NCBI GenBank assembly: GCA_030550025.1
Contig: JAUQQC010000002.1
Coordinates: forward strand, 262,058-326,057
DNA: 64,000 nucleotides
Direction: 5' to 3'
From: Acidobacteriota bacterium
GTDB lineage: Bacteria; Acidobacteriota; Blastocatellia; HR10
Shown here: positions 1 to 64,000 of the stretch, in pieces
How positions within the stretch are numbered: the stretch's first letter is position 1
Layout of the letters: the number at the start of each line of letters is the position of its first letter
Position numbers and translations under genes: made by a program
The notes under the pieces: model-generated
Seen by the model: only the letters and a program-made list of their open reading frames with translations
Told to the model about the DNA's origin: nothing
The model's database searches: none

Positions 1-1
1 G

Positions 2-574
2 TACGGCGAGACGTCGGAGCTGCCGCTTCGCGAATCGCAACCGCCCCGCCCGATCTCTCCCTATGCCGTCTCGAAGCTCGCGGGCGAACAGTATTGCGCG
101 GTCTTCACGAAGCTCTACGGGTTGGAGACCGTGAGCCTACGATATTTCAACGTCTTCGGGCCGCGACAAGATCCTCGGTCGGAGTACGCCGCCGTCATCC
201 CGCGTTTCATCCTCGCAGCGCTGCGAGGAGAGCCCTTGGAGATCCACGGGGATGGACTTCAATCGCGGGATTTCACCTATGTGGAGAACGTCGTGGAGGC
301 GAACCTGCGGGCGGCGACGCAGTCGGGCATCGCTGGCGAAGTGTTCAACATCGGGTGCGGACAGCGATATTCTGTGCTTGAGGTGAAAGGCCATTTGGAG
401 CGGATTCTCGGCCGATCGCTTCCGGCGCGCCATACCTCTCCTCGAAAAGGGGACGTCCGCCATACGCAGGCCGATATGAGTAAAGCTGAAGCGATGCTCG
501 GCTATCGGCCACTGGTCTCCTTTGAGGAGGGATTACGTCGGACGGTGGAGTTTTTCGCCAAGTGTTGGCCGTGA
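2..574 (+). CDS. NAD-dependent epimerase/dehydratase, WbpP/Gne-like UDP-sugar 4-epimerase family (5' partial, runs off window start)
   Basis: In-frame translation from nt 2 gives YAVSKLAGEQY (SDR catalytic YxxxK) followed by LRYFNVFGPRQDP...AVIPRFI...GDG.QSRDFTYVENVV, typical of extended-SDR nucleotide-sugar epimerases; stop at 572-574. Confidence 0.8.
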   Translation, partial: YGETSELPLRESQPPRPISPYAVSKLAGEQYCAVFTKLYGLETVSLRYFNVFGPRQDPRSEYAAVIPRFILAALRGEPLEIHGDGLQSRDFTYVENVVEANLRAATQSGIAGEVFNIGCGQRYSVLEVKGHLERILGRSLPARHTSPRKGDVRHTQADMSKAEAMLGYRPLVSFEEGLRRTVEFFAKCWP

Positions 575-592
575 CCGCGCGCACCTTCTCCA

Positions 593-2104
593 ATGCGTTC
601 CTCTCTGGCTGAGAAGGCCATTCTCGGCGCCCTTGCCCTTGCCCTGGGACAAGCGGCGTCGCTCGCCATTCAATTGGCGAGCAGCGTATTCCTGGCGCGG
701 CGATTGAGTCCGGCGGAGTTGGGGACGTTCGCCATCTTCCTGTTCGTCGTCTCGCTCGCACACGTTCTGAGCGAGTTCGGTCAGGGGATCGTGCTCATCC
801 AGCGTCAGACCGCATTGAGAGAAGACGAGTGGCGCACGTCGTTCACCCTTCAGCTCATCGGTGCTGCCGGTTTGTCGCTTTTGCTGCTTACGCTCGCACC
901 CTCTTTGGCGCGCGCGTTCAATCTCGGAGGGGATTTCGTGCGCGCGCTCGCGTGGGGAGTGCCGATGGTGATGATGGCCCCCGTGGAGCGCATCTCCAAT
1001 GCCGCCTTGGAGCGGGGAATGGCCTATGGAGCGATCAGCGCGATCTCGATCGTGGGTGGGTTGCTGTATGCCGGGGTGGCGGTGAGCTTGGCATGGAACG
1101 GGTTCGGTCTCTGGAGCCTAGTTGGGGGGGCGCTCGTCGCCAGCATCGGGCGCATGCTCATGAGCGCGAGCCTGGCGCGCTGGCCCATCGGCATTGGCCT
1201 CGCGCGCGAATCGCTCATCGCGTTGTGGCGAAGTGGGCTTCCGTGCCAACGCGCCGACCTCTTCGGGTTCCTTCGCGAACACACGCCCCCGCTGATCGCG
1301 GGGCTTGTCTTCAGCCCCACGGTCGTGGGATATCTCGTATGGGCCCGGAACCTCACCTATGTGGGGTATCACATCTTCGCCTCCGCCCTCATGCGCGTGG
1401 GGTTCTCGCTCGTGGCCCGGTTATGCGAATCGGAGGAGACGCGCCGGCCATCCATCGGTCGAGTCCTCGAGGGGATGACGTTGGCCCTGATGAGTGTGAT
1501 GATGCTCCTGCTGACGCTGCTTTTGGGCCTGGCCCATCCCGTGATCGCTGTGGTCTACACGGAGAAGTGGATGCCCGCTCTTCCGGCGCTCTATCTCTTC
1601 GGGATCCGCATGGCCGGCAGCGCGGTGCTTGGGCTTCTCGTCTTCTTCGCGAATGGGGCGGGGCAGTTCTCTCTCGCCTCGCGAAGCGTCGTCCTATGGG
1701 CGACGCTTGAGCTGGGGATAGCCTTCGCGCTGGTGCCGTCTTTGGGCTTTTATGGCATTGCGGCGGCTTCCGCGTTTGCCGTGTGGATTCCCACCTTCTG
1801 GCTCGCGCGGCAGGTGCAGGCGCTTTTGTCCGCGCGCGCCGAGCCCGTGCGCTTTGGGGAAGCCATCGGAAAACCAGTGCTCGTCGGCGGAATCATAGGC
1901 GGCGTCCTGCATGAGGTCAGTCCGCACGTCTCCAATCTGGCGGAGCTGAGCGCAGCGGCTGCGCTTGCGACGGCGACCTACGCGCTCGCTCTCTGGGGAT
2001 GGAGCGACACGCTTCGGCAACTCGTTCGGAAGCTGTGGATGCGATGGTGGAATTCGACGAAGGCCTTCTCACCGGCGGTGCCTCGCAACACGTCCATGCG
2101 GTGA
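593..2104 (+). CDS. Polysaccharide biosynthesis protein, Wzx-like flippase (MOP superfamily), polytopic membrane protein
   Basis: 503 aa, ~12-14 hydrophobic segments, architecture typical of Wzx/O-unit flippases; lies inside a glycosyltransferase cluster. Confidence 0.7.
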   Translation: MRSSLAEKAILGALALALGQAASLAIQLASSVFLARRLSPAELGTFAIFLFVVSLAHVLSEFGQGIVLIQRQTALREDEWRTSFTLQLIGAAGLSLLLLTLAPSLARAFNLGGDFVRALAWGVPMVMMAPVERISNAALERGMAYGAISAISIVGGLLYAGVAVSLAWNGFGLWSLVGGALVASIGRMLMSASLARWPIGIGLARESLIALWRSGLPCQRADLFGFLREHTPPLIAGLVFSPTVVGYLVWARNLTYVGYHIFASALMRVGFSLVARLCESEETRRPSIGRVLEGMTLALMSVMMLLLTLLLGLAHPVIAVVYTEKWMPALPALYLFGIRMAGSAVLGLLVFFANGAGQFSLASRSVVLWATLELGIAFALVPSLGFYGIAAASAFAVWIPTFWLARQVQALLSARAEPVRFGEAIGKPVLVGGIIGGVLHEVSPHVSNLAELSAAAALATATYALALWGWSDTLRQLVRKLWMRWWNSTKAFSPAVPRNTSMR

Positions 2105-3153
2105 GTGAAGAGCGGCCAGCACATTCAGAGGCCGCGGTGCTCATCACGACATGTCGTCGGCCGGCCTATCTGGAGCGCTGTCTGCGCTCCCTCCTTCGGC
2201 AGACTCATCTCCCGCGCTGCATCGTGGTTGTCGTGCGGGACGACGATGAGGCGTCCATCGCCTTCGTACAGCGCTTTCAAGACGAGGTGCTCGGCGTGCC
2301 GAAAGAGGGACGCGCTCTTTCGAGGGCGCTGGTGGAAATTCAGATGGTGCGCGTCACCCTCCCCGGTCCAGTCTGGGCCTTCAAGCGAGGGCTGGAGGCG
2401 CTGCGCGCGCGAGAAGACGTAAGGCTGGTCTTCATCATAGATGATGATGCGGAGGCGGAACCGGAGTGGATCGAGCGCGGGAGTCGCCATTTCGCCGATC
2501 CGGCGGTGGGGATCGTCGCCGGTCGAATCCTCCCATACAAGAGCGGCCATTTTGTGAACTCGCCTCCGGTGAGACGCGTAGGGGTCCTCACCTGGTATGG
2601 CCGATATATCGGAGGATTTGACCGAGCCGGGGAGGTGCGCGCACCGGTGCCGGTCGCCGGATTCCAAGGAGGCAATGCGATCATCCGGCGAGAAGTCCTC
2701 GAGCGCGTAGGTGTGGATCCCGGCTTCATCGGTTACGGCATTCAGTTCGAGCTGGACATCGCTTTTCAAGTCCGGCGGCTCGGATACCGCATCCTCTTCG
2801 ATCCGGAATGTCGCGTCTATCATTTTGAAGCGCCACGCGCCGCTGACGTGCAAGCGCGCGAAGACCTCGGGCAACTCATCTACACCTACAGCCACAACCA
2901 CACCTATCTCATGTTGAAACATCTCCCACCCCTCGGAAAGCTTGCTTTTCTGCTCTACTTCTTCGTGCGGGGAGAGCGTCGGTCGTTGGGACTATTAACG
3001 GCCCTGTGGGAAGCCCTGCGCGGTCCTCGCCGATCGCTGGGCGAGGCGCTTCGTCTTTCGTTGGCGGGAAAGTGGCGGGGCTTGCAGACCTATTGGCGGT
3101 GGCGCATGGCTAGACGTCACTCCAATGACGGGAGCGCAGCATGTACCGGGTGA
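2101..3153 (+). CDS. Glycosyltransferase family 2
   Basis: LITTCRRPAYLERCLRSLLRQT plus D-rich motif (VVVVRDDDE, FIIDDDAE) typical of GT2; GTG start at 2101 overlaps the preceding stop (GTGA); the ORF-track start at 1999 lies inside the flippase. Confidence 0.7.
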   Translation: MSEERPAHSEAAVLITTCRRPAYLERCLRSLLRQTHLPRCIVVVVRDDDEASIAFVQRFQDEVLGVPKEGRALSRALVEIQMVRVTLPGPVWAFKRGLEALRAREDVRLVFIIDDDAEAEPEWIERGSRHFADPAVGIVAGRILPYKSGHFVNSPPVRRVGVLTWYGRYIGGFDRAGEVRAPVPVAGFQGGNAIIRREVLERVGVDPGFIGYGIQFELDIAFQVRRLGYRILFDPECRVYHFEAPRAADVQAREDLGQLIYTYSHNHTYLMLKHLPPLGKLAFLLYFFVRGERRSLGLLTALWEALRGPRRSLGEALRLSLAGKWRGLQTYWRWRMARRHSNDGSAACTG

Positions 3154-4763
3154 CGTCCCATCAGGGCTTCACGATGAGAGCTTCGGCGATGACCTTCGCC
3201 GTCGCCGTGTTCGTGGGATTCGGTTTGGCGCACCTTTTGCTTCAATCCGATTGGCGAACGATGGTCGTCGTCTTCGTCTTCGCTGGTGCCGGGGTGGTGG
3301 GCCTTCAGATTCTGAGAGATTGGCGATTCGGCATCTTGAGCTTCTTCGCTTGGATCGTCGTGGAGGATTTGATCCGCAAGTACCTGGGGAACCGCATCCT
3401 CTTGTACGGGGCGAAAGATGCGTTGATCCTACTGACCTATGTGAGCTTCCTCTTCGCTCGCATGAGGAGTTGGCGTGTCGAGGAATTTCAAAATCCGATT
3501 CGCACGCCCCTTATCGCCTTGGTCGCGCTGGCGGTGGCCGAATGTTTCAATCCGCAGATCGAGCATCCGCTCATCCCGGTCATCGGGATGCGCATGTATT
3601 TCCTCTATATCCCGTTGTTGTATCTCGGCTACGCGTATTTCGACTCCGAAGAACGAGTGCGCCGCTTCCTGCTGTTCGCGCTCATTCTCGGCGGGGGAGT
3701 TGCGGCGCTCGGCGTGCTTCAGGCGCTGGTGGGGTTGGACCTCTTGAACCCAGAGGGGTTCGTCCCCGGACTCCGGTTGGAATTGATTCGCGTGGCTCCG
3801 GAGAGTCAGATGTTCATCCCTCGGCCGACGTCGGTCTTCGTAGATGCTGGGCGGTTCGCGCAATATTTGTTCATCCTGTTCTTCCTCGGGCTGGGGGCGC
3901 TCTCGTATTGGCAAGGGCTGCAACGCGACGAGGAGCGAGCATGGAAGGGAGGGCCAAGACGGGGGATTCGCGTGCTCGCGCGTCGCGCGCTGTCGGCGCA
4001 TCGTCGCCAAGAGCGGATCTTGTGGCTCGCGTTCGTGCTCATTGGGGCTGGGCTCATTGTGAGCGCGCAGCGCGCGGCGCTTCTCCTTGTCGGCGCGGCG
4101 CTCCTCATCCTCGCTCTGAGGGCTGGGCGAGATCGACTCGCCGCGTGGATCGCTCGGTTTCGGAAGCCTTCGTTTCCCATCGGGAGAATTAGTGGAGGGA
4201 TCGCTCTGGTGCTTCTTGGGCTCGCGCTGGTTCGCCCGGAGCGCCTCATCGCCCTCTATCGGTTCTGCGTCGAGACGCTCTCGCCTATCGCCCGGGAGAC
4301 GGAGATGAGCTGGCGCCCCAAGGCCTATTGGCGCGATATTCTCTTCGCCGTGCAGGAATCACGCGTCTTCGGGCATGGCACGGGGACGGCTTCGCTTGGC
4401 CTGCAGTATCTCTACGGCTTGGACTACTTCTATCAAGGGGAGACGGGATCCATCTATCGTGTGGAGGGGGGGTACGCCTCCGTCATCTGGGAGTGGGGGT
4501 GGGTCGGGGCCGCGTTCTGGCTGTGGTGGACGGTGGTTCTGGTTTTCGCTGCTGCGCGTACGGCATGGCGGCTCAATGGATCTCGATTCTTCGGACTCGC
4601 GGCCACACTGGCGCTTTTTCTCGCGCTGTTGCACTTCCCCTATTTCTTCTTGGGGCTGCCCGTGTATCAAAACTACGTGAACAACGCCTACCATTGGTTC
4701 CTGTGCGGTCTGCTCTTTCGGCTGCCGAAGATCGCGGGAGAAGCCGACGCGCATGCGGCGTGA
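3141..4763 (+). CDS. O-antigen ligase/polymerase-like (Wzy/WaaL family) integral membrane protein
   Basis: 540 aa polytopic membrane protein with a large loop region, placed between Wzx and GT4 genes; the family assignment rests on architecture and context. Confidence 0.55.
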   Translation: MYRVTSHQGFTMRASAMTFAVAVFVGFGLAHLLLQSDWRTMVVVFVFAGAGVVGLQILRDWRFGILSFFAWIVVEDLIRKYLGNRILLYGAKDALILLTYVSFLFARMRSWRVEEFQNPIRTPLIALVALAVAECFNPQIEHPLIPVIGMRMYFLYIPLLYLGYAYFDSEERVRRFLLFALILGGGVAALGVLQALVGLDLLNPEGFVPGLRLELIRVAPESQMFIPRPTSVFVDAGRFAQYLFILFFLGLGALSYWQGLQRDEERAWKGGPRRGIRVLARRALSAHRRQERILWLAFVLIGAGLIVSAQRAALLLVGAALLILALRAGRDRLAAWIARFRKPSFPIGRISGGIALVLLGLALVRPERLIALYRFCVETLSPIARETEMSWRPKAYWRDILFAVQESRVFGHGTGTASLGLQYLYGLDYFYQGETGSIYRVEGGYASVIWEWGWVGAAFWLWWTVVLVFAAARTAWRLNGSRFFGLAATLALFLALLHFPYFFLGLPVYQNYVNNAYHWFLCGLLFRLPKIAGEADAHAA

Positions 4764-4774
4764 GGGGGACGAGG

Positions 4775-5935
4775 GTGGCTGCCTCTCGCATCCTTGTGCT
4801 CGCCACAGATGCGCACACGCGCGGGGGGATTCAGCGGTGCACCCATTTGCTCTGGGAGAGCCTCTGCGAGCTGTTGGGGCCTGAAGCGGTGCGCGTGCGC
4901 TTTCTCTGGAAGAGCGCTTCTCCGCCCGATGTGTGGGAGAAAGGGGCGTTCGCCCTCTCCACGCTCCTTGACGGATGGCGGTTTCGACCGACGGCGATCG
5001 CGTGCACACATGTGGGGATTGCGCGCGTCGCCGCCGTAATGAAGGCGGCTTTCGGCATTCCGTACTTCGTCCTCGCGCACGGCGACGAAGTGTGGGGGGC
5101 GGCCCCTTCGTATGCCCTGCGCGGAGCGGATGCGATCCTCAGCGTCAGTCGGTTCACCGCCGATCGGCTCCTCAGTCGGCATCGCGTACGCGCGGAGAAG
5201 ATTCGGCTCCTTCCGCCTGCGCTCGATCCACGGCTTTTGCATTCGTCCGTTCTCCCGGAGCGCGTGATCGAGCGTCATGGGCTCCACGGCAAACGCGTGC
5301 TGCTGACGGTCGGTCGTCTGACGCGTGCGGGAAGCTATAAAGGCTACGACACCGTGATTTGCGCGCTCGCGCTCATTCGACGCGTCATGCCGGAGGTCGC
5401 CTACGTGATCGTCGGCGAGGGGGACGATCGCCCGCGATTGGAGGAATTGGCGCGCGAGTTGCGGGTGGATACGGCCGTGCATTTCGCCGGCGAGGTGGAC
5501 GACGCGTGGCTGCCGGCGTATTATCGCAGTTGCGATCTGTTCGTGATGCCGAGTCGAGTGCGGCTTGTGGATCCCTGCGAGGGCGAAGGGTTCGGGATCG
5601 TCTATCTCGAAGCGGCAGCTTTTGGCAAACCTGCGATCGCCGGTCGCGAGGGGGGGAGCGCCGAAGCTGTCCTCGATGGCGTGACCGGCGTGCTCGTTGA
5701 TCCCTCTGATCCGGAGGAGATCGCGCGCGCGGCTCTGGAGCTTTTACGGGACGAGGCTTGGCGTCGGCGGCTCGGCGCGCAGGCGCGCGAGCGTGCCTGG
5801 CGCGAGTTCGCGCCCGAACGGTTTCGGCGGAAGCTGGCGGCGATCTTAGGCGAGCTCGGGCTTCTTGATTCCGAGTGGAAGCCCCCCGAGGCGTCAGGCG
5901 AGCATTCACTCGCGCGACGACGATGCGAATTTTGA
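4775..5935 (+). CDS. Glycosyltransferase family 4
   Basis: EGFGIVYLEAAAFGKPAIAGREGGSAEAVLDGVTGVLVDP (GT4 E-X7-E region); GTG start at 4775 preceded by GGGGGACGAGG; the upstream part of ORF 4328.. overlaps the Wzy-like gene and is rejected. Confidence 0.75.
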   Translation: MAASRILVLATDAHTRGGIQRCTHLLWESLCELLGPEAVRVRFLWKSASPPDVWEKGAFALSTLLDGWRFRPTAIACTHVGIARVAAVMKAAFGIPYFVLAHGDEVWGAAPSYALRGADAILSVSRFTADRLLSRHRVRAEKIRLLPPALDPRLLHSSVLPERVIERHGLHGKRVLLTVGRLTRAGSYKGYDTVICALALIRRVMPEVAYVIVGEGDDRPRLEELARELRVDTAVHFAGEVDDAWLPAYYRSCDLFVMPSRVRLVDPCEGEGFGIVYLEAAAFGKPAIAGREGGSAEAVLDGVTGVLVDPSDPEEIARAALELLRDEAWRRRLGAQARERAWREFAPERFRRKLAAILGELGLLDSEWKPPEASGEHSLARRRCEF

Positions 5936-7124
5936 AGGTCACGCGCTGCTTCCCTCCGGCCCTGGCCGGCGGTGGCATGAGTCGAACGGTTTGGCAGATC
6001 GCTCGCGAGTTGGTGCGCCGAGGACATGAGGTGACCGTCTACACTTCGAACGTGTTGGATCCCACGCGTCGGTTGTCGGATCGCACGCTCGTGGTCGAGG
6101 AAGAGGGGATTCGGGTCGTGTACTTCCACACGGTCGTGCGCTACCGATGGGATGGCGTACAACCGGAGGTCTTTCGATACCTGGGTGAGTTGAGACGGTT
6201 CGATCTCCTTCATGTCTATGGCATTCGGGATTTCCTCTCGACCGTCGTATGTAGAGCGGCTCGGCGCTTTGGTCTCCCGTACGTCGTCGAGCCGATGGGG
6301 ATGCTCCTCCCCATTGGTCGAAGCGTGTGGAAGAAGCGGGCGTATGATCGGCTCTTCGGGCGTCGGCTTCTCGGACGGGCGGCGCGTGTGGTCGTGACTT
6401 CAGAGCAAGAGGCTGGAGAGGCCGTCGCCTGGGGCGTTCCTCGGGAGAAGCTCATTGTGCGCCGGAACGGACTCGATCTCTCGGAGTTCGATCCGTTGCC
6501 GCCACGTGGCACATTTCGCGTGCGCTGGGGGATCGGAGACGACGAACGCGTGGTCCTTTATCTGGGACGGCTCGCAGTGAAGAAAAACGTTCCCCTTTTG
6601 ATTGAGGCCTTTGGCGAGGTGCGACCGCCGAACGCCCGACTCCTGATCATCGGGCCGGACGAAGACGATGGGACGCGCCAGGCGATCGAACGCGCGATCG
6701 CTCGGAATCGGCTTGAGAATTCCGTTCGCGTCCTGGATCCGCTGTATGGCCGCGAACGCGTGAGCGCGCTCGTGGATGCCGATGTGTTCGTCCTCCCTTC
6801 GATGCATGAGAATTTCGGCAACGCCGTCGCCGAGGCGCTCGCCTGCGGGACGCCCGTCATCGTGACGACTCGGTGCGGCGTAGCGCCTTTGGTCGAAGGG
6901 CGCGCTGGGCTTGTGGTCGAGCCGGAGAAGGGCGCGCTGAAGGACGCTTTGCAGCGCTTGCTGGAGGACGACGCGCTGCGCCAACGATTCGCCGAGCAAG
7001 CGTTCCGGCTGCGCGAGGAGCTTTCGTGGAGCGAGCCGATCGAGCAGCTGCTGCGCCTCTATACCGAGATCGTCCGCCGGACGCCGAGGGAGCCAGAGGC
7101 GATTTGGGAGGAGGAACACTTTCG

Positions 7125-7146
<22 letters not shown>
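5923..7146 (+). CDS. Glycosyltransferase family 4
   Basis: MRILKVTRCFPPALAGGGMSRTVWQIAREL N-terminus and C-terminal LPSMHENFGNAVAEALACGTPVIVT motif; start 5923 overlaps the previous stop. Confidence 0.8.
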
Positions 7147-11049
<3,903 letters not shown>

Positions 11050-11053
<4 letters not shown>

Positions 11054-12234
11054 CGACGGTCCCGAACGCTTTGCCGAGGGATCGCCAAGTGAGCCGGGAT
11101 TCGCTGCACATCCTCCTGAATGCGACGCTCGAAGAGCTGCAAGGGAGTGGCGGCGACATCATGGTCTATCGGAACTGGATGCACCTGGGCGACGAACGTC
11201 TCGTCTTCCAAACGCTCCCCTCCTCTTGGAGGCGGCGAGCGCAGGTCTTCTTGCGAAAAGCGTGCGAGAAGCTCGCGCACGTGTGGGAGCCGACGAGCCT
11301 CCGGCGCGCCCTCTTGGTGTCTGCGCGGCTCCTCTATCTCCCTCGCCGCGCTGTGGGCGGAGCCGATCTCATTCTCTCGCACATCTGCTTTCCATTTCCA
11401 CTTCCGCGCATCCCGGTAGTCTGGAGTTCGCAGGGGCTCTCTCCGGCTGCGTACTATGAGCGCTGCGGACCATGGTCGCTCGAGGACGTTCTCTTCCTCT
11501 ATCGCGTTCTCGGTCCCAGAGCGCAGGCTTTGCTGATCGCGACGGCATCCGGAGCACGAAGTCTCCTACAGTGGTGTCCGGAGCTGGAGGAAAAAGTTCA
11601 TGTCGTTCCGGCTCCCGTCCTGGTCCCCTCAACTGCTCCTGATGTCAAGCCTTCGCAGCAGGACGGGGTCGTTCGGTTGCTTTTCGTCGGACTCGATCCC
11701 ACGCTCAAGGGATTACCAGAGTTGCTTCAGGCGTATGTATGGTTGAGGCGAAGACATTCGCACCTTCGGCTTGAGGTCGTGACGCGCGTCTCCAAGAGAT
11801 GGCAGCGGCTTGGGGGGATGGAGGGTTCGCCGAACGCCTTGGGGATTCGGCTTCATCCCCCACTTCCTCATGAACGGGTGTTCGAGCTGATGCGGGAGGC
11901 CGACATTTTCGTGTCGCCCACGCATGCGGATACATATGCTATTGCGGCCGTCGAGGCGATGGCTCATCGGTGTGCCATCGTCATCTCGAACTTCGATCCA
12001 CTGCCCGAGCTATTCCCCAATGCCGAAGTCGGGTTCCTCATCGCACCCGGAGATGTCCGCGGGTTGATCGAGCGGCTCGAAAGCTTGATCGCCAATCTCG
12101 ATCTGCTCCGGCGATTTCAGGAGAACGCGCGAAGTCGGTATCTCGCCGTTCACGATCCGGTGAGGATCCGAAGGAAGTTGGAGGAAGTCTTCGAGCGCGT
12201 GCGAGCCGATGCTCGCCGCAGTTGGCGCTGTTGA
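11050..12234 (+). CDS. Glycosyltransferase, GT4-like with a divergent N-terminal domain
   Basis: C-terminal half (LLFVGLDPTLKGLPELLQAY...ADIFVSPTHADTYAIAAVEAMAHRCAIVISN...GFLIAPGD) resembles the GT-B nucleotide-binding domain; GTGA overlap with the upstream gene; the start is uncertain. Confidence 0.5.
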
Positions 12235-12377
12235 TTGGCAGGCGGAGAGCGGTTCGGTCCTCTTCCGGAATGGGGCATGCGATCCCCATGAGGGAGAGAT
12301 CCGGCACATGCCCGATTGCCGGTGCTTCGACGGTGTGCTACCCTTCAACCCACTTTGACTGAGGAGGAAGCGCGAAT

Positions 12378-13391
12378 ATGCGATGCTTGGTCACAGGAGG
12401 AGCGGGGTTCATCGGTTCTCATCTGGCTGAAGAGCTGTTGCGTGCAGGCCATGCGGTGACCGTCGTGGATGATCTCTCGACCGGGAGCATCGAGAACATC
12501 GAGCCATTGACGTCGGAGGTCCGGTTTCGATACGTCATCGACACGATCTTGAATCGTCGGCTCATGGCGGAGCTGGTGGATTGGGCAGACATCATCTTTC
12601 ATCTGGCGGCGGTGGTGGGGGTGAAGCTGGTCGTCGAAGATCCCGTTCGGGCGATCCGGACGAACGTGCGCGCGACGGAGATCATCTTGGAGCTGGCCGC
12701 GCCGAAAAGAAAAAAGGTGGTCTTCACCTCGACGAGCGAGGTGTACGGTAAGACTTCACGAGTGCCATTTCGGGAGGATGATGATTTGGTCTTAGGGGCA
12801 CCCTGGCGTTCCCGGTGGGGGTACGCCTGCTCGAAAGCCCTGGGGGAATTTCTCGCCTTGGCGTATTGGCGGGAGTATGGGGTGCCGGTTGTGATCGCGC
12901 GCTTGTTCAACACGGTTGGACCGCGGCAGACGAACCGCTATGGAATGGTCATCCCGACGTTCGTCTGCCAAGCACTGCGAGGGGAGCCGATCACCGTGTA
13001 TGGGGATGGGCAGCAGACGCGGAGCTTCTGCTGGGTGGGGGATACGGTGAGGGCGCTCGTGGCCTTGGCCGAACATCCGGGCGCCGTGGGCCAAATCTTC
13101 AACGTCGGCAGCGATGAGGAAGTACGAATCGTGGACGTCGCCCATCAAGTGAAGGCTTTGACCGGAAGCGTTTCCCCCATCGTCTTCATCCCTTATGACC
13201 GTGCCTACGGCGATGACTTTGAGGATATGCGACGGCGCGTGCCCGATCTGACGAAGATTCGGGCCCTGATCGGATATCGGCCGACGGTTCGATTGGAGGA
13301 GATCTTAAGGCAGGTGATCCTGTATTATCGCTCGTCCGAGTGCCAGTCGAAGCTAGACTCTCCAACGGCGATGTCTTTCTCGGGCTTCTGA
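12378..13391 (+). CDS. NAD-dependent epimerase/dehydratase (nucleotide-sugar epimerase/decarboxylase family)
   Basis: MRCLVTGGAGFIGSHLAEELL (GxxGxxG), YACSKALGE (YxxxK), 337 aa; RBS GAGGAGGAAG upstream. Confidence 0.85.
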   Translation: MRCLVTGGAGFIGSHLAEELLRAGHAVTVVDDLSTGSIENIEPLTSEVRFRYVIDTILNRRLMAELVDWADIIFHLAAVVGVKLVVEDPVRAIRTNVRATEIILELAAPKRKKVVFTSTSEVYGKTSRVPFREDDDLVLGAPWRSRWGYACSKALGEFLALAYWREYGVPVVIARLFNTVGPRQTNRYGMVIPTFVCQALRGEPITVYGDGQQTRSFCWVGDTVRALVALAEHPGAVGQIFNVGSDEEVRIVDVAHQVKALTGSVSPIVFIPYDRAYGDDFEDMRRRVPDLTKIRALIGYRPTVRLEEILRQVILYYRSSECQSKLDSPTAMSFSGF

Positions 13392-13794
13392 AGGCCTTTT
13401 GGCCTGACGCTTCCACGTATAGAGCACATTCCACGGGAAATTGGGGCGTGTGGGAGATTGGCCCATTCTTTGGAGGCATTGGGGGAGAAGTGTCGGGTAC
13501 CGTATAATCTGGGGCGAAGAGAGCAGGAGTTTGGGCGTCGTGTGGTGGAGGTTGTGGGGCTGCATGAATCAGGCGATGCGGAGGAAGCCGGTCCGGATCG
13601 AGCAATGCCGAGCGGCGGGACGATCGAAGCGGCATTTTATGCCTTTTGAGTATTCGCGATAACGGGAGTGCCACATGGTGGTGCAACTGCGGGAAGCGAC
13701 CCTGCAATGTGGCGGAATATCACCGCATGGTCCAGGTGGGCTTCTTTCATGAGGATGACCGGATCGAACTTAGGTGTGGGGATGGAAGAGAGCG

Positions 13795-15660
13795 ATGTGT
13801 GGGATCATCGGATATACCGGAACGCGCCCGGCCGTGGCTCTTCTGCTGGAAGGGCTGAAGCGATTGGAGTATCGAGGGTACGATTCGGCGGGGGTGGCTG
13901 TGGCCGATGCCGATGGACAGCTTGAGGTCTATCGAGTCCAGGGGCGGGTGGACCGGTTGGAAGAAGTATTACGCGGTCGCCTGGTGAGGGGGACTCATGG
14001 GATTGGGCATACGCGCTGGGCGACGCATGGGCGGCCGAACGAGGAGAATGCCCATCCGCATCGAGATTGCACGGGCCAAGTGGCCATTGTGCACAATGGC
14101 GTCATCGAGAACTATCTCCCCTTGCGGCGGGAGTTAGAAAGGCGGGGCCATCACTTCGCTTCGGAGACGGACACGGAGGTCATCGTTCATCTGGTCGAAG
14201 AGCAGCTTCGAGAGGTTCCGCTTCTTGAGGCCGTGCGTCGGGCGGCCGGGCGACTTCATGGGCTTTTCGCCGTGGCGCTGCTTTCGACCAAAGAGCCAGG
14301 AGTGATTGTGGCCTTGCGGCAGGGGGCGCCGCTTGTCGTGGGCGTAGGAGAGGGGGAGTGCTGGGTGGCTTCGGACATCCCGGCCCTTCTGCCCTTCACG
14401 CGGCGGATGCATATATTGGAAGATGGAGAGCTGGCGCTTCTGACGCCGCAAACGGTACGAGTGCTGGACGGCATGGGGCGAGAGCGCCCGCTGCGGGTGC
14501 AGCCGATTCTGTGGGATCCGATCTTGATCGAGCGAGGCGGCTATCGCCATTTCATGCTCAAGGAGATTCACGAGCAACCGCGCGCGGTGCGGGAGACGGT
14601 GAGCGCGTATGTAGATCCGGTGATCGGAGAAATCACTTTCGAGGGGGTGAGCGAAGAAACGTTCGAGCAGGTGGAAGAGATCGTCATCGTCGCCTGTGGC
14701 ACGAGCTTTCATGCCGGGTTGTTTGGGAAATACCTTCTCGAAGAAGCGGCGCGGATTCGGGTGGAGGTGGAACTGGCCAGCGAGTTTCGGTATCGGCGTC
14801 CGGTCTTGCGGGAGCGGGCGCTTCTTTTGGCCATCACGCAGTCTGGAGAGACGGCGGATACGTTGGGGGCGGTGCGAGAAGCGCGTGGGCAGGGAGTGCG
14901 GGTTCTAGCGCTGACGAACGTCTTCGGCTCGACGATCACGCGCGAGGCCGATGGGGTGATCTACACGCGGGCGGGGCCGGAGATTGGGGTGGCGGCGACC
15001 AAGACTTTCACGGCGCAGTTAGCCGTGTTGGTGCTTTTGGCGCTGAAGCTGGGGCGGGGACGAGGCACACTCTCGGCGGAGAGAGTTCGGTTCCTACTTG
15101 AAGAGCTGTATCGGTTGCCAATTCGAATGGAGCGCATGCTGGAGCGGACGCGAGAGGTCGAAGCCGCGGCCCGACGCTTCTCGGGAGCGAGGAATGCGCT
15201 CTATTTGGGACGCGGGGTGTTGTATCCGATCGCACTGGAGGGGGCCTTGAAGCTGAAGGAGCTGAGCTACATTCACGCGGAGGGATGTGCGGCCGGGGAG
15301 ATGAAGCATGGGGTGAATGCGCTACTGGAGGAGCAGGTGCCGGTTGTGGTGCTCGCGGCCTACGATCGGGGAGAGGAGTTGGGACGAGTACTCTATGAGA
15401 GGACGTTCACCAATCTGCTGGAGGTGCGAGCGCGGGGGGCGCCGGTGCTCGCCATCGTTCACGAGGCGGATGAGGAAGTCCTTCGGGCGTGTCGGGAGGA
15501 AGCGGGGGCAGAGGTACTGGCGATCCCTCCGGCTTCTCGATGGCTGACACCGCTTTTGGCGATTCTGCCCTTACAGCTTCTGGCTTATCAGATCGCCGTC
15601 CGACGTGGTTGTGATGTCGATCAGCCGCGGAATCTCGCTAAATCCGTGACCGTCGAATGA
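13795..15660 (+). CDS. glmS: Glutamine--fructose-6-phosphate aminotransferase (isomerizing)
   Basis: MCGIIGYTG N-terminal nucleophile Cys, two SIS domains, C-terminal ...KSVTVE; preceded by GGAAGAGAG. Confidence 0.95.
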   Translation: MCGIIGYTGTRPAVALLLEGLKRLEYRGYDSAGVAVADADGQLEVYRVQGRVDRLEEVLRGRLVRGTHGIGHTRWATHGRPNEENAHPHRDCTGQVAIVHNGVIENYLPLRRELERRGHHFASETDTEVIVHLVEEQLREVPLLEAVRRAAGRLHGLFAVALLSTKEPGVIVALRQGAPLVVGVGEGECWVASDIPALLPFTRRMHILEDGELALLTPQTVRVLDGMGRERPLRVQPILWDPILIERGGYRHFMLKEIHEQPRAVRETVSAYVDPVIGEITFEGVSEETFEQVEEIVIVACGTSFHAGLFGKYLLEEAARIRVEVELASEFRYRRPVLRERALLLAITQSGETADTLGAVREARGQGVRVLALTNVFGSTITREADGVIYTRAGPEIGVAATKTFTAQLAVLVLLALKLGRGRGTLSAERVRFLLEELYRLPIRMERMLERTREVEAAARRFSGARNALYLGRGVLYPIALEGALKLKELSYIHAEGCAAGEMKHGVNALLEEQVPVVVLAAYDRGEELGRVLYERTFTNLLEVRARGAPVLAIVHEADEEVLRACREEAGAEVLAIPPASRWLTPLLAILPLQLLAYQIAVRRGCDVDQPRNLAKSVTVE

Positions 15661-15738
15661 AGTGCTCCCGGCAGGAATCGAACCTGCGGCCTAGCGCTTA
15701 GGAGGCGCTCGCTCTATCCAACTGAGCTACGGGAGCAC
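15661..15738 (-). tRNA. tRNA-Arg (anticodon CCU)
   Basis: Minus-strand sequence GUGCUCCCGUAGCUCAGUUGGAUAGAGCG...stem AGCGC/GCGCU with loop CUCCUAA (anticodon CCU)...GGUUCGAUUCC T-arm; abuts the glmS stop; coordinates +/- 2 nt. Confidence 0.85.
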
Positions 15739-15740
15739 TG

Positions 15741-16262
15741 TCAAGAAGGGTATTTTAGCAAGGAGACGACGCGGTAGCCAGCTAACCGATCGCGCCCTTT
15801 CAAGAACTCCAGCTCGATGACAAACCCCACGCCAACGACCTGACCGCCGAGCTTCTCCACCAGCTCGATCGCTGCCTTCGCCGTGCCTCCCGTTGCCAAA
15901 AGATCATCAATGATCAGGACACGATGGCCCGGTTCGATGGCATCCTTATGAATCTCCAGACGGTCGGTTCCGTATTCGAGCGTGTAGGTCACGCTCTCGG
16001 TGGGGGCTGGAAGCTTGTTGGATTTGCGCATCGGGATGAAACCGGCTCCGAGCTTATAGGCGAGGGCCGGGGCAAAGATGAAACCGCGCGCCTCAATCCC
16101 GACGACGCGATCGACGCGCTCGCCGGCGAAAGCTTCCGAGAGCAGATCCACCGTCGTGCGGAACCCCTCCGGGTCTTTCAAAAGCGTCGTGATGTCATAA
16201 AAGAGGATGCCCGGCTTGGGGAAGTCCGGGATCTCTCGAATCAAACGTTTGAGTTTCTCCAT
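15741..16262 (-). CDS. apt: Adenine phosphoribosyltransferase
   Basis: Full-length match to Apt: [59 protein letters not shown]. Confidence 0.95.
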
Positions 16263-16295
16263 GCACGTCGCTCCTTTGCCCCTGGAGAGGCCTTC

Positions 16296-16571
16296 TCAAT
16301 ATGCGACGCCAAAATGGCGGTAGCGGCCCGTCGGCTCCAAAACCTCTTCGACGACGTGAGTGACGCGAGCCGCGGCCGGGCCGCGTTGCAGCTCCTGCTT
16401 GAAGGCCTCCATAGCTTCGGGTTCGCCCTCGGCGACGACCTCCACGCGCCCATCGTACAGGTTGCGCACATAGCCGACGATCCCATGACGCTCGGCCGCG
16501 CGAAGGGCGAAGTACCGATAGCCCACACCTTGTACCATCCCACTGATCAAAAAGCGGCGCGCGATGCGCAT
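16296..16571 (-). CDS. acyP: Acylphosphatase
   Basis: 91 aa; VQGVGYRYF and GYVRNLYDGRVEVVAEG are the acylphosphatase signature motifs. Confidence 0.9.
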   Translation of the reverse strand: MRIARRFLISGMVQGVGYRYFALRAAERHGIVGYVRNLYDGRVEVVAEGEPEAMEAFKQELQRGPAAARVTHVVEEVLEPTGRYRHFGVAY

Positions 16572-16578
16572 AAGAAGC

Positions 16579-16656
16579 TGGTCGGGGCGAGTGGATTTGA
16601 ACCACCGACCTCACGGTCCCGAACCGTGCGCTCTCACCAGGCTGAGCTACGCCCCG
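16579..16656 (-). tRNA. tRNA-Pro (anticodon CGG)
   Basis: Minus-strand CGGGGCGUAGCUCAGCCUGGUGAGAGCG, anticodon stem CACGG/CCGUG with loop UUCGGGA (CGG), T-arm GGUUCAAAUCC, encoded 3' CCA; coordinates +/- 2 nt. Confidence 0.85.
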
Positions 16657-16756
16657 AAAGCAGGTTCAAAATCATACGCCCTATCTCCGCGGGTTGTCAA
16701 CCGCGCCTTCCCTCAATGGTCTCCGGATCAACGGGCGAAGTGGGGATCAGCTTCAG

Positions 16757-16785
16757 CTTGACGAAGCTTTCCGCTTCGTCTATAT
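16757..16785 (+). promoter_or_regulatory. Candidate sigma70-type promoter (TTGACG-17-TATATT) with an 8-bp inverted repeat GACGAAGC/GCTTCGTC embedded in the spacer
   Basis: Sequence cTTGACGAAGCtttccGCTTCGTCTATATTccc read directly; lies ~160 nt upstream of the beta-helix protein ATG. Confidence 0.4.
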
Positions 16786-16945
16786 TCCCTATCAGCGACC
16801 ATGGCGCATGCTCTTTGAGAAGTCGTCCTCGGTGCGGGGTTATCGTCCGCATTCGGGTGCTGGTTCGAGCGAATCATCGGGCTGTCGGCGCGTGCGGGCG
16901 CCTGTGCGCTGACGAGCGAATCTTTCGGAAAGGAGGTGGACGATC

Positions 16946-18160
16946 ATGCGGTCGAACGGGTTCATGTGGCTCATGACGATCGGAATTCTCGGAGGGATCG
17001 TTCTTGCGGATCTCGCCTTCCCGCAGGGAACGGGCCGCGTCTTCAATCCGCGTCTGCGGCGAGCGTACCTGACGGTCAATGAAGCGCTGGTGGAGTCGCG
17101 CAGTGGCGACACGTTGTTGGTCATTGGGCGAGTCGAGGGCGCCGTGGACCTTTCCTTGGCTCCTGGGGGAGTTACCCTCCTCGGGAAAGCGAATGGGGGG
17201 ATTCCGGCGGTCCTCTCGGTGGAGGGATGTCCGCCGAATGGGGCCGTCATTGATGCGCGGGGTCGGCAGGGCCGTGTCCAAATCATCGGACTCAATGTCG
17301 AGGTCCCTCCGGGATGTTACGGCATCCTCTCCGGCGATAGTGGACGTCCTTTGACGGTGAGGAATTGCCGATTCGTTGGGCGCGACCGCTCGGCGCTCTT
17401 CTCCGGCATCGCTTTGGTGAACGAATTCGGAGGGCCATTCCTCATCCAGGGGAACCAGATCACGAATCAACTGGTGAGCGCTGCCATTCTCATTGATGGT
17501 CGAAGCGCTTCGTCCTTGCAGGTGATCGTGCGAGGGAATCGCATTGGAAGCGATGTGACGGCCGGGATCATCGTCTCGGACATCCCGTCGGGAAGCTCGG
17601 TCGTGATCGAGCGGAATATCTTGGAAGGGGGAGACCTTGGAAGAGGCGCCATTGGTATCTTGCTCAATCCGGGGAGTCATGGCGTGATCGTGCAGCGCAA
17701 TACGATCCTGAACTTCGGAACGGGGATTGTCGTGGATGGATCGCCGGGGACGAAGATCCTGGCCAACCATCTTCAGGATAATGGGGTCGGGATCGCCGTG
17801 GATACGACGACGGCGACAAGCGGAGTGACGCCGGTGATCAACGACAATAACATCACGTGCACGAGTCTCGGCGCCTGTCGGGCGGCCGGGGCCGTGGGAC
17901 TCAGCTTCGTCCAAGGGACCTATACGCTGGATGCGCGGAACAACTATTGGGGAACGAGCACGGGGCCGGATTCGGCCGAAGACCCTGCTCCGGGCAATAC
18001 GACGTGTCCCGAGGCCACGGGATCGAATTGCACGGGACCGGCCGGAGGAGGAACGGGCTTGCCCATTAATGCCACTGGCGTGGATTGTTCGGTCTCCGGG
18101 AGCGGATCGGTGAGGACGTGTCCGATCCGAACGGCGCCGAATCGGCTCGCGGGAGCGTGA
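16946..18160 (+). CDS. Secreted/anchored right-handed parallel beta-helix repeat protein
   Basis: N-terminal hydrophobic segment; repeated G/N/I/V-rich units (NRIGSD, IERNILEGG, VQRNTILNFGTGIVVDG, ANHLQDNGVGIAVD) typical of PbH1 beta-helix; Cys/Gly/Thr-rich C-terminus; RBS AAAGGAGGTGG. Confidence 0.6.
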   Translation: MRSNGFMWLMTIGILGGIVLADLAFPQGTGRVFNPRLRRAYLTVNEALVESRSGDTLLVIGRVEGAVDLSLAPGGVTLLGKANGGIPAVLSVEGCPPNGAVIDARGRQGRVQIIGLNVEVPPGCYGILSGDSGRPLTVRNCRFVGRDRSALFSGIALVNEFGGPFLIQGNQITNQLVSAAILIDGRSASSLQVIVRGNRIGSDVTAGIIVSDIPSGSSVVIERNILEGGDLGRGAIGILLNPGSHGVIVQRNTILNFGTGIVVDGSPGTKILANHLQDNGVGIAVDTTTATSGVTPVINDNNITCTSLGACRAAGAVGLSFVQGTYTLDARNNYWGTSTGPDSAEDPAPGNTTCPEATGSNCTGPAGGGTGLPINATGVDCSVSGSGSVRTCPIRTAPNRLAGA

Positions 18161-18193
18161 GCCTTCCTCCGATGTGAGGATGAGCGGCCTCTG

Positions 18194-19447
18194 ATGCGAC
18201 GTGGAGAGACTTTGCCGGGGGACGGCGAGCTTTGGCGAAACACGAGACGAACGGCTCTCGCATTGGCTTTCGTCCTAGTGGGGCCGTCCCTTGGCCAGGT
18301 GCAGAAGTACGCGGGGCTGTGGGGACTGCTTCTGTATATCCTCTTGGTCTTCGGATTTTGGATCTCTGCGCCTCGATTCCTTCGCCAACTGAGGGCTGTC
18401 GGATCGGAACGTTGGGCCTATGGGTTCGCCATTGTGGCGGGATTGGGGCTGCTGCTGCTTTTCCACATCCTCTATCCCTTGGCTAACTCGGGGATCGTGG
18501 GCGGAGGCAGCGATCGAGACGAAGCATTGAATCTCGGTGCCCGCGAGTTGCTTCAGGGGCGATGCCCCTATCACGTCACGACCTATTTGGGGAATCCGAT
18601 CGCTCCGCTTCCGGGAGGGGTGGTGCTCTCGCTCCCTTTTGTCGCGCTGGGAAATAGCGCCTACCAGAACTTCTTCTGGCTCGCCATCTTTTTCCTCCTC
18701 GCCCGGCGGATCCTGCGCGAGGCCTGGCGCGCGCTTCTTCTCCTCTGGAGCCTCTTTGCGTTCTCACCCGTGCTCTGGCAGCAGATCATCACGGGCAGCG
18801 ATCTCCCGGCCAATAGCATTGTCGTCTTGACGTTCTCCTGGCTTGTGATCCGTGCTCCCGGGAAGTGGAAACTCGCGGCGGCGCTCTTGCTGGGGGTGGG
18901 TTTGGCCTGGCGGACGAATTTCCTGCTCCTTCTGCCGCTTTTGTTCGCGCTCCTTTGGCAAGAGGTTGGAGGGAGGGCGGCGCTCGGGCTCATGGGGCTT
19001 GTCGCCGGAGCCTTTGGGAGCCTTGTGCTGCCTTTCGCGCTGCACGCTCCGCATGGAATTTCTCCATTCCTGGAGCAAAACAAGTTCGCTCGCTTCGACG
19101 ATCTTGTGCCTCATGCGAGTCTTCTTGTTCCTCTGGCAGCAGGGGGGTATGCGCTCGTCAGCTCTCGCGCGAGCGCGGATGTGAGCGCCTTCTTCCGAAA
19201 GAGCGCGCTGGTGCTCGCGTTCCCCATCGTGTGCGGTCTCATCCTCGCGACGCTTCAGGCCGGGCGGCTCGATCTGCATCTGACCGATTATGGGGTGAGT
19301 TTCTTATTCTTCGGGGGGCTCTCCTGCTGGGCATCACTCCTTCGTGCGCTTCCTGAGAGAGGAGGCGTCCTCATTGCGAGTCCTCTCTTCGCTCGGCGAG
19401 TTACGCGTGAGAGGAGTGTGCGCCACGCGACTCGGCCAAGCGTTTGA
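18194..19447 (+). CDS. Polytopic membrane protein, DUF2029/GT-C-like (putative glycosyltransferase)
   Basis: 417 aa, >10 TM segments; loop motif GSDRDEALNLGARELLQGRCPY resembles the conserved Asp-rich/NPY-type loop of DUF2029 (GT87-like) proteins; weak assignment. Confidence 0.45.
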   Translation: MRRGETLPGDGELWRNTRRTALALAFVLVGPSLGQVQKYAGLWGLLLYILLVFGFWISAPRFLRQLRAVGSERWAYGFAIVAGLGLLLLFHILYPLANSGIVGGGSDRDEALNLGARELLQGRCPYHVTTYLGNPIAPLPGGVVLSLPFVALGNSAYQNFFWLAIFFLLARRILREAWRALLLLWSLFAFSPVLWQQIITGSDLPANSIVVLTFSWLVIRAPGKWKLAAALLLGVGLAWRTNFLLLLPLLFALLWQEVGGRAALGLMGLVAGAFGSLVLPFALHAPHGISPFLEQNKFARFDDLVPHASLLVPLAAGGYALVSSRASADVSAFFRKSALVLAFPIVCGLILATLQAGRLDLHLTDYGVSFLFFGGLSCWASLLRALPERGGVLIASPLFARRVTRERSVRHATRPSV

Positions 19448-19507
19448 CATGCTCCTTGGCGCTGCCCTACCATTTACACTCCGAGTTGCAGGAGAGGGGG
19501 GGGACGT

Positions 19508-21187
19508 ATGACGACGAGGGAGATGACAAGCCACTTGGAAGAAGCCCTCAGCCGATGGGAGGAACAAACGCTTCGCCCCACGCTCGCGCGCCTGCCGGAG
19601 CGCGCGGCCGAGTTCACGACGACATCGCTTCGACCGATCAAGCGCTTGTATACCCCACTCGACGTTCAGCATCTCGACTTCGAGCGAGACATTGGCTTCC
19701 CGGGCGAGTATCCGTTCACACGCGGCATTCACCCAACGATGTATCGTGGGAAGCTCTGGACGATGCGACAGTTCGCTGGATTTGGCACGGCCTTCGACAC
19801 GAACAAGCGATTCAAGTATCTCCTGGAGCAAGGGCAGACGGGCCTCTCGGTCGCTTTCGACCTGCCGACGCTCATGGGCTTGGACTCGGATCATCCGCTC
19901 GCGGAGGGCGAAGTGGGGAAGTGCGGCGTAGCCGTCTCCAGTCTCGAAGATATGGAGGTCTTATTCGACGGCATTCCGCTGGAAGACGTGACGACCTCGA
20001 TGACGATCAATGCGCCGGCGGCCGTCATCTTCGCCATGTATCTGGTGGTCGCCGAGAAACAGGGGGCTGATTGGAAGAAGATTTCCGGGACGATTCAAAA
20101 CGACATCCTGAAGGAGTACATCGCGCAGAAGGAATGGATTTATCCTCCGGCGCCCTCGATGCGCCTGATCGTGGATACGATCGCCTTTTGCACGCGAGAA
20201 GTGCCGCGTTGGCATCCCATCTCGATCTCGGGCTATCACATTCGCGAGGCGGGGGCGACGGCCTTGCAGGAGCTGGCGTTCACCTTGCGGGATGGGATCG
20301 AATATGTTGAGTGGTGTGTGCGCGCCGGTCTCGATGTGGATGCGTTCGCACCGCGCCTCTCGTTCTTCTTCAACTGCCATAATGACTTCTTCGAGGAGAT
20401 CGCGAAGTTTCGAGCGGCGCGGAAGGTTTGGGCGCGGGTCATGCGCGAGCGATTCGGCGCGCGCGATCCGCGCTCCTGGATGTGTCGCTTCCACACGCAG
20501 ACGGCCGGGTGCAGCTTGACGGCGCAGCAGCCGTACAACAATGTCGTGCGCACGACGATCCAGGCGCTCGCTGCCGTGCTCGGCGGGACGCAGAGCCTCC
20601 ACACGAACGCTCTGGATGAGGCGCTCGCCCTGCCGACGGAATTCACGGCCATGCTTGCGCTTCGCACGCAGCAGATCATCGCGCATGAATCGGGTGTCGT
20701 GAACACGGTGGATCCGTTGGCCGGGAGCTATTTCGTCGAGGCTTTGACCAACGAGATGGAGCAAGGGTGCTACGAATACTTTGAGAAGATCGACGCCATG
20801 GGGGGGATGATCGCGGCCATCGAGCGTGGTTTCCCGCAGAAGGAGATTCAGGAGGCGGCCTATCGGTACCAGCAGGCCGTGGATCGGCGGGAGAAGATCA
20901 TCGTTGGCGTCAACGAATACGTCTTGGAGAAGGAGCCGATTGAGGTCCCCATTCTCTACATTGATGAATCGGTCGCGGAGATTCAGAAGGAGCGGTTGCG
21001 GCGCTTGCGCGCGCAGCGCGACAATACGAGAGTACGACGCACGCTAGAGGCTTTGAAGGAAGCCGCGCGCGGCACCGAGAATACGATGCCGTACATCCTC
21101 GAATGCGTGCGCGCCTATGCGACGCTCGGGGAGATCTGCGACGCCCTGAAGGAGGTCTTCGGGGAGTATCAAGAGCCGCCGTTTTGA
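19508..21187 (+). CDS. Methylmalonyl-CoA mutase, large (catalytic) subunit
   Basis: [75 protein letters not shown] are canonical MCM N-terminal-domain motifs. Confidence 0.9.
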
Positions 21188-21222
21188 TCGCGGATCCTTC
21201 CTGGGCGACCTCACGGCGAGCT

Positions 21223-21639
21223 ATGGGAGAGCGTAAGATTCGCGTGCTCATCGCCAAGCCCGGCTTGGACGGGCATGACCGAGGCGCGAAAGTCGTCGCG
21301 CGGGCCCTGCGCGATGCGGGCATGGAGGTGATCTACACGGGGCTTCGACAAACGCCGGAGCAGATCGTCACGGCAGCGCTTCAGGAGGACGTGGATGTCA
21401 TTGGCCTCTCCATCCTCTCCGGAGCTCACATGACGCTTGTCCCGCGCGTGATGCAACTCCTTCAGGAGAAGGGGCTTCAGGACGTCGTCGTCTTCGTGGG
21501 CGGGATCATCCCACAGGAAGACATCCCGAAGCTGAAGGCCTTGGGCGTAGCCGAAGTCTTCCTGCCGGGGACGCTGCTGGAGCAGATCGTGCACGTGGTG
21601 CGGCAGAGCGTGAAGCGGTCGCTGCAGACGTCGGAATGA
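21223..21639 (+). CDS. Methylmalonyl-CoA mutase, small cobalamin-binding subunit
   Basis: [44 protein letters not shown] (DxHxxG B12-binding motif) ...[15 protein letters not shown]; start at M41 of ORF 21103. Confidence 0.9.
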
Positions 21640-21742
21640 GCGCACTTGAGGGATTCGCGCGCCAATGAGCGCTCGGTCAGTGAGCGTCCCCTTACGCTTG
21701 GGGGGTGAGCGCTGCTTTCGCTCTTCCGAAGGGAGGGTGACG

Positions 21743-21832
21743 ATGACGGATATTCTCGTGGTCGTCCTTTTTGCAGTCGGCTATGGGCTCCTCATGCGGT
21801 ACGTTCTTCCCCGGCTCGGCGTGCCGACGTGA
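21743..21832 (+). CDS. Candidate 29-aa hydrophobic small protein MTDILVVVLFAVGYGLLMRYVLPRLGVPT (not in the ORF track)
   Basis: ATG preceded by GAAGGGAGGGTGACG; single predicted TM helix; sits in a 265-nt gap between the mutase small subunit and nfo; coordinates +/- 1 nt. Confidence 0.3.
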   Translation: MTDILVVVLFAVGYGLLMRYVLPRLGVPT

Positions 21833-21904
21833 CTCTCGCGCACCGTGTGCGCCGAGGATCGGCCGTCGCGTGAGGCGGGGAAGTCACCGGAGAAGCGATA
21901 GGGC

Positions 21905-22774
21905 ATGTCGGCATCCGGAGATGACGTCCGCATCGGCATTCATGCTTCGATCTCGGGAGAACTACCCAATGCGTTGCGGGAAGCGGCCGGGTTGGGGTGC
22001 CGGACCGTGCAGCTCTTCTCGCGTAATCCTCGCGGGTGGGAAGCGCGCGCGCTCGAAGTGGCGGAGATTCGCGCCTTTCGCCGCGAACGCGAGCGACTCG
22101 GGCTGGATCCCGTCATCATTCACGCCCCTTATCTTCTTAACCTCGCGGCGGCGACCCCCCAAGTGAGGGAGCGGTCCATTCGGGCTCTTCGGCAAGAGAT
22201 CAAGCGCGCTCTTCAATTGGGTGCCGATTATCTCGTCCTCCATCCGGGGAGCACTCTCGGTCGCTCCATCGAGGATGGGATTCGCGCGTGCGCGCGCGCC
22301 ATCCGGCGGGCGGTGTGGGACGCGGCCGTGGATTCGCTCTGCCTCTTGCTAGAGAACACGGCCGGTCAGGGGCATCAGATCGGATGGCGGTTCGAACATC
22401 TGGCGGCGCTTCTCGAAGAGGTGGGAGAACTCCCGGTTGGGATCTGTCTGGACACGGCGCATGCGTTCGCCGCCGGGTATGATCTGGCGACCGAAGCGGG
22501 ATTCGCCGAAATGCTCGCCCAGTTGCGAGCGACCGTGGGCTTGGAGCGCGTGCGCGTCCTCCATCTCAACGATACGCGCGTGGCGTGCGGAGGGCGTGTG
22601 GATCGGCATTGGCATATCGGCGAGGGGAATCTCGGTGCGGAGGCGCTACGTCGAATCCTCACGAGCGCCGCTTTCCGCGGATGCCCGTTCATCCTCGAAA
22701 CGCCAAGGAAGACCGTGGAGGACGATCGTCGGAATCTCGCGCGCGTCCGCGCCTGGGTTGCTCCCAATGGATGA
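21905..22774 (+). CDS. nfo: Deoxyribonuclease IV (apurinic/apyrimidinic endonuclease IV)
   Basis: IGIHASISG, VIIHAPYLLNLAA, LVLHPGS, VRVLHLNDTRVACGGRVDRHWHIGEG, ILETP are Nfo/AP-endonuclease family 2 motifs. Confidence 0.9.
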   Translation: MSASGDDVRIGIHASISGELPNALREAAGLGCRTVQLFSRNPRGWEARALEVAEIRAFRRERERLGLDPVIIHAPYLLNLAAATPQVRERSIRALRQEIKRALQLGADYLVLHPGSTLGRSIEDGIRACARAIRRAVWDAAVDSLCLLLENTAGQGHQIGWRFEHLAALLEEVGELPVGICLDTAHAFAAGYDLATEAGFAEMLAQLRATVGLERVRVLHLNDTRVACGGRVDRHWHIGEGNLGAEALRRILTSAAFRGCPFILETPRKTVEDDRRNLARVRAWVAPNG

Positions 22775-23027
22775 ATATGCTAGTCTATCGCGCGAATCCG
22801 ATGGACGGTGAGGGAAGTGCGAGCACGGTGAGCGCTCAGGCGGATGGGATCACGTGAGGCGCAAAGCCCGCACATGGCGATCATTCATCTCCCCTTCGGC
22901 ATTAAATGGAGGACATCCCTTCGTGCCGAGGAGATGCGATCTCGTCCTTCGCGGGGCGATCGAGATGAAACTCTATCGCCTCTCGGAGCGTAGCTTTTGG
23001 CATGACGATCAAGAAGGGGGAAGGCGT

Positions 23028-24809
23028 ATGAGGAAGCGGATGTTCAACGAACTTCTCGCGGGGGTTGGGATCCTGACCCTGACGATGGGGACCTTGAAGA
23101 TGACGTGGGCACAGCAGCCGTCCTCTTCGTCGGGGCAGCAGGAGGCGACCCGACCTCAAGTCATCCTGGAACGGGTGAAACCACTTCGCGTGCCGCGCGT
23201 GGGCGTCAATCCGGATCAGCTTCTGTATCTCTCCCTGCATGATGCGATCCTGAAGGCTTTGGAGAACAACAATCAGATTCAGATCGAACGCATGAGCGTG
23301 CAATCGAGCGAGCAAAGCCTTCTGGCGGCGCGCGGGGCTTACGACATTCTCTTTGGTTTCGACACCACGGGGACGACGGCGACGCGGCCCAGCACCAGCT
23401 CTTTCACCACCGGCGCGGATAATCCGGCGTTCACCAATCGGCAGCTCAACTATAACTTGTCGGTCCAGCAACTGCTGCCGACCGGTGGGAGCTGGCGCTT
23501 TCAGATCCTGAACACGCGCCAGACGACCGATCAGGTCTTCGTCTCGCGCTTCTTGGGCATCGAGAGCCGCGATTCGGCCGTCGCGTTCAACCCTTCGTTC
23601 GTGAGCACCGTGCAGTTTGAGTTGCGCCAACCATTGTTCCGAAACTTCCGCATGGATCAAACGCGGCGGCAGATCGAGATCGCGAAGCGAGCGCTCGATC
23701 TCTCCGACAGCCAATTCCGGCAGCGCGTGATCGAGATTATCACGCAGGTGCAGAACGCCTATTGGGATCTCGTCTTCGCCATCCGCAATGTGGAGATCGC
23801 CGAGCAATCGCTCGCGTTGGCGAAGGCGAATTTAGAGAACAATCGGCGGCAGGTTCAGGCTGGGACGCTGGCACCCATCGAATTGGCGCAGTCGGAGGCC
23901 GAGGTGCAGCGTCGGACGCAGGAGGTGACGGCGGCCATCGGGCAGGTCACCGTCGCTGAGAACGCGCTCAAGAATCTGATCCTCGGCGATCCGAACTCGC
24001 CGGAATGGTCGGCCAACATCGTCCCGACGGAGAGCATCGACTTCCTGCCGCCGGCCGTGGACTTCGAGAGCGCGCTGCGGATGGCGCTTCAGAATCGTCC
24101 GGAGCTGGAGCAATTGCGCTTTCGGAGGGCGCAAAACGAGATCGATCTGAAATACTTTCGGAACCAGATGCGCCCGCAGATCGATCTGGTGGCCACGTAT
24201 GGGAGCTCGGGCTTGGCGGGAACACCGACGATGGTGACGCGCATCAAGGTGGATGAGGAGGGCAATCCGATCACGGATCCGGAGACGGGAGAGCCCGTCC
24301 TGGAGCGCGTCCCGCGCGATGTGCCCCCGCGCTTCATCGGCGGGGCGGCCAAAGCCCTGCGCACGGCGTTCTCGAACGATTTTCGCTCTTACAGCTTTGG
24401 CCTTTCGTTCAGCTTCCCCTTGCGGAATCGAACGGCCGAGGGGAATTTCGGCGCGGCGTTGGCGCAGCGGCGCAGCCTCGATTTTCAAGAGCGGCAGTTG
24501 ATCCAGCAGATCAGCGTCGAAGTTCGGAACGCGTTGCAGCAGGTGGAGGTTGCCCGCCAGAATATCGAGGCCGCGCGCGCTGAGCGGATTGCGCGCGAGC
24601 GTCAGCTGGAGGGCGAGCAGAAGAAGTTCGAGGCCGGGCTCTCGACGACCTTCTTCGTCCTACAATTCCAGAACTTCCTGGCCGCCGCGCGGGCGCAGGA
24701 GTTGCAGGCGCTGGTCAACTACAACAAAGCGATCGCCAATCTCCAGCGCGTGATGTCCACGACGCTAGACGCGTACAATATCAAGATCTCCGCGCAGTCC
24801 GGCAGATGA
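23028..24809 (+). CDS. TolC-family outer membrane efflux protein
   Basis: Signal peptide MRKRMFNELLAGVGILTLTMGTLKMTWAQ, then the two-repeat pattern typical of outer membrane factor proteins (LSLHDAILKALENNNQIQIE, LAKANLENNRRQVQAGT, ARQNIEAARAERIARERQLEGEQKKFEAG...LAAARAQELQALVNYNKAIANLQ); start at M59 of the ORF with AAGGGGGAAGG RBS. Confidence 0.8.
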   Translation: MRKRMFNELLAGVGILTLTMGTLKMTWAQQPSSSSGQQEATRPQVILERVKPLRVPRVGVNPDQLLYLSLHDAILKALENNNQIQIERMSVQSSEQSLLAARGAYDILFGFDTTGTTATRPSTSSFTTGADNPAFTNRQLNYNLSVQQLLPTGGSWRFQILNTRQTTDQVFVSRFLGIESRDSAVAFNPSFVSTVQFELRQPLFRNFRMDQTRRQIEIAKRALDLSDSQFRQRVIEIITQVQNAYWDLVFAIRNVEIAEQSLALAKANLENNRRQVQAGTLAPIELAQSEAEVQRRTQEVTAAIGQVTVAENALKNLILGDPNSPEWSANIVPTESIDFLPPAVDFESALRMALQNRPELEQLRFRRAQNEIDLKYFRNQMRPQIDLVATYGSSGLAGTPTMVTRIKVDEEGNPITDPETGEPVLERVPRDVPPRFIGGAAKALRTAFSNDFRSYSFGLSFSFPLRNRTAEGNFGAALAQRRSLDFQERQLIQQISVEVRNALQQVEVARQNIEAARAERIARERQLEGEQKKFEAGLSTTFFVLQFQNFLAAARAQELQALVNYNKAIANLQRVMSTTLDAYNIKISAQSGR

Positions 24810-24897
24810 CGATTCTGGGAGGTCTCGTCGCCCGGGGCGAGGCCTCTCCCTCACGTATTCCCCGCGCTGGGGCCGATTGGGGCTCCGCCACCCGCGT

Positions 24898-25677
24898 ATG
24901 AAGATCTCGGCCACGCTCATCGCCGGCAATGAAGAGGATCGGATCGGCGACGCGCTGGCGTCCGTCGCGTGGGCGGATGAGATCATCGTCGTCGTGGATG
25001 CCCGCAGCACGGATCGTACGGCGGAGATCGCTCGACAGTATACGGACCGCGTCTTCGTGCATCCCTGGTCCGGCTACGCCGCGCAGAAGCGATTTGCCCA
25101 GGAGCAAGCCACGCACGAATGGATCTTCTCCCTCGATGCCGACGAGCGCGTCTCGCCCGAATTGTGGCACTCGATCGAACAGTTGAAGCGCGAAGGGCCG
25201 CGACATGACGGCTATCGCGTCGCGCGCCGCGCCTGGTATCTTGGACGGTGGATCCAACATAGCGGCTGGTACCCGGATTATCAGCTGCGCCTCTATCGCC
25301 GCGATCGGGCTCGATGGGTGGGCGAGTACGTCCATGAATCCGTGCGCGTCGAAGGGAGCGTGGGGACGCTCAAGGGGGATCTCTGGCATCTGACGCGGCG
25401 CAGCTTGAGCGAACATCACGAGGTCTTGAACCGCTACACGACGCTCGCAGCCGAAGAAGCCTTCGCCCATGGGAAGCGCGCTGGGTGGTTCGCCCTGTGC
25501 GTGCGACCGCTGCTGGCCTTCCTGCGGAGTTATGTGCTCCGGCAGGGCTTTCGCGATGGGATTCCCGGGCTGGTGATTTCGGGCTTTGCCGCCTACTATG
25601 TCTTCCTCAAGAATGCCAAGCTCTGGGAGCGCGCGCACTTTCCCCAAGGATGGGGACATCCACCCACGATGGGATAG
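24898..25677 (+). CDS. Glycosyltransferase family 2 (LPS-core-type, WaaE/KdtX-like)
   Basis: MKISATLIAGNEEDRIGDALASVAWADEIIVVVDARSTDRTAEIA...SLDADERVSPEL pattern of small GT2 LPS-core glycosyltransferases. Confidence 0.8.
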   Translation: MKISATLIAGNEEDRIGDALASVAWADEIIVVVDARSTDRTAEIARQYTDRVFVHPWSGYAAQKRFAQEQATHEWIFSLDADERVSPELWHSIEQLKREGPRHDGYRVARRAWYLGRWIQHSGWYPDYQLRLYRRDRARWVGEYVHESVRVEGSVGTLKGDLWHLTRRSLSEHHEVLNRYTTLAAEEAFAHGKRAGWFALCVRPLLAFLRSYVLRQGFRDGIPGLVISGFAAYYVFLKNAKLWERAHFPQGWGHPPTMG

Positions 25678-25678
25678 C

Positions 25679-26479
25679 TCACGCGGTCGCGCCCAAGAAT
25701 TCCAGGACGGCGCGGTTGAAGGCGTCGGCTTGTTCGAGGAAGACGGCGTGTCCAGCGCCTTCGATGATGTGCAATCGGGCATTGGGGATTCGCGCGGCGA
25801 GATTCCGCGAATTCTCCGGCGGGATCAAGATGTCCGCATCCCCGGTGACGATGAGCGTCGGCGATTGGATCGTGGAGACTCGATCTTCGGTATTGAAGGC
25901 CATCACGGCTTGAATCTGCGCAAGGAACGTTTGCTCGGAGATCGGATGGGCGAGCCGGCGCCGCACAAGGTCCTCCACCTCATCAGGATGTTCGGAGAGG
26001 AATCGCGGCGTGAAGGCGATGGGCAAGCCCGCCCGCACGCGCTCTTCGGTGTTCAACCCATCCGGGGAGAGAAACGCCTGTACGATCTCCGGTGCAGCGG
26101 GGACATGGTTCGGACCTCCGAAGCTCGTGCACACGAGGACGAGCCGCTCGACGAGCGCAGGATAAGCTAAAGCCAGCTCTTGCGCGATGAATCCCCCCAT
26201 CGAGGCGCCGAGGACGTGAGCCCGTTCGATCCCGAGCGCCCTGAGCAATGCCGCGGCATCCTCGGCGAGCGTGCGCATTGTGAAAGGGGCCTCGCCCAAC
26301 TCCGAGGCCCCGATCCCTCGGTTGTCGAAGACGATCGTTTGAAAGTGGGGGGAGAAGGCCGGGATTTGCTTATACCAAATCCAGCTCCCCACGCCGAGCC
26401 CGGCAATCAGTAGCAGCGGCGTGCCGGTCCCATACGTCTCGTAGTAGAGCCGAACGCCGTTGGCTAGGACCGTCGGCAC
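25679..26479 (-). CDS. Alpha/beta hydrolase fold protein
   Basis: LANGVRLYYETYGTGTPLLLIAGLG...HVLGASMGGFIAQE (GxSxG nucleophile elbow); GTG start at ~26479 immediately after the korB stop; the ORF-track N-terminal 52 aa overlap korB and are rejected. Confidence 0.7.
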   Translation of the reverse strand: MPTVLANGVRLYYETYGTGTPLLLIAGLGVGSWIWYKQIPAFSPHFQTIVFDNRGIGASELGEAPFTMRTLAEDAAALLRALGIERAHVLGASMGGFIAQELALAYPALVERLVLVCTSFGGPNHVPAAPEIVQAFLSPDGLNTEERVRAGLPIAFTPRFLSEHPDEVEDLVRRRLAHPISEQTFLAQIQAVMAFNTEDRVSTIQSPTLIVTGDADILIPPENSRNLAARIPNARLHIIEGAGHAVFLEQADAFNRAVLEFLGATA

Positions 26480-26481
26480 TG

Positions 26482-27363
26482 CTACATCAGCTCTTCGATC
26501 AACTCCTCGAAGACGGCGCGCTCCGGCCGCAAGGGGTGACGCACAAGTGGCCCTTTTCGCAAGGCCGGTTCGCTGTCCTCGTAGATCGGATGCTCGTCTT
26601 TGTAAAAGAGGCCGATGGGGATGCGATCGCCCCACTCGAAGGATTTCTGAAGCGCCGCCATGACGTCGGACGGATCATACCCGGGCTCTTCTTCAAGCTT
26701 ATAGACGCGTTGCTTGAACCATGGATAGGTATTGACCTTATTGTAGGTCACACACGGGCTGAAAACATCTATGAGCGCGAATCCGCGGTGCGCGATCCCT
26801 CCAGCGATCAGCTGCGCCAGGTGCTCGGGTTCTCCCGAGAAGCCGCGCGCGACGTAGGTCGCTCCGGAGACGAGCGCCAACGCGATGGGATTGATCGGCG
26901 GCTCCGCGTTCCCGCGTGGTGTGGATTTTGTCCGCACGTCTTTCATCGTCGTCGGCGACGCTTGCCCCGTGGTGAGGCCGTAGATTTGGTTGTTCATCAC
27001 GACGTAGGTGATATCGATGTTCCGGCGCATGGCGTGGATGAAATGCCCGATGCCGATGCCGTACCCATCCCCATCGCCGCCGGTGACGACGACGTGCAGC
27101 TCGTGATTGGCGAGTTTGATCCCCTGGGCCACGGCGACGGCGCGTCCATGAAGGCTGTGAACGCCATAGGCGTGAATGAAGCCCGGCAGGTTCGAGGAGC
27201 AACCGATGCCGGAGACGAGCACCAGGTCTTTCGGCTTGATGCCGAGCTTTCCAGCAGCCATCTTCACAGCTTTCAGAACCCCGAAATCCCCGCAGCCCGG
27301 ACACCAATCGGGATCAACTGGTCCCGCATACGTCTCAATCGGAAGCTCAATGACGGTCGCCAT
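26482..27363 (-). CDS. korB: 2-oxoacid:ferredoxin oxidoreductase, beta (TPP-binding) subunit
   Basis: DWCPGCGDFGVL...SGIGCSS...VVVTGGDGDGYGIGIGHFIHAMRRNIDITYVVMNNQIYGLTTGQ are the OFOR beta-subunit TPP motifs. Confidence 0.9.
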   Translation of the reverse strand: MATVIELPIETYAGPVDPDWCPGCGDFGVLKAVKMAAGKLGIKPKDLVLVSGIGCSSNLPGFIHAYGVHSLHGRAVAVAQGIKLANHELHVVVTGGDGDGYGIGIGHFIHAMRRNIDITYVVMNNQIYGLTTGQASPTTMKDVRTKSTPRGNAEPPINPIALALVSGATYVARGFSGEPEHLAQLIAGGIAHRGFALIDVFSPCVTYNKVNTYPWFKQRVYKLEEEPGYDPSDVMAALQKSFEWGDRIPIGLFYKDEHPIYEDSEPALRKGPLVRHPLRPERAVFEELIEELM

Positions 27364-27377
27364 ACTTCTCCTCTCCT

Positions 27378-29366
27378 TCAGGATGCCGATTCCTCTGGTT
27401 GCCAGTGATAGGTCGAACCGGTCTCGACGCCGATGAGCAATCGCCCGCGCCTCCGTCCCGTCTCGCGCGAGAGGATCTCCACGTCCCAGATGGGCTCTTG
27501 GAATCCATCGCGCTCGAGGCGGAAGATACGCCCAGGGCGCGCATCGTCGTCCAGATGGGTGCGGATGTAGTGAGCGGCGATCTCGCGCGCTTCGTCTTCG
27601 GTGACATCGAGCGGGCGTGGCTTCCCCTCAAGGATCGCCTTCACTTGCTCAACGATCTGATGGGGCTCAAACGGTTCGCCATCGTACTTGCGAATGTGCG
27701 CATCCACGGAGATGCCCGTCTCCGCCCTCAAGTAGCGTGCGAACTGCCCGCTGTAATTCGCCTCGACGCAGATCGTCTTCCGGCAGCGCCGTAAGATCTC
27801 GGCTACTTCGCAGGCATGGAAGGGGAAGAGGTATTTGATGTGCAGGTGATTGGCGCGAATCCCCTGCTGGGCGAGTTTCTCGACGACTTCTCGAATGACG
27901 CCCTTGGTCGAGCCCCAGCCGATCAGCGTCACGTCGGCGTCCTCCGGTCCTTCGAGCACAGGCGGCGGAAGTTCGCGGAGGACGGCTTCGAGCTTGCGCA
28001 TTCGCTTCTCGTGGATCTTGCGTCGCACCGGAGGAGACGTGAAGACGTCGCTGATCAAGATGCCTTCCTCATCGTGATCATCCGTGGCGGCGACGTGCAT
28101 CGCGCCTTCAGTCCCCGGAAGCGCGCGGGGGGAGATGCCCGAGCGCGTGAACGCATAGCGCTTGTATTTCCCCTGGGATTCATCCCATTCGGCCACCAGC
28201 TCTCCGCGCTCGATGGGGACATCATAGCGCAGGGCGTCGGGCTCGATCGTCTCCGGATGCTCGCTGAGCAGCAGGTCGCTCATGATGATCACGGGCAGCT
28301 GATACTTCTCGGCGAGATTGAACGCTTCGACGACCGTCGCGAAGCAATCCGCCACATCTCCCGGAGCGATGATCACGCGCGGATAATCGCCTTGCGAAGC
28401 GCCGAAGACCTGATTGAGATCACCCTGCTCGGTCTTCGTCGGCAAGCCCGTTGAAGGCCCTCCGCGCTGCACCTCAATGACGACCACGGGCGCCTCGATC
28501 ATCCCCGCTTGTCCGATCGCCTCCGTCATCAGGGCGAAACCGCCGCCCGATGTCCCGCACATAGCGCGGACGCCCGCATATCCGGCCCCGATCGCCATAT
28601 TCACGACGGCCAACTCATCCTCGCACTGCTTGACGACGATGCCGCAGCGCTCGGCGTGAGCGGCCATCCAGTGCAAGATCGAGGAGGCTGGCGTCATCGG
28701 ATACGCCGAATAGAACTTGCATCCGGCCGTCACGGCCCCGATGGCGAAAGCCTCGTTCCCCGTGATGAAGGGCCGACGAACGCGCGTGAACGTCCACGTG
28801 TAGCCGAGCGGGACGAAATGCTCCTTCGCATAGTCATATCCCGCTCGCGCGATGGCGACGTTCTGATCAATGACGGCCTGCCCTTTGTGCTTGAACGTAT
28901 CGGTGAGCACGCTCACTGCCGTCTCGAAATCCAATCCGATCAGAAAGAGCAGGGCGCCGAGCGCCACCGTGTTCTGCATGACTGGCGGGACCTTTCCAAG
29001 CGGCTTCGTGATCGCGGAGACCGGCAGCGGGACCGGCAACACGTTGTCCCGCAAAAGCGTCGGATCGAGCTTCAGCTTGTCGGAATTGTAGAGGATGGCC
29101 CCGCCAGGTTCGACCTCGCGGGCATGGCGCTCGATCGAATCCTGATTCAGGGCGATGAGGACGTTCAGGTGATCTCCGTGAGAAGTCAACTTCTTCTCCC
29201 CAATTCGAACGCGTAGCCAGATGTGCCCGCCGCGGATGACGGATTGGTAGCTGTTGTAGGCGTAGACGTACAGGCCCAATCGAGCGGCCGTCTTGGCCAG
29301 GGTATCCCCCGTCTTATCCAGCCCATCGCCGGCCGCTCCGCCAATGCCGACGGTGACTTCTCGCAT
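27378..29366 (-). CDS. korA: 2-oxoacid:ferredoxin oxidoreductase, alpha subunit (fused gamma-alpha domains)
   Basis: MREVTVGIGGAAGDGLDKTGDTLAKTAARLGLYVYAY (gamma-domain start), then the alpha-domain core FAIGAVTAGCKFYSAYPMTPAS; ATG at ~29366 preceded by AGGAGAGGA. Confidence 0.9.
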   Translation of the reverse strand: MREVTVGIGGAAGDGLDKTGDTLAKTAARLGLYVYAYNSYQSVIRGGHIWLRVRIGEKKLTSHGDHLNVLIALNQDSIERHAREVEPGGAILYNSDKLKLDPTLLRDNVLPVPLPVSAITKPLGKVPPVMQNTVALGALLFLIGLDFETAVSVLTDTFKHKGQAVIDQNVAIARAGYDYAKEHFVPLGYTWTFTRVRRPFITGNEAFAIGAVTAGCKFYSAYPMTPASSILHWMAAHAERCGIVVKQCEDELAVVNMAIGAGYAGVRAMCGTSGGGFALMTEAIGQAGMIEAPVVVIEVQRGGPSTGLPTKTEQGDLNQVFGASQGDYPRVIIAPGDVADCFATVVEAFNLAEKYQLPVIIMSDLLLSEHPETIEPDALRYDVPIERGELVAEWDESQGKYKRYAFTRSGISPRALPGTEGAMHVAATDDHDEEGILISDVFTSPPVRRKIHEKRMRKLEAVLRELPPPVLEGPEDADVTLIGWGSTKGVIREVVEKLAQQGIRANHLHIKYLFPFHACEVAEILRRCRKTICVEANYSGQFARYLRAETGISVDAHIRKYDGEPFEPHQIVEQVKAILEGKPRPLDVTEDEAREIAAHYIRTHLDDDARPGRIFRLERDGFQEPIWDVEILSRETGRRRGRLLIGVETGSTYHWQPEESAS

Positions 29367-29583
29367 GGTTTCCTCTCCTCGTTCAAGGATGATGAGAGCA
29401 GACGAGGCGATAGCTCGTATGATCCCCCCATCGCCGGGATACAGATTTGTTCCCCTCACCTCGCTTCACGATCAAGCCACAATGATAGGCCCTTCCCTCG
29501 CACGCGTCAAGCGGAGGCACGCCCTTTCGCCCAAGCTGCGCGGCACCCCGAGGATGGGGACGGATCGTGCTATACTGACGCGT

Positions 29584-30723
29584 ATGGCACCGTGGGGCAT
29601 CTATGTGCACATTCCGTTTTGCCCGTACAAATGCGCGTATTGCGACTTCGACTCGGGCGTCTATCCGGAGCCAATGGTCTCCGCCTATCTCTCGGCCTTA
29701 CGGGAGGAGATCGGGCGAATGAGCGCTGCCTTCAGCTCCGACGATCTCGTGGCGGATACGATCTATATCGGCGGCGGGACGCCTTCTCTGCTTGATCCGG
29801 AAACGCTTGAGGATCTCCTTCGAACCATTCGTCGCCATTTCCTCGTCCGGTCGGAAGCGGAGGTCACGCTCGAAGCGAATCCGGGGACGATCACAGCGGA
29901 GAAGGCGCGGGCGTTCCGTCAGCTTGGCGTGAATCGCGTGAGCCTTGGGGCACAGACCTTCTCCGAGCGCGAACTCGACGTGCTCGGGCGCCGTCATACG
30001 GTGGAGCAGATCGCGGAATCCGTCGCGCTTCTGCGGGAAGCTGGCGTGGAGAATCTGAACCTGGACCTGATCATCGGGATCCCTGGCCAAAGCTTGAGAA
30101 GTTGGGAGCAGACGATGGATCGCGCCTTCTCGCTGCGGCCGACACATCTTTCGGTCTACATGTTGGAGGTTCACGGGGGGACACCGTTGGCGGCTCAATT
30201 GGCGCGCGGCATCCTCGTCGAACCGGACGAGACGCTCACCGTTCAAATGTACGATCGGTTTCTCGAGCGAGCCGAAGCCGAAGGATTTGCGCACTATGAG
30301 ATCTCGAACTTCTGCCGTCCGGGATTTGCCTCTCGACACAATCTCAAGTATTGGTCCGACGAGCCGTACCTCGGCTTTGGCTGCAGTGCGCATTCGTACG
30401 ATTTCCGAGAGCGACGATGGAATCTGGCGACGCCGCGAGCCTATGTGGAGGCGATGCGCGAGCGAGGGGAAGCCATCGCAGGTCGAATCCCCATGACCGA
30501 GCAGCGGCGGATCGAAGAGGCGCTCATACTCGGGCTGCGCCGACGTTCGGGGGTGGACCTTCGCGCCTTTCGAGACCGCTATGGCGTGGACGTCCTCGAC
30601 CGCTACGGCGATCAGCTGGCGCCGCTGTGCGAGGCCGGGCTTGTGGAGATTGGCGGAGGCATCCTTCGTCTCACGCGAAAGGGCTTGGTCCTGGCCAACG
30701 AGGTGTTTGCCGTCTTCGTCTGA
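29584..30723 (+). CDS. hemW: Radical SAM heme chaperone HemW (coproporphyrinogen III oxidase-like)
   Basis: [20 protein letters not shown] (CxxxCxxC radical SAM), [11 protein letters not shown], HemN C-terminal domain; alternative start at 29554. Confidence 0.85.
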
Positions 30724-30767
30724 GGTCGGGTACATTTACCCCCTCACGAAGATACTGGGAGGGGAAG

Positions 30768-31856
30768 ATGCGGTTCATCGATCTTCGCAGCGACACCGTG
30801 ACGCGGCCGACGCCGGAGATGCGCGAGGCGATGGCCAGCGCCGAGGTCGGTGACGATGTCTATCTGGAAGATCCGACGGTGAATCGGTTGCAGGAGCGCG
30901 CGGCTGAGATCTTTCGGAAAGAGGCGGCGCTCTTCGTCCCCTCGGGGACGATGGGGAACCAGATCTGCGTGAAAGTGCACACGCGGCCGGGACAGGAGGT
31001 GATCCTCGAAGAGAGGAGCCACATTTACAACTTCGAGATGGCGGCGATGGCCGTGATCTCGGGGACACTCCCGCGCGTCGTGCGGGGGCGCGATGGGCTT
31101 CTGGACTGGCCGACGATCGAAGCAGCGCTGAGCCCGGCGGTCTATTATCGCGCGCCGACGGGGTTGATTTGTCTGGAGAATACGCATAATCTGGCGGGGG
31201 GGACAGTCCTGCCCTTGGAAACGGCGCGCGAGATCTGCGCACGCGCCCATGAGCGCGGCGTGCCTGTGCATCTGGATGGGGCGCGCTTGTTCAATGCCGC
31301 CGTGGCGTGTGGGCGATCGGTCGCGGAGCTGGCAGAGCCCTTCGATTCCGTGATGGTGTGCCTCTCGAAGGGGCTCGGCGCTCCGGTCGGCTCGCTCATC
31401 CTCGGTTCACGCGCGTTCATAGAGGAAGCGCGCGCCGTGCGCAAGATGCTCGGCGGAGGGATGCGACAGGTGGGCGTTCTCGCCGCTGCCGGATTGATCG
31501 CCTTGGAGAAGATGCCCGCGCGCCTTATCGAGGATCACGAGAACGCCCGTCTGCTCGCTCGTGGTTTAGCCGAACTCCCGGGACTCGCGCTCGATCCCGA
31601 GAAGGTCCAGACGAACATCGTCATCGTGGACGTCGCAGCGACCGGATGGACGGCCGCGGAGTTCGCCGAACGACTTCGAGCGCAGGGAGTTCTGGTCGGC
31701 AGCCTCGACGCGACGACCGTTCGCTTCGTGACGCATTACGAGGTCAGCCGCGACGACTGCCTGACGGCGCTTCGCCTCATTCGCGAGGTCCTTCTGGAAG
31801 CTCCGGGGGCGAGAGCTGAGTGCTCCGATGCCGAGGAGGGGGATCATCACCATTGA
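30768..31856 (+). CDS. ltaE: Low-specificity L-threonine aldolase
   Basis: [22 protein letters not shown]...[14 protein letters not shown]...VPSGTMGNQ...[13 protein letters not shown] (PLP-Lys region) match the threonine aldolase family; the upstream part of ORF 30351.. overlaps hemW and is rejected. Confidence 0.85.
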
Positions 31857-32532
31857 TGGACCAGCCGGATCGGGCAAGAGTACGGTGGGACGGCTCTTGG
31901 CCCAACGGCTCGGCTACCTCTACATGGACACGGGCGCGATGTATCGCGCGCTCGCGTGGAAAGCCCTTCACCTGGGGATCGCCCTGGAGGATTCGGCGGC
32001 ACTCACGCGTTTGGCTGAGGCTTCGCGCATTGCGCTCTCGGGAGATCCCGAACACGTGCGCGTCACCATTGATGGACGCGACGTGACCGAAGCGATCCGC
32101 TCTCCGGAAGTCAGCCGCGCCGCTTCCCTCATCGCGACGATCGAAGGCGTTCGTCGAGCGATCGTCGCCGCGCAGCGCGAGATGGGACGAGGTGGCGGCG
32201 TCGTGCTCGAAGGCCGAGATACAGGGACGGTCGTCTTCCCGGATGCCGATGTGAAATTCTTCTTGGACGCGCGCCCCGAGGTGCGCGCTCGACGACGGTT
32301 GGAGCAAGAGCGCGCGCAAGGCCGTGATGTCTCTTTCGAGGAGACGTTGCGGGAGACGCTCGAGCGCGATCGTCGGGATCAAGAGCGCTCTGCTTCCCCC
32401 CTTCGTCAGGCGGAGGATGCCTTCTACCTCGATTCCTCCGACATGAGCGTGGAGGAGGTCCTGGAGCGCATGCTGGAGATCATCCGGCAGCGGCTATCCG
32501 GGGAGGCATCGTCTCGTCCCCCTCACTCATGA
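31828..32532 (+). CDS. cmk: Cytidylate kinase
   Basis: [39 protein letters not shown] is the canonical Cmk N-terminus. Confidence 0.95.
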
Positions 32533-33236
32533 GGGGGGCGCCCGCGCCTCCGAGAGCAAAGATCCACTTTCGGGAGGAAGCGTCCGACCGATCGCGCGTA
32601 CGCTCGATAGGCTTCACCGTAGCGCGCCAAGAGGACGCGCTCTTCAGCCTGCGCTCGCAACGCGTTTCCGATCATGGCGGCAATGGCGCTTAGGAGGAAG
32701 AGCGCGCAGGGGACCAGCAGGAAGGTCCCCACGTAAAGCGCTTGCAAGCCCGTGTAGAGGGGATGTCGGACGGAGCGATATGGCCCGTGCCGGATGAGGC
32801 GATGCCCGACGATGAGGCGAGGACGAAGATCGAAGGACGAACCCAGAGAGAGCGTGGCCCATATGACCAATCCGTGACCGCCGACGAGAAGCCCACCCCC
32901 CACGCGGGGGAAGAAGAGGTTCCGGGAGAGCGCTTGAAAAAGCGGCCACGTGGGATTCGCCGCATAGCCGAGGGAACCGAGGAACCATCCGGCATATCCG
33001 AGGAACGAGAGCGCGAGTCCGAGGCGTGGGACGGCCGTCGAAGCGATGACCTCATTCGCTCCTCCCCGCTGCGCCCGTCGAAGAAATCGCCATGTGGTGA
33101 ACCAGAGGAGGACCTGTATGCCCGCGCTCGCGGCGAGGATCGCTCGGATCATGGGCGGCGCCTCAGAAGGGGAGAAGGGATGCGCCCCGCGCGCCGTCCT
33201 GAGGACGCCGAGCGCGCGGGGACGGTTCTCGCTCAT
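32523..33236 (-). CDS. Isoprenylcysteine carboxyl methyltransferase (ICMT)/phospholipid methyltransferase family membrane protein
   Basis: LIRHGPYRSVRHPLYTGLQALYVGTFLLVP matches the ICMT/PEMT C-terminal motif; several TM helices; ATG at 33236 overlaps the nrdJ stop (ATGA); alternative start at 33152. Confidence 0.6.
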   Translation of the reverse strand: MSENRPRALGVLRTARGAHPFSPSEAPPMIRAILAASAGIQVLLWFTTWRFLRRAQRGGANEVIASTAVPRLGLALSFLGYAGWFLGSLGYAANPTWPLFQALSRNLFFPRVGGGLLVGGHGLVIWATLSLGSSFDLRPRLIVGHRLIRHGPYRSVRHPLYTGLQALYVGTFLLVPCALFLLSAIAAMIGNALRAQAEERVLLARYGEAYRAYARSVGRFLPKVDLCSRRRGRPPHE

Positions 33237-36001
33237 GAGCATCCGGTCGTCCCGCCGCAATTGAAGCAGCGGTAACATGAACCGTTGCGCACCATGATGG
33301 CCCCGCAGTCCGGGCACACGGGGGCATCGGCCTGGTTCATGTACGTGTCGCGCGCGCTCAGGGCTCCTTGTCGCTCCTCGGCACTAGAGGAGCGTTCCAC
33401 TTCGGCGGCGAGCCGCGCGCGCACCTGAGGCGTCAGCACACCCAGCTGCGCTTGCGTCTCCGCATCCAGGAATTGCGAGGCGAGCCAACGGAAGATGTAG
33501 TCCACGAGCGATTTCGCCACGCGAATCTCCGGATTGGTCGTCACCCCCGAGGGTTCGAAGCGCATGTGGCTGAACTTCCGCACGAGGACTTCCAGAGGAA
33601 CGCCGTACTGCAGGGCGATGGAGATCGCCGTCGCAAAAGCATCCATCAGGCCGGAGATCGTGCTCCCTTCCTTGGCGACGGTGACGAAGATCTCCCCGGG
33701 ACTGCCGTCCTCGTACATGCCTACGGTGATATAGCCATCGTGGATCGATCCATCTTGCGTCGTGATCGTGAAATGATGCGTGATCGCCCGGCGGGTATCG
33801 GGCAATCGGCGCCGAATCGGACGATGCGACGCTCCAGAGGCCGTCGCCTCCGCGACTTTTCTCTCATCGGCCTGGGACTGAACGCGCTCCCTCTCGCCCG
33901 TCGAGAGCGGCTGCGCGCGTTTGGACCCATCGCGATAAATGGCGATGGCCTTGAGTCCCATCTTCCAGGCGTCAATGAAGAGCCGTTCGATCTCCTCGAC
34001 CGTGATGTCGTGCGGGAGATTACACGTCTTGCTGATCGCTCCACTCAAGAAAGGCTGCACGGCGGCCATCATCCGCACATGGCCCATGTAATGAATCGAA
34101 CGCCGCCCATTGGCCGGACGAAAGGCGCAATCGAAGACCGGCAGGTGCTCCTCCTTAAGATGCGGGGCGCCTTCGATCGTCCCGCGCTCCTCCAGATACG
34201 CCATGATCTCGCGGATCTGCCCTTCCTCGTAACCCAATCGCCGAAGGGCGCGTGGGACCGTTTGGTTGACGATCTTGATGACGCCGCCGCCAACGAGCTT
34301 CTTGTATTTGACCAAGGCGATGTCGGGCTCGATCCCCGTCGTATCGCAGTCCATCATGAACGAGATCGTCCCCGTTGGAGCGAGCACGGTCACCTGCGCA
34401 TTGCGATACCCGTAGAGTTCGCCCAGGCGAAGCGCTTCGTCCCAGACCTCCTCAGCCGCCGCCATCAAATCCGGAGGGATCAGTCGGCGGTCAATACGGG
34501 AGAGGCTCTCGCGATGCTTGCGCATGACGCGGAGCATGGGATCGCGATTGATTGCGAAACCAGCGAAGGGACCCATACGCTCGGCGATCAGCGCCGAGGT
34601 CAGATAGGCCTGTCCAGTCATCAAGGCCGTGATCGCTGCCGCATACGCCCGCCCCTCCTCGGAATCGTACGGGAGGCCGCGCGACATGAGGAGGGCGCCG
34701 AGATTGGCATAGCCCAAGCCGAGTTGCCGAAAGGCGATGGCATTGTGCGCGATCTTCGGCGTCGGGTAGCTCGAATTCCCGACGATGATCTCCTGCGCCA
34801 AGATCATGACCGAAACGGCGTGCCGAAATGCCTCGATATCGAACTCGCCATCCGGGCGGAGGAATCTCATCAGGTTGAGCGAGGCTAAGTTACAGGCGCT
34901 GTCGTCCAAGTGCATGTACTCCGAGCACGGGTTACTGGCATTGATTCGCCCGCTGTTCGGACAGGTGTGCCAGTCATTGATCGTCGTATCGAACTGCATT
35001 CCCGGATCGCCGCACTCCCAAGCCGCTTGCGCGATCTGGTGCAGGATCTCACGCGCGCGCAGCACCTCCACGACTTCTCCGGTCGTGACGGCGCGCAACG
35101 GCCATTCGCGATCCTCGAGCACCGCGCGCATGAACTCGTCCGTCACGCGGACGGAGTTGTTGGCGTTCTGATACTGGATCGAGATCCAACCTTCGGAATC
35201 GAGGGAAGACATGTCGTATCCCGCTTCAGCGAGCGCGTAGGCCTTCCGCTCTTCCTTCGCCTTGCACCAGATGAATTCGAGGATGTCGGGGTGATCCACA
35301 TTGAGCACGACCATCTTGGCCGCGCGCCGCGTCTTCCCCCCACTTTTGATCGTCCCGGCGATAGCGTCCGCACCGCGCATGAAGGAGACGGGGCCCGACG
35401 CCCTCCCCCCTTTGGAGAGGTACTCCTTCGAGGAGCGGAGCTTCGAGAGATTGATCCCCGATCCCGATCCGCCTTGGAAGATCTTGCCCTCGGTCTTGTA
35501 CCACTCCAGGATGGAATCCATGCTGTCCTCAATGGAAAGGATGAAGCAGGCCGAGCATTGCGGATGGGGCTCGACGCCCACGTTGAACCACACGGGGCTA
35601 TTGAACGAGGCCATTTGATGCAACAGGAGATAGGTCAGCTCAGCGCGGAAGGTCTCGGCAATCTCAAGAGCGGTGAAATAGCCGCCTTTGATCCCCCATT
35701 CTGTGAGCGTGTTGACGACGCGTCCAATCAATTGGCGTACGCTGGACTCTCGCTCGGGGGAGCCGAGCCGTCCGCGAAAATATTTCTGCGCGACGATGTC
35801 GGTCGCCAGCTGCGACCAGAAGGCCGGGAATTCCACATCCGTTTGTTCGAAGACGACCGAGCCATCGCTGCCGAGGATACGCGCCGTCCGTCGCTCCCAC
35901 GGGACTTCGTCGAAAGGATGTATGCCCGGACGCGTGAAGAACCGTTGGATCAGAGCACGATCGCCGAAGGACACAGGACTGATCTCTTCTCGCTTCTGCA
36001 T
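33233..36001 (-). CDS. nrdJ: Ribonucleoside-diphosphate/triphosphate reductase, adenosylcobalamin-dependent (class II)
   Basis: 922 aa; N-terminal ATP-cone-less class II architecture, active-site region NPCSEY..., C-terminal CPDCGAIMVRNGSCYRCFNCGGTTGCS zinc ribbon. Confidence 0.93.
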   Translation of the reverse strand: MQKREEISPVSFGDRALIQRFFTRPGIHPFDEVPWERRTARILGSDGSVVFEQTDVEFPAFWSQLATDIVAQKYFRGRLGSPERESSVRQLIGRVVNTLTEWGIKGGYFTALEIAETFRAELTYLLLHQMASFNSPVWFNVGVEPHPQCSACFILSIEDSMDSILEWYKTEGKIFQGGSGSGINLSKLRSSKEYLSKGGRASGPVSFMRGADAIAGTIKSGGKTRRAAKMVVLNVDHPDILEFIWCKAKEERKAYALAEAGYDMSSLDSEGWISIQYQNANNSVRVTDEFMRAVLEDREWPLRAVTTGEVVEVLRAREILHQIAQAAWECGDPGMQFDTTINDWHTCPNSGRINASNPCSEYMHLDDSACNLASLNLMRFLRPDGEFDIEAFRHAVSVMILAQEIIVGNSSYPTPKIAHNAIAFRQLGLGYANLGALLMSRGLPYDSEEGRAYAAAITALMTGQAYLTSALIAERMGPFAGFAINRDPMLRVMRKHRESLSRIDRRLIPPDLMAAAEEVWDEALRLGELYGYRNAQVTVLAPTGTISFMMDCDTTGIEPDIALVKYKKLVGGGVIKIVNQTVPRALRRLGYEEGQIREIMAYLEERGTIEGAPHLKEEHLPVFDCAFRPANGRRSIHYMGHVRMMAAVQPFLSGAISKTCNLPHDITVEEIERLFIDAWKMGLKAIAIYRDGSKRAQPLSTGERERVQSQADERKVAEATASGASHRPIRRRLPDTRRAITHHFTITTQDGSIHDGYITVGMYEDGSPGEIFVTVAKEGSTISGLMDAFATAISIALQYGVPLEVLVRKFSHMRFEPSGVTTNPEIRVAKSLVDYIFRWLASQFLDAETQAQLGVLTPQVRARLAAEVERSSSAEERQGALSARDTYMNQADAPVCPDCGAIMVRNGSCYRCFNCGGTTGCS

Positions 36002-36185
36002 AGGTCGTCCTCCTTACGTTGAGCGTATCTTCGCACCGCGGCCACCTGGCGCGCCCGAGGGCTCCCTCGCCCTCACCTCCGACTCCGGGGCTCTCACGGG
36101 AAAAAGCCCCCTCTTGATTTCACGCGCTCTCTTTGGCTGCGGCGACGCCGGTCGAACCGCTCACCAGCGTGACGGCCCCTAGTGT

Positions 36186-36234
36186 ATGCACAATATGCTG
36201 GCTTGTCAAGAGAAAAGATCACAAGATATTGTGG
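36186..36234 (-). promoter_or_regulatory. Two NrdR-box-like palindromes flanking a TTGACA -35 element upstream of nrdJ
   Basis: Minus strand reads CCACAATATCTTGTGA-tcttttctc-TTGACA-agccagCATATTGTGCA-TACACT; the first box is a near-perfect match to the NrdR consensus (acaCwAtATaTwGtgt), the second matches the right half-site; box centres ~32 bp apart. Confidence 0.5.
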
Positions 36235-36373
36235 TCTTGGCTAAGCGGCGCCGTCTCAAGGACATGCCCTCTTTGGCCGGCCTGTCGGCGTGGAGGCCCT
36301 CGATCGGCTTTACCGGGACTTGGGAGATCTGTCAGACTAAACCTTGGTTCTTCCGACGCTTGGAGCCTCGGGG

Positions 36374-38593
36374 ATGATGTGGCGGCTTTACGCAGCGGCG
36401 TTTGAGTTGTTGGAAAGCGCGTCCTCCACAGTGGGGCGCTCGCCACGGGCCACGCGCGGGTGGACGCTCAACGAGCTGGTACGACGGCTCTCCGCGAGCT
36501 TTCCCATGGCCCGGAAGCGCGAGATCGTCCGCCTCGTGCGGGAATTGGTGGCGTTGGGTGTGCTTCGTCGGCGAGGACGGCGGTACGTTCGCGTCCCGCA
36601 CGTCGCCTTTGTGGTCGGGACGTTGAAGCGGCCGCGGCGTGGATTGAGCCTCGTGACGCCGGAGGGGGAGATCGCCCAACGGAAGTACGGAGAGGTTCGC
36701 GTGCGCGAGTCGCAGGTGGGGACGGCCGGGCATGGAGATCGTGTGCTCGTGCGTGTCCTCGGGAGAAGTTCAAAGGGGGCATCCGAAGGGGTGTGGGAAG
36801 GGCGGGTCGAGAGAGTGCTCGAGCGCGTTCATGTGCTTGTGGTCGGCCGCTTCATGCGAACCCCCTACGTGGGGTACGTCATCCCCTTGGATGAACGATT
36901 CCCGTACGAGATCGAAGTGGCGCCGGAGGATTCCTTGGACGCCGAAGAGGGGCAGATCGTCGTCGTCGAACTGCTTCGTCCTTCTGCAGCGCATCATCCA
37001 CCGGTTGGACGGGTCATCGAAGTCCTCGGTCGAGATGGCGATCCTGGGCTGGATGAGGAGATCGTCATCCACAAGTATCGGTTGCCCGTTCGCTTCTCGG
37101 AGGCGGCGCGGCGCGAAGCCGCTGCGCTGCTTCCCATCGAGGGGGATGCGCATAAGCGGCGGGATCTCCGCGGATGGCTGACTGTGACCATTGATGGCGA
37201 ATCCGCCCGCGATTTCGACGATGCGGTGAGCATCGAGCGTCTGCCGGACGGCTCGTATGTGTTAGGCGTTCACATCGCCGACGTGAGCCATTACGTGCTG
37301 GAGGGGAGCGCGCTCGATGCGGAGGCGTATGAGCGCGGCACATCCGTGTATTTCCCGGAGCGCGTCCTGCCGATGCTACCGGAGGCGCTCTCGGAGGACC
37401 TCTGCTCGCTCAAGCCTGGAGTGGATCGCCTCGCGCTCTCCGTCCTGATGAAGCTCGATCGGCGTGGGGAGCTTCTCGCCTACGAGTTATGCGAGAGCGT
37501 AATTCGGAGTCGAGCCCGGTTGACCTATACCTTCGTCAACGAGGCGCTCGCCGGACGCGCCCGATCCCTTTCGGGCGTCGTCTCCATGCTCGATGAAGAC
37601 CTCCTCCCACGTCTTCTCGGCGCGCTGAGGGCGATGGCCGAACTCGCGCCAATCCTCATCGCGCGACGTCAGGAGCGCGGAGCCATCGACTTCGATCTCC
37701 CGGAGCCGGTCGTGCTCTTCGACGACGAAGGGCGAATCGGCGGGATCGTGCGCGCGGAGCGAAACCTCGCGCATCGCATGATCGAGGAGTTCATGATCCT
37801 AGCGAATGAGACGGTCGCGCGGCACCTCACCGAGCGCAACGTGCCGATGATCTATCGCGTGCACGAGCCTCCGGAGGAAGAGCGCGTGAGGGAATTCCTA
37901 GCCTTGGTGAGAGCACTTGGGGTCTCGATCCCGCGCCGTGGCCTTCGCGAAGCGCGGGATTTTCAACAGCTCGTCCGTCAATTCGCCGGTCGGCGTGAAG
38001 GCGGTGTCCTTTCGCTCCTGCTCTTACGCTCGTTCCGACCGGCCGTCTACACGACGGTGAATCGAGGCCATTTCGGACTGGCGCTAGAATGTTATACGCA
38101 CTTCACGTCGCCCATCCGCCGCTATCCGGATGTGATCGTCCATCGCGCGCTGCGCCGCCTCCTTCGCCGGCCGCGATCCGCGCCTCGAGTGAGGGGGACC
38201 AAGACCTTGGAGCGAATCGCCGAGCATTGCACCGAGCGCGAGCGGCTGGCCGATGAGGCCGAACGCGAGGTCATCGCCTGGAAGCGCGCCCGCTTCATGG
38301 CCGAACGCATTGGTCAAGAGTACGAAGGACTCATCGTCGGCGTGAAGGACTATGGGTTTTACGTGGAGCTGGAAGACGTCTTCGTGGAGGGCTTGGTGCA
38401 TATCTCGACGCTCACGGACGATTGGTATGTCTTCGACCCGCAGCGGCACGCGCTCATTGGAAGGCATCGGCGGCGACAGTTCCGCTTGGGAGATATCGTC
38501 CGCGTGCGCGTCGCGCGCGTGGATGTGGATCATCGTTTGGTGGAATTCGTCCTCGTGGGCTTGCCGGAGCCGAGACGACGGAGGTCCTCATGA
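36374..38593 (+). CDS. rnr: Ribonuclease R
   Basis: RNB catalytic-domain motifs (RDLRGWLTVTIDGESARDFDDAVS, HFGLALECYTHFTSPIRRYPD) and C-terminal S1 domain (YEGLIVGVKDYGFYVEL); start ATG 36374/36377. Confidence 0.9.
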   Translation: MMWRLYAAAFELLESASSTVGRSPRATRGWTLNELVRRLSASFPMARKREIVRLVRELVALGVLRRRGRRYVRVPHVAFVVGTLKRPRRGLSLVTPEGEIAQRKYGEVRVRESQVGTAGHGDRVLVRVLGRSSKGASEGVWEGRVERVLERVHVLVVGRFMRTPYVGYVIPLDERFPYEIEVAPEDSLDAEEGQIVVVELLRPSAAHHPPVGRVIEVLGRDGDPGLDEEIVIHKYRLPVRFSEAARREAAALLPIEGDAHKRRDLRGWLTVTIDGESARDFDDAVSIERLPDGSYVLGVHIADVSHYVLEGSALDAEAYERGTSVYFPERVLPMLPEALSEDLCSLKPGVDRLALSVLMKLDRRGELLAYELCESVIRSRARLTYTFVNEALAGRARSLSGVVSMLDEDLLPRLLGALRAMAELAPILIARRQERGAIDFDLPEPVVLFDDEGRIGGIVRAERNLAHRMIEEFMILANETVARHLTERNVPMIYRVHEPPEEERVREFLALVRALGVSIPRRGLREARDFQQLVRQFAGRREGGVLSLLLLRSFRPAVYTTVNRGHFGLALECYTHFTSPIRRYPDVIVHRALRRLLRRPRSAPRVRGTKTLERIAEHCTERERLADEAEREVIAWKRARFMAERIGQEYEGLIVGVKDYGFYVELEDVFVEGLVHISTLTDDWYVFDPQRHALIGRHRRRQFRLGDIVRVRVARVDVDHRLVEFVLVGLPEPRRRRSS

Positions 38594-39165
38594 GCCGGAG
38601 GCGAGAGCGCGCTATGTCGAAAGGTTCGGCGATCGCTGCTGAGGAGCGAGCGCCACGCGCTCGAAAGCCATCGCGGGAGCCCGCTTCGCGGAAGGATTCT
38701 GCCCTTCGGGTCTTCGCCGTTCGATGGCTCCCCGCACTGTTGTGGACTGGCGTGGTGTTGGGCTTTTCGTCGGAGGCATTTGCGGCGACGCAGACATCGC
38801 GCCTATTGTTGCCGCTGTTGCGCTGGATGCTCCCTGCGGCTGATCCCGAGGTGCTCGATGCGCTTCATCTGGGGATCCGCAAGCTCGCTCATGCGGTCGA
38901 GTACGCGATCCTGGCGGCGCTCTTCATCCGCGCCTGGAGCGGACGATTGGGCATCGAAGGTGCTCGCGACGTCGGGCGCACGCTGCTGTTGGTCGCCGTC
39001 GTGGCTGCTGTGGATGAATATCGGCAGAGCCTCTCGACGATGCGGACCGGTTCGCTCCGCGATTGGGGAATAGATCTCGGAGGCGCGCTCTTGCTCATCG
39101 TCGTCCTGTGGATGTGGGGGCGAGCGACCGGGACGCCGCGTGGTGGAAGGAGCGAACGGAGTTGA
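38590..39165 (+). CDS. VanZ-like family membrane protein
   Basis: Four TM segments with HLGIRKLAHAVEYAILAALF motif typical of VanZ-like proteins; ATG overlaps the rnr stop (ATGA) with GGAGG 8 nt upstream. Confidence 0.55.
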   Translation: MSRRRERAMSKGSAIAAEERAPRARKPSREPASRKDSALRVFAVRWLPALLWTGVVLGFSSEAFAATQTSRLLLPLLRWMLPAADPEVLDALHLGIRKLAHAVEYAILAALFIRAWSGRLGIEGARDVGRTLLLVAVVAAVDEYRQSLSTMRTGSLRDWGIDLGGALLLIVVLWMWGRATGTPRGGRSERS

Positions 39166-39295
39166 CCTATAATGAAGCCGTGCAGATCGGAAGAAGAACG
39201 AGCGCCTCAAACGGCACCCCAGGCCTTGCGGGATGGGGATCGCGCCTTGCGTGTACCGCGCTCGTAGTGAGCGATGGGCCTTCGAGAGGGGGACG

Positions 39296-40072
39296 ATGAC
39301 GCTCGAGTTGCGCGAGATCAATGAGATGCAAACGGACAAATGGGTCCGGGATTCGACGCGGCGTCAAATCCTCGATCTGCTCAAGCGGCGCGGCCGCGCG
39401 ACGGTCGAGGAGATGGCGGCGGCATTGAACATCACGCCGATGGGCGTGCGGCGCCATTTGCTGGCTTTGGAGAACGCCGATCTGGTGCGGATTGAGATCG
39501 AGCGTCGTCCGATGGGGCGCCCGACCTACGTCTATAAGCTCACGGAAGAGGCGGAGGCGCTCTTCCCGAAAGGGTATCATCAGCTCGTCCTGAACCTGCT
39601 CGAATGCCTCGCCGCCCGTGAAGGGATGGGGCGTGTGGACGAGCTGTTCGAGCACCGCAAGGAACGATTGATCGCCACGTATGCGCCGCGCCTTGAGGGG
39701 AAGACGCTCGAAGAGCGCGTGGCCGAGATCGCGCGCATCATGAGCGAGAACGGCTACATGGCGCGTTGGCAGAAGACGGAGAGAGGGTACGTGCTCACCG
39801 AGCACAACTGCGCCCTCTATCACGTCGCGCGCGTCTATCCGCAACCGTGTCAGACGGAGTTGGCCTTCCTTCGGGAACTGCTCGGCGTCGAAGTGACGCG
39901 TATCAATCACATCGCTAGCGGGGGGACCTGTTGCTCGTACGTCATCCACGAATCGGCTCCGATCCCCTTACGTCGGAGGTCGGCGCCTTCGGAGGGCGAG
40001 CGTCGGCGCGAGGCGTCTGAGGCTCGCCAGCGTCGGGCTGCTTCCTCTAAGGCGAAACGTCGTTCTCGGTGA
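39296..40072 (+). CDS. Winged helix-turn-helix transcriptional regulator (ArsR/MarR-like N-terminal domain plus a C-terminal domain of unknown function)
   Basis: RRQILDLLKRRGRATVEEMAAALNITPMGVRRHLLALENADLV is a wHTH; C-terminal Cys-containing domain (HNCALYH...PQPCQTE...GGTCCSY); RBS GAGAGGGGGACG; the antisense ORF 39167..39949 is rejected. Confidence 0.6.
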   Translation: MTLELREINEMQTDKWVRDSTRRQILDLLKRRGRATVEEMAAALNITPMGVRRHLLALENADLVRIEIERRPMGRPTYVYKLTEEAEALFPKGYHQLVLNLLECLAAREGMGRVDELFEHRKERLIATYAPRLEGKTLEERVAEIARIMSENGYMARWQKTERGYVLTEHNCALYHVARVYPQPCQTELAFLRELLGVEVTRINHIASGGTCCSYVIHESAPIPLRRRSAPSEGERRREASEARQRRAASSKAKRRSR

Positions 40073-41291
40073 GGAGCGCAGTGATCTGATGGCGCGCGCG
40101 TTCGGCGATGGTCTCCCAGCTATACTCGCGTCGGGCGCGCTCGTATCCACCGCGGGCCAGCCGTTGACGTGCGGCCGTGTCGCGCAGCAGATGGATGACG
40201 GCCTGTGCGAACTCGTTCGGAGCATCGGCGATCCACACCTCTTCGCCGTGCGCGGCGCGAATCCCCTCAGCCCCTTTGCTCGTGGAGACGACGGCGATCC
40301 CATGAGCCCACGCATCGAGGATTTTCATCCGCGTCCCCCCTCCGTGGAGCAAGGGGACGACCATGAGCGCCCATTGTCGAAGGCATGGGGTGATGTCCGA
40401 TACCTCGCCGACTACGAGCAGATGCGCATCGGCGCGCGCGCGCCGCAACAGCCAGGTGCTCGGTCGCCCGATGACCATCAGGCGCACGTCCGGCACGGCC
40501 TCTCGAATCGCGGGCCAGATGCGATCCAGGAAGAACCGCATCCCGCTCTCATTCGGGGGATAGTTCAAGGAGCCGAGGAAACCGAGGATCGGAGGTCCGG
40601 TCGCGTTCTCAGAGAGGGCTTCTCTTGGGAGGGGGATCGTCCCATTCGGGATCACCTGAACGCGAGCCGATGGCGCGAGAGCGCGAGCGCGCTCGGCATC
40701 GGTCTCAGAGACGACCCAGACCAGATCGGCGAGCCGCAGATACGTCCGCTCCTGCTCAAGCGCCGAGCGCCAGAAGCGATAGGCCGCCGGCTTGTGCCAG
40801 AACTTCGGCGGATGCTCGTAATACTGGCGCCAGAGATCGGATTCGATATTGTGACAATCGAGGATGATCCGAGCTCGCGGCTGCATCTCCCGCACCAGCG
40901 GGATATAATGCGCGATCCAGGAATGTTCCAGGACGACGATGTCATAGGTCTCGTGGTGGAGGCTGCGCTCCACGGCCGCGCGCACGGAGGCTTCGGAGAA
41001 GCGATCGATCAAGGGATTGACCCCTTGCGCGACGCGTCGGAGATTCCGAGCGAGGAAGGGGAGGAGTCGTCGCGGGTGCTCAGGCAGGCGAACGATGTGC
41101 ACGTATCGACACATCGCCTGCACAAGTCGCGACGCTTCGGCCTCCGGGCACTCGGAGAACGTGATCAAGTCCACCATGCCGAGGCGAGCGAGGGCCTCGA
41201 GCAGATGAAACGTCCGCTTCTTCCCTCCGCTGGTCGGCGGAGCGGGGAATTCCGGCGAGATCAAGGCGAGGCGAATGGCATCGCTTCCCAT
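40047..41291 (-). CDS. Glycosyltransferase family 4
   Basis: IRLALISPEFPAPPTSGGKKRTFHLLEAL N-terminus and C-terminal GT4 nucleotide-binding domain; start at M32 of the ORF. Confidence 0.8.
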   Translation of the reverse strand: MGSDAIRLALISPEFPAPPTSGGKKRTFHLLEALARLGMVDLITFSECPEAEASRLVQAMCRYVHIVRLPEHPRRLLPFLARNLRRVAQGVNPLIDRFSEASVRAAVERSLHHETYDIVVLEHSWIAHYIPLVREMQPRARIILDCHNIESDLWRQYYEHPPKFWHKPAAYRFWRSALEQERTYLRLADLVWVVSETDAERARALAPSARVQVIPNGTIPLPREALSENATGPPILGFLGSLNYPPNESGMRFFLDRIWPAIREAVPDVRLMVIGRPSTWLLRRARADAHLLVVGEVSDITPCLRQWALMVVPLLHGGGTRMKILDAWAHGIAVVSTSKGAEGIRAAHGEEVWIADAPNEFAQAVIHLLRDTAARQRLARGGYERARREYSWETIAERARHQITALLTENDVSP

Positions 41292-41325
41292 CGTTTCGGT
41301 CGCCGCTTCAAAAGCGCGCACTCGG

Positions 41326-42264
41326 TCACTGCGTGCGGAGCAGCTCTTCGACCTCCGCGAGCGTCGGTAGACCGCCACGAGCACCCACGCCCCGACAGTT
41401 CAATCCGGCGACGGCGTTGGCGAAGCGCAGCGTCTCGGTGACGCTCATGCCCTTCAGGAGCCCGTAGATGAAGCCACCGCGGAAGGCATCCCCCGCACCC
41501 GTCGTATCCCGACACGGGACGCGAAAGGCCGGCGAGTGGATGAAGACGCCGTGGTAGTAAGCGATGGCACCCTGATCGCCGAGCGTGATGGCCACGAAAT
41601 GATTTTTGTACCGTTGCTTGAGCGTGCGCAGGGCTTCTTCCGGCTCGGTGATCCCCAGGAACCGCTTCGGGAATTCGGCCGACGTGATGAGATAATCCAC
41701 AAGCGGCAGCAATTCCTCGACATCCGGATAGAAGGTGTCCAGGTCAATGACGACGGGAATGCCATCCTCGCGAGCCCAGCGAGCGGCTTGAACGGCGGCG
41801 GCAACATCGTGGCCATCCAGGTGAAGGACGCGCCCTGAGGTGATCGCTTCGCGGTTCAACTCGTCCGGGCTCATGACCAGGCGGGGATCGCGCCCCCAGA
41901 TGATCGTCCGTTCGCCGCTCCGTTCATCAATGAGGATGAAGGCCAGTTGACTCGTGGCGCCTGGGACGATCTTCACCTGAGAGTGCTCCACGCCGGCCTC
42001 GGCGAGCGAATGCAGCTGCAGCCGTCCGAACTCATCATCGCCGACCTTCCCGATATATCGCGTGCGGCAGCCCAATCGCGCCAAGGCGACCATCGCCGTA
42101 GCCACTTGTCCGCCCGGACGCACGACGTGTTCGCGCAGTTGCACCTTCGTATTGAACGCCGGATACTGCGGGACGGTGATCAAATAATCCACGGCGTTCA
42201 GACCGAAGCCGACGGCGTCGAAGGGCTTGCCCTCAGGGAGCCGATGCTCGAAATCGTCATGCAT
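41326..42264 (-). CDS. PfkB-family carbohydrate kinase (ribokinase-like)
   Basis: GFGLNAVDYLITV (N-terminal GG motif) and DTTGAGDAFRGGFIYGLL (PfkB signature 2). Confidence 0.8.
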   Translation of the reverse strand: MHDDFEHRLPEGKPFDAVGFGLNAVDYLITVPQYPAFNTKVQLREHVVRPGGQVATAMVALARLGCRTRYIGKVGDDEFGRLQLHSLAEAGVEHSQVKIVPGATSQLAFILIDERSGERTIIWGRDPRLVMSPDELNREAITSGRVLHLDGHDVAAAVQAARWAREDGIPVVIDLDTFYPDVEELLPLVDYLITSAEFPKRFLGITEPEEALRTLKQRYKNHFVAITLGDQGAIAYYHGVFIHSPAFRVPCRDTTGAGDAFRGGFIYGLLKGMSVTETLRFANAVAGLNCRGVGARGGLPTLAEVEELLRTQ

Positions 42265-42274
42265 GGTATGCGCG

Positions 42275-43948
42275 TCACTCCAGTGAGGGGATATGGAAGG
42301 GCCCAATGTGCGGGCCGGGATTGTGCAGCGTCACGCGCAAGGCCAGGGCGAGGACGCGGCGCGTCTCCTCCGGCGCGATGATGGCGTCCACGAAGCCACG
42401 CGCGGCAGCGAACCGCGCATCGAGCGTGTGTTCGTACTCGGCATGCATGCGTTCGACGGCCGCGCGCAGCTCGTCGCTCATCTGTCCGGTCTCCTTCGCC
42501 TTCTCCAACTGCGGACCGAGCACGGCGTAGATGGCGGTATCGCCCTCCATTACGCCCATGCGCCCTGTGGGCCAAGTAAAGATGAAGTTGGGATCAAAGC
42601 CTTGACCGGCCATCGCATAATATCCGGCTCCGCTCGCGTGATTGATGGTGAGGACCAAACGAGGGACGGTCGCCGTCGCCATGGCTTCAACCATGCGTGC
42701 TCCGGCGCGGATGATCCCACTCTGTTCGGCCTCGGGCCCGACCATGAATCCGGAGACGTCCTGGATGAAGAGGATGGGCAGACCCTCGCGATTGCACGTC
42801 TCGATGAAATAGGCCGACTTCTCCGCACTTTCGGTATAGATGATGCCACCCAGGCGCGGCGGCCCCCCCTTCGGGTTCTTGATGAGTCCGCGCTGATTGG
42901 CCAAAAAGCCAACGGGGATGCCCTCGATGCGGGCATATCCGCAGATCATCTCGCGCGCGTAATCGGCTTGAAATTCTGTGATCTCCCCGGCATCGAACAA
43001 GCGCACGAGAATCTGATACATGTCGTAGGCTTGGCGGTGGTCGGCTGGTAAGATGTCGTAAATCTCCTCCGGAGGATGAAGTGGGGGACGCGGCTCGGCG
43101 ATCGGCAGCCGGGGAGACGGTGGGGAAGGCAACAGCGCCACCAGATCGCGAATCTTCGCCAGGCAGGATTCGTCGTCTTTGGTGCGATAGTGTGCGACGC
43201 CGCTCAATGCATTATGCGTCCACGCGCCGCCCAACGTCTCGCTATCCACGGTCTGACCGGTCGCGCCCTTGACCAGATTCGGCCCGCCGAGCCCCATGAA
43301 CGAGGTCTTCTCGACCATGAGGATCACGTCGCTCAAGGCGGGCAAGTACGCGCCCCCGGCGATACAGGGTCCCATGACGGCGGCGATCTGCGGGACCTTC
43401 AGATACCGACGCATGATCGAGTTGTAGTAGAAGATGCGCCCGGCTCCATATTGTCCGGGGAAGACACCGCTCTGATAGGGGAGATTGACGCCCGCCGAGT
43501 CCACCAAGTACACGATCGGGACGCGATTGCGCATGGCGATCTCTTGCATGCGCAGGATCTTCTTGATCGTCTCCGGCCACCACGCACCAGCTTTGACCGT
43601 CGCGTCATTGGCGACGAGGACAACCGGACGGCCATGGATCATCCCAATGCCGGTGACGACGCCAGCCGCAGGCGCTTCCCCTTCATACTGGTCATAGGCG
43701 ACCAAAAGCCCGATCTCCAAAAAGTCGGTGCCCGGATCCAGCAAGCGTTCGATCCGCTCGCGGGCCGTCAGCTTGCCTTGCCGATGCTGGCGAGCGATCT
43801 TCTCCGGCCCGCCGCCCAGACGCAAGCGGGCTTCTAACGCGCGCAGCTCTTCCACCCGCTGGCGTAATGTTCGCAGCTGAGCGCCCTGCCCCGGTTCATG
43901 CGCAAACGGCATCGACGAGGGATCGCTCCGACGCAAGCGTTCCGTCAT
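42275..43948 (-). CDS. Acyl-CoA carboxylase carboxyltransferase (beta) subunit, propionyl-/methylcrotonyl-CoA carboxylase type
   Basis: GGGPEKIARQHRQGKLTARERIERLLDPGTDFLEIG, ANDATVKAGAWWPETIKKILR, two crotonase-like CT domains, 557 aa. Confidence 0.85.
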   Translation of the reverse strand: MTERLRRSDPSSMPFAHEPGQGAQLRTLRQRVEELRALEARLRLGGGPEKIARQHRQGKLTARERIERLLDPGTDFLEIGLLVAYDQYEGEAPAAGVVTGIGMIHGRPVVLVANDATVKAGAWWPETIKKILRMQEIAMRNRVPIVYLVDSAGVNLPYQSGVFPGQYGAGRIFYYNSIMRRYLKVPQIAAVMGPCIAGGAYLPALSDVILMVEKTSFMGLGGPNLVKGATGQTVDSETLGGAWTHNALSGVAHYRTKDDESCLAKIRDLVALLPSPPSPRLPIAEPRPPLHPPEEIYDILPADHRQAYDMYQILVRLFDAGEITEFQADYAREMICGYARIEGIPVGFLANQRGLIKNPKGGPPRLGGIIYTESAEKSAYFIETCNREGLPILFIQDVSGFMVGPEAEQSGIIRAGARMVEAMATATVPRLVLTINHASGAGYYAMAGQGFDPNFIFTWPTGRMGVMEGDTAIYAVLGPQLEKAKETGQMSDELRAAVERMHAEYEHTLDARFAAARGFVDAIIAPEETRRVLALALRVTLHNPGPHIGPFHIPSLE

Positions 43949-43951
43949 AGG

Positions 43952-44731
43952 TCACCTTTCTGTCCGTCGCACCTTCAAGGGGACGACCGGGGGGATCGTC
44001 TTCCCCTCGCGCACGGCGAAGAAGCGCCGCACTTCTTCGGGCGTGAGGTATCGCCACATGCCCGGCTTCAACCCCTCATCGGTGAGGAACCCGATGGCCA
44101 CGCGCCGCAGCTTGAGGACGGAGTGGCCGATCAGGTCGAACATCTTGCGAATCTGACGGTTGATCCCCTGATAGAGCGTCACGGCATACCAGGCGTTCGT
44201 CCGCGTGCGTTCGATCTCGACGATCTCGCACGGCGCGGTGCGCTTGCCGTCAATGACCACGCCGCGCCGCAATCGTTCGATGGCCTTCTCGTCCGGGATG
44301 CCCTTGACCTTCACGTGATAGACCTTTGGGATCCGGAACTTCGCCGAGGTGATGAGATAGGTGAATTCCCCATCGTTCGTCAGCAGCAGCAACCCCTCCG
44401 TGTTGAAGTCCAACCGTCCCACCGGATGCACGCGCGGTGGAAGCGGGGGCAAAAGCTTCGTCACCAACGGTCGCCCCTGCGGATCGAAGAGGCTCGACAG
44501 ATACCCCTTCGGTTTGTTGAGCAAGATGTAGACCTTCTTCCGCGAATGCAGAAGGGGATTGATCAGCTTCCCCCGAACCTTGATGTGATCGCGCTCGGGA
44601 TCAGCCTTCGCCCCCAGTTTCGTGACGACTTGCCCGTTGACGGTCACCAGCCCCATGCGGATCAACTCCTCGGCCTTTCGCCGAGAGGCGATCCCCGCTT
44701 CGGCGATCAACTTCTGCAACCGCACTTCCAT
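43952..44731 (-). CDS. rluB: 23S rRNA pseudouridine synthase, RsuA/RluB family
   Basis: N-terminal S4 domain (RLQKLIAEAGIASRRKAEELIRMGLVTVNGQVV) and catalytic HPVGRLDFNTEGLLLLTNDGEF (Asp in RLD motif). Confidence 0.85.
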   Translation of the reverse strand: MEVRLQKLIAEAGIASRRKAEELIRMGLVTVNGQVVTKLGAKADPERDHIKVRGKLINPLLHSRKKVYILLNKPKGYLSSLFDPQGRPLVTKLLPPLPPRVHPVGRLDFNTEGLLLLTNDGEFTYLITSAKFRIPKVYHVKVKGIPDEKAIERLRRGVVIDGKRTAPCEIVEIERTRTNAWYAVTLYQGINRQIRKMFDLIGHSVLKLRRVAIGFLTDEGLKPGMWRYLTPEEVRRFFAVREGKTIPPVVPLKVRRTER

Positions 44732-44737
44732 GGCCGT

Positions 44738-45283
44738 TCATGAGCCCCCCGATCCCAGCTCCTCGAAGTCCTCGATCGTCGGCAGCTCGCTCAGATCATT
44801 CAGGCCGAATTGGATGAGGAACTCCCGTGAAGTTCCATACAGGATCGGGCGGCCGACGACCGGCTTTCGCCCCTTCGGTTCGATGAGGCGCTTCTCCAGC
44901 AACGTCTTCACGGCGCGCGCGGAGTTGACGCCGCGGATCTCTTGGATCTCCGGCAGCGTGATCGGTTGCTTGTAGGCGATGACGGCCAGCGTCTCCAGCG
45001 CGGCCATCGAGAGGCGGGCCGAGGGCCGCGTCTTCAAATACCGCCGGATGTAGTCGTGATATTCCGGGCGCGTGCTAATCCGATACCCCCCGGCGATGCG
45101 CCGCAGCTCCAATCCGCGCCCGTTGGCCTCGTACTCCTGCCGCAGCGCCTCCAGGGCCGCGTCGAGATTTGCCCGATCCACTTCCGGGAGGATCTGCGCC
45201 AACTCCTCCTCGGTGATCGGCTCCGAAGCGACGAAGATCAAAGCTTCGAGGATCGGCTTGAGCTCCTCGATCGTCATGGTCAT
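44738..45283 (-). CDS. scpB: Segregation and condensation protein B
   Basis: LEALIFVASEPITEEELAQIL...AALETLAVIAYKQPITLPEIQEIRGV match ScpB winged-helix repeats. Confidence 0.9.
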   Translation of the reverse strand: MTMTIEELKPILEALIFVASEPITEEELAQILPEVDRANLDAALEALRQEYEANGRGLELRRIAGGYRISTRPEYHDYIRRYLKTRPSARLSMAALETLAVIAYKQPITLPEIQEIRGVNSARAVKTLLEKRLIEPKGRKPVVGRPILYGTSREFLIQFGLNDLSELPTIEDFEELGSGGS

Positions 45284-45322
45284 CTCTCGATGGCCATCCC
45301 CCTCGCGCGAGGTTCCAGCGGC

Positions 45323-46123
45323 TCACATTGCGATCTCTGCCGAAGCGCGCACTCGCAGAGCCAGGAGGCGACCGAACCGCTCCGTCTGCACCAGTCGAAT
45401 GACGGCAACCCGTACCAATTCTAGCACGGCGAGGAAGAGGATCAACAGCTCGCGCCGCGAGCGCGCGGCCTCAAAGAGCGCCGTGATGTCCAGGCGCTCC
45501 TCTCGTTCGAGCAAGGCCCGCAGCTCCGCGATCTTCTCGGCCATCGTGATCTCCTCGCGAGCGAGGGTCAGCTCCCGCCGCTCCTTGAGCCGTTCCATGG
45601 CACGCTGGAAGGCGCAGAAGAGATCGAACAGCGTGGCGTTCACCTCCGGATTCGCGTCATCGGTCTCCAGGCGGCCGCGCGTGAAGACGGCCTGCTCTCG
45701 CTCGGCCTTCGACCAGAGGAGTTCGGCGGCCGTCTTGTACCTCTGATATTCGAGCAAGCGTTGGACGAGTTCTCGACGGGGATCCTCTTCCTCCTCTGCT
45801 TCCGCGGCTTGCGCCGAATCTCGCGGCAGCAGCATCTTCGACTTGATGTAGATGAGCGTCGCCGCCATGACCAGATATTCGCTGGCGATCGTCAGATCCA
45901 GCTCCTCCATGTGACGGAGGTATTCGAGATATTGCTCGGTGATGCGCGCGATGGGGATGTCGTAGATGCTCACCTGCTCCTTCTTGATGAGATGCAGGAG
46001 CAGATCGAGCGGACCCTCGAAGACGTCGAGCTTGACCGTGTAGCGAGGAAGCGGCTCCCCGTCGCGCTCCGATTCCCGAGGGGGGATCTCTTCGGGACGA
46101 TCAAGCCAGTCGTCCGCGCGCAC
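45323..46123 (-). CDS. scpA: Segregation and condensation protein A
   Basis: LDVFEGPLDLLLHLIKKEQVSIYDIPIARITEQYLEYL is the ScpA signature. Confidence 0.9.
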   Translation of the reverse strand: MRADDWLDRPEEIPPRESERDGEPLPRYTVKLDVFEGPLDLLLHLIKKEQVSIYDIPIARITEQYLEYLRHMEELDLTIASEYLVMAATLIYIKSKMLLPRDSAQAAEAEEEEDPRRELVQRLLEYQRYKTAAELLWSKAEREQAVFTRGRLETDDANPEVNATLFDLFCAFQRAMERLKERRELTLAREEITMAEKIAELRALLEREERLDITALFEAARSRRELLILFLAVLELVRVAVIRLVQTERFGRLLALRVRASAEIAM

Positions 46124-46132
46124 GGTCCTCTC

Positions 46133-47116
46133 CTATACGGTCATCTGCATGGCCGCGCGAACGCGCGCCATCGTCTCGGCCGCATGTTGGCGGGCGCGAC
46201 GCGAACCTTCGACCAGAAGCTCTCGCACCTCTTCGGAGTGACTCTCGTAATACGCGCTCTTCTCGGCGATCGGAGCGAGTCGCTCGCGGAGGTTCTCGTA
46301 AAGGATGCGCTTGCAGTCCACGCAACCGATGCCGGCCCGACGGCACTCCACGTTTACGTGCGCCTGATGCTCCGGCGGGCTGAAGACGCGATGCAGCGCG
46401 TAGACCGGGCAGACGTCCGGATTCCCCGGATCGGTGCGACGCACGCGGGCCGGATCGGTCACCATCGTCCGCAGCTTCTCCCACATCAGCTCAGGCGGGT
46501 CGGTCAGGCGGATGTCGTTGCCGTAGCTTTTGCTCATCTTCCGGCCATCGGTGCCGGGAAGTCGCGGAGCGTGCGTCAAGAGCGCCTGCGGCTCTGGGAA
46601 GACCTCTCCGTAGAGCTTGTTGAACCGCCGGGCGATCTCGCGCGTCAACTCAATGTGCGGCACCTGATCTTCCCCGACCGGGACGAAATGGGCTTGGTAG
46701 ATCAAGATGTCGGCAGCTTGCAAGACCGGGTAGCCGAGGAAGGCGTAGTTCCCCAGGTCCTTTTCCCGGATGTTCTCCCGCTGCTCCTTATAGGTCGGAA
46801 CGCGCTCGAGCCATCCGAGCGGCGTCACGCAGGAGAGCAACAGATGCAGCTCCGCATGCTCGGGCACGAGCGATTGCACAAAGAGCGTCGCGCGGTTCGG
46901 GTCAAGCCCCGCCGCCAGCCAATCCCCAACCATGAGCAGCGTGTTCGGACGAATCTGCGATGGATCGGCATAATCCGTCGTGAGCGCATGCCAATCGGCG
47001 ACGAAGAAGAAGCACTCGTACTCGTGCTGAAGCTGCGTCCAATTCTTCAAGGCGCCTTCCAGATGACCGAGATGCAGCTTGCCCGTCGGTCGCATTCCGC
47101 TCACCACGCGCGGCAT
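46133..47116 (-). CDS. trpS: Tryptophan--tRNA ligase
   Basis: SGMRPTGKLHLGHLEG (HIGH motif) and KMSKSYGN (KMSKS). Confidence 0.95.
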   Translation of the reverse strand: MPRVVSGMRPTGKLHLGHLEGALKNWTQLQHEYECFFFVADWHALTTDYADPSQIRPNTLLMVGDWLAAGLDPNRATLFVQSLVPEHAELHLLLSCVTPLGWLERVPTYKEQRENIREKDLGNYAFLGYPVLQAADILIYQAHFVPVGEDQVPHIELTREIARRFNKLYGEVFPEPQALLTHAPRLPGTDGRKMSKSYGNDIRLTDPPELMWEKLRTMVTDPARVRRTDPGNPDVCPVYALHRVFSPPEHQAHVNVECRRAGIGCVDCKRILYENLRERLAPIAEKSAYYESHSEEVRELLVEGSRRARQHAAETMARVRAAMQMTV

Positions 47117-47126
47117 ATGACCTCCT

Positions 47127-47801
47127 TCATTGGACGAGGAGATAGAGTTCGGTCACCGGTCGGATGTTCATGACCAGCCAAAAGACGGGAGCGAAGACCA
47201 GGCGCAGGACGCCCAGGAGCATCAAGCCGTAGAGCAAGAAGATGCCCAAGGGGCGGATCTGATCGAACACGTCGGCCGCGCTCTCCGGCAGCAGATGATA
47301 GAGGACCCAATGCCCATCCAGCGGCGGGATCGGGATGAGGTTGAAGACCGCCAGCGCGACATTCAGCATCACGCCGATGAGGAGCATCTTCCCCAAGGGA
47401 GTGAACAAGCCCCCTAAGCTTCGCGCCGTCGCCTCCCAATTCATGCCGAGCAGCAGGATGAGCCCTAAAAAGGTGCCGGCCAAAAGCAGATTGCTCCCGG
47501 GACCGGCCAGCGAGACAAGGATATGGTGCTTTCGCGTCTCGCGCAGATGCAGAGGGTTCACCGGGACCGGCTTCGCCCATCCGATCAGCGGCACGCCCGA
47601 GAAGAAGCTGAAGATCGGGAACAGGATCGTGCCGAACACGTCCACGTGGGCGGCCGGGTTGAGCGTCACCCTCCCCAGATAATACGCCGTGTAATCCCCG
47701 AATCGGTTCGCCGTCCACGCGTGCGCTGCTTCATGCAGCGAGAGGGAGAAGAGGAAGACGACGAACCAGAGGATGAAATCGCCGATGCTCCGTTCGATCA
47801 A
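47127..47801 (-). CDS. M50-family (site-2 protease-like) zinc metallopeptidase
   Basis: HEAAHAW (HExxH in a TM helix) and polytopic membrane topology with NLIPIPPLDGHWVL (LDG motif). Confidence 0.75.
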   Translation of the reverse strand: MIERSIGDFILWFVVFLFSLSLHEAAHAWTANRFGDYTAYYLGRVTLNPAAHVDVFGTILFPIFSFFSGVPLIGWAKPVPVNPLHLRETRKHHILVSLAGPGSNLLLAGTFLGLILLLGMNWEATARSLGGLFTPLGKMLLIGVMLNVALAVFNLIPIPPLDGHWVLYHLLPESAADVFDQIRPLGIFLLYGLMLLGVLRLVFAPVFWLVMNIRPVTELYLLVQ

Positions 47802-47828
47802 GGCCGCTCGCTCCTTTCCAGGACCTGC

Positions 47829-48863
47829 TCACCACAGCTCGAGCAGGTATCCCCGAATGCCGAGAGGAAGCATGTACAGCTCCCCCTGCGTGCTCGCCAG
47901 GATCATATTGCCGGCATCGTCGAAGGCCAAGCCGACGAGCGTCTTCCCCGCGACGAAGAGGTCCGCTTCGCCGCGCGGGGTGATCTTGACGATGCCACGG
48001 CGCCCGCGCCAACTGGCAGCCACGTAGAGATTCCCTTCCACGTCGAAGGCGAGCCCTTGCGGTCGTCCGAGTCCCGTGAAGAAGAAGCCCACCTCGCCAT
48101 CGGGAGAGATCCGATAAATGGACTCATTGCTGGAGGCCGTCGGTCCCGTCACGTACAGATGCCCGTCGGGACCGAAGGCCAGATGATAGGCCGAGACGCT
48201 CGGCTCCAGCTCCGCAAAAGGCGTCGCTTCCCCGATCTCGTTCACGGCGAAGATTGTCCCGCTGCGATCTCCGACGAACATGCGCCCCTCGCGATCGAAC
48301 GCCAAGCCCGTCGCAATCCCCAGATCGCGGGCGAACGGCTCCGCTTCTTTGAAGGGCGAGATCCGATAGACGGTGCCGTCGTAGCGGCTCGTCACGAACA
48401 TCGTCCCCTCACGATCGAAGGCGATGGCCGTCGCGTTCATGATGTCGTGCAGGAACTCACTCTTCTCTCCAAGGGGCGAGATGCGGTAGATCGAGCACGG
48501 AACCTTTTGTCCTCGGCTGCCGCTATAGGTGACATAGATGTAGCCGCTCTCGACGTCGTAGGCGGGATTGGTCACCGGATGCAATTCGGTGGCGATCAAG
48601 CGGCCGACCAGGAAGGGGACGCTCGGACTGCGCTCGCCGTTGACCTCAATCACCAGCGGCACCGGCTGTGGTTCTCGTCCAGCTTCGCCGGGAACGGCGA
48701 CCGTCACTCGATGCGGCGAGGCTCCGACGATGCGGCCGGCCACGTTCCCGAAGAGAACGCGGAAACGGCCGAAGCGACTCGTATCCAGATCCCGGCACGT
48801 GATGATCACCTCTCCGCCGTCAACGCCCGCCGGCGGCGAGACGCTGATGATCGCTGGCCTCAT
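47829..48863 (-). CDS. IPT/TIG-domain plus NHL/SMP-30-like six-bladed beta-propeller repeat protein
   Basis: N-terminal IISVSPPAGVDGGEVIITCRDL (IPT-like) followed by ~6 repeats of the YRISP..G...F...LG.P.GLAFD.EGN.YV pattern. Confidence 0.55.
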   Translation of the reverse strand: MRPAIISVSPPAGVDGGEVIITCRDLDTSRFGRFRVLFGNVAGRIVGASPHRVTVAVPGEAGREPQPVPLVIEVNGERSPSVPFLVGRLIATELHPVTNPAYDVESGYIYVTYSGSRGQKVPCSIYRISPLGEKSEFLHDIMNATAIAFDREGTMFVTSRYDGTVYRISPFKEAEPFARDLGIATGLAFDREGRMFVGDRSGTIFAVNEIGEATPFAELEPSVSAYHLAFGPDGHLYVTGPTASSNESIYRISPDGEVGFFFTGLGRPQGLAFDVEGNLYVAASWRGRRGIVKITPRGEADLFVAGKTLVGLAFDDAGNMILASTQGELYMLPLGIRGYLLELW

Positions 48864-49000
48864 ATCGGCATCATCTCATGTGGGCCTTCCGGCACGCGCG
48901 ACGTATAATCATACGGTGAAAGCGCCGCGCTTGTCCACCGAGAGAGCCTTTTGCGCCAGGTAGCGGCGCGCTATAATCCCTCTTTCGGCGGAGGGGAGTC

Positions 49001-50335
49001 ATGTCGGGCGTCTACGAAGATTCGGCGGTCGGATTGCCCCATGCGGTTGAGACGGAACGTTCGATCCTCGGCCTCATCTTGCTCGATAATTCGGCGCTGC
49101 ATCACGTCCTGGCCCACTTGGATCGCGAGGATTTTTACATGGATGCCCATCGGCGCATCTTCGAGAAGATGATCGCGCTCTACGAGAAGGGGCGTCCTGT
49201 GGATCCGATCACGCTCAGGGAGGAGCTGGCGGCCTCGGGCGAATTGGAGCAGGTGGGGGGAGCCGCGGCCATCGCCCGATTGATGGACGGTCTGCCGCAG
49301 CTTCAGAATATCGAGCACTACGTCCGCATCGTTCGCGAGAAGTCGCTCTTGCGGAAGTTGATTCGCGCAGCCAATCAGATCATCACCGAATGTTTGGCTG
49401 CTCCGGAAGACCCCGAAGAGGTCTTAGATCGCGCCCAAGCGACGATCCTGCGCATCGCCGAGGAGCGCATGACGCGCGGCTTTGTCGGCATCGGGGAGAT
49501 CGCGCGCGCACAGCTTCTGCACGTCGAGCAGATGGCGGGTCGGCCGCACATGCTCACGGGGCTGCCGACGGGATTCACCGATTTGGATGAGATGACCTCG
49601 GGGCTTCAACCCGGCGATATGATCATCGTCGCTGGGCGACCCTCCTCGGGGAAGACGGGTTTCGCGCTCTCGATCGCCCAAAACGTCGCCGCCGCCGGAT
49701 ACGTCGTCGGGATCGCCAGCCTCGAGATGAGCAAGGAGCAGCTCGTGCAACGCATACTCTGCTCGGCCGCACGGATCAATCTCCACCGTTTTCGCGGGGG
49801 ATTCTTGAGCCGCGAAGAATGGGGGCGTCTGGCAGAGGCCTTGGGACGGCTGGCAACGTACAAGATCTTCATTGACGATACGCCCGCGATGACGGCGCTG
49901 GAGCTGCGCGCCAAGGCGCGACGCCTCAAGCACGAAAAAGGATTGGACCTGCTCATTGTGGATTACCTGCAGCTGATGGCCACGCGGGGGCGCTTCGAGA
50001 ATCGGCAGCAGGAGGTCTCGGCGATCTCCCGCGAGCTGAAGCAGATCGCCAAGGATTTGAACGTTCCTTTGATCGCCGTGAGCCAGCTCTCGCGCGCGCC
50101 CGAGGCGCGAACCAGCCACCGACCGCAGCTCTCGGACCTGCGCGACTCTGGGTCGCTCGAACAGGATGCCGATGTGGTGCTCTTCGTCTATCGGGAGGAG
50201 ATGTACAATCGGACTGAGGAGAACGAAGGGATCGCGGAGATCATCGTCGGGAAACAACGCAACGGGCCGACGGGCAGCGTTCAAGTGGCCTTCGTGAAGG
50301 AGTTCACGCGGTTCGAGAATCTCTGGCAGCAGTAG
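49001..50335 (+). CDS. dnaB: Replicative DNA helicase
   Basis: ERSILGLILLDN (N-terminal domain), GDMIIVAGRPSSGKTGFALSIAQN (Walker A), LDLLIVDYLQLM, ISRELKQIAKDLNVPLIAVSQLSR; 444 aa, no intein. Confidence 0.95.
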   Translation: MSGVYEDSAVGLPHAVETERSILGLILLDNSALHHVLAHLDREDFYMDAHRRIFEKMIALYEKGRPVDPITLREELAASGELEQVGGAAAIARLMDGLPQLQNIEHYVRIVREKSLLRKLIRAANQIITECLAAPEDPEEVLDRAQATILRIAEERMTRGFVGIGEIARAQLLHVEQMAGRPHMLTGLPTGFTDLDEMTSGLQPGDMIIVAGRPSSGKTGFALSIAQNVAAAGYVVGIASLEMSKEQLVQRILCSAARINLHRFRGGFLSREEWGRLAEALGRLATYKIFIDDTPAMTALELRAKARRLKHEKGLDLLIVDYLQLMATRGRFENRQQEVSAISRELKQIAKDLNVPLIAVSQLSRAPEARTSHRPQLSDLRDSGSLEQDADVVLFVYREEMYNRTEENEGIAEIIVGKQRNGPTGSVQVAFVKEFTRFENLWQQ

Positions 50336-50384
50336 TGGCTCCCGCCCCCGGAAATCGCGTGCGGATAGCAAGCGGCGGCTATCA

Positions 50385-50430
50385 GTGCTAAAATACCCTT
50401 TGGCCGGTCAATGTAGATTGGCCGCAGGGT
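50385..50430 (+). promoter_or_regulatory. Inverted repeat AATACCCTttggccgg-N11-tggccgcAGGGTATT in the VWA gene leader
   Basis: 8-bp perfect arms AATACCCT/AGGGTATT with a partial inner extension, read directly; ends ~15 nt before the VWA RBS GGAGGAGAGAG. Confidence 0.35.
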
Positions 50431-50445
50431 ATTCGGAGGAGAGAG

Positions 50446-51411
50446 ATGAACGCCCTGAGTGCCGCTATGGTCGGTTTTCTCCTCTGGCTCATGGCTCCGC
50501 CCGTCCCGGCGCAGACGGCCCCCATTCAAGGAACGAGTTCCACCGATCAGCGAGCTTCTCCCGAACAAACGCCGGCCGTCCGGCTCGGCACGAACCTCGT
50601 CATCGTCCCGGTCACGGTCATGGATCCTTACGATCGGTTCGTCACCGGACTCAGGAAGGAGCATTTCGAGGTCTACGATGAGAAGGTCAAACAAGAGATC
50701 GTCTTCTTCAGCGAGGAAGACGCCCCTCTCTCGATCGGCATCGTCTTCGACGTCTCCGGCAGCATGCGCGAGAAGATCACCCGCGCCCGCGCGGCTCTGC
50801 GACGGTTTTTGGACACCAGCCATCCCGATGATGAGTTCTTCGTCGTCGCCTTCAACCACGAGGTGCAGCTCGCCCAGGACTTCACCACGAGCGCCGAGAC
50901 GATCATGTCCAAGTTGATGCTCATCGCGCCGCAGGGGCGCACGGCGCTCTACGACGCCGCGTATCTAGGGATAGAGAAGGTGCGACAAGGCAAGCATGCG
51001 CGCAAGGCCTTGCTCATCATCAGCGATGGACAGGATAACTCCTCGCGCTATACCTACGGTCAGTTGCGCGACCTCGTGAAGGAGTCTGACGTGCAGATCT
51101 ACGCCATCGGCATCTTCGGATTGAACGAGCGCGCCACCTCGAACGAGGCGCTCGGTCGCTCCATTCTGGAAGAGATCACCTCGCTCACGGGAGGGCGAGC
51201 CTTCTTCCCGGATACGCCCGTTGAACTCGATGACGTGCTCACGCGCATCGCCTTGGAGTTGCGCCATCAATACAGCCTCGGATTCTATCCGACGAACGCC
51301 TCGCGCGAAGGTGAGTGGCGCCGGATTCGCGTGCGCGTCAATCCGCCGCGCGGACTGCCGCGGCTGACCGTCCGGGCCCGCGAGGGGTACTATGCCACGC
51401 AACCGCAGTGA
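50446..51411 (+). CDS. Secreted von Willebrand factor type A (VWA) domain protein
   Basis: Signal peptide MNALSAAMVGFLLWLMAPPVPAQ; VWA core IVFDVSGSM (MIDAS DxSxS) ...TALYDAAY...LIISDGQDNSS...IYAIGI. Confidence 0.8.
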   Translation: MNALSAAMVGFLLWLMAPPVPAQTAPIQGTSSTDQRASPEQTPAVRLGTNLVIVPVTVMDPYDRFVTGLRKEHFEVYDEKVKQEIVFFSEEDAPLSIGIVFDVSGSMREKITRARAALRRFLDTSHPDDEFFVVAFNHEVQLAQDFTTSAETIMSKLMLIAPQGRTALYDAAYLGIEKVRQGKHARKALLIISDGQDNSSRYTYGQLRDLVKESDVQIYAIGIFGLNERATSNEALGRSILEEITSLTGGRAFFPDTPVELDDVLTRIALELRHQYSLGFYPTNASREGEWRRIRVRVNPPRGLPRLTVRAREGYYATQPQ

Positions 51412-51418
51412 GGGTGAG

Positions 51419-52477
51419 ATGCGCGACCAGACGTGCCATTGCCGCTTCAGCCTGAAGCGCCCGCTTTTGTGGGCGCTCGCGATATGGCTCGGCATGCCCA
51501 TCGTCATATGGCCACAGCAGGCGTCGCCGGTCGAAAGGCAGCAGAAGAAGAGCGCGCCTCAATCGCGGAGCGAGGAGGTCGGCGACGTCGTCGCCTTGAC
51601 GGCCGAGCTGGTCGTCCTCGACGTCACCGTCGTGGATCGTCGCCATCACGTCGTCGCCGATTTGGAGAAGGATCGCTTCGCCGTCTACGAGAACGGTGTG
51701 CGCCAGGAGATCGCGTTCTTCAGCCGGGAGGAGGCTCCGGTGAGCCTCGGCTTGGTGCTTGACACCAGCGGGAGCATGCGGCGCAAACTCAGCAAGGTCA
51801 TCGCAGCCGCCAAAAGCCTCATGCGCCAAAGCCATCCCGAGGACGAGTATTTCCTGGTCGAGTTCAAAGGCGAGGCGGAGCTGCTGGAGGACTTCACGCG
51901 GGACGCCTCCCTCATTCACGACGCTCTCGATAACCTCATCGCGAGCGGGCAGACGGCTCTCTTGGACGCCATCTATCTCTCGGTCGAGCACGCGCAGAAA
52001 TACGGTAAGCATCGGCGCAAGGCGATCTTCGTCGTCACCGATGGCGAGGAACGCAACAGTTACTACACCCGAGAGCAAGTGCTGGAGCGGTTGCGCGAGT
52101 CCGACGTGCAGGTCTACGCCATCGGTTTCACCGAAGGGCTCGGCGAAGCGGCCATTTTTCGGCAAACTGAGAGCCGCCGCTTGAGCGGTCAGGAGAAGAA
52201 GGCGCGCAAGCTCCTCGAAGAGCTGGCGCGTGAATCCGGCGGGCGCGCCTTCTTCCCGCAGAGCCTCGATGAGTTGGACGCCATCGCCAGCACCATCGCG
52301 CGAGAGCTGCGCGCGCAATACGCCATCGGCTACTATCCGAGCAATCCCGAGCGAGATGGAAGTTGGCGCACGGTCCGCGTCGAAGTCACGCCCGACAAAG
52401 AGCGCGGCCCCCTGACGGCGCGAACGCGCGCCGGATATTACGCCATGAAGAGAGACCCCGCGAAGAGAGCCCCTTGA
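51419..52477 (+). CDS. Secreted VWA domain protein (tandem paralog)
   Basis: Same architecture as the upstream gene: LVLDTSGSM...TALLDAIY...FVVTDGEERNS...VYAIGF; start at M10 of ORF 51392 (GAGGGTGAG upstream); alternative start at 51392 would overlap the upstream gene by 20 nt. Confidence 0.8.
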   Translation: MRDQTCHCRFSLKRPLLWALAIWLGMPIVIWPQQASPVERQQKKSAPQSRSEEVGDVVALTAELVVLDVTVVDRRHHVVADLEKDRFAVYENGVRQEIAFFSREEAPVSLGLVLDTSGSMRRKLSKVIAAAKSLMRQSHPEDEYFLVEFKGEAELLEDFTRDASLIHDALDNLIASGQTALLDAIYLSVEHAQKYGKHRRKAIFVVTDGEERNSYYTREQVLERLRESDVQVYAIGFTEGLGEAAIFRQTESRRLSGQEKKARKLLEELARESGGRAFFPQSLDELDAIASTIARELRAQYAIGYYPSNPERDGSWRTVRVEVTPDKERGPLTARTRAGYYAMKRDPAKRAP

Positions 52478-52677
52478 ATTCGGGAGATCAGTCGCCCCCT
52501 ACGCGCGCGGTTCATCCGCCGTCGGCCCATCCCCACCATTGTCGTAGGCCTCCCCGGAGGCGCTCAGGCGAGCGCTCCTTCCAGCACTCGCTCCAAAGTT
52601 TTCGCGTCGTTTCTGCTCCCCACTGCCGTTCAGCGAGAAACGGCTCACTGGCTCTCATACCCTTCTCCAGGCCTTCA

Positions 52678-53817
52678 TCACGCATTGGCGAGAGCAGCCA
52701 GTTCAATGAGAGCACGCGCGCACGCCAGGACATCGTCCACGCGCACGTGCTCCTCTAAGCCGTGAAGGCCTTCCCCTCCTGGGCCGAAGATCACCGTCGG
52801 GATGCCCGCCCGACCGAGAATCGCGGCGTCCGTCCAGAAACTCAATCCCACGTAGCTCGGCGAACCGCCGATTCGCGTCAGCGCCTCTCCGAGCTGGCGA
52901 GGCAGTTCGTGATCCGAAGGAATCTCATAGGGGGGGCGTTCGAGGAGCAGCCGGGCGTGACCGATGAATTCCGCATCTTCGCGTCGCGCATCGGCGAGGA
53001 GTTCTTCCACTTCGCGTAATGCTGTACCCGGGGGTTCTCCGGCGAGCGTCCGCCGCTCCATTTGGAGAACGCATTCATCGGGATACGTGCTCAGCTCACG
53101 CCCGCCGCGAATGAGCGAAGCGTGAAGAGAAGCTGTCCCGAGCCAGGGATGCGGCGGCCGTGCTTGCAGTCGCCGATCGAGTACCTCCAACCGCTGCAGT
53201 ACGCGCCCCATGCGCAGGATGGCGTCTCGGCCTTCTTGCGGACGACTCCCGTGCGCCGCGATGCCCGTGGTCACCACTTCGATCCACGCGAATCCCTTAT
53301 GCGCGACGCCGATCCGAAGATCGGTCGGCTCTAAGATCACAGCGGCATCCGCCGTCCACGTCCGCACTAAAGCTTCCGCGCCCAAGCTCGCATGCTCTTC
53401 GTCAATGACGGCAGCCAGGATCACGCGGCCGCGCCGCACGACACCTTTTTGCACCAGTGCGCGCGCTGCTCCGATCATCGCCGCTAATCCCCCCTTCATG
53501 TCCAACGCGCCACGTCCGTAGAGGCGTCCATCTCGTTCCTGGGGCTCAAACGGAGCGCTCATGCCCGCCACGCCGACTGTATCCAGATGTCCGCACCACA
53601 TCAGGGAGCGACCGGGCGCGCGTCCCTCCAGGACGGCGACCACATTCGGACGGTGGGGGACGACTTCCAAGACTTCAACATCCAGGCCGAGGCGTCGAAG
53701 CGTCATGGCGACCAACTCGGCGATCTCCTTCTCGCCCGCCCCGTCGGGGACGAGCGACGGATTCACCGAATTGATGGCCACCAGATCGCGCAGGAGTTGA
53801 AGCGTCCATTCGCGCAT
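52678..53817 (-). CDS. M20-family metallopeptidase (ArgE/DapE/acetylornithine deacetylase-like)
   Basis: HLDTVGVA..., metal-ligand region GRGALDMKGGLAAMI, dimerisation-domain pattern; start at M53 (MREWTLQLLRDLVAINS) avoids overlap with the phzF-like gene. Confidence 0.8.
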   Translation of the reverse strand: MREWTLQLLRDLVAINSVNPSLVPDGAGEKEIAELVAMTLRRLGLDVEVLEVVPHRPNVVAVLEGRAPGRSLMWCGHLDTVGVAGMSAPFEPQERDGRLYGRGALDMKGGLAAMIGAARALVQKGVVRRGRVILAAVIDEEHASLGAEALVRTWTADAAVILEPTDLRIGVAHKGFAWIEVVTTGIAAHGSRPQEGRDAILRMGRVLQRLEVLDRRLQARPPHPWLGTASLHASLIRGGRELSTYPDECVLQMERRTLAGEPPGTALREVEELLADARREDAEFIGHARLLLERPPYEIPSDHELPRQLGEALTRIGGSPSYVGLSFWTDAAILGRAGIPTVIFGPGGEGLHGLEEHVRVDDVLACARALIELAALANA

Positions 53818-53828
53818 ATGTTCGGGGC

Positions 53829-54623
53829 TCACCAGAGCAATTCGCCGCGCCACATTGTGATGGCCTGTCCACCGAGGATGACGCGATCGCCAGCGAGGCG
53901 AACGCGAACTACACCTCCTCGCGCGGAAGCTTGATAGGCGAGCAGCTCCGCGCGCCCGAGCCTCTGCCCCCAAAATGGCCCCAAGCAGCAGTGCGCCGAT
54001 CCGGTAACCGGATCTTCGCGCACGCCGACGCGCGGCGCGAAAAAGCGCGAGACGAAATCAAAAGGTGGCGTCGCGGAACGACTGGTGACGATGATGCCGC
54101 GCGTGGGAATCGCTTCCAGCAGGGCGAAATTCGGAGTGAGTCGCCGCACGACGTCTTCGGATTCGACTTCGACGAGATAATCGAAGCGGCTCCGACCGAC
54201 GAAGCATGGCGTCACGCCCAAGCTCTCCTGGAGCCGAGGGGGGGCCTGCGTCGGCTCAGCCGGCGTCGCTGGAAAATCCAATTCGATCCATTCGCCGCGG
54301 CGCATTGCCACGAGCACGCCGCTTCGCGTGAAGAAGCGAATGGATTCTTGCGGGGTGACGTATCCCTCCGTCCACAAGATGTGCGCACTCGCCAGCGTCG
54401 CATGACCGCATAACTCGACCTCGATGGTCGGCGTGAACCATCGGAGGTGGAACCCGTCTTCGTCCGGCCAGAGGAAGGCCGTCTCCGAGAGATTCATCTC
54501 TTGCGCGACCCGCTGCATCCACGACGTCTCTCTCGGTTCTGAGAGCACGCACACGGCAGCCGGATTGCCCGAGAACGGCGCATCCGTGAAGGCGTTGACC
54601 TGAAAGATCGGCGTCCTCATCAT
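53829..54623 (-). CDS. PhzF-family phenazine-biosynthesis-like isomerase/epimerase
   Basis: PIFQVNAFTDAPFSGNPAAVCVL...ETAFL...FTPTIEVELCGHATLASAHIL are PhzF/DAP-epimerase-fold hallmarks. Confidence 0.85.
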   Translation of the reverse strand: MMRTPIFQVNAFTDAPFSGNPAAVCVLSEPRETSWMQRVAQEMNLSETAFLWPDEDGFHLRWFTPTIEVELCGHATLASAHILWTEGYVTPQESIRFFTRSGVLVAMRRGEWIELDFPATPAEPTQAPPRLQESLGVTPCFVGRSRFDYLVEVESEDVVRRLTPNFALLEAIPTRGIIVTSRSATPPFDFVSRFFAPRVGVREDPVTGSAHCCLGPFWGQRLGRAELLAYQASARGGVVRVRLAGDRVILGGQAITMWRGELLW

Positions 54624-55281
54624 CGCCTCCCGGAACCCCTTCGAACAGCTCTTGTGCGGACCATCCTCGTTGAAGAGGCCATAAGCTTAACGGAATCCGC
54701 TCGCGGCGTCGAGAGCCATCGTCCGCTCGACGCGCGCGCTTTGAATTCGACGCTCGGGAGGCTTCTGGCGCCCCTTGTGGTCGTGCAGCATTCGTGGCGG
54801 GATGGTCGCGCGTTGGAACGCATCACGCGCGAATCGAAGTCTCGCGAAAGGAGGCTATGCGTGAAGGGACATCGAGCCCCTCATCGGTTGGCGGTTCTGC
54901 ATGATCGCCGGGTCTCTGCTCTTGCACGCGGCGACGGTGCTCCCTTGCTTTCTCTTAGCGGGACGACCGACGCTTGGCCCCAGCGCGAGTGGGGGAAGCG
55001 ACGATGACGTTTTGTCGCACGGTTGCTCAAGAGGCGCTCGCCAAGTGAGGGGGACGAGTGCAGCAATAGCGATCTCGACTGAGAGAGGGCTGCACCGGAG
55101 GGACGATCGAGAGCGCACGACATCGCGCACCTCAGGCGTGAGACATCGTTCTTCACTTCCTTGGCGAGGCCGGGGGTCGCCATTGTGGGCGCGCACCAAG
55201 GTGCGGTACGCTTGAGCAGGACAACGGGTGCTGGGTTCTGGGCATCCGTATGAGCGAAAGGATCTCGAGGAGGAGGGAACG

Positions 55282-56733
55282 ATGAATGATTGGCTTCGTC
55301 TCCTTGGAGTCGGGATGCTCTGCGCAGGGATTGGACGAATTCCTGCGCCGCTCGTTCTCGCTCAAGACGTGGCGACGACCCAAAACGATCGGCAGCGCAT
55401 CACGCTGACCATTTATGGGAACGACCTCGGTCTCGTTCGTGAGATTCGTCGAGTGCGCTTGCCGCGCGGGATCGCGCGCGTTCGTGTTCACGATGTGGCG
55501 AGCACGCTCGATCCGGCGACCATCTCCGTGATGGCGCGCGACAGCCGTGCGGCATTCGCCGTGCTCGAGCAAGCCTACGCGTACGACGTCCTCAAGCCCG
55601 ACCGGCTGCTCGAACGCTCGGTGGGGAAGGAACTGACGCTCGTTCGTCGCCTCATGGTAAACGGCGCGGAGCAATTAGTGCCGGTCAAAGCCCTGCTCCT
55701 CGCTTATCGTGATGGTCAAGCCGTGTGGAAAATCGGCGATGAGATCGTCATCCAGCCGGCGATCGCCGAGATTCGCTTCCCCTCGATCCCGGAGGGATTG
55801 ATGGTTCAGCCGGCGCTGCTGTGGACGGTGCGGAATGAGGCCGGGAGCGAGCGAGAGCTGGAAGTGTCTTACCTGGCCAGAGGTTTCAGTTGGGAAGCGC
55901 ATTACGCCATGATGGTGGATGACGCCGAACGCATGGCCGATCTGAGCGTTTGGGCGACGGTCACGAACCAAAGCGGCATCGCCTTTCGCAATGCCGAGTT
56001 GCGGCTGATGGCCGGAGAGATTCAGCGCGTCGGCCCCTCGCGACCCCGCGAGGTCGAACTCTACGCGCTCGCTCGCAAGGAGCCGGTTCAAGCCCCGGAC
56101 GTGCAACCACAAGACGTCTTCGAGTATCATCTCTACGCGTTCGACCGTCCGGTGACTCTCGAACAGAACGAGACGAAACAACTGGCGCTCGTGGCAGCTC
56201 GCAATGTGAGCCTGAGGAAGGAGTACGTGGTGACCGGGCAAGGATATTATTATCGTCAGCCGGTCGAGCCCGGGCAGCCTATTCGCGAACCCGTGCGCGT
56301 GACGCTCAGCTTCAAGAACACACAGGAGCACGGTCTTGGCCTTCCGCTCCCGGCCGGAACGGTCCGCATCTACAAGAGAGATCCGCAGGCCGGCCCACAA
56401 CTCCTCGGTGAGGATCGCTTGCCACACACTCCGCGCGAGGAGTGGGTGCGGGTCAACGTCGGACGCGCCTTCGATCTCGTCGTCGAGCGCCGGCAGACGG
56501 CATTTCAACGCATTGGTCGCGACGTCTACGAGTCCGAGTATGAGTTGCTCGTACGCAATCGCAAAAGCGAGGACATCACACTCACGGTCATTGAGCCCGT
56601 CGGGGGAGATTGGGAGGTCGTCCATTCGACCTTCCCGTGGGAACGATCGGGAGCCTTCGCGATTCGGTTCACCGTTCCGGTCGCGCGCGGTGCCGAAGCC
56701 AAACTCGTCTACCGCGTGCGCGTGCGATCATAA
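55282..56733 (+). CDS. Secreted hypothetical protein, DUF4139-like (MuiA-like) family
   Basis: Signal peptide MNDWLRLLGVGMLCAGIGRIPAPLVLAQD; ITLTIYGNDLGLVREIRRV...ATISV...VLEQAYAYDVL pattern resembles DUF4139; strong RBS GAGGAGGAGGG; family call from memory only. Confidence 0.5.
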   Translation: MNDWLRLLGVGMLCAGIGRIPAPLVLAQDVATTQNDRQRITLTIYGNDLGLVREIRRVRLPRGIARVRVHDVASTLDPATISVMARDSRAAFAVLEQAYAYDVLKPDRLLERSVGKELTLVRRLMVNGAEQLVPVKALLLAYRDGQAVWKIGDEIVIQPAIAEIRFPSIPEGLMVQPALLWTVRNEAGSERELEVSYLARGFSWEAHYAMMVDDAERMADLSVWATVTNQSGIAFRNAELRLMAGEIQRVGPSRPREVELYALARKEPVQAPDVQPQDVFEYHLYAFDRPVTLEQNETKQLALVAARNVSLRKEYVVTGQGYYYRQPVEPGQPIREPVRVTLSFKNTQEHGLGLPLPAGTVRIYKRDPQAGPQLLGEDRLPHTPREEWVRVNVGRAFDLVVERRQTAFQRIGRDVYESEYELLVRNRKSEDITLTVIEPVGGDWEVVHSTFPWERSGAFAIRFTVPVARGAEAKLVYRVRVRS

Positions 56734-56742
56734 GCGCGTCGG

Positions 56743-57888
56743 TCAGGCCGCCAGCGATGCGCTCTCGGAGGTCGAGGGCGCCTCCTCCAGAAGCGGGCAG
56801 TGTGGGGGTAACGCCGCAAGCTTCCGCCGAATGATGTCGCGTGAGTACTTCTCGACATAGTGCACGATCGTCTCGACGCGAATCTTGATGCTGCCGGCCG
56901 GCTTAGTGGCATCCAGATCGCCGAATTTGAAATAGAGCGTGCCCGAGGCCTCGACGATCTTCTGCGTCGGCGTATAGGTCGGTTGGTCCATCCCGCATTC
57001 GTAGCTGGAGAAACGGATGACGCAAGTGACCCACGGACACCGAGCGGCGACTTTCGCCCCCCACAGGATCTCATTCGTGTTGCTGCTGTAGGATGAAGGC
57101 CAGACGTCGGAGATATCAAAGGGGCTCTTGATCCGTCCGGCGCGAATCTCTTCGCCGAAGAGCCAGTGCATGAGATCGTCATCGGTGGGGAAGTACTGCA
57201 TCCAGAGGATGGGGAATCCGTGGGCTTGCAGTTCGGCTTCGATCTCGTGCCCGATGCCCGGATCCATGTGATACGGGCGCGCGAGCACGAGGATGCATGG
57301 GCGCTCATGACGCGCGCACCAGGTGAGGATCTCCCGGCTCTTCTGCCGCATCTTCTGATTGAACGCTTCCAGGGCACGGTATCCGGCCTCGACGGCCCGC
57401 GCCGTCTCCTCTTCGGTAAGGTCGAGGACGTCTTTGAGCGCGAGATAGAGCTGCTTCGGGACCTTCTCCGGCTCGCCGAGTGAGACAAACGGCGAGACAT
57501 ATCGAATCCCGTTCTCGGCGAAGACATCCCGCTCTTTGAGAAATCCCGCCTTGATGTTCTCCGGTCCGGCCATCACCCGCGTGCAGGTGAGCGTGTCCAG
57601 CACATGGCCGCGCAGAAAGGAGGGCAGGGAATAGATCATCGGGCTCAGCAGGACGTCGATCTTCTTCTTCTGGCCGAAGATCAATTCCCCATAGTGCCCG
57701 CTCATGCACTTGACCGGATAGCAGCAGTCCACCGTACCGCGCCCCTTCCCATACTCGCGATACTGCTCTTCGGAAGTGTCGGAGCTGAAGACGATGTTCT
57801 CGGGCGCGATCCCCAAGGCCGTCAGAAATCCCACCCAGAATTGATGAGTGCTCCAGATGTTCAGGACCTTCGGGATCCCTACGCGCAC
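56743..57888 (-). CDS. HgdA/HgdB-like protein; likely DUF2229 (CoA enzyme activase uncharacterised domain)
   Basis: VRVGIPKVLNIWSTHQFWVGFLTALG N-terminus resembles the DUF2229 start; Cys cluster GTVDCCYPVKCMSGHY; GTG start at ~57888 with AAGGA RBS; last gene of the activase operon. Confidence 0.55.
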   Translation of the reverse strand: MRVGIPKVLNIWSTHQFWVGFLTALGIAPENIVFSSDTSEEQYREYGKGRGTVDCCYPVKCMSGHYGELIFGQKKKIDVLLSPMIYSLPSFLRGHVLDTLTCTRVMAGPENIKAGFLKERDVFAENGIRYVSPFVSLGEPEKVPKQLYLALKDVLDLTEEETARAVEAGYRALEAFNQKMRQKSREILTWCARHERPCILVLARPYHMDPGIGHEIEAELQAHGFPILWMQYFPTDDDLMHWLFGEEIRAGRIKSPFDISDVWPSSYSSNTNEILWGAKVAARCPWVTCVIRFSSYECGMDQPTYTPTQKIVEASGTLYFKFGDLDATKPAGSIKIRVETIVHYVEKYSRDIIRRKLAALPPHCPLLEEAPSTSESASLAA

Positions 57889-57901
57889 CGACGAGCGATC
57901 C

Positions 57902-60079
57902 TTAGGCGGCGACGCGGCGGAAGCCCTCTTTCCGAACAAAGTCCGCAATGTTGGGATACGCATTTTTCGTCTTCTCCAGTTCGGCTTTGATGGCCTTCAT
58001 CTCGTTGACGTCCTCGACAAGCCCCTTCGGACACGAATTGTTCACGATCACGCGCTCCCATCCTTCGGGGAGAGGGACTTTGCTCCACGGACGCCCTTTT
58101 CCACCCGGCAATTCGACGTCAATGAAACTGCGTTGGCAGTTGACGGGACACCACTTGCACACCGTATCGGGCGATGTCGTCGTCTTGTAGGTGAGGTTCT
58201 CGATGACGTCGAAGCCGCGGAAACGGGTACGCCCGCCGCGCTCCCACCATTCGTGGGCGATGAGTGCCGCGCCGATGGCCCCCGCTTCGCCCGAATACGG
58301 GTGGACGACGATCTCGGCCTCTGGGACTTTCGACTTGATGAAATCCACTTGCGCTTTGACGACGGCCAAGTTCTTATGCGTCCCTCCTTGGAGGATGAAT
58401 TTTCGTCCGACCTGCGCGAGATTGTTCAATCCGCCGGCGTAGATCCACACGTTCAGCGGGAGGATGGCGCAGAGTCCGGCGAGGATCTCCTCGGCCTGCC
58501 AGCCCTTGCGTTGCTGGTTCACGATGTCGCTCTGAAGGAAGACGCCGCAGCCCATCGTCAATTGGGGCATGGCTTGCGCGCGAAAAGCGTAGTCGGCGAT
58601 CTGCTCCAGGGGGATACCAAAGCGCTCGGCCACGCCTTGAAGGAAGGCACCATTGCCCGACGAACATTGTGAATTGAGCCGAAAGTCCGAGACCGTGCCG
58701 TTTTTGAGGATCATGATCTTGACGTCTACTCCTCCCACGTCACAGATGCAATCGGCATCGGGGAAGAAATAGAGTCCGGCCGTCGCGTGCGCGATCGTCT
58801 CCACCACCGCGCAATCAGCTCCGATGATCCCTTTGAGCAGGTCCTTCCCATAGCCGGTGATGCCGACGGCCAGGATCTCCCCGTCCCCGACGGCCGCTCG
58901 AATCTGGCGAAAGAGCGCCTTGGCGTCCTCGATGGGATTGCCACGGCTGAGGGCATAGCAGGAGAAGACCAGTTCTCTCTCAGGCGAGAGACAAACGGCT
59001 TTGGCCGTCGTTGAGCCGAAGTCGCATCCAAGGATCACGCGCGAGAGATCAGGGGCTGTGTGCCCCTTCCGAGGGGAGAGTCGAGAATCAGCGCGCCCAT
59101 TGCTCCCGTAAGTGAGTCGAAATCGCTGCAACTCCTCCGGCGTCGCCCAGAGGCCCTTTCGCCCCTCTCGCTTCTTCTCCTCGTACTGCCCCTCTTCGAT
59201 CCACCACTGGAGCTTCTCTCTGCCTCGGTACACGCCGGTATGCTCCGGCTCACGCCGCGCGATCTCGATGCATCCGAGGGCCGCGTAATAGAGCGCGTCC
59301 TTGGGGACGTAGATGAGCGAGGCGGGATCGCGATCCTCCGGCAATGGGACCTTCCGTTCCTTCCAAATCTTGAGCAGGTGGTGGCGCCAGGCTTCTTGTA
59401 AGCCTTTGAAGAAGAGGTTGGGCCCGCCAAGGAGCAGGACTTCCGGCATCGGCGTGTTGCCGCGGGTGAGCGTCGCGAGATTCTGATAGACGACGGCCTC
59501 AAAGAGCGAAGCGATGATCTCCTCGACCGAAACGCCCGCCTTCAGCAACGTATTGGCATCGGCCTCGGCGAAGATGCCGCACTTGCTGCTGATCTTATGG
59601 AGCGGATACCCCTCGTAGCGCATCTCCGCCAATTGCTCCAGTGGAATCTGCAGCTTGCGCGCGGTCTTCTCGATGAACGTGCCCGTTCCCCCTGAGCAAG
59701 CGCTCTGCATGAGGACCTGCTTCCCTTTGGAGTGGCCGTCGCCGGTGAAGAAGATCGTCTTCATGTCCTCGCCGCCGATCTCGCTGACGAATCGCACGGC
59801 CGGATGCAAGCGCTCGACGGCCGCCGCCACGGCGACGACTTCCTGAACAACCCGAGCGCCCACGAGCGAAGCGATCAAGCCAGCTCCTGATCCCGTGAAG
59901 AAGATGCGGTCTCGTCCCGGCGTCAGCCCATACTCGTGTTCCAAGCGGGTGAGGAATTCCAAAACCTTCTCCGCCTGTCGCGTGTTGTGTCGCTCGTAGG
60001 CGTGCGCCAAGATCTCCCCTTCGGGCGATGCCAGAACGTATTTGCACGTCGTGCTGCCGACATCCATGCCGCAGATCAT
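57902..60079 (-). CDS. Tandem BadF/BadG/BcrA/BcrD (HgdC-like) activase ATPase: two ASKHA-fold [4Fe-4S] activator domains
   Basis: ICGMDVGSTTCKYVL and ILGCDFGSTTAKAVCL (phosphate-1 loops), SACSGGTGTFIEKTARKL and NSQCSSGNGAFLQGVAERFGI (HgdC CAAGTG-type motifs), C-terminal CKWCPVNCQRS; ATG at ~60079 preceded by AAGGAGGGG. Confidence 0.85.
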   Translation of the reverse strand: MICGMDVGSTTCKYVLASPEGEILAHAYERHNTRQAEKVLEFLTRLEHEYGLTPGRDRIFFTGSGAGLIASLVGARVVQEVVAVAAAVERLHPAVRFVSEIGGEDMKTIFFTGDGHSKGKQVLMQSACSGGTGTFIEKTARKLQIPLEQLAEMRYEGYPLHKISSKCGIFAEADANTLLKAGVSVEEIIASLFEAVVYQNLATLTRGNTPMPEVLLLGGPNLFFKGLQEAWRHHLLKIWKERKVPLPEDRDPASLIYVPKDALYYAALGCIEIARREPEHTGVYRGREKLQWWIEEGQYEEKKREGRKGLWATPEELQRFRLTYGSNGRADSRLSPRKGHTAPDLSRVILGCDFGSTTAKAVCLSPERELVFSCYALSRGNPIEDAKALFRQIRAAVGDGEILAVGITGYGKDLLKGIIGADCAVVETIAHATAGLYFFPDADCICDVGGVDVKIMILKNGTVSDFRLNSQCSSGNGAFLQGVAERFGIPLEQIADYAFRAQAMPQLTMGCGVFLQSDIVNQQRKGWQAEEILAGLCAILPLNVWIYAGGLNNLAQVGRKFILQGGTHKNLAVVKAQVDFIKSKVPEAEIVVHPYSGEAGAIGAALIAHEWWERGGRTRFRGFDVIENLTYKTTTSPDTVCKWCPVNCQRSFIDVELPGGKGRPWSKVPLPEGWERVIVNNSCPKGLVEDVNEMKAIKAELEKTKNAYPNIADFVRKEGFRRVAA

Positions 60080-60127
60080 CGCTTCCCCTCCTTGCGGACG
60101 GCTTCTCGTCAAGAGACCTCCTGACGC

Positions 60128-61645
60128 TCACCGCATCTTCCGCGCCAGGTGCATGACGTAATTGGCCGCCGTGCCCGCATAGCCATAGTGCGGGATACGA
60201 TAGGTGCTCCGCTGGACCTCCGGATGCCGCTCCTCATAGCGGCGGATCGCCTCCAGGGTGAGGCCGGTCTTGGCGAGCGCGTCCTCGAATTCCGCATGAG
60301 CGCGTCGCTTGGCTTCGGTCAGGATCATCTGGCATCGGGAGAGCGCGTGCACTTCAGCATCTCCCTTCACCTCGATCGGCGCATAGAGCAGATCCGGATA
60401 GCGGCCGAGCACGTTGGCCATCGCGCCAATGGACATCGTGTTCGGCATGCAGGAGTAGGGTGACAGCTCACAAATCATGTGTGCCTTTTTATGCCGATAG
60501 GCATAGAGCGCTTTCCCCACGAGCATGTGCCCTTCGCCCCCGCGTAGTTCGTAGTGGTAGTAGGGTTTGGCCAAGTGCTTGAGCTCCTCTTGATCGGGAA
60601 GCTCGTAGGGGAGATTGCCGAGTGCCTTGCGAAAGCGATTGTAGACGAAGTGATAGATGTGCTCCAAGGTTCGAATGAGCGCGATCTTCTTGCGGTTGCG
60701 CTCGGCACCCTTCCATTCCTCAGAGGTAATCGGCGAATGCAGCAGATAGTCGAGCCAGACAGCAATCGGCGGCGGAATGACCTCGGCCCCTTCTTGCTCG
60801 AGCCATCGCTTGATGTTGTAGTTGCCATCGCCCTCATGCGTCTGGAGCCAGAATTCGCCCGTGATCTTCACCTTCGGCTTGACGCGAAGCCGATCCACGC
60901 GAATGGCATCCCAACGCTTCCGCACGTCGCGCAGGGCATCGGTGAAGTAGTCGGTCAGGACATGCCAAGCGAAGACCTTCAGCTTCCCTCCACGTAGCTT
61001 CTCCTGAGGCCGATTTCGGAAGACGTCGTACAGATACTCGATGCTCTCGCGCAGGACCCGATCCGTCTCTCCGGGGACGATCTCGTAAGGACGCGTCATA
61101 TATTCGAGGTCGGTCAACACATCGGCGCAGAGGATCGCCCAGACAAGCCCCAGGCTCAAGGGGAGATTGATCTCTAACCCCCCGCCGTGGGTCGCCCCTT
61201 GATCGAGTTGATTCTGCGCCAGCAGGAAGAGGCGGAAGTCCCGAAGGCCAAGCCCATCGAGCGCCATCGTGTACGATTCATGATATTGCCCAAACCGGCA
61301 GGGACCACACGCCCCCGCCGTCAGAAAGACATAGCGCTTCACGACCTCCTCGCGACCCAGCGCGGCCATCTCCGATTTGAGGAAATTCGCCAAGTTCCCC
61401 GTCGTGAAGATCGTCGGACAGCACGCCCCGACGTCAATCAGCTCCTTCCCCGCATCCAAATCCGCGCGCGTGATGTTCGGAAGCGGCTGGGCCTTGTAGC
61501 CCAAGTTATGCATCACGCCCTGGATCAATCGCTCGTGCTTCCAGGTCAACCCTCCGAAGAGGATCGTCACCGTCGCCCGCTCCTCTCGCGTGAAGGGGCG
61601 AGGCCGATAGGCCGTATAGTGGTTGATCCTCTGGATCGTCTCCAT
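60128..61645 (-). CDS. HgdA/HgdB-like (2-hydroxyacyl-CoA dehydratase D-component-like) protein
   Basis: 505 aa; Cys motifs VGACCPTIF and AGACGPCRFGQY; C-terminal CELSPYSCMPNTMSIGAM; first gene of the operon; ATG at ~61645 preceded by GAGGAAGAGGAGGTG. Confidence 0.55.
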   Translation of the reverse strand: METIQRINHYTAYRPRPFTREERATVTILFGGLTWKHERLIQGVMHNLGYKAQPLPNITRADLDAGKELIDVGACCPTIFTTGNLANFLKSEMAALGREEVVKRYVFLTAGACGPCRFGQYHESYTMALDGLGLRDFRLFLLAQNQLDQGATHGGGLEINLPLSLGLVWAILCADVLTDLEYMTRPYEIVPGETDRVLRESIEYLYDVFRNRPQEKLRGGKLKVFAWHVLTDYFTDALRDVRKRWDAIRVDRLRVKPKVKITGEFWLQTHEGDGNYNIKRWLEQEGAEVIPPPIAVWLDYLLHSPITSEEWKGAERNRKKIALIRTLEHIYHFVYNRFRKALGNLPYELPDQEELKHLAKPYYHYELRGGEGHMLVGKALYAYRHKKAHMICELSPYSCMPNTMSIGAMANVLGRYPDLLYAPIEVKGDAEVHALSRCQMILTEAKRRAHAEFEDALAKTGLTLEAIRRYEERHPEVQRSTYRIPHYGYAGTAANYVMHLARKMR

Positions 61646-61671
61646 AAGCGCACCTCCTCTTCCTCGCAACA

Positions 61672-61701
61672 CCCACTAGACTGACATGTCAGTCTAGTGG
61701 G
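61672..61701. promoter_or_regulatory. Perfect 30-bp palindrome CCCACTAGACTGACA|TGTCAGTCTAGTGGG between the TetR gene and the activase operon; candidate TetR operator
   Basis: 15+15 nt with no mismatch and no spacer, read directly; on the coding (minus) strand a T7 run lies upstream of it rather than downstream; coordinates +/- 2 nt. Confidence 0.5.
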
Positions 61702-61715
61702 GAGGTAAAAAAAAT

Positions 61716-62357
61716 TCACGACGTGGCCGAGCGGGCGAAGACGCCGCGCAGGCCGAAGTTGAAAAGCTCCTCAACGACGATCTCAAGCGGCGGAAGATCC
61801 TCGCGATGAGTCGTCAACTGATCGGCCACCTCCTTCATCGTCCCCAAGATGCAAGAGGCGACGATACGCGTTTGACAAGGGCGTACCAGGCCCATGCGAA
61901 TCCCATGCTCCAGAGAGCGCTCGATGAGCGAAAGGACGCGGTCGTAGAAAGCCTGCAGCATGGCAGCCGAGCGTTCGTCCAAGCCCACTGCCTGATGGAG
62001 GAGAATCTTCGTCAGCTCGGGATCATGGACGAGAAACTCCAGGACGCGACCAATGTTCGCCTTGACTTGCGCGAGCGGATCGGGCGCACCCGGGCTGAGG
62101 TCAATGGGCCGAATCCGTTGGCGCAGCTCCTTGAGGACTTCGTCCAGGAGACTATCGAAGATATCACGCTTGCTTGTGAAATAGAGATAGAACGTCCCCC
62201 GCGCGATGCCCGCGCTTTCGATGATGTCTGAGACGCTCGCGTTGTGATATCCCTTCTGCGAGAAGACCTGTTTGGCGAAGAAGAGGATCTGATTCCGCCG
62301 TGTCTCCTTCAGCTCTTTCAGCTCCTTATGGACGACCACCTCGCCCATCCTCGACAT
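61716..62357 (-). CDS. TetR/AcrR-family transcriptional regulator
   Basis: RRNQILFFAKQVFSQKGYHNASVSDIIESAGIARGTFYLYFTSKRDIF is a TetR HTH; start chosen at M11 (GGAGA 5 nt upstream); the ORF-track start at 62387 is also possible. Confidence 0.85.
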   Translation of the reverse strand: MSRMGEVVVHKELKELKETRRNQILFFAKQVFSQKGYHNASVSDIIESAGIARGTFYLYFTSKRDIFDSLLDEVLKELRQRIRPIDLSPGAPDPLAQVKANIGRVLEFLVHDPELTKILLHQAVGLDERSAAMLQAFYDRVLSLIERSLEHGIRMGLVRPCQTRIVASCILGTMKEVADQLTTHREDLPPLEIVVEELFNFGLRGVFARSATS

Positions 62358-62582
62358 AAAAGTCTCCATGAAGAGCAGGAAACTCATATCACATGAGGTC
62401 CACGTCTGTCAAGCTGAGTTTGGCGAAACGAGACGGTGACTTCGGGGAAACTTGGCGGACAGGGCGATGGGCCGTTCAACCGCAGGCCCCAAGCAAGGGC
62501 ATCACACCTCTTTCGCCCAAGGGGCTCTCACATTCGGGTTCCGTGAACAGGGTGCAGCAGAGCGCAAGCGCGAAAGCGCTCG

Positions 62583-62792
62583 TCACTTACTGTAGCGATA
62601 GGTGATCCGTCCTCGCGTCAGATCATATGGAGAGAGCTCCACGCGCACGCGATCCCCCGGTAGGACGCGGATATAGTTCTTCCGCATCTTCCCAGAGAGG
62701 TGCGCGAGTACCTCATGGCCGTCGCCATCGAGCTTCACGCGGAAGGTCGCATTGGGCAGCGCCTCCACGACCGTTCCATCCACCGGAATCAT
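62583..62792 (-). CDS. infA: Translation initiation factor IF-1
   Basis: [61 protein letters not shown] aligns along the full length with bacterial IF-1. Confidence 0.95.
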
Positions 62793-62828
62793 ATCCTCTT
62801 TGCTAATAGGCGTTCACCTCCTTCTCCT

Positions 62829-63281
62829 TCATTGATCGTGTTCGATGTAGGTGAACGAGACATCGCGCTCATCCTCCGATTCCGAGGCTGAGACGCGCGC
62901 GCGCAGCCACGCACTATAGTTGAGCGGTACCAGCGCGAACTTCTCCGTCACTTGCGAGACCAAGCGCTCGCCCAGCTCCATCCGCAGATACTCCAAGAAC
63001 CGCTGTATCTCTCGCTGCATGGCGTCCATCTTGTCCCGCATGTTGAGGATGATCTCCACTCCTGCTAGATTCACGCCCAACTCGCGCGTGAGCGTCAGGA
63101 TGAACTCCAATCGCTCGAGGTCCTTCTCGGAATAATACCGCGTGTTCCCCTTGGAGCGGGAAGGTTTCAACAGCCCATGCCGCTCGTAGAGCCGTAACGT
63201 CTGAGGATGAATCCCATAGGCCTCAGACACCGCGCTGATCGTGTAGCCTTTCTCTTTCCTCTTCTTCACCCCATCGACCAT
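62829..63281 (-). CDS. hspR: MerR-family heat-shock transcriptional repressor HspR
   Basis: YTISAVSEAYGIHPQTLRLYERHGLLKPSRSKGNTRYYSEKDLERLEFILTLTRELGVNLAGVEIIL resembles the HspR HTH and dimerisation region; sits next to dnaK with HAIR-like operators. Confidence 0.8.
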   Translation of the reverse strand: MVDGVKKRKEKGYTISAVSEAYGIHPQTLRLYERHGLLKPSRSKGNTRYYSEKDLERLEFILTLTRELGVNLAGVEIILNMRDKMDAMQREIQRFLEYLRMELGERLVSQVTEKFALVPLNYSAWLRARVSASESEDERDVSFTYIEHDQ

Positions 63282-63340
63282 CTTCCGTGCCCGCGCTCAG
63301 GAGGATGAGACACACGCTCGTTTCCGAAAAGGTATGCTAA

Positions 63341-63362
63341 TATATGAGTCTAGCTTTGTCAA
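63341..63362. promoter_or_regulatory. HAIR-like inverted repeat (HspR operator) on the hspR side of the divergent region
   Basis: ATATGAGTC-tagctt-TGTCAAG; the minus-strand reading CTTGACAaagctaGACTCAtat resembles the HAIR consensus CTTGAGT-N7-ACTCAAG and contains TTGACA. Confidence 0.45.
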
Positions 63363-63423
63363 GTTTTCGACACCCCATTCTCCTTGGGAGGGGGAATCGG
63401 CAGGACTTGCGTTGTGGTGGGGA

Positions 63424-63453
63424 CTTGACAAACTCGGACTCATATTTTATTAT
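63424..63453 (+). promoter_or_regulatory. HAIR-like inverted repeat overlapping a TTGACA-17-TATTAT promoter directed toward rpoZ-dnaK
   Basis: CTTGACAaactcgGACTCATAT followed by TATTAT; near-exact reverse complement of the 63341-63362 element. Confidence 0.5.
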
Positions 63454-63598
63454 AAGGATCGGCTAAAAGCTTGTGGTTCTGCTTTTAGCCGCATCAAAGG
63501 CGTTTGAACGCGGGTCGTTCATTGAGTATAATCTCCTGGCGCGAGGGAATGGGCTCGTGATGAGTCCGTGAAGACCTCACGACCAGGAGGGAGGGACA

Positions 63599-63838
63599 AT
63601 GGGGACAAGGGTGAAGTTAGCTGAGGAGGCCCTCTCAAAGTTCGACAGTCGCTATTTGATTTGTTCGGTTGTGGCCAAGCGCGCCAAGCAGTTGGTGAAG
63701 CATCCGGAGAGCCAAGGGTTGGCGTGGGCCATCACTCAGGCGTTGAAGGAGTTGAACGAGGAGAAGATCTCCTTCGAGCAACCGGAGTTGGAGAAGCCTC
63801 AGGCGCGCCGTGGCCGGCGCAGTCGAGCTTCTCGCTGA
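63599..63838 (+). CDS. rpoZ: DNA-directed RNA polymerase omega subunit-like protein
   Basis: FDSRYLICSVVAKRAKQLV resembles the RpoZ core (cf. Thermus DSKYRLTVVVAKRAQQLL); 79 aa. Confidence 0.65.
   Translation: MGTRVKLAEEALSKFDSRYLICSVVAKRAKQLVKHPESQGLAWAITQALKELNEEKISFEQPELEKPQARRGRRSRASR

Positions 63839-64000
<162 letters not shown>

Follow-up and report, generated by a model that had tools for sequence, protein, structure and literature searches.

The locus described here raises the question of what is reduced by a predicted ATP-driven activator and its two reductase-like partners in an Acidobacterium, and whether their division over three genes is genuine. In the window (the whole stretch of DNA analysed, 64,000 nucleotides), the operon probably encodes, judging from domain content and conserved residues, a three-subunit member of the PlsA/PlsR/Ger family that would convert ester-linked membrane lipids into ether lipids. 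PlsA, PlsR and Ger form the lipid-modifying branch of the benzoyl-CoA reductase (BCR)/2-hydroxyacyl-CoA dehydratase superfamily. By sequence comparison, the operon is a new architectural variant of this known family, with the modules divided over three genes and their order changed.

Gene organisation and recurrence of the three-gene split

The open reading frame listing places the genes for a TetR-family repressor, the protein termed X, the tandem ATPase (BB) and the DUF2229 protein (D) on one strand (Table 1), at or near the positions of the original prediction and in the predicted order tetR, X, ATPase, DUF2229. The junctions, anticipated as near-abutting, measure 48 nt between X and the ATPase gene and 13 nt between the ATPase and DUF2229 genes. 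Each of the three genes following tetR has its own ribosome-binding site, and that of the DUF2229 gene (AAGGA) overlaps the ATPase stop codon. An alternative in-frame ATG start lies at 57963 for the DUF2229 gene, and the Pfam DUF2229 profile (PF09989, E 1e-43, profile positions 1–216 of 218) has its position 1 exactly at the GTG.

Table 1 Features of the operon and its predicted control region.
Feature	Coordinates	Strand	Remarks
DUF2229 protein, first reductase module (Red1 of PlsA), 381 aa	56743..57888	-	GTG start
Tandem HgdC/BcrAD-type ATPase ('archerase' activator), 725 aa	57902..60079	-	AGGAGG 8 nt upstream
X, PlsR-equivalent second reductase module, 505 aa	60128..61645	-	ATG start, GGAGG 7 nt upstream
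Predicted TetR operator	61672..61701	.	Perfect 30-bp palindrome in the tetR-X spacer
TetR-family repressor, 213 aa from ATG at 62357	61716..62357	-	Pfam TetR_N, TetR_C_24

The short gap between the BB stop and the D start, together with the fusion of BB and D in relatives, could suggest that the three reading frames are remnants of a gene that was formerly fused, whether as a pseudogene or through a frameshift artefact. This is extremely improbable, as the identical split was found again in independent assemblies with 73–96% protein identity and all motifs intact, all 120 of the 120 homologues listed are DUF2229 proteins that stand alone, with lengths of 360–420 aa, and the genes have separate ribosome-binding sites. 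The recurrence and the standalone homologues together indicate that the division into three genes does not stem from misassembly. In the sequences compared, a conserved clade within the Acidobacteriota is defined by the split between ATPase and DUF2229 and has further invariant cysteines.

Among ~85 loci from a wide range of phyla, nearly all have X, BB and D next to one another in this order on the same strand, and about 80 loci from many phyla pair X with a fused ATPase-DUF2229 gene. The latter type is represented by the PlsAR homologues of Solibacter usitatus (Halamka 2022), another Acidobacterium with the X-first order, in which the 589-aa X-like Acid_0921 is followed by the 1188-aa Acid_0922; their sizes agree with those of the two-gene loci found here. 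BB and D form a single protein in Acid_0922 but are split in the window, whose proteins are ~40–50% identical to the S. usitatus pair and belong to a separate clade with more cysteines. Natural fusions occur in both orders (P0179, BB-D-X; P0151, X-BB-D), and B. laterosporus has BBD followed by X. The window order X, ATPase-ATPase, DUF2229 is a permutation of that in the canonical fused and two-gene forms, as comparison with the fused Listeria PlsA and P0179 bears out. The arrangement is no rarity, however, since about 80 loci from many phyla keep the X-first order.

The tandem activator and its two reductase modules

The ATPase matches Pfam BcrAD_BadFG (PF01869) in two stretches (E 5e-75) and NCBIfam CoA_E_activ (TIGR00241) with 240 bits against a cutoff of 125, and in the PDB it matches 1hux, 9gai, 4eht and 7yyl_E. 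Cysteines C128/C167 and C472/C511 of the two halves align with Cys127/Cys166 of HgdC and with the MbdQ cysteines, and the ATP motifs DxGST, (E/D)xGGxD and GG(P/T) are present in both halves. The prediction of a tandem HgdC-type activator therefore stands, with neither the cluster-bridging cysteines nor the ATP motifs missing from either half. After the second ATPase domain lies a C-terminal CxxCxxxC...C motif (C641, C644, C648 and C683), which was found in all ten proteins checked, from both Acidobacteriota clades, B. laterosporus, Listeria, P0179 and P0151.

The two HgdA/B-like partners that had been proposed are likewise recognisable, as both X and the DUF2229 protein model as HgdAB/BCR/DCCP folds, with DCCP among the top fold matches, and each has three cysteines that are invariant in 14 diverse members including Listeria (C75, C116 and C399 in X; C56, C102 and C298 in the DUF2229 protein). 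X aligns with the C-terminal, PlsR-equivalent module of the fused Listeria PlsA (residues 994–1402; E 3e-28, 24% identity over 444 aa) with all three cysteines in register, and on this alignment we assign X as a homologue of that module. Identity to Listeria PlsA is 25% for the DUF2229 protein and 32% for the ATPase.

The description of X as HGD-D-like holds for the modelled fold but not at the level of profiles. X had no Pfam or NCBIfam match at E≤10 and no PDB sequence match; 42 diverse X relatives likewise lacked any Pfam or NCBIfam match, and for Pfam HGD-D (PF06050) this held at E≤1. The HGD-D HMM matched neither the DUF2229 protein at E≤10 nor Listeria PlsA. HgdAB, BCR and DCCP-type sequences, in contrast, do match HGD-D. 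The HMM searches placed neither flanking protein in an unrelated family. Because X fits no domain model, the operon can escape notice when genomes are screened for producers of ether lipids and brGDGTs.

Beyond the family-wide set, further cysteines distinguish the three-gene clade from PlsA/PlsR. In the DUF2229 protein, C55, C191 and C289 are invariant in the close-clade alignment and missing from the other sampled members. In X, C76, C392 and C438 are invariant in the three-gene clade only, whereas C113, also invariant there, is present in all other sampled members except Listeria. The X proteins of this clade thus carry the pairs 75/76, 113/116 and 392/399, without a sequence match to DCCP and its six-Cys [8Fe-9S] site. 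These extra invariant cysteines could reflect different cofactors or chemistry.

The predicted assembly resembles HgdAB with HgdC, HadBC with HadI, the Bzd/Mbd NOPQ enzymes and DCCP with DCCP-R, all ATP-driven 'archerase' systems with a bridging [4Fe-4S] cluster such as that predicted here. HgdAB, HadBC, Bzd/Mbd and DCCP also have two pseudo-symmetric catalytic subunits of the same fold with a three-Cys cluster site each, as modelled for the window proteins. The activators of those systems, however, are homodimers or heterodimers of single domains, whereas the window activator is a tandem fusion, and the substrates of 2-hydroxyacyl-CoA dehydratases, class I BCR and DCCP are CoA thioesters or small molecules, unlike the proposed glycerolipid.

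A candidate ether-lipid synthase

The fused ~1400-aa relatives had been regarded as proteins of unknown function, yet they are PlsA/PlsR in the accounts given in PMC9702350 and PMC12838417 and Ger in PMC13159169. PlsA/PlsR is the plasmalogen synthase of Jackson 2021, as cited in the first two of these papers; it acts on membrane glycerolipids, and the experimentally tested PlsA enzymes, those of C. perfringens, E. faecalis, L. cremoris and B. longum, all use glycerolipid esters (PMC12838417). Ger, the glycerol ester reductase (2022), also acts on membrane glycerolipids, and the tested Ger enzymes of T. maritima and D. alkenivorans likewise use glycerolipid esters (PMC13159169). For brGDGTs, the S. 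usitatus pair has been put forward as the enzyme that turns esters into ethers (PMC10087280).

The operon has the same four modules as PlsA/PlsR (C. perfringens CPE1195/CPE1194 and the single-gene PlsA of E. faecalis, Listeria and L. cremoris), namely a pair of HgdC-like ATPase domains, the DUF2229 module (Red1) and a further reductase module (Red2/PlsR), and it shares with them the CxxCxxxC...C linker motif and three cysteines per reductase module. It differs in comprising three polypeptides rather than one or two, with the PlsR-like module first, in an identity of only 24–32% to Listeria PlsA, and in its host, which is probably an aerobic or thermophilic Acidobacterium rather than a fermenting anaerobe. 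Ger (T. maritima Tmari_0479; D. alkenivorans SHJ90043), compared here by description only, likewise contains BB, DUF2229 and a diverged C-terminal reductase region, but as a single fused protein beginning BB-D. BB with DUF2229 is the signature of the tested PlsA/Ger members, and the P0179 and P0151 fusions link all three modules within a single enzyme, which supports the ether-lipid synthase assignment.

In the proposed mechanism, the tandem ATPase would hold one cluster, presumably [4Fe-4S], between its halves through four cysteines, two per half, and would be reduced by a ferredoxin or flavodoxin. ATP hydrolysis would then drive a low-potential electron from the ATPase to the Fe-S clusters in a heterodimer of D and X, with three cysteine ligands in each subunit. 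There, reduction and dehydration of the carbonyl of a membrane glycerophospholipid's sn-1 acyl ester may yield an ether, which would be of the vinyl kind (PlsA-type) or, if reduced further, a saturated alkyl ether (Ger-type).

By analogy with these enzymes, the likely substrate is the sn-1 acyl ester of membrane glycerolipids rather than a CoA ester of unnamed kind. The original prediction of an ATP-dependent reductive enzyme is thus retained for the activator and its partners, but not for the undefined substrate, given relatives known to act on glycerolipids. As predicted, no CoA-transferase, CoA-ligase or acyl-CoA gene was found in the window, nor in the loci inspected gene by gene, and no CoA-transferase, ligase or acyl-CoA dehydrogenase was among the recurrent neighbour families of ~85 loci. 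What had appeared puzzling in this is expected for PlsA/PlsR/Ger, because these enzymes act on membrane glycerolipids.

An ATP-dependent radical or reductive enzyme whose substrate is not a lipid but a CoA ester or, as for DCCP, a small molecule is distinctly unlikely. In its favour, identity to validated PlsA-type lipid enzymes is as low as given above, and X lies outside every curated family. The fold match to DCCP points the same way, as do the extra invariant cysteines beside each ligand cysteine of the three-gene-clade X, which loosely recall the six-Cys double-cubane site of DCCP, and the operon's neighbours are heat-shock and housekeeping genes, with no lipid genes by domain annotation of the 64-kb window. 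However, BB, DUF2229 and X constituted the PlsA/Ger architecture in every case found, the CoA-handling genes named above are unlinked in both surveys, the regulator is FadR-like, and related Ignavibacteria loci contain hpnCDE as lipid context.

As to the ether formed, we lean towards a more Ger-like product, an alkyl ether, given the reports of alkyl ethers, the saturated products of Ger, from Acidobacteria. A plasmalogen (vinyl-ether) synthase like C. perfringens PlsA/PlsR is unlikely, although the modules correspond to Act1, Act2, Red1 and Red2 of PlsA/PlsR (PMC12838417) and the one reference aligned here is the fused Listeria PlsA. Acidobacteria have been reported with saturated alkyl glycerol ethers, with plasmalogens unmentioned (PMC13159169, PMC13274423, PMC10087280), and a heuristic of the field ties two B domains to alkyl ethers (PMC13274423); this heuristic is weak because Listeria PlsA likewise has two B stretches, and according to the same authors Ger and PlsA are not yet separable by sequence. 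No Ger homologues are reported from cultured subdivision-4 Acidobacteria that nonetheless make ethers, and those ethers have been attributed to the elb cluster (PMC13159169), so ether lipids in that subdivision do not depend on the operon.

The TetR repressor and the palindrome

The dedicated TetR predicted directly upstream of X is present (TetR_N, E 7e-16); an ATG further upstream, at 62387, is the less likely start. Its best NCBIfam match is Bacillus-type FadR (E 5e-19), and its full-length PDB relatives are the FadR/YsiA structures 3whb, 1vi0 and 5gp9. At 69 bits, the score falls short of the 200 bits set as FadR equivalog cutoff, in which the protein differs from FadR (YsiA) despite full-length similarity and a palindromic, here predicted, operator adjoining a lipid-related operon in both. 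A TetR gene also lies upstream of pls in E. faecalis (PMC9702350), and tetR orthologues precede X in HR10, L090, L092 and the Poribacteria locus L039.

The palindrome proposed for the tetR-X spacer is real, a spacerless 15+15 inverted repeat that is unique within the window and was matched in 0 of 100 shuffles, with a T8 run 5' of it on the gene strand. Its 20-bp core (61677–61696, TAGACTGACATGTCAGTCTA) was found in five fetched loci (L039, L088, L089, L090 and L092), each holding or adjoining the tetR-X spacer, and not in the other 87. The core co-occurs strictly with tetR, even in the Poribacteria locus, and is identical or has one central change where TetR is only 43–59% identical and the flanks differ. 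In these comparative data the palindrome behaves as a candidate TetR operator, through which the FadR-like TetR would repress the operon, probably being released on binding a fatty-acyl ligand.

It is very unlikely that the palindrome serves mainly not as an operator but as an RNA hairpin that masks the ribosome-binding site of X when transcription reads through from tetR. The tetR-X spacer RNA is predicted to fold at -35.2 kcal/mol (z = -5.5), with a U-run/ACCUCC segment pairing with the GGAGG region of X. The conservation of primary sequence despite TetR divergence and differing flanks, the confinement of the core to loci with tetR, the position of the X start ~100 nt further away in L039 and an Rfam search without any match argue instead for the operator. 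The hairpin and operator roles of the palindrome are compatible with each other.

Operon anatomy and relation to PlsA/PlsR

The ORF listing gave four co-directional ORFs on the minus strand (56743–62387), encoding a TetR regulator, the protein X, the tandem ATPase BB and the DUF2229 protein D. The four ORFs and the palindrome of the original prediction were thus present, but the HGD-D-like identity proposed there for X did not hold, as X had no match in Pfam or NCBIfam even at permissive thresholds (E ≤ 10). BB scores above the NCBIfam cutoff for the acyl-CoA dehydratase activase domain, and each of its halves aligns to the solved HgdC-type activators 1hux, 9gai_D, 4eht and 7yyl_E. Counterparts of the cluster-bridging Cys127 and Cys166 of HgdC are found in both halves (C128/C167 and C472/C511), as are the nucleotide motifs DxGST, xGGxD and GG. 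A CxxCxxxC...C motif located C-terminal to the second ATPase domain is kept in all relatives that were checked, Listeria PlsA among them. A pseudogene or frameshift product was rejected as an explanation of the split between BB and D.

Features of the window and of related loci (L-numbers)
Feature	Position	Strand	Remarks
TetR	61716–62357	-	TetR_N and TetR_C_24 domains
Palindrome	61672–61701		Perfect, 15+15; between tetR and X
X, 505 aa	60128–61645	-	ATG start, 7 nt after GGAGG
BB, tandem ATPase, 725 aa	57902–60079	-	Preceded by AGGAGG; two BcrAD_BadFG stretches, E 5e-75
D, DUF2229 protein	56743–57888	-	GTG start, where position 1 of the Pfam DUF2229 profile falls; E 1e-43
MerR/HspR-like regulator	62829–63281	-	Upstream of tetR; just under the HspR cutoff
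DUF4139/MuiA-like, 501 aa	55228–56733	+	Convergent with operon end; 9 nt between stop codons
PhzF family	53829–54623	-	Also L088:8833–9624, L090:13283–14074; beside plsA in Listeria monocytogenes, L087:8457–9305
Radical-SAM gene	e.g. L074:5756–6781		L014, L018, L034, L038, L052, L056, L059, L064, L074, L085
Glyoxalase/VOC insert	e.g. L041:9541–10041		L029, L037, L040, L041, L043, L051, L061
hpn-type neighbours	e.g. L042:93–3461		L019, L024, L027, L042, L058, L069

The fused activase proteins, regarded in the original prediction as uncharacterised, have already been assigned to plasmalogen synthesis as PlsA/PlsR; plasmalogens are made by the plsA-plsR operon of C. perfringens and, in E. faecalis, L. 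cremoris and B. longum, by a PlsA encoded in one gene (PMC9702350, PMC12838417). A fused PlsA of 1475 aa from Listeria monocytogenes (L087:3994–8421), located by tblastn of D against PLSDB, matches BB and DUF2229 in Pfam and, like X, has no HGD-D match there. X can be aligned to the C-terminal module of this protein (residues 994–1402) at E 3e-28 and 24% identity across 444 aa, all three Cys matching in position, and the identities of BB and D to the protein are 32% and 25%, respectively. In Brevibacillus laterosporus, a 1168-aa BB-D gene is followed by a 545-aa gene whose product is 35% identical to X. An exhaustive search of representatives yielded 1798 relatives of X, most of them standalone proteins of 500–600 aa, and fusions among them join the modules as BB-D-X (P0179), X-BB-D (P0151) and D-X (P0146). 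Because of these homologies and fusions, we assign X, BB and D as the predicted modules of one enzyme of the family comprising PlsA/PlsR and Ger (a reductase of glycerol esters), with X as the putative PlsR equivalent. X could be placed only by fold search and by direct BLASTP against a fused PlsA; a PDB sequence search returned no match for X alone or for a 43-sequence X profile, and none of the 43 family members had a match in Pfam.

One library protein of 1271 aa (P0159) carries the X module fused to Fer4_20, Pyr_redox_2 and ferredoxin domains and resembles GltD-type NAD(P)H oxidoreductases, an architecture that hints at a version of X given electrons without the ATPase. The PLSDB entries NZ_CP030101.1, NZ_LR134399.1 and NZ_CP011076.1 are chromosome-size records (1.4–2.9 Mb) or large housekeeping-gene fragments labelled as plasmids, and these misfiled chromosomes were the source of the reference PlsA.

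Gene order and cysteines in two clades

A scan of genome contigs uncovered 80 loci with an X ~40% identical to that of the window. As the scan motifs were derived from a divergent consensus, the matches fell in this two-gene clade; named cultured carriers of the window's clade were not among them. The loci come from Bryobacterales/Solibacteraceae, Terriglobia, Blastocatellia, Ignavibacteria, Dadabacteria, Zixibacteria, Poribacteria, Latescibacteria, Krumholzibacteria, Eisenbacteria, Thermodesulfobacteriota and others, and nearly all have X, BB and D in that order on the same strand. In the two-gene clade, BB-D is a single ORF of 1181–1188 aa and X has 588–597 aa, which agrees in size with S. 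usitatus Acid_0922 and Acid_0921. Acid_0922 and Acid_0921 were listed by Halamka et al. as homologues of PlsA and PlsR and put forward for the ester-to-ether step in the synthesis of brGDGTs (PMC10087280); the phylum therefore already had a related two-gene form proposed for this pathway. The window's proteins form part of a second clade, whose members are 73–96% identical to them; the nearest is bacterium HR10 (95%, fully syntenic), followed by MAGs labelled Blastocatellia, Terriglobales and Acidiferrales. Among the matches listed for this clade, BB and D each have a gene of their own in every case.

An alignment of 14 diverse members (both Acidobacteriota clades, Ignavibacteria, Dadabacteria, Poribacteria, an actinobacterial MAG, B. 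laterosporus, Listeria and two fusion proteins) revealed exactly three invariant Cys in D (C56, C102 and C298) and exactly three in X (C75, C116 and C399). Three Cys per cluster site is the pattern of the dehydratase/reductase superfamily, as in HadBC and HgdAB, and D and X each display it. When D was compared with X by hhalign, the local match obtained, around the first Cys motif, was weak (E 0.005, probability 7%) and is no more than suggestive of paralogy. Additional Cys adjoining the ligand Cys are invariant only in the three-gene clade (C76, C392 and C438 in X; C55, C191 and C289 in D), while C113 of X also occurs in every sampled member outside that clade except Listeria. The clade-specific Cys may support a larger or different cluster, or shield it from oxygen.

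Since the X-first order is found in the 80 two-gene loci of many phyla as well as in the window's clade, this permutation is old and widespread, and it is the third split and the added Cys that set the window's clade apart. The X, BB, D arrangement is thus a new architectural variant of the PlsA/PlsR/Ger family, not a new kind of system.

Predicted regulation and function

The palindrome has a single occurrence in the window, where none would be expected by chance, and a search for a second operator copy, both upstream of tetR and over the rest of the window, found none. Its 20-bp core, TAGACTGA(C/T)ATGTCAGTCTA, is present in the tetR–X spacer of the window, HR10, the related loci L090 and L092 and the Poribacteria locus L039, even though the TetR of L092 is 59% identical to that of the window and L039 has a TetR of 43% and an X of 42% identity. 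The core was not found in the 87 fetched loci that have no tetR. Such cross-phylum conservation of primary sequence strictly with tetR is expected of a protein operator, and the core is predicted to be the TetR operator. A T-run lies 5′ of the core in each of the named loci that have it; a terminator was rejected because this run precedes the hairpin instead of following it, and a promoter and terminator scan of the spacer gave nothing convincing. The spacer RNA matches no Rfam family. An added translational effect is conceivable, because this RNA is predicted to fold stably (z = -5.5) and its U-run/ACCUCC segment pairs with the ribosome-binding site of X. The best full-length relatives of the window's TetR are Bacillus-type FadR acyl-CoA-binding repressors (NCBIfam, below cutoff; PDB 3whb, 1vi0 and 5gp9), and a TetR is also encoded upstream of pls in E. 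faecalis (PMC9702350). The operator sequence and the FadR-like TetR provide a handle on regulation.

By analogy with the HAD/BCR 'archerase' systems and with PlsA/Ger, the reduced tandem ATPase would inject electrons, driven by ATP, into the Fe-S centres of D and X, and these would turn a membrane glycerolipid's sn-1 acyl ester into an ether by reduction and dehydration. We consider this lipid ester-to-ether function rather probable on the homologies described. The identity of the window's proteins to validated enzymes is low, and ethers are also made by cultured subdivision-4 strains in which no Ger homologues are detectable (PMC13159169). We lean towards an alkyl rather than a vinyl product because saturated ethers have been described in Acidobacteria (PMC13159169, PMC13274423, PMC10087280). 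A more specific reading, which we hold unlikely, is that the three-gene, Cys-enriched clade (the window and the Blastocatellia, Terriglobales and Acidiferrales MAGs) is a paralogue of the two-gene type with a distinct function: a glycerol ester reductase, tolerant of oxygen or with different cofactors, for saturated iso-diabolic-acid/brGDGT ethers in largely aerobic Acidobacteria, induced via a fatty-acyl-sensing TetR. If so, domain-based screens would undercount ether-lipid capacity, because the X subunit fits no model.

The brGDGTs are in wide use as palaeotemperature and pH proxies, and the bacteria and the enzyme that make their ether bonds are still debated. Acidobacteriota and many uncultured phyla carry putative PlsA/Ger machinery divided between two or three genes, with X encoded first; within Acidobacteriota this machinery falls into two deep clades, one with extra invariant Cys adjoining the cluster ligands. 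The 'second reduction domain' or PlsR has been reported missing in Acidobacteriota (a sponge-symbiont preprint) and in Solibacteraceae (a FEMS paper), which the lack of a Pfam/NCBIfam model for X may explain. The unmodelled X, the two deep clades, the clade-specific Cys and the operator sequence have apparently not been described previously in the literature searched.

Genomic surroundings

Heat-shock and housekeeping genes surround the operon in the window. In syntenic contigs, the MerR/HspR-like gene is followed by infA and is divergent from rpoZ-dnaK-dnaJ-clpB; the operon therefore adjoins a heat-shock regulon. The DUF4139/MuiA-like gene is kept in HR10 and L090. A PhzF-family gene lies ~2 kb downstream of the operon, both here and in close relatives, and, in Listeria monocytogenes, directly beside plsA, an adjacency that is probably a coincidence.

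Among the two-gene loci, 10 of 80 have a radical-SAM gene adjoining X and BB-D (341–468 aa, CNLxCxYC motif, no equivalog match) that could be a partner for membrane-spanning or methylated lipids; the window holds no homologue. At least seven two-gene loci carry a glyoxalase/VOC-family gene (~166 aa) between X and BB-D. In Ignavibacteria, squalene/phytoene-synthase-like genes of the hpnC/hpnD type (Pfam SQS_PSY, E 9e-64) lie just 5′ of X and therefore give the operon a membrane-lipid context there, and a FAD-dependent desaturase-like gene, hpnE-like by eye, is also located just upstream of X.

Follow-up and report, generated by a model that had tools for sequence, protein, structure and literature searches.

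What is the function of a perfect 30-bp palindrome that lies in the short gap between the gene for a TetR-family regulator and a co-directional operon? This question is raised by a 64,000-nucleotide stretch of DNA from an Acidobacteriota bacterium (contig JAUQQC010000002.1), which we analyzed as a whole and refer to below as the window. Comparisons across genomes point to an answer that we consider highly probable: the FadR-like TetR protein encoded immediately upstream would use the palindrome as its operator and thereby repress the three genes downstream.

The palindrome and its gene neighborhood

All genes around the palindrome are on the minus strand, in the order MerR/HspR-like gene, infA, tetR, the gap with the palindrome, p505, p736 and p406 (Table 1). 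The initial annotation of this DNA had placed the palindrome in a gap of 70 nt, and this length is borne out by the minus-strand positions of the tetR stop codon (TGA, 61718..61716) and of the start codon of the gene that follows (ATG, 61645). It had also spoken of an activase operon; a correction is due here, in that the first gene is p505, which lacks a Pfam match, while the double activase is encoded by the second. The start of p505 was set at the ATG at 61645 because its homologues align from residue 1 there, whereas the sequence upstream diverges. The operon was taken to comprise three genes, with p406 as the last, because the next gene lies on the opposite strand. Among genomes, those most closely related are 'Bacterium HR10' and the MAG of an uncultured Blastocatellia member, whose TetR protein shows 94% identity.

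Table 1. Genes and sequence elements around the palindrome, with their positions in the window
Feature	Position	Strand	Remarks
MerR/HspR-like gene	63281..62829	-	
infA	62792..62583	-	
Candidate tetR promoter	62383..62412	-	TTGACA (62412..62407)-18-TATGAG (62388..62383); read from the sequence; no operator
tetR	61716..62357	-	213 aa, FadR-like TetR-family regulator; ATG at 62357, preceded by GGAG and a 6-nt spacer
Weak candidate internal promoter	61691..61719	-	GTGAAT (61719..61714)-17-TAGACT (61696..61691); 7/12 consensus positions; unreported by the scan
T8 tract	61707..61714	- (coding strand)	Begins 1 nt past the tetR stop; 5 nt ahead of the palindrome
30-bp palindrome	61672..61701	.	CCCACTAGACTGACATGTCAGTCTAGTGGG; read from the sequence
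Conserved operator core (predicted), 24 bp	61675..61698	.	ACTAGACTGACATGTCAGTCTAGT
Most conserved 18-mer within the core	61678-61695		AGACTGACATGTCAGTCT
p505, first regulated gene (putative)	60128..61645	-	505 aa; RBS GGAGG at 61657..61653
p736, second regulated gene (putative)	57902..60112	-	Double BcrAD_BadFG (HgdC-type) activase ATPase
p406, third regulated gene (putative)	56743..57963	-	DUF2229 protein
Neighboring ORF beyond p406	55228-56733	+	DUF4139

The palindrome is a perfect inverted repeat of 15+15 nt without a spacer, exactly as first described, and its chance occurrence is indeed negligible: the analytic expectation of 64000 x 4^-15 amounts to approximately 6e-5 per 64 kb. Among the 78 inverted repeats in the window it is the sole perfectly complementary long palindrome, and 30-mers matching it with up to three mismatches were found neither in 100 shuffles nor elsewhere in the 64-kb window. 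A search for other copies of the half-site (TGACATGTCA-type), which had been proposed as a check, yielded none beyond chance when run on the 64-kb window; similarly, the central 14-mer of the palindrome has no further relatives within the window at up to three mismatches. A literature search for the motif (ACTGACATGTCAGT, TGACATGTCA) returned unrelated primer or eukaryotic matches only. With 30 bp as a perfect repeat and 24 bp as a conserved core, the element lies in the range of approximately 15-30 bp of the inverted repeats that serve as TetR-family operators. The initial delineation of a 30-bp site holds for the perfect palindrome but not for the conserved site, which consists of the central 24 bp only, the outer CCC/GGG being lineage-specific.

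Conservation of the core beside a FadR-like TetR gene

Using a profile of 31 TetR homologues, we assembled 80 loci, with one genome per species. The core ACTGACATGTCAGT directly follows the stop codon of the tetR orthologue in more than 35 of these 80 loci. When up to three mismatches are allowed, the pattern AGACTGACNNGTCAGTCT has 64 matches in the 586 kb of tetR-anchored loci, as against approximately two by chance (an estimate from the information content of this 18-mer pattern), and every one of the 64 adjoins tetR or the 5' end of the operon. The motif is also present in all 23 loci that combine a tetR orthologue with the p505/p736/p406 cluster. It lies between tetR and the cluster in 17 of them; these include five Myxococcota loci, where tetR is 0.4-1.8 kb away from the cluster and the motif is still found 37-72 nt from the cluster start. 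The other six have the motif upstream of tetR: in four, tetR overlaps the cluster or comes close to abutting it, while in two (L004 and L020) a gap of 98-151 nt is left between them. That is, the core follows the operon when tetR is separated from it, and shifts upstream of tetR when tetR abuts the operon.

The phyletic spread of the motif extends over Acidobacteriota, Chloroflexota, Poribacteria, Spirochaetota, Latescibacterota, Myxococcota, Aquificota, Binatota and Thermodesulfobacteriota. The core is hence conserved in at least nine phylum-level groups even though the TetR orthologues are only 40-65% identical, and its linkage to a TetR-family gene, as befits a TetR operator, is kept across taxa. 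Particularly informative are approximately 35 loci from Binataceae that display the motif beside the tetR orthologue or its target. Here the motif comes after tetR, yet the downstream genes code for a HAD hydrolase and a LarA_N protein. Since the downstream genes differ, it is the TetR protein, and not the target, that is the constant partner of the motif.

Searches that started from the motif recovered more than 119 copies of the exact 18-mer in metagenome contigs. The genes that start within 200 nt of these copies code for TetR proteins (19), activases (11, in addition to p505-like proteins without a Pfam family), HAD proteins (11), CPBP/Rce1-like proteins (9), fatty acyl-CoA reductases (4) and 3-hydroxyacyl-CoA dehydrogenases (2); enoyl-CoA hydratase, an AMP-binding enzyme and SCP2 are further neighbors. 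Patatin genes are found to end beside some of the motif copies. Nearly all TetR-like ORFs in the 625 kb of motif-first loci (38 of 39) are at most 1 kb away from a site. Conversely, a TetR gene is located within 300 nt in 14 of the 53 motif-first sites with adequate flanks, which is only about a quarter, and the assignment of the adjacent TetR as the binder is therefore one by co-occurrence. The sites without a nearby TetR gene would fit a regulon with several operators per genome.

As for the extent of the site, the consensus reaches three positions beyond the 18-mer on either side, giving ACTAGACTGACATGTCAGTCTAGT, with complementarity at the background level further out. All 30 bp are retained in the closest relatives (L001, L165 and L166), while L002 has a palindrome of 34 bp. 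Five close relatives share the extension CCCAC/GTGGG, their neighboring 5' UTR having diverged. Other lineages show perfect extensions of their own, namely CTCTCAC/GTGAGAG, AAGAC/GTCTT, GCCAG/CTGGC and GTCGCA/TGCGAC, and five or more extra pairs are present at 16 sites, against approximately three expected. Such extensions may reflect a hairpin function in read-through RNA or a template-switch 'perfection' of a strong palindrome. A 64-bp palindrome at a contig end (L189) was set aside as a probable assembly fold-back.

The presumptive binder contains the Pfam domains TetR_N (6.5e-16) and TetR_C_24 (5e-7). Its best NCBIfam match is the Bacillus-type FadR (NF053878), at 68.9 bits, which is well below the equivalog cut-off of 200 bits, and among solved structures, 3lwj and the FadR entries 5gp9/5gpc, 1vi0 and 3whb come closest to it. 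The recognition helix, ARGTFYLYF, is invariant in the alignment of the 31 homologues. The length of the site, 24-30 bp, would suit binding by two dimers as in QacR. By analogy with the Bacillus FadR, too, the TetR protein probably binds its site as two dimers, which we regard as reasonable and do not press further. In B. halodurans, two FadR dimers together occupy a pseudo-palindrome of 21 bp, and DNA is contacted through G42 and Y45 (PMC5397183); the alignment places identical residues at both positions of the TetR protein. The similarity to TetR_C_24 and FadR, together with the lipid genes near the motif copies, suggests that the releasing ligand might be of a lipid type, most likely an acyl-CoA; in view of a score that falls far short of the equivalog cut-off for FadR, we offer this as a guess.

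Promoters, the T-tract and competing readings of the site

Canonical sigma-70 promoters of the form TTGACA-16/18-TAnnnT accompany the motif at 35 site-sides, as opposed to 1.4% of background segments. They come in three geometries: the operator starts 6-10 nt after the -10 element (e.g., TTGACA-17-TATAGT-ctcact-AGACTGAC), its left arm is itself the -10 element (TTGACA-17-TAGACT), or the operator fills the spacer (TTGACT-AGACTGACATGTCAGTC-TATAGT). The Myxococcota loci have two operators, one over the -35 element and the other after the -10 element. Judged by these predicted promoters, the three geometries are standard repressor positions.

While the 35 site-sides in other genomes thus overlap a promoter or start, the site in the window overlaps only a weak candidate that agrees with the consensus at 7 of 12 positions; the promoter scan detected no canonical promoter in the 70-nt gap. 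The GTGAAT -35 element of this candidate overlaps the tetR stop codon, and its TAGACT -10 element is the left arm of the operator. The tetR gene itself is preceded by a candidate promoter, whose hexamers (TTGACA and a TATGA(G/C)-type -10) are conserved in L001, L002, L165 and L166; the strict scan missed it because its -10 element lacks a T at position 6. Paralleling this, tetR of Binataceae has its own TTGACA promoter without an operator: the strict scan reported one upstream of only 4 of 35 genes, but inspection revealed a conserved TTGACA with -10 elements of the TAGTGT/TACGGT type that the strict rule excludes. Patterns of sigma-54 and Bacteroidetes-type promoters did not fit by eye, and an antisense promoter reading from CTGACA was discarded for want of a usable -10 element at 16-18 nt.

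A run of eight Ts that had gone unremarked in the earlier account of the locus precedes AGACTGAC and the conserved 18-mer by 12 nt. The 64-kb window, with a GC content of 62%, contains just one other T/A run of at least six. Positioned tracts of six to ten Ts are present at 58 of 362 site-sides, versus 2.4% in the background, with a distance peak at 11-12 nt; 35 of 43 tetR 3' ends just upstream of a site have one. Such a tract and a canonical promoter coincide only once. Both Acidobacteriota and Binatota have conserved this composite of T-tract and operator, and Poribacteria show a pair that resembles it. In Binataceae, the tract is inside the coding end of tetR, in at least two different reading frames; moreover, tetR stops at the TGA of the palindrome, and the gene that follows starts at the palindrome's central ATG, without a Shine-Dalgarno sequence. 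The downstream genes in Binataceae could hence hardly be expressed except by read-through from tetR, and the operator must therefore act there on the elongating polymerase. Two further readings of the T-tract, namely a -35 element and the tail of a hairpin terminator located upstream, were rejected, as inspection by eye revealed no consistent hairpin or TTG-17-TAGACT spacing among the loci. Orienting upstream genes by the longest ORF proved unreliable in GC-rich DNA, mislabeling known tetR loci, and was not used, and Pfam searches on the flanks of L114-type T-tract sites were uninformative.

Because the window has the same composite of T-tract and operator as Binataceae, we favor for it, provided that the site is an operator, a roadblock to read-through, with a confidence that comes close to even. 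Under this proposal, the TetR protein would occupy the 24-bp core in the absence of ligand and keep the three downstream genes off: a polymerase coming from the operator-less tetR promoter would meet the TetR roadblock at the end of tetR and stall in or near the T8 tract, maybe helped by a weak rU:dA hybrid, whereas a lipid-type ligand would release the TetR protein and thereby allow expression of the operon. Consistent with this, tetR has the conserved TTGACA-18-TATGA promoter without an operator, while no conserved -35 element is seen in the gap; the palindrome of Binataceae, in spanning the tetR stop codon and the next ATG, leaves no room for a promoter or leader; and the T-tract is fixed 11-12 nt upstream in both phyla, nearly to the exclusion of canonical promoters. 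The distance usually reported between a stalled polymerase and its obstacle is 11-18 bp, and the geometry here is only in rough agreement, with the T-tract ending 8-9 bp before the 24-bp core. Also at odds with a roadblock are the demonstrable use of TAGACT as a -10 element at other loci and the occurrence of some T-tract sites in contexts without a demonstrable upstream co-directional gene. As a more speculative extension, it is conceivable, though we would not expect it, that the arrangement is a 'repressor-gated terminator': a polymerase from a constitutive tetR promoter, stopped by TetR, would be released at the tract of six to ten Ts, with the DNA-bound protein replacing the hairpin of a terminator, and ligand-induced loss of TetR would result in read-through.

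The same operator and the same TetR protein might instead act by promoter occlusion, with GTGAAT-17-TAGACT driving the operon, TetR covering its -10 element and start, and the T-tract being a spacer or upstream element of this weak promoter. We regard this as a possible but rather doubtful account of the window. It draws on the occurrence of TAGACT as a -10 element, 17 nt behind TTGACA/TTGACT/TTGACC, at five sites in four other loci, on an arm variant, AGAATGAC (changing the hexamer to TAGAAT), that several Binataceae and the Spirochaetia locus L020 carry on the upstream arm, and on T-tracts that are also seen at sites without a tetR 3' end just before them. However, the -35 element in the window matches at only three of six positions, overlaps the tetR stop codon and is unconserved among Acidobacteriota or Binataceae, and there is no extended -10 element. 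In Binataceae, moreover, transcription would begin past the ATG, given a start approximately 7 nt after TAGACT. Nor is a T-tract a general promoter feature in this DNA, given that the 64 kb contain two such runs, with canonical promoters occurring elsewhere in the window.

A different kind of explanation has the palindrome function mainly at the RNA level, as a hairpin of 13-15 bp in the tetR-operon read-through transcript that stabilizes or processes the mRNA or masks the RBS of p505; protein binding would then be secondary or absent. The predicted fold of the intergenic RNA (-39.1 kcal/mol, z = -3.6), in which CCUC/UUUUU from upstream pairs with GAGG/AAGAG near the RBS, is in keeping with such a role. 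So are the outer CCCAC/GTGGG pairs, which are lineage-specific yet kept within the clade, and the different perfect extensions of other lineages; a 24-bp protein site leaves the CCCAC/GTGGG extension unexplained. Nevertheless, the variants AGACTGAAGTGTCAGTCT, AGAATGAC and GTCAGTTT break pairs without compensation, which indicates that the core is kept as sequence and not as pairing. At many loci the left arm lies within or ahead of the -10 element and so would go untranscribed, and overall complementarity beyond the three positions on either side of the 18-mer is at background. The covariance models of Rfam 15 gave no match at E <= 1 across positions 61400-62700. On balance, we hold a function at the RNA level to be improbable.

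The many metagenomic copies without a TetR gene within 300 nt raise the prospect of an operator for some other regulator, or of a REP/MITE-like repeat or recombination site, that lies near tetR by chance. This appears very improbable: the TetR orthologue is the sole constant neighbor of the motif as targets change (HAD and LarA_N in Binataceae), the 64-kb window has a single copy, the placement in relatives is gene-specific, and neither a transposase nor terminal repeats are associated with the motif. The tetR stop codon is closely followed by a strong, GC-containing hairpin, and the T8 run is nearby, which might bring to mind an intrinsic (Rho-independent) terminator ending tetR transcription. 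This reading can be rejected with near certainty: the T-run is upstream and not downstream of the hairpin, which is followed by UGUUGCGAGG on the sense strand and an A-run on the antisense strand, the absence of a downstream U-run on either strand had been correctly observed from the outset, the terminator scan finds nothing at the palindrome, and the same sequence is located inside promoters in other genomes. The preference for an operator over a terminator, already expressed in the initial annotation, is thus upheld by the conservation of the core beside tetR orthologues, its placement in promoters and the asymmetric changes in its arms.

The putative regulated enzymes and comparison with known systems

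Of the three putative target proteins, p736 contains two copies of PF01869 (5e-75; also TIGR00241, 2.6e-71) and p406 matches PF09989 (1.2e-43). Two PF01869 domains and PF09989 constitute the conserved 'BBD' core of Ger (glycerol ester reductase) and PlsA (PMC13159169), and p736 and p406 together supply all the domains of this definition. BBD proteins of Acidobacteriota, Latescibacterota and Chloroflexota have been discussed as Ger homologues (bioRxiv 10.64898/2026.06.23.733905). The Cys-rich p505 has no Pfam or NCBIfam match, PF06050 (HGD-D) included, and is conserved at 72-95% identity across more than 100 protein clusters, mostly from Acidobacteriota. Its AF2 model (pLDDT 79, pTM 0.86) has its best matches in the double-cubane cluster protein, DCCP (7yyl_B/6eno), 2-hydroxyisocaproyl-CoA dehydratase (3o3m) and subunits of 3-methylbenzoyl-CoA reductase, with 9gai also among the best; these dehydratase/reductase-type matches have Foldseek probabilities of 0.8-1.0 at TM scores of only 0.26-0.43, and the model accordingly suggests a distant match to DCCP/HgdB/BcrB-like proteins. 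Fusions of p505, the double activase and DUF2229 exist in both orders (P0271, 1623 aa, p505-BB-D; P0299, 1579 aa, BB-D-p505), and the gene for a 1454-aa BB-D-X protein immediately follows a motif copy. It is plausible, on the strength of these domains, that the operon belongs to the PlsA/Ger family, and p505, the double activase and the DUF2229 protein would together form an ATP-driven Fe-S radical enzyme. Our literature search found nothing that links TetR to DUF2229, Ger or PlsA, and no regulator of PlsA/Ger enzymes described there.

These predictions provide a precise 24-bp operator and a candidate regulator for a widespread, uncharacterized enzyme system related to PlsA/Ger, a family that produces ether lipids in bacteria and is under discussion as an origin of the brGDGT palaeoclimate markers. 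The motif also permits regulon prediction across many uncultured phyla, with its neighbors (HAD, CPBP, fatty acyl-CoA reductase and patatin) pointing to a lipid-remodeling regulon. If true, a terminator composed of T-tract and operator and dependent on a roadblock would amount to a novel and compact mechanism for controlling an operon from the promoter of its own regulator.

Among known enzyme systems, PlsA/PlsR, Ger and DCCP/DCCP-R (6ENO, 7YYL) offer the closest parallel to the predicted targets, with a BBD core and a DCCP/HgdB-like partner that recur here. The PlsA/Ger-type parts that elsewhere are fused in single proteins of 1450-1620 aa are split here into three genes.

The regulator, in turn, most resembles the Bacillus-type FadR (YsiA; 5GP9/5GPC, 1VI0/3WHB), which is its best NCBIfam match and is among its closest structures over the whole length. 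The two have in common the recognition helix GT(I/F)YLYF, a palindromic operator of approximately 21-24 bp whose half-site holds a short repeat at a 4-bp offset (GAAT twice in the FadR box, GAATGAAT; GAC twice here, GACTGAC), and a regulon of a lipid/acyl-CoA flavor. It is the offset repeat that enables two FadR dimers to bind. However, the operators are unrelated in sequence (GATGAATGAATACTCATTCAT for FadR as against ACTAGACTGACATGTCAGTCTAGT here), and the latter does not match the FadR box TGAATGA..TCATTCA (PMC5397183). The main targets likewise differ, being beta-oxidation genes for FadR and an activase/DUF2229/DCCP-like operon here, and only here is the operator positioned downstream of the regulator gene.

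QacR-IR1 and TetR-tetO are similar in that the palindrome adjoins the regulator gene, and in the overlap with a promoter or start that is seen in many relatives of the present site. Unlike them, the regulator and its predicted targets are co-directional here, with the operator after the stop codon of the regulator gene and no divergent promoter, and the exact site is conserved over an unusually broad range of phyla.

The junction of tetR and the operon finally fits the pattern of known roadblock systems (LacI, CcpA, CodY and PurR), where a repressor downstream of the promoter blocks the elongating polymerase (PMC10310618). In the parts of this review concerned with release, it is attributed to Mfd or Rho, with no mention there of a U-rich tract or intrinsic termination; the present site differs in having a tract of six to ten Ts at a fixed distance before the operator. 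Taken together, these comparisons suggest that the predicted TetR-operator pair, previously uncharacterized, is ordinary in kind and remarkable for the breadth over which its exact site is conserved. Its unusual part is the positioned T-tract and the placement of the operator at the tetR-operon junction.

Lineage-specific extensions of a predicted operator, and a stop/start overlap in Binataceae

The 24-bp predicted TetR operator is lengthened to perfect palindromes of 30-34 bp, with flank sequences that differ by lineage. These extensions are covariation-like, and a protein site alone is an insufficient explanation for them. The flank statistics left out operator sites close to contig ends; one 64-bp perfect palindrome, with the operator at its centre, stands at the very start of its contig (L189) and is probably a fold-back assembly artefact.

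In L010 and about 30 other loci of the Binatota clade Binataceae, the TGA of the palindrome serves as the stop codon of tetR, and a HAD-family gene starts at the ATG in its centre; a LarA_N-domain gene comes next. Hence, the same predicted operator serves different target genes, with a stop/start overlap.

Table. Coordinates of the features discussed (in the window unless a locus is named)
Feature	Position	Strand	Details
p505	60128-61645	minus
T8 tract	61707-61714	minus
T or A run	12710-12715
Inverted repeat	63333-63364, 63423-63454		32 nt, 78% complementary
Perfect 11-bp stem	63460-63491		CGGCTAAAAGC-N10-GCTTTTAGCCG
Binataceae palindrome	L010 4636-4653
64-bp palindrome	L189 1-64
Extended-operator flanks			L122, L140, L148, L196, L185, L095, L125

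T-tracts preceding the predicted operator

A tract of 6-10 T residues lies at a constant spacing of 11-12 nt upstream of the operator (the T8 tract of the window and loci L006-L050), and this pairing is kept in Acidobacteriota, Binatota and Poribacteria. The tract also falls within the coding end of tetR, in differing reading frames, and almost never coincides with a canonical promoter at the same site. This T8 tract is one of only two T or A homopolymer runs of at least 6 in the entire 64 kb, which suggests that hairpin-plus-U-run terminators are uncommon in this part of the genome.

Mirror-image promoters near the MerR/HspR-like gene

The two arms of the inverted repeat are canonical promoters in mirror image, one directed at the MerR/HspR-like gene and infA, and the other at an RNA_pol_Rpb6-like ORF and a dnaK-like start. 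Common to both is a possible HspR-type operator, the element CTTGACAAA-N4/5-GACTCATAT. The 11-bp stem follows directly 3' of the promoter on the plus strand, within the leader that precedes the Rpb6-like ORF and dnaK.

The p505 protein

The first gene after the window's palindrome encodes p505, a Cys-rich protein of 505 residues with very high conservation, for which Pfam and NCBIfam hold no family. It occurs either free-standing or fused to activase-DUF2229 proteins, and its fold is predicted by modelling to be distantly similar to that of DCCP, HgdB and BcrB.
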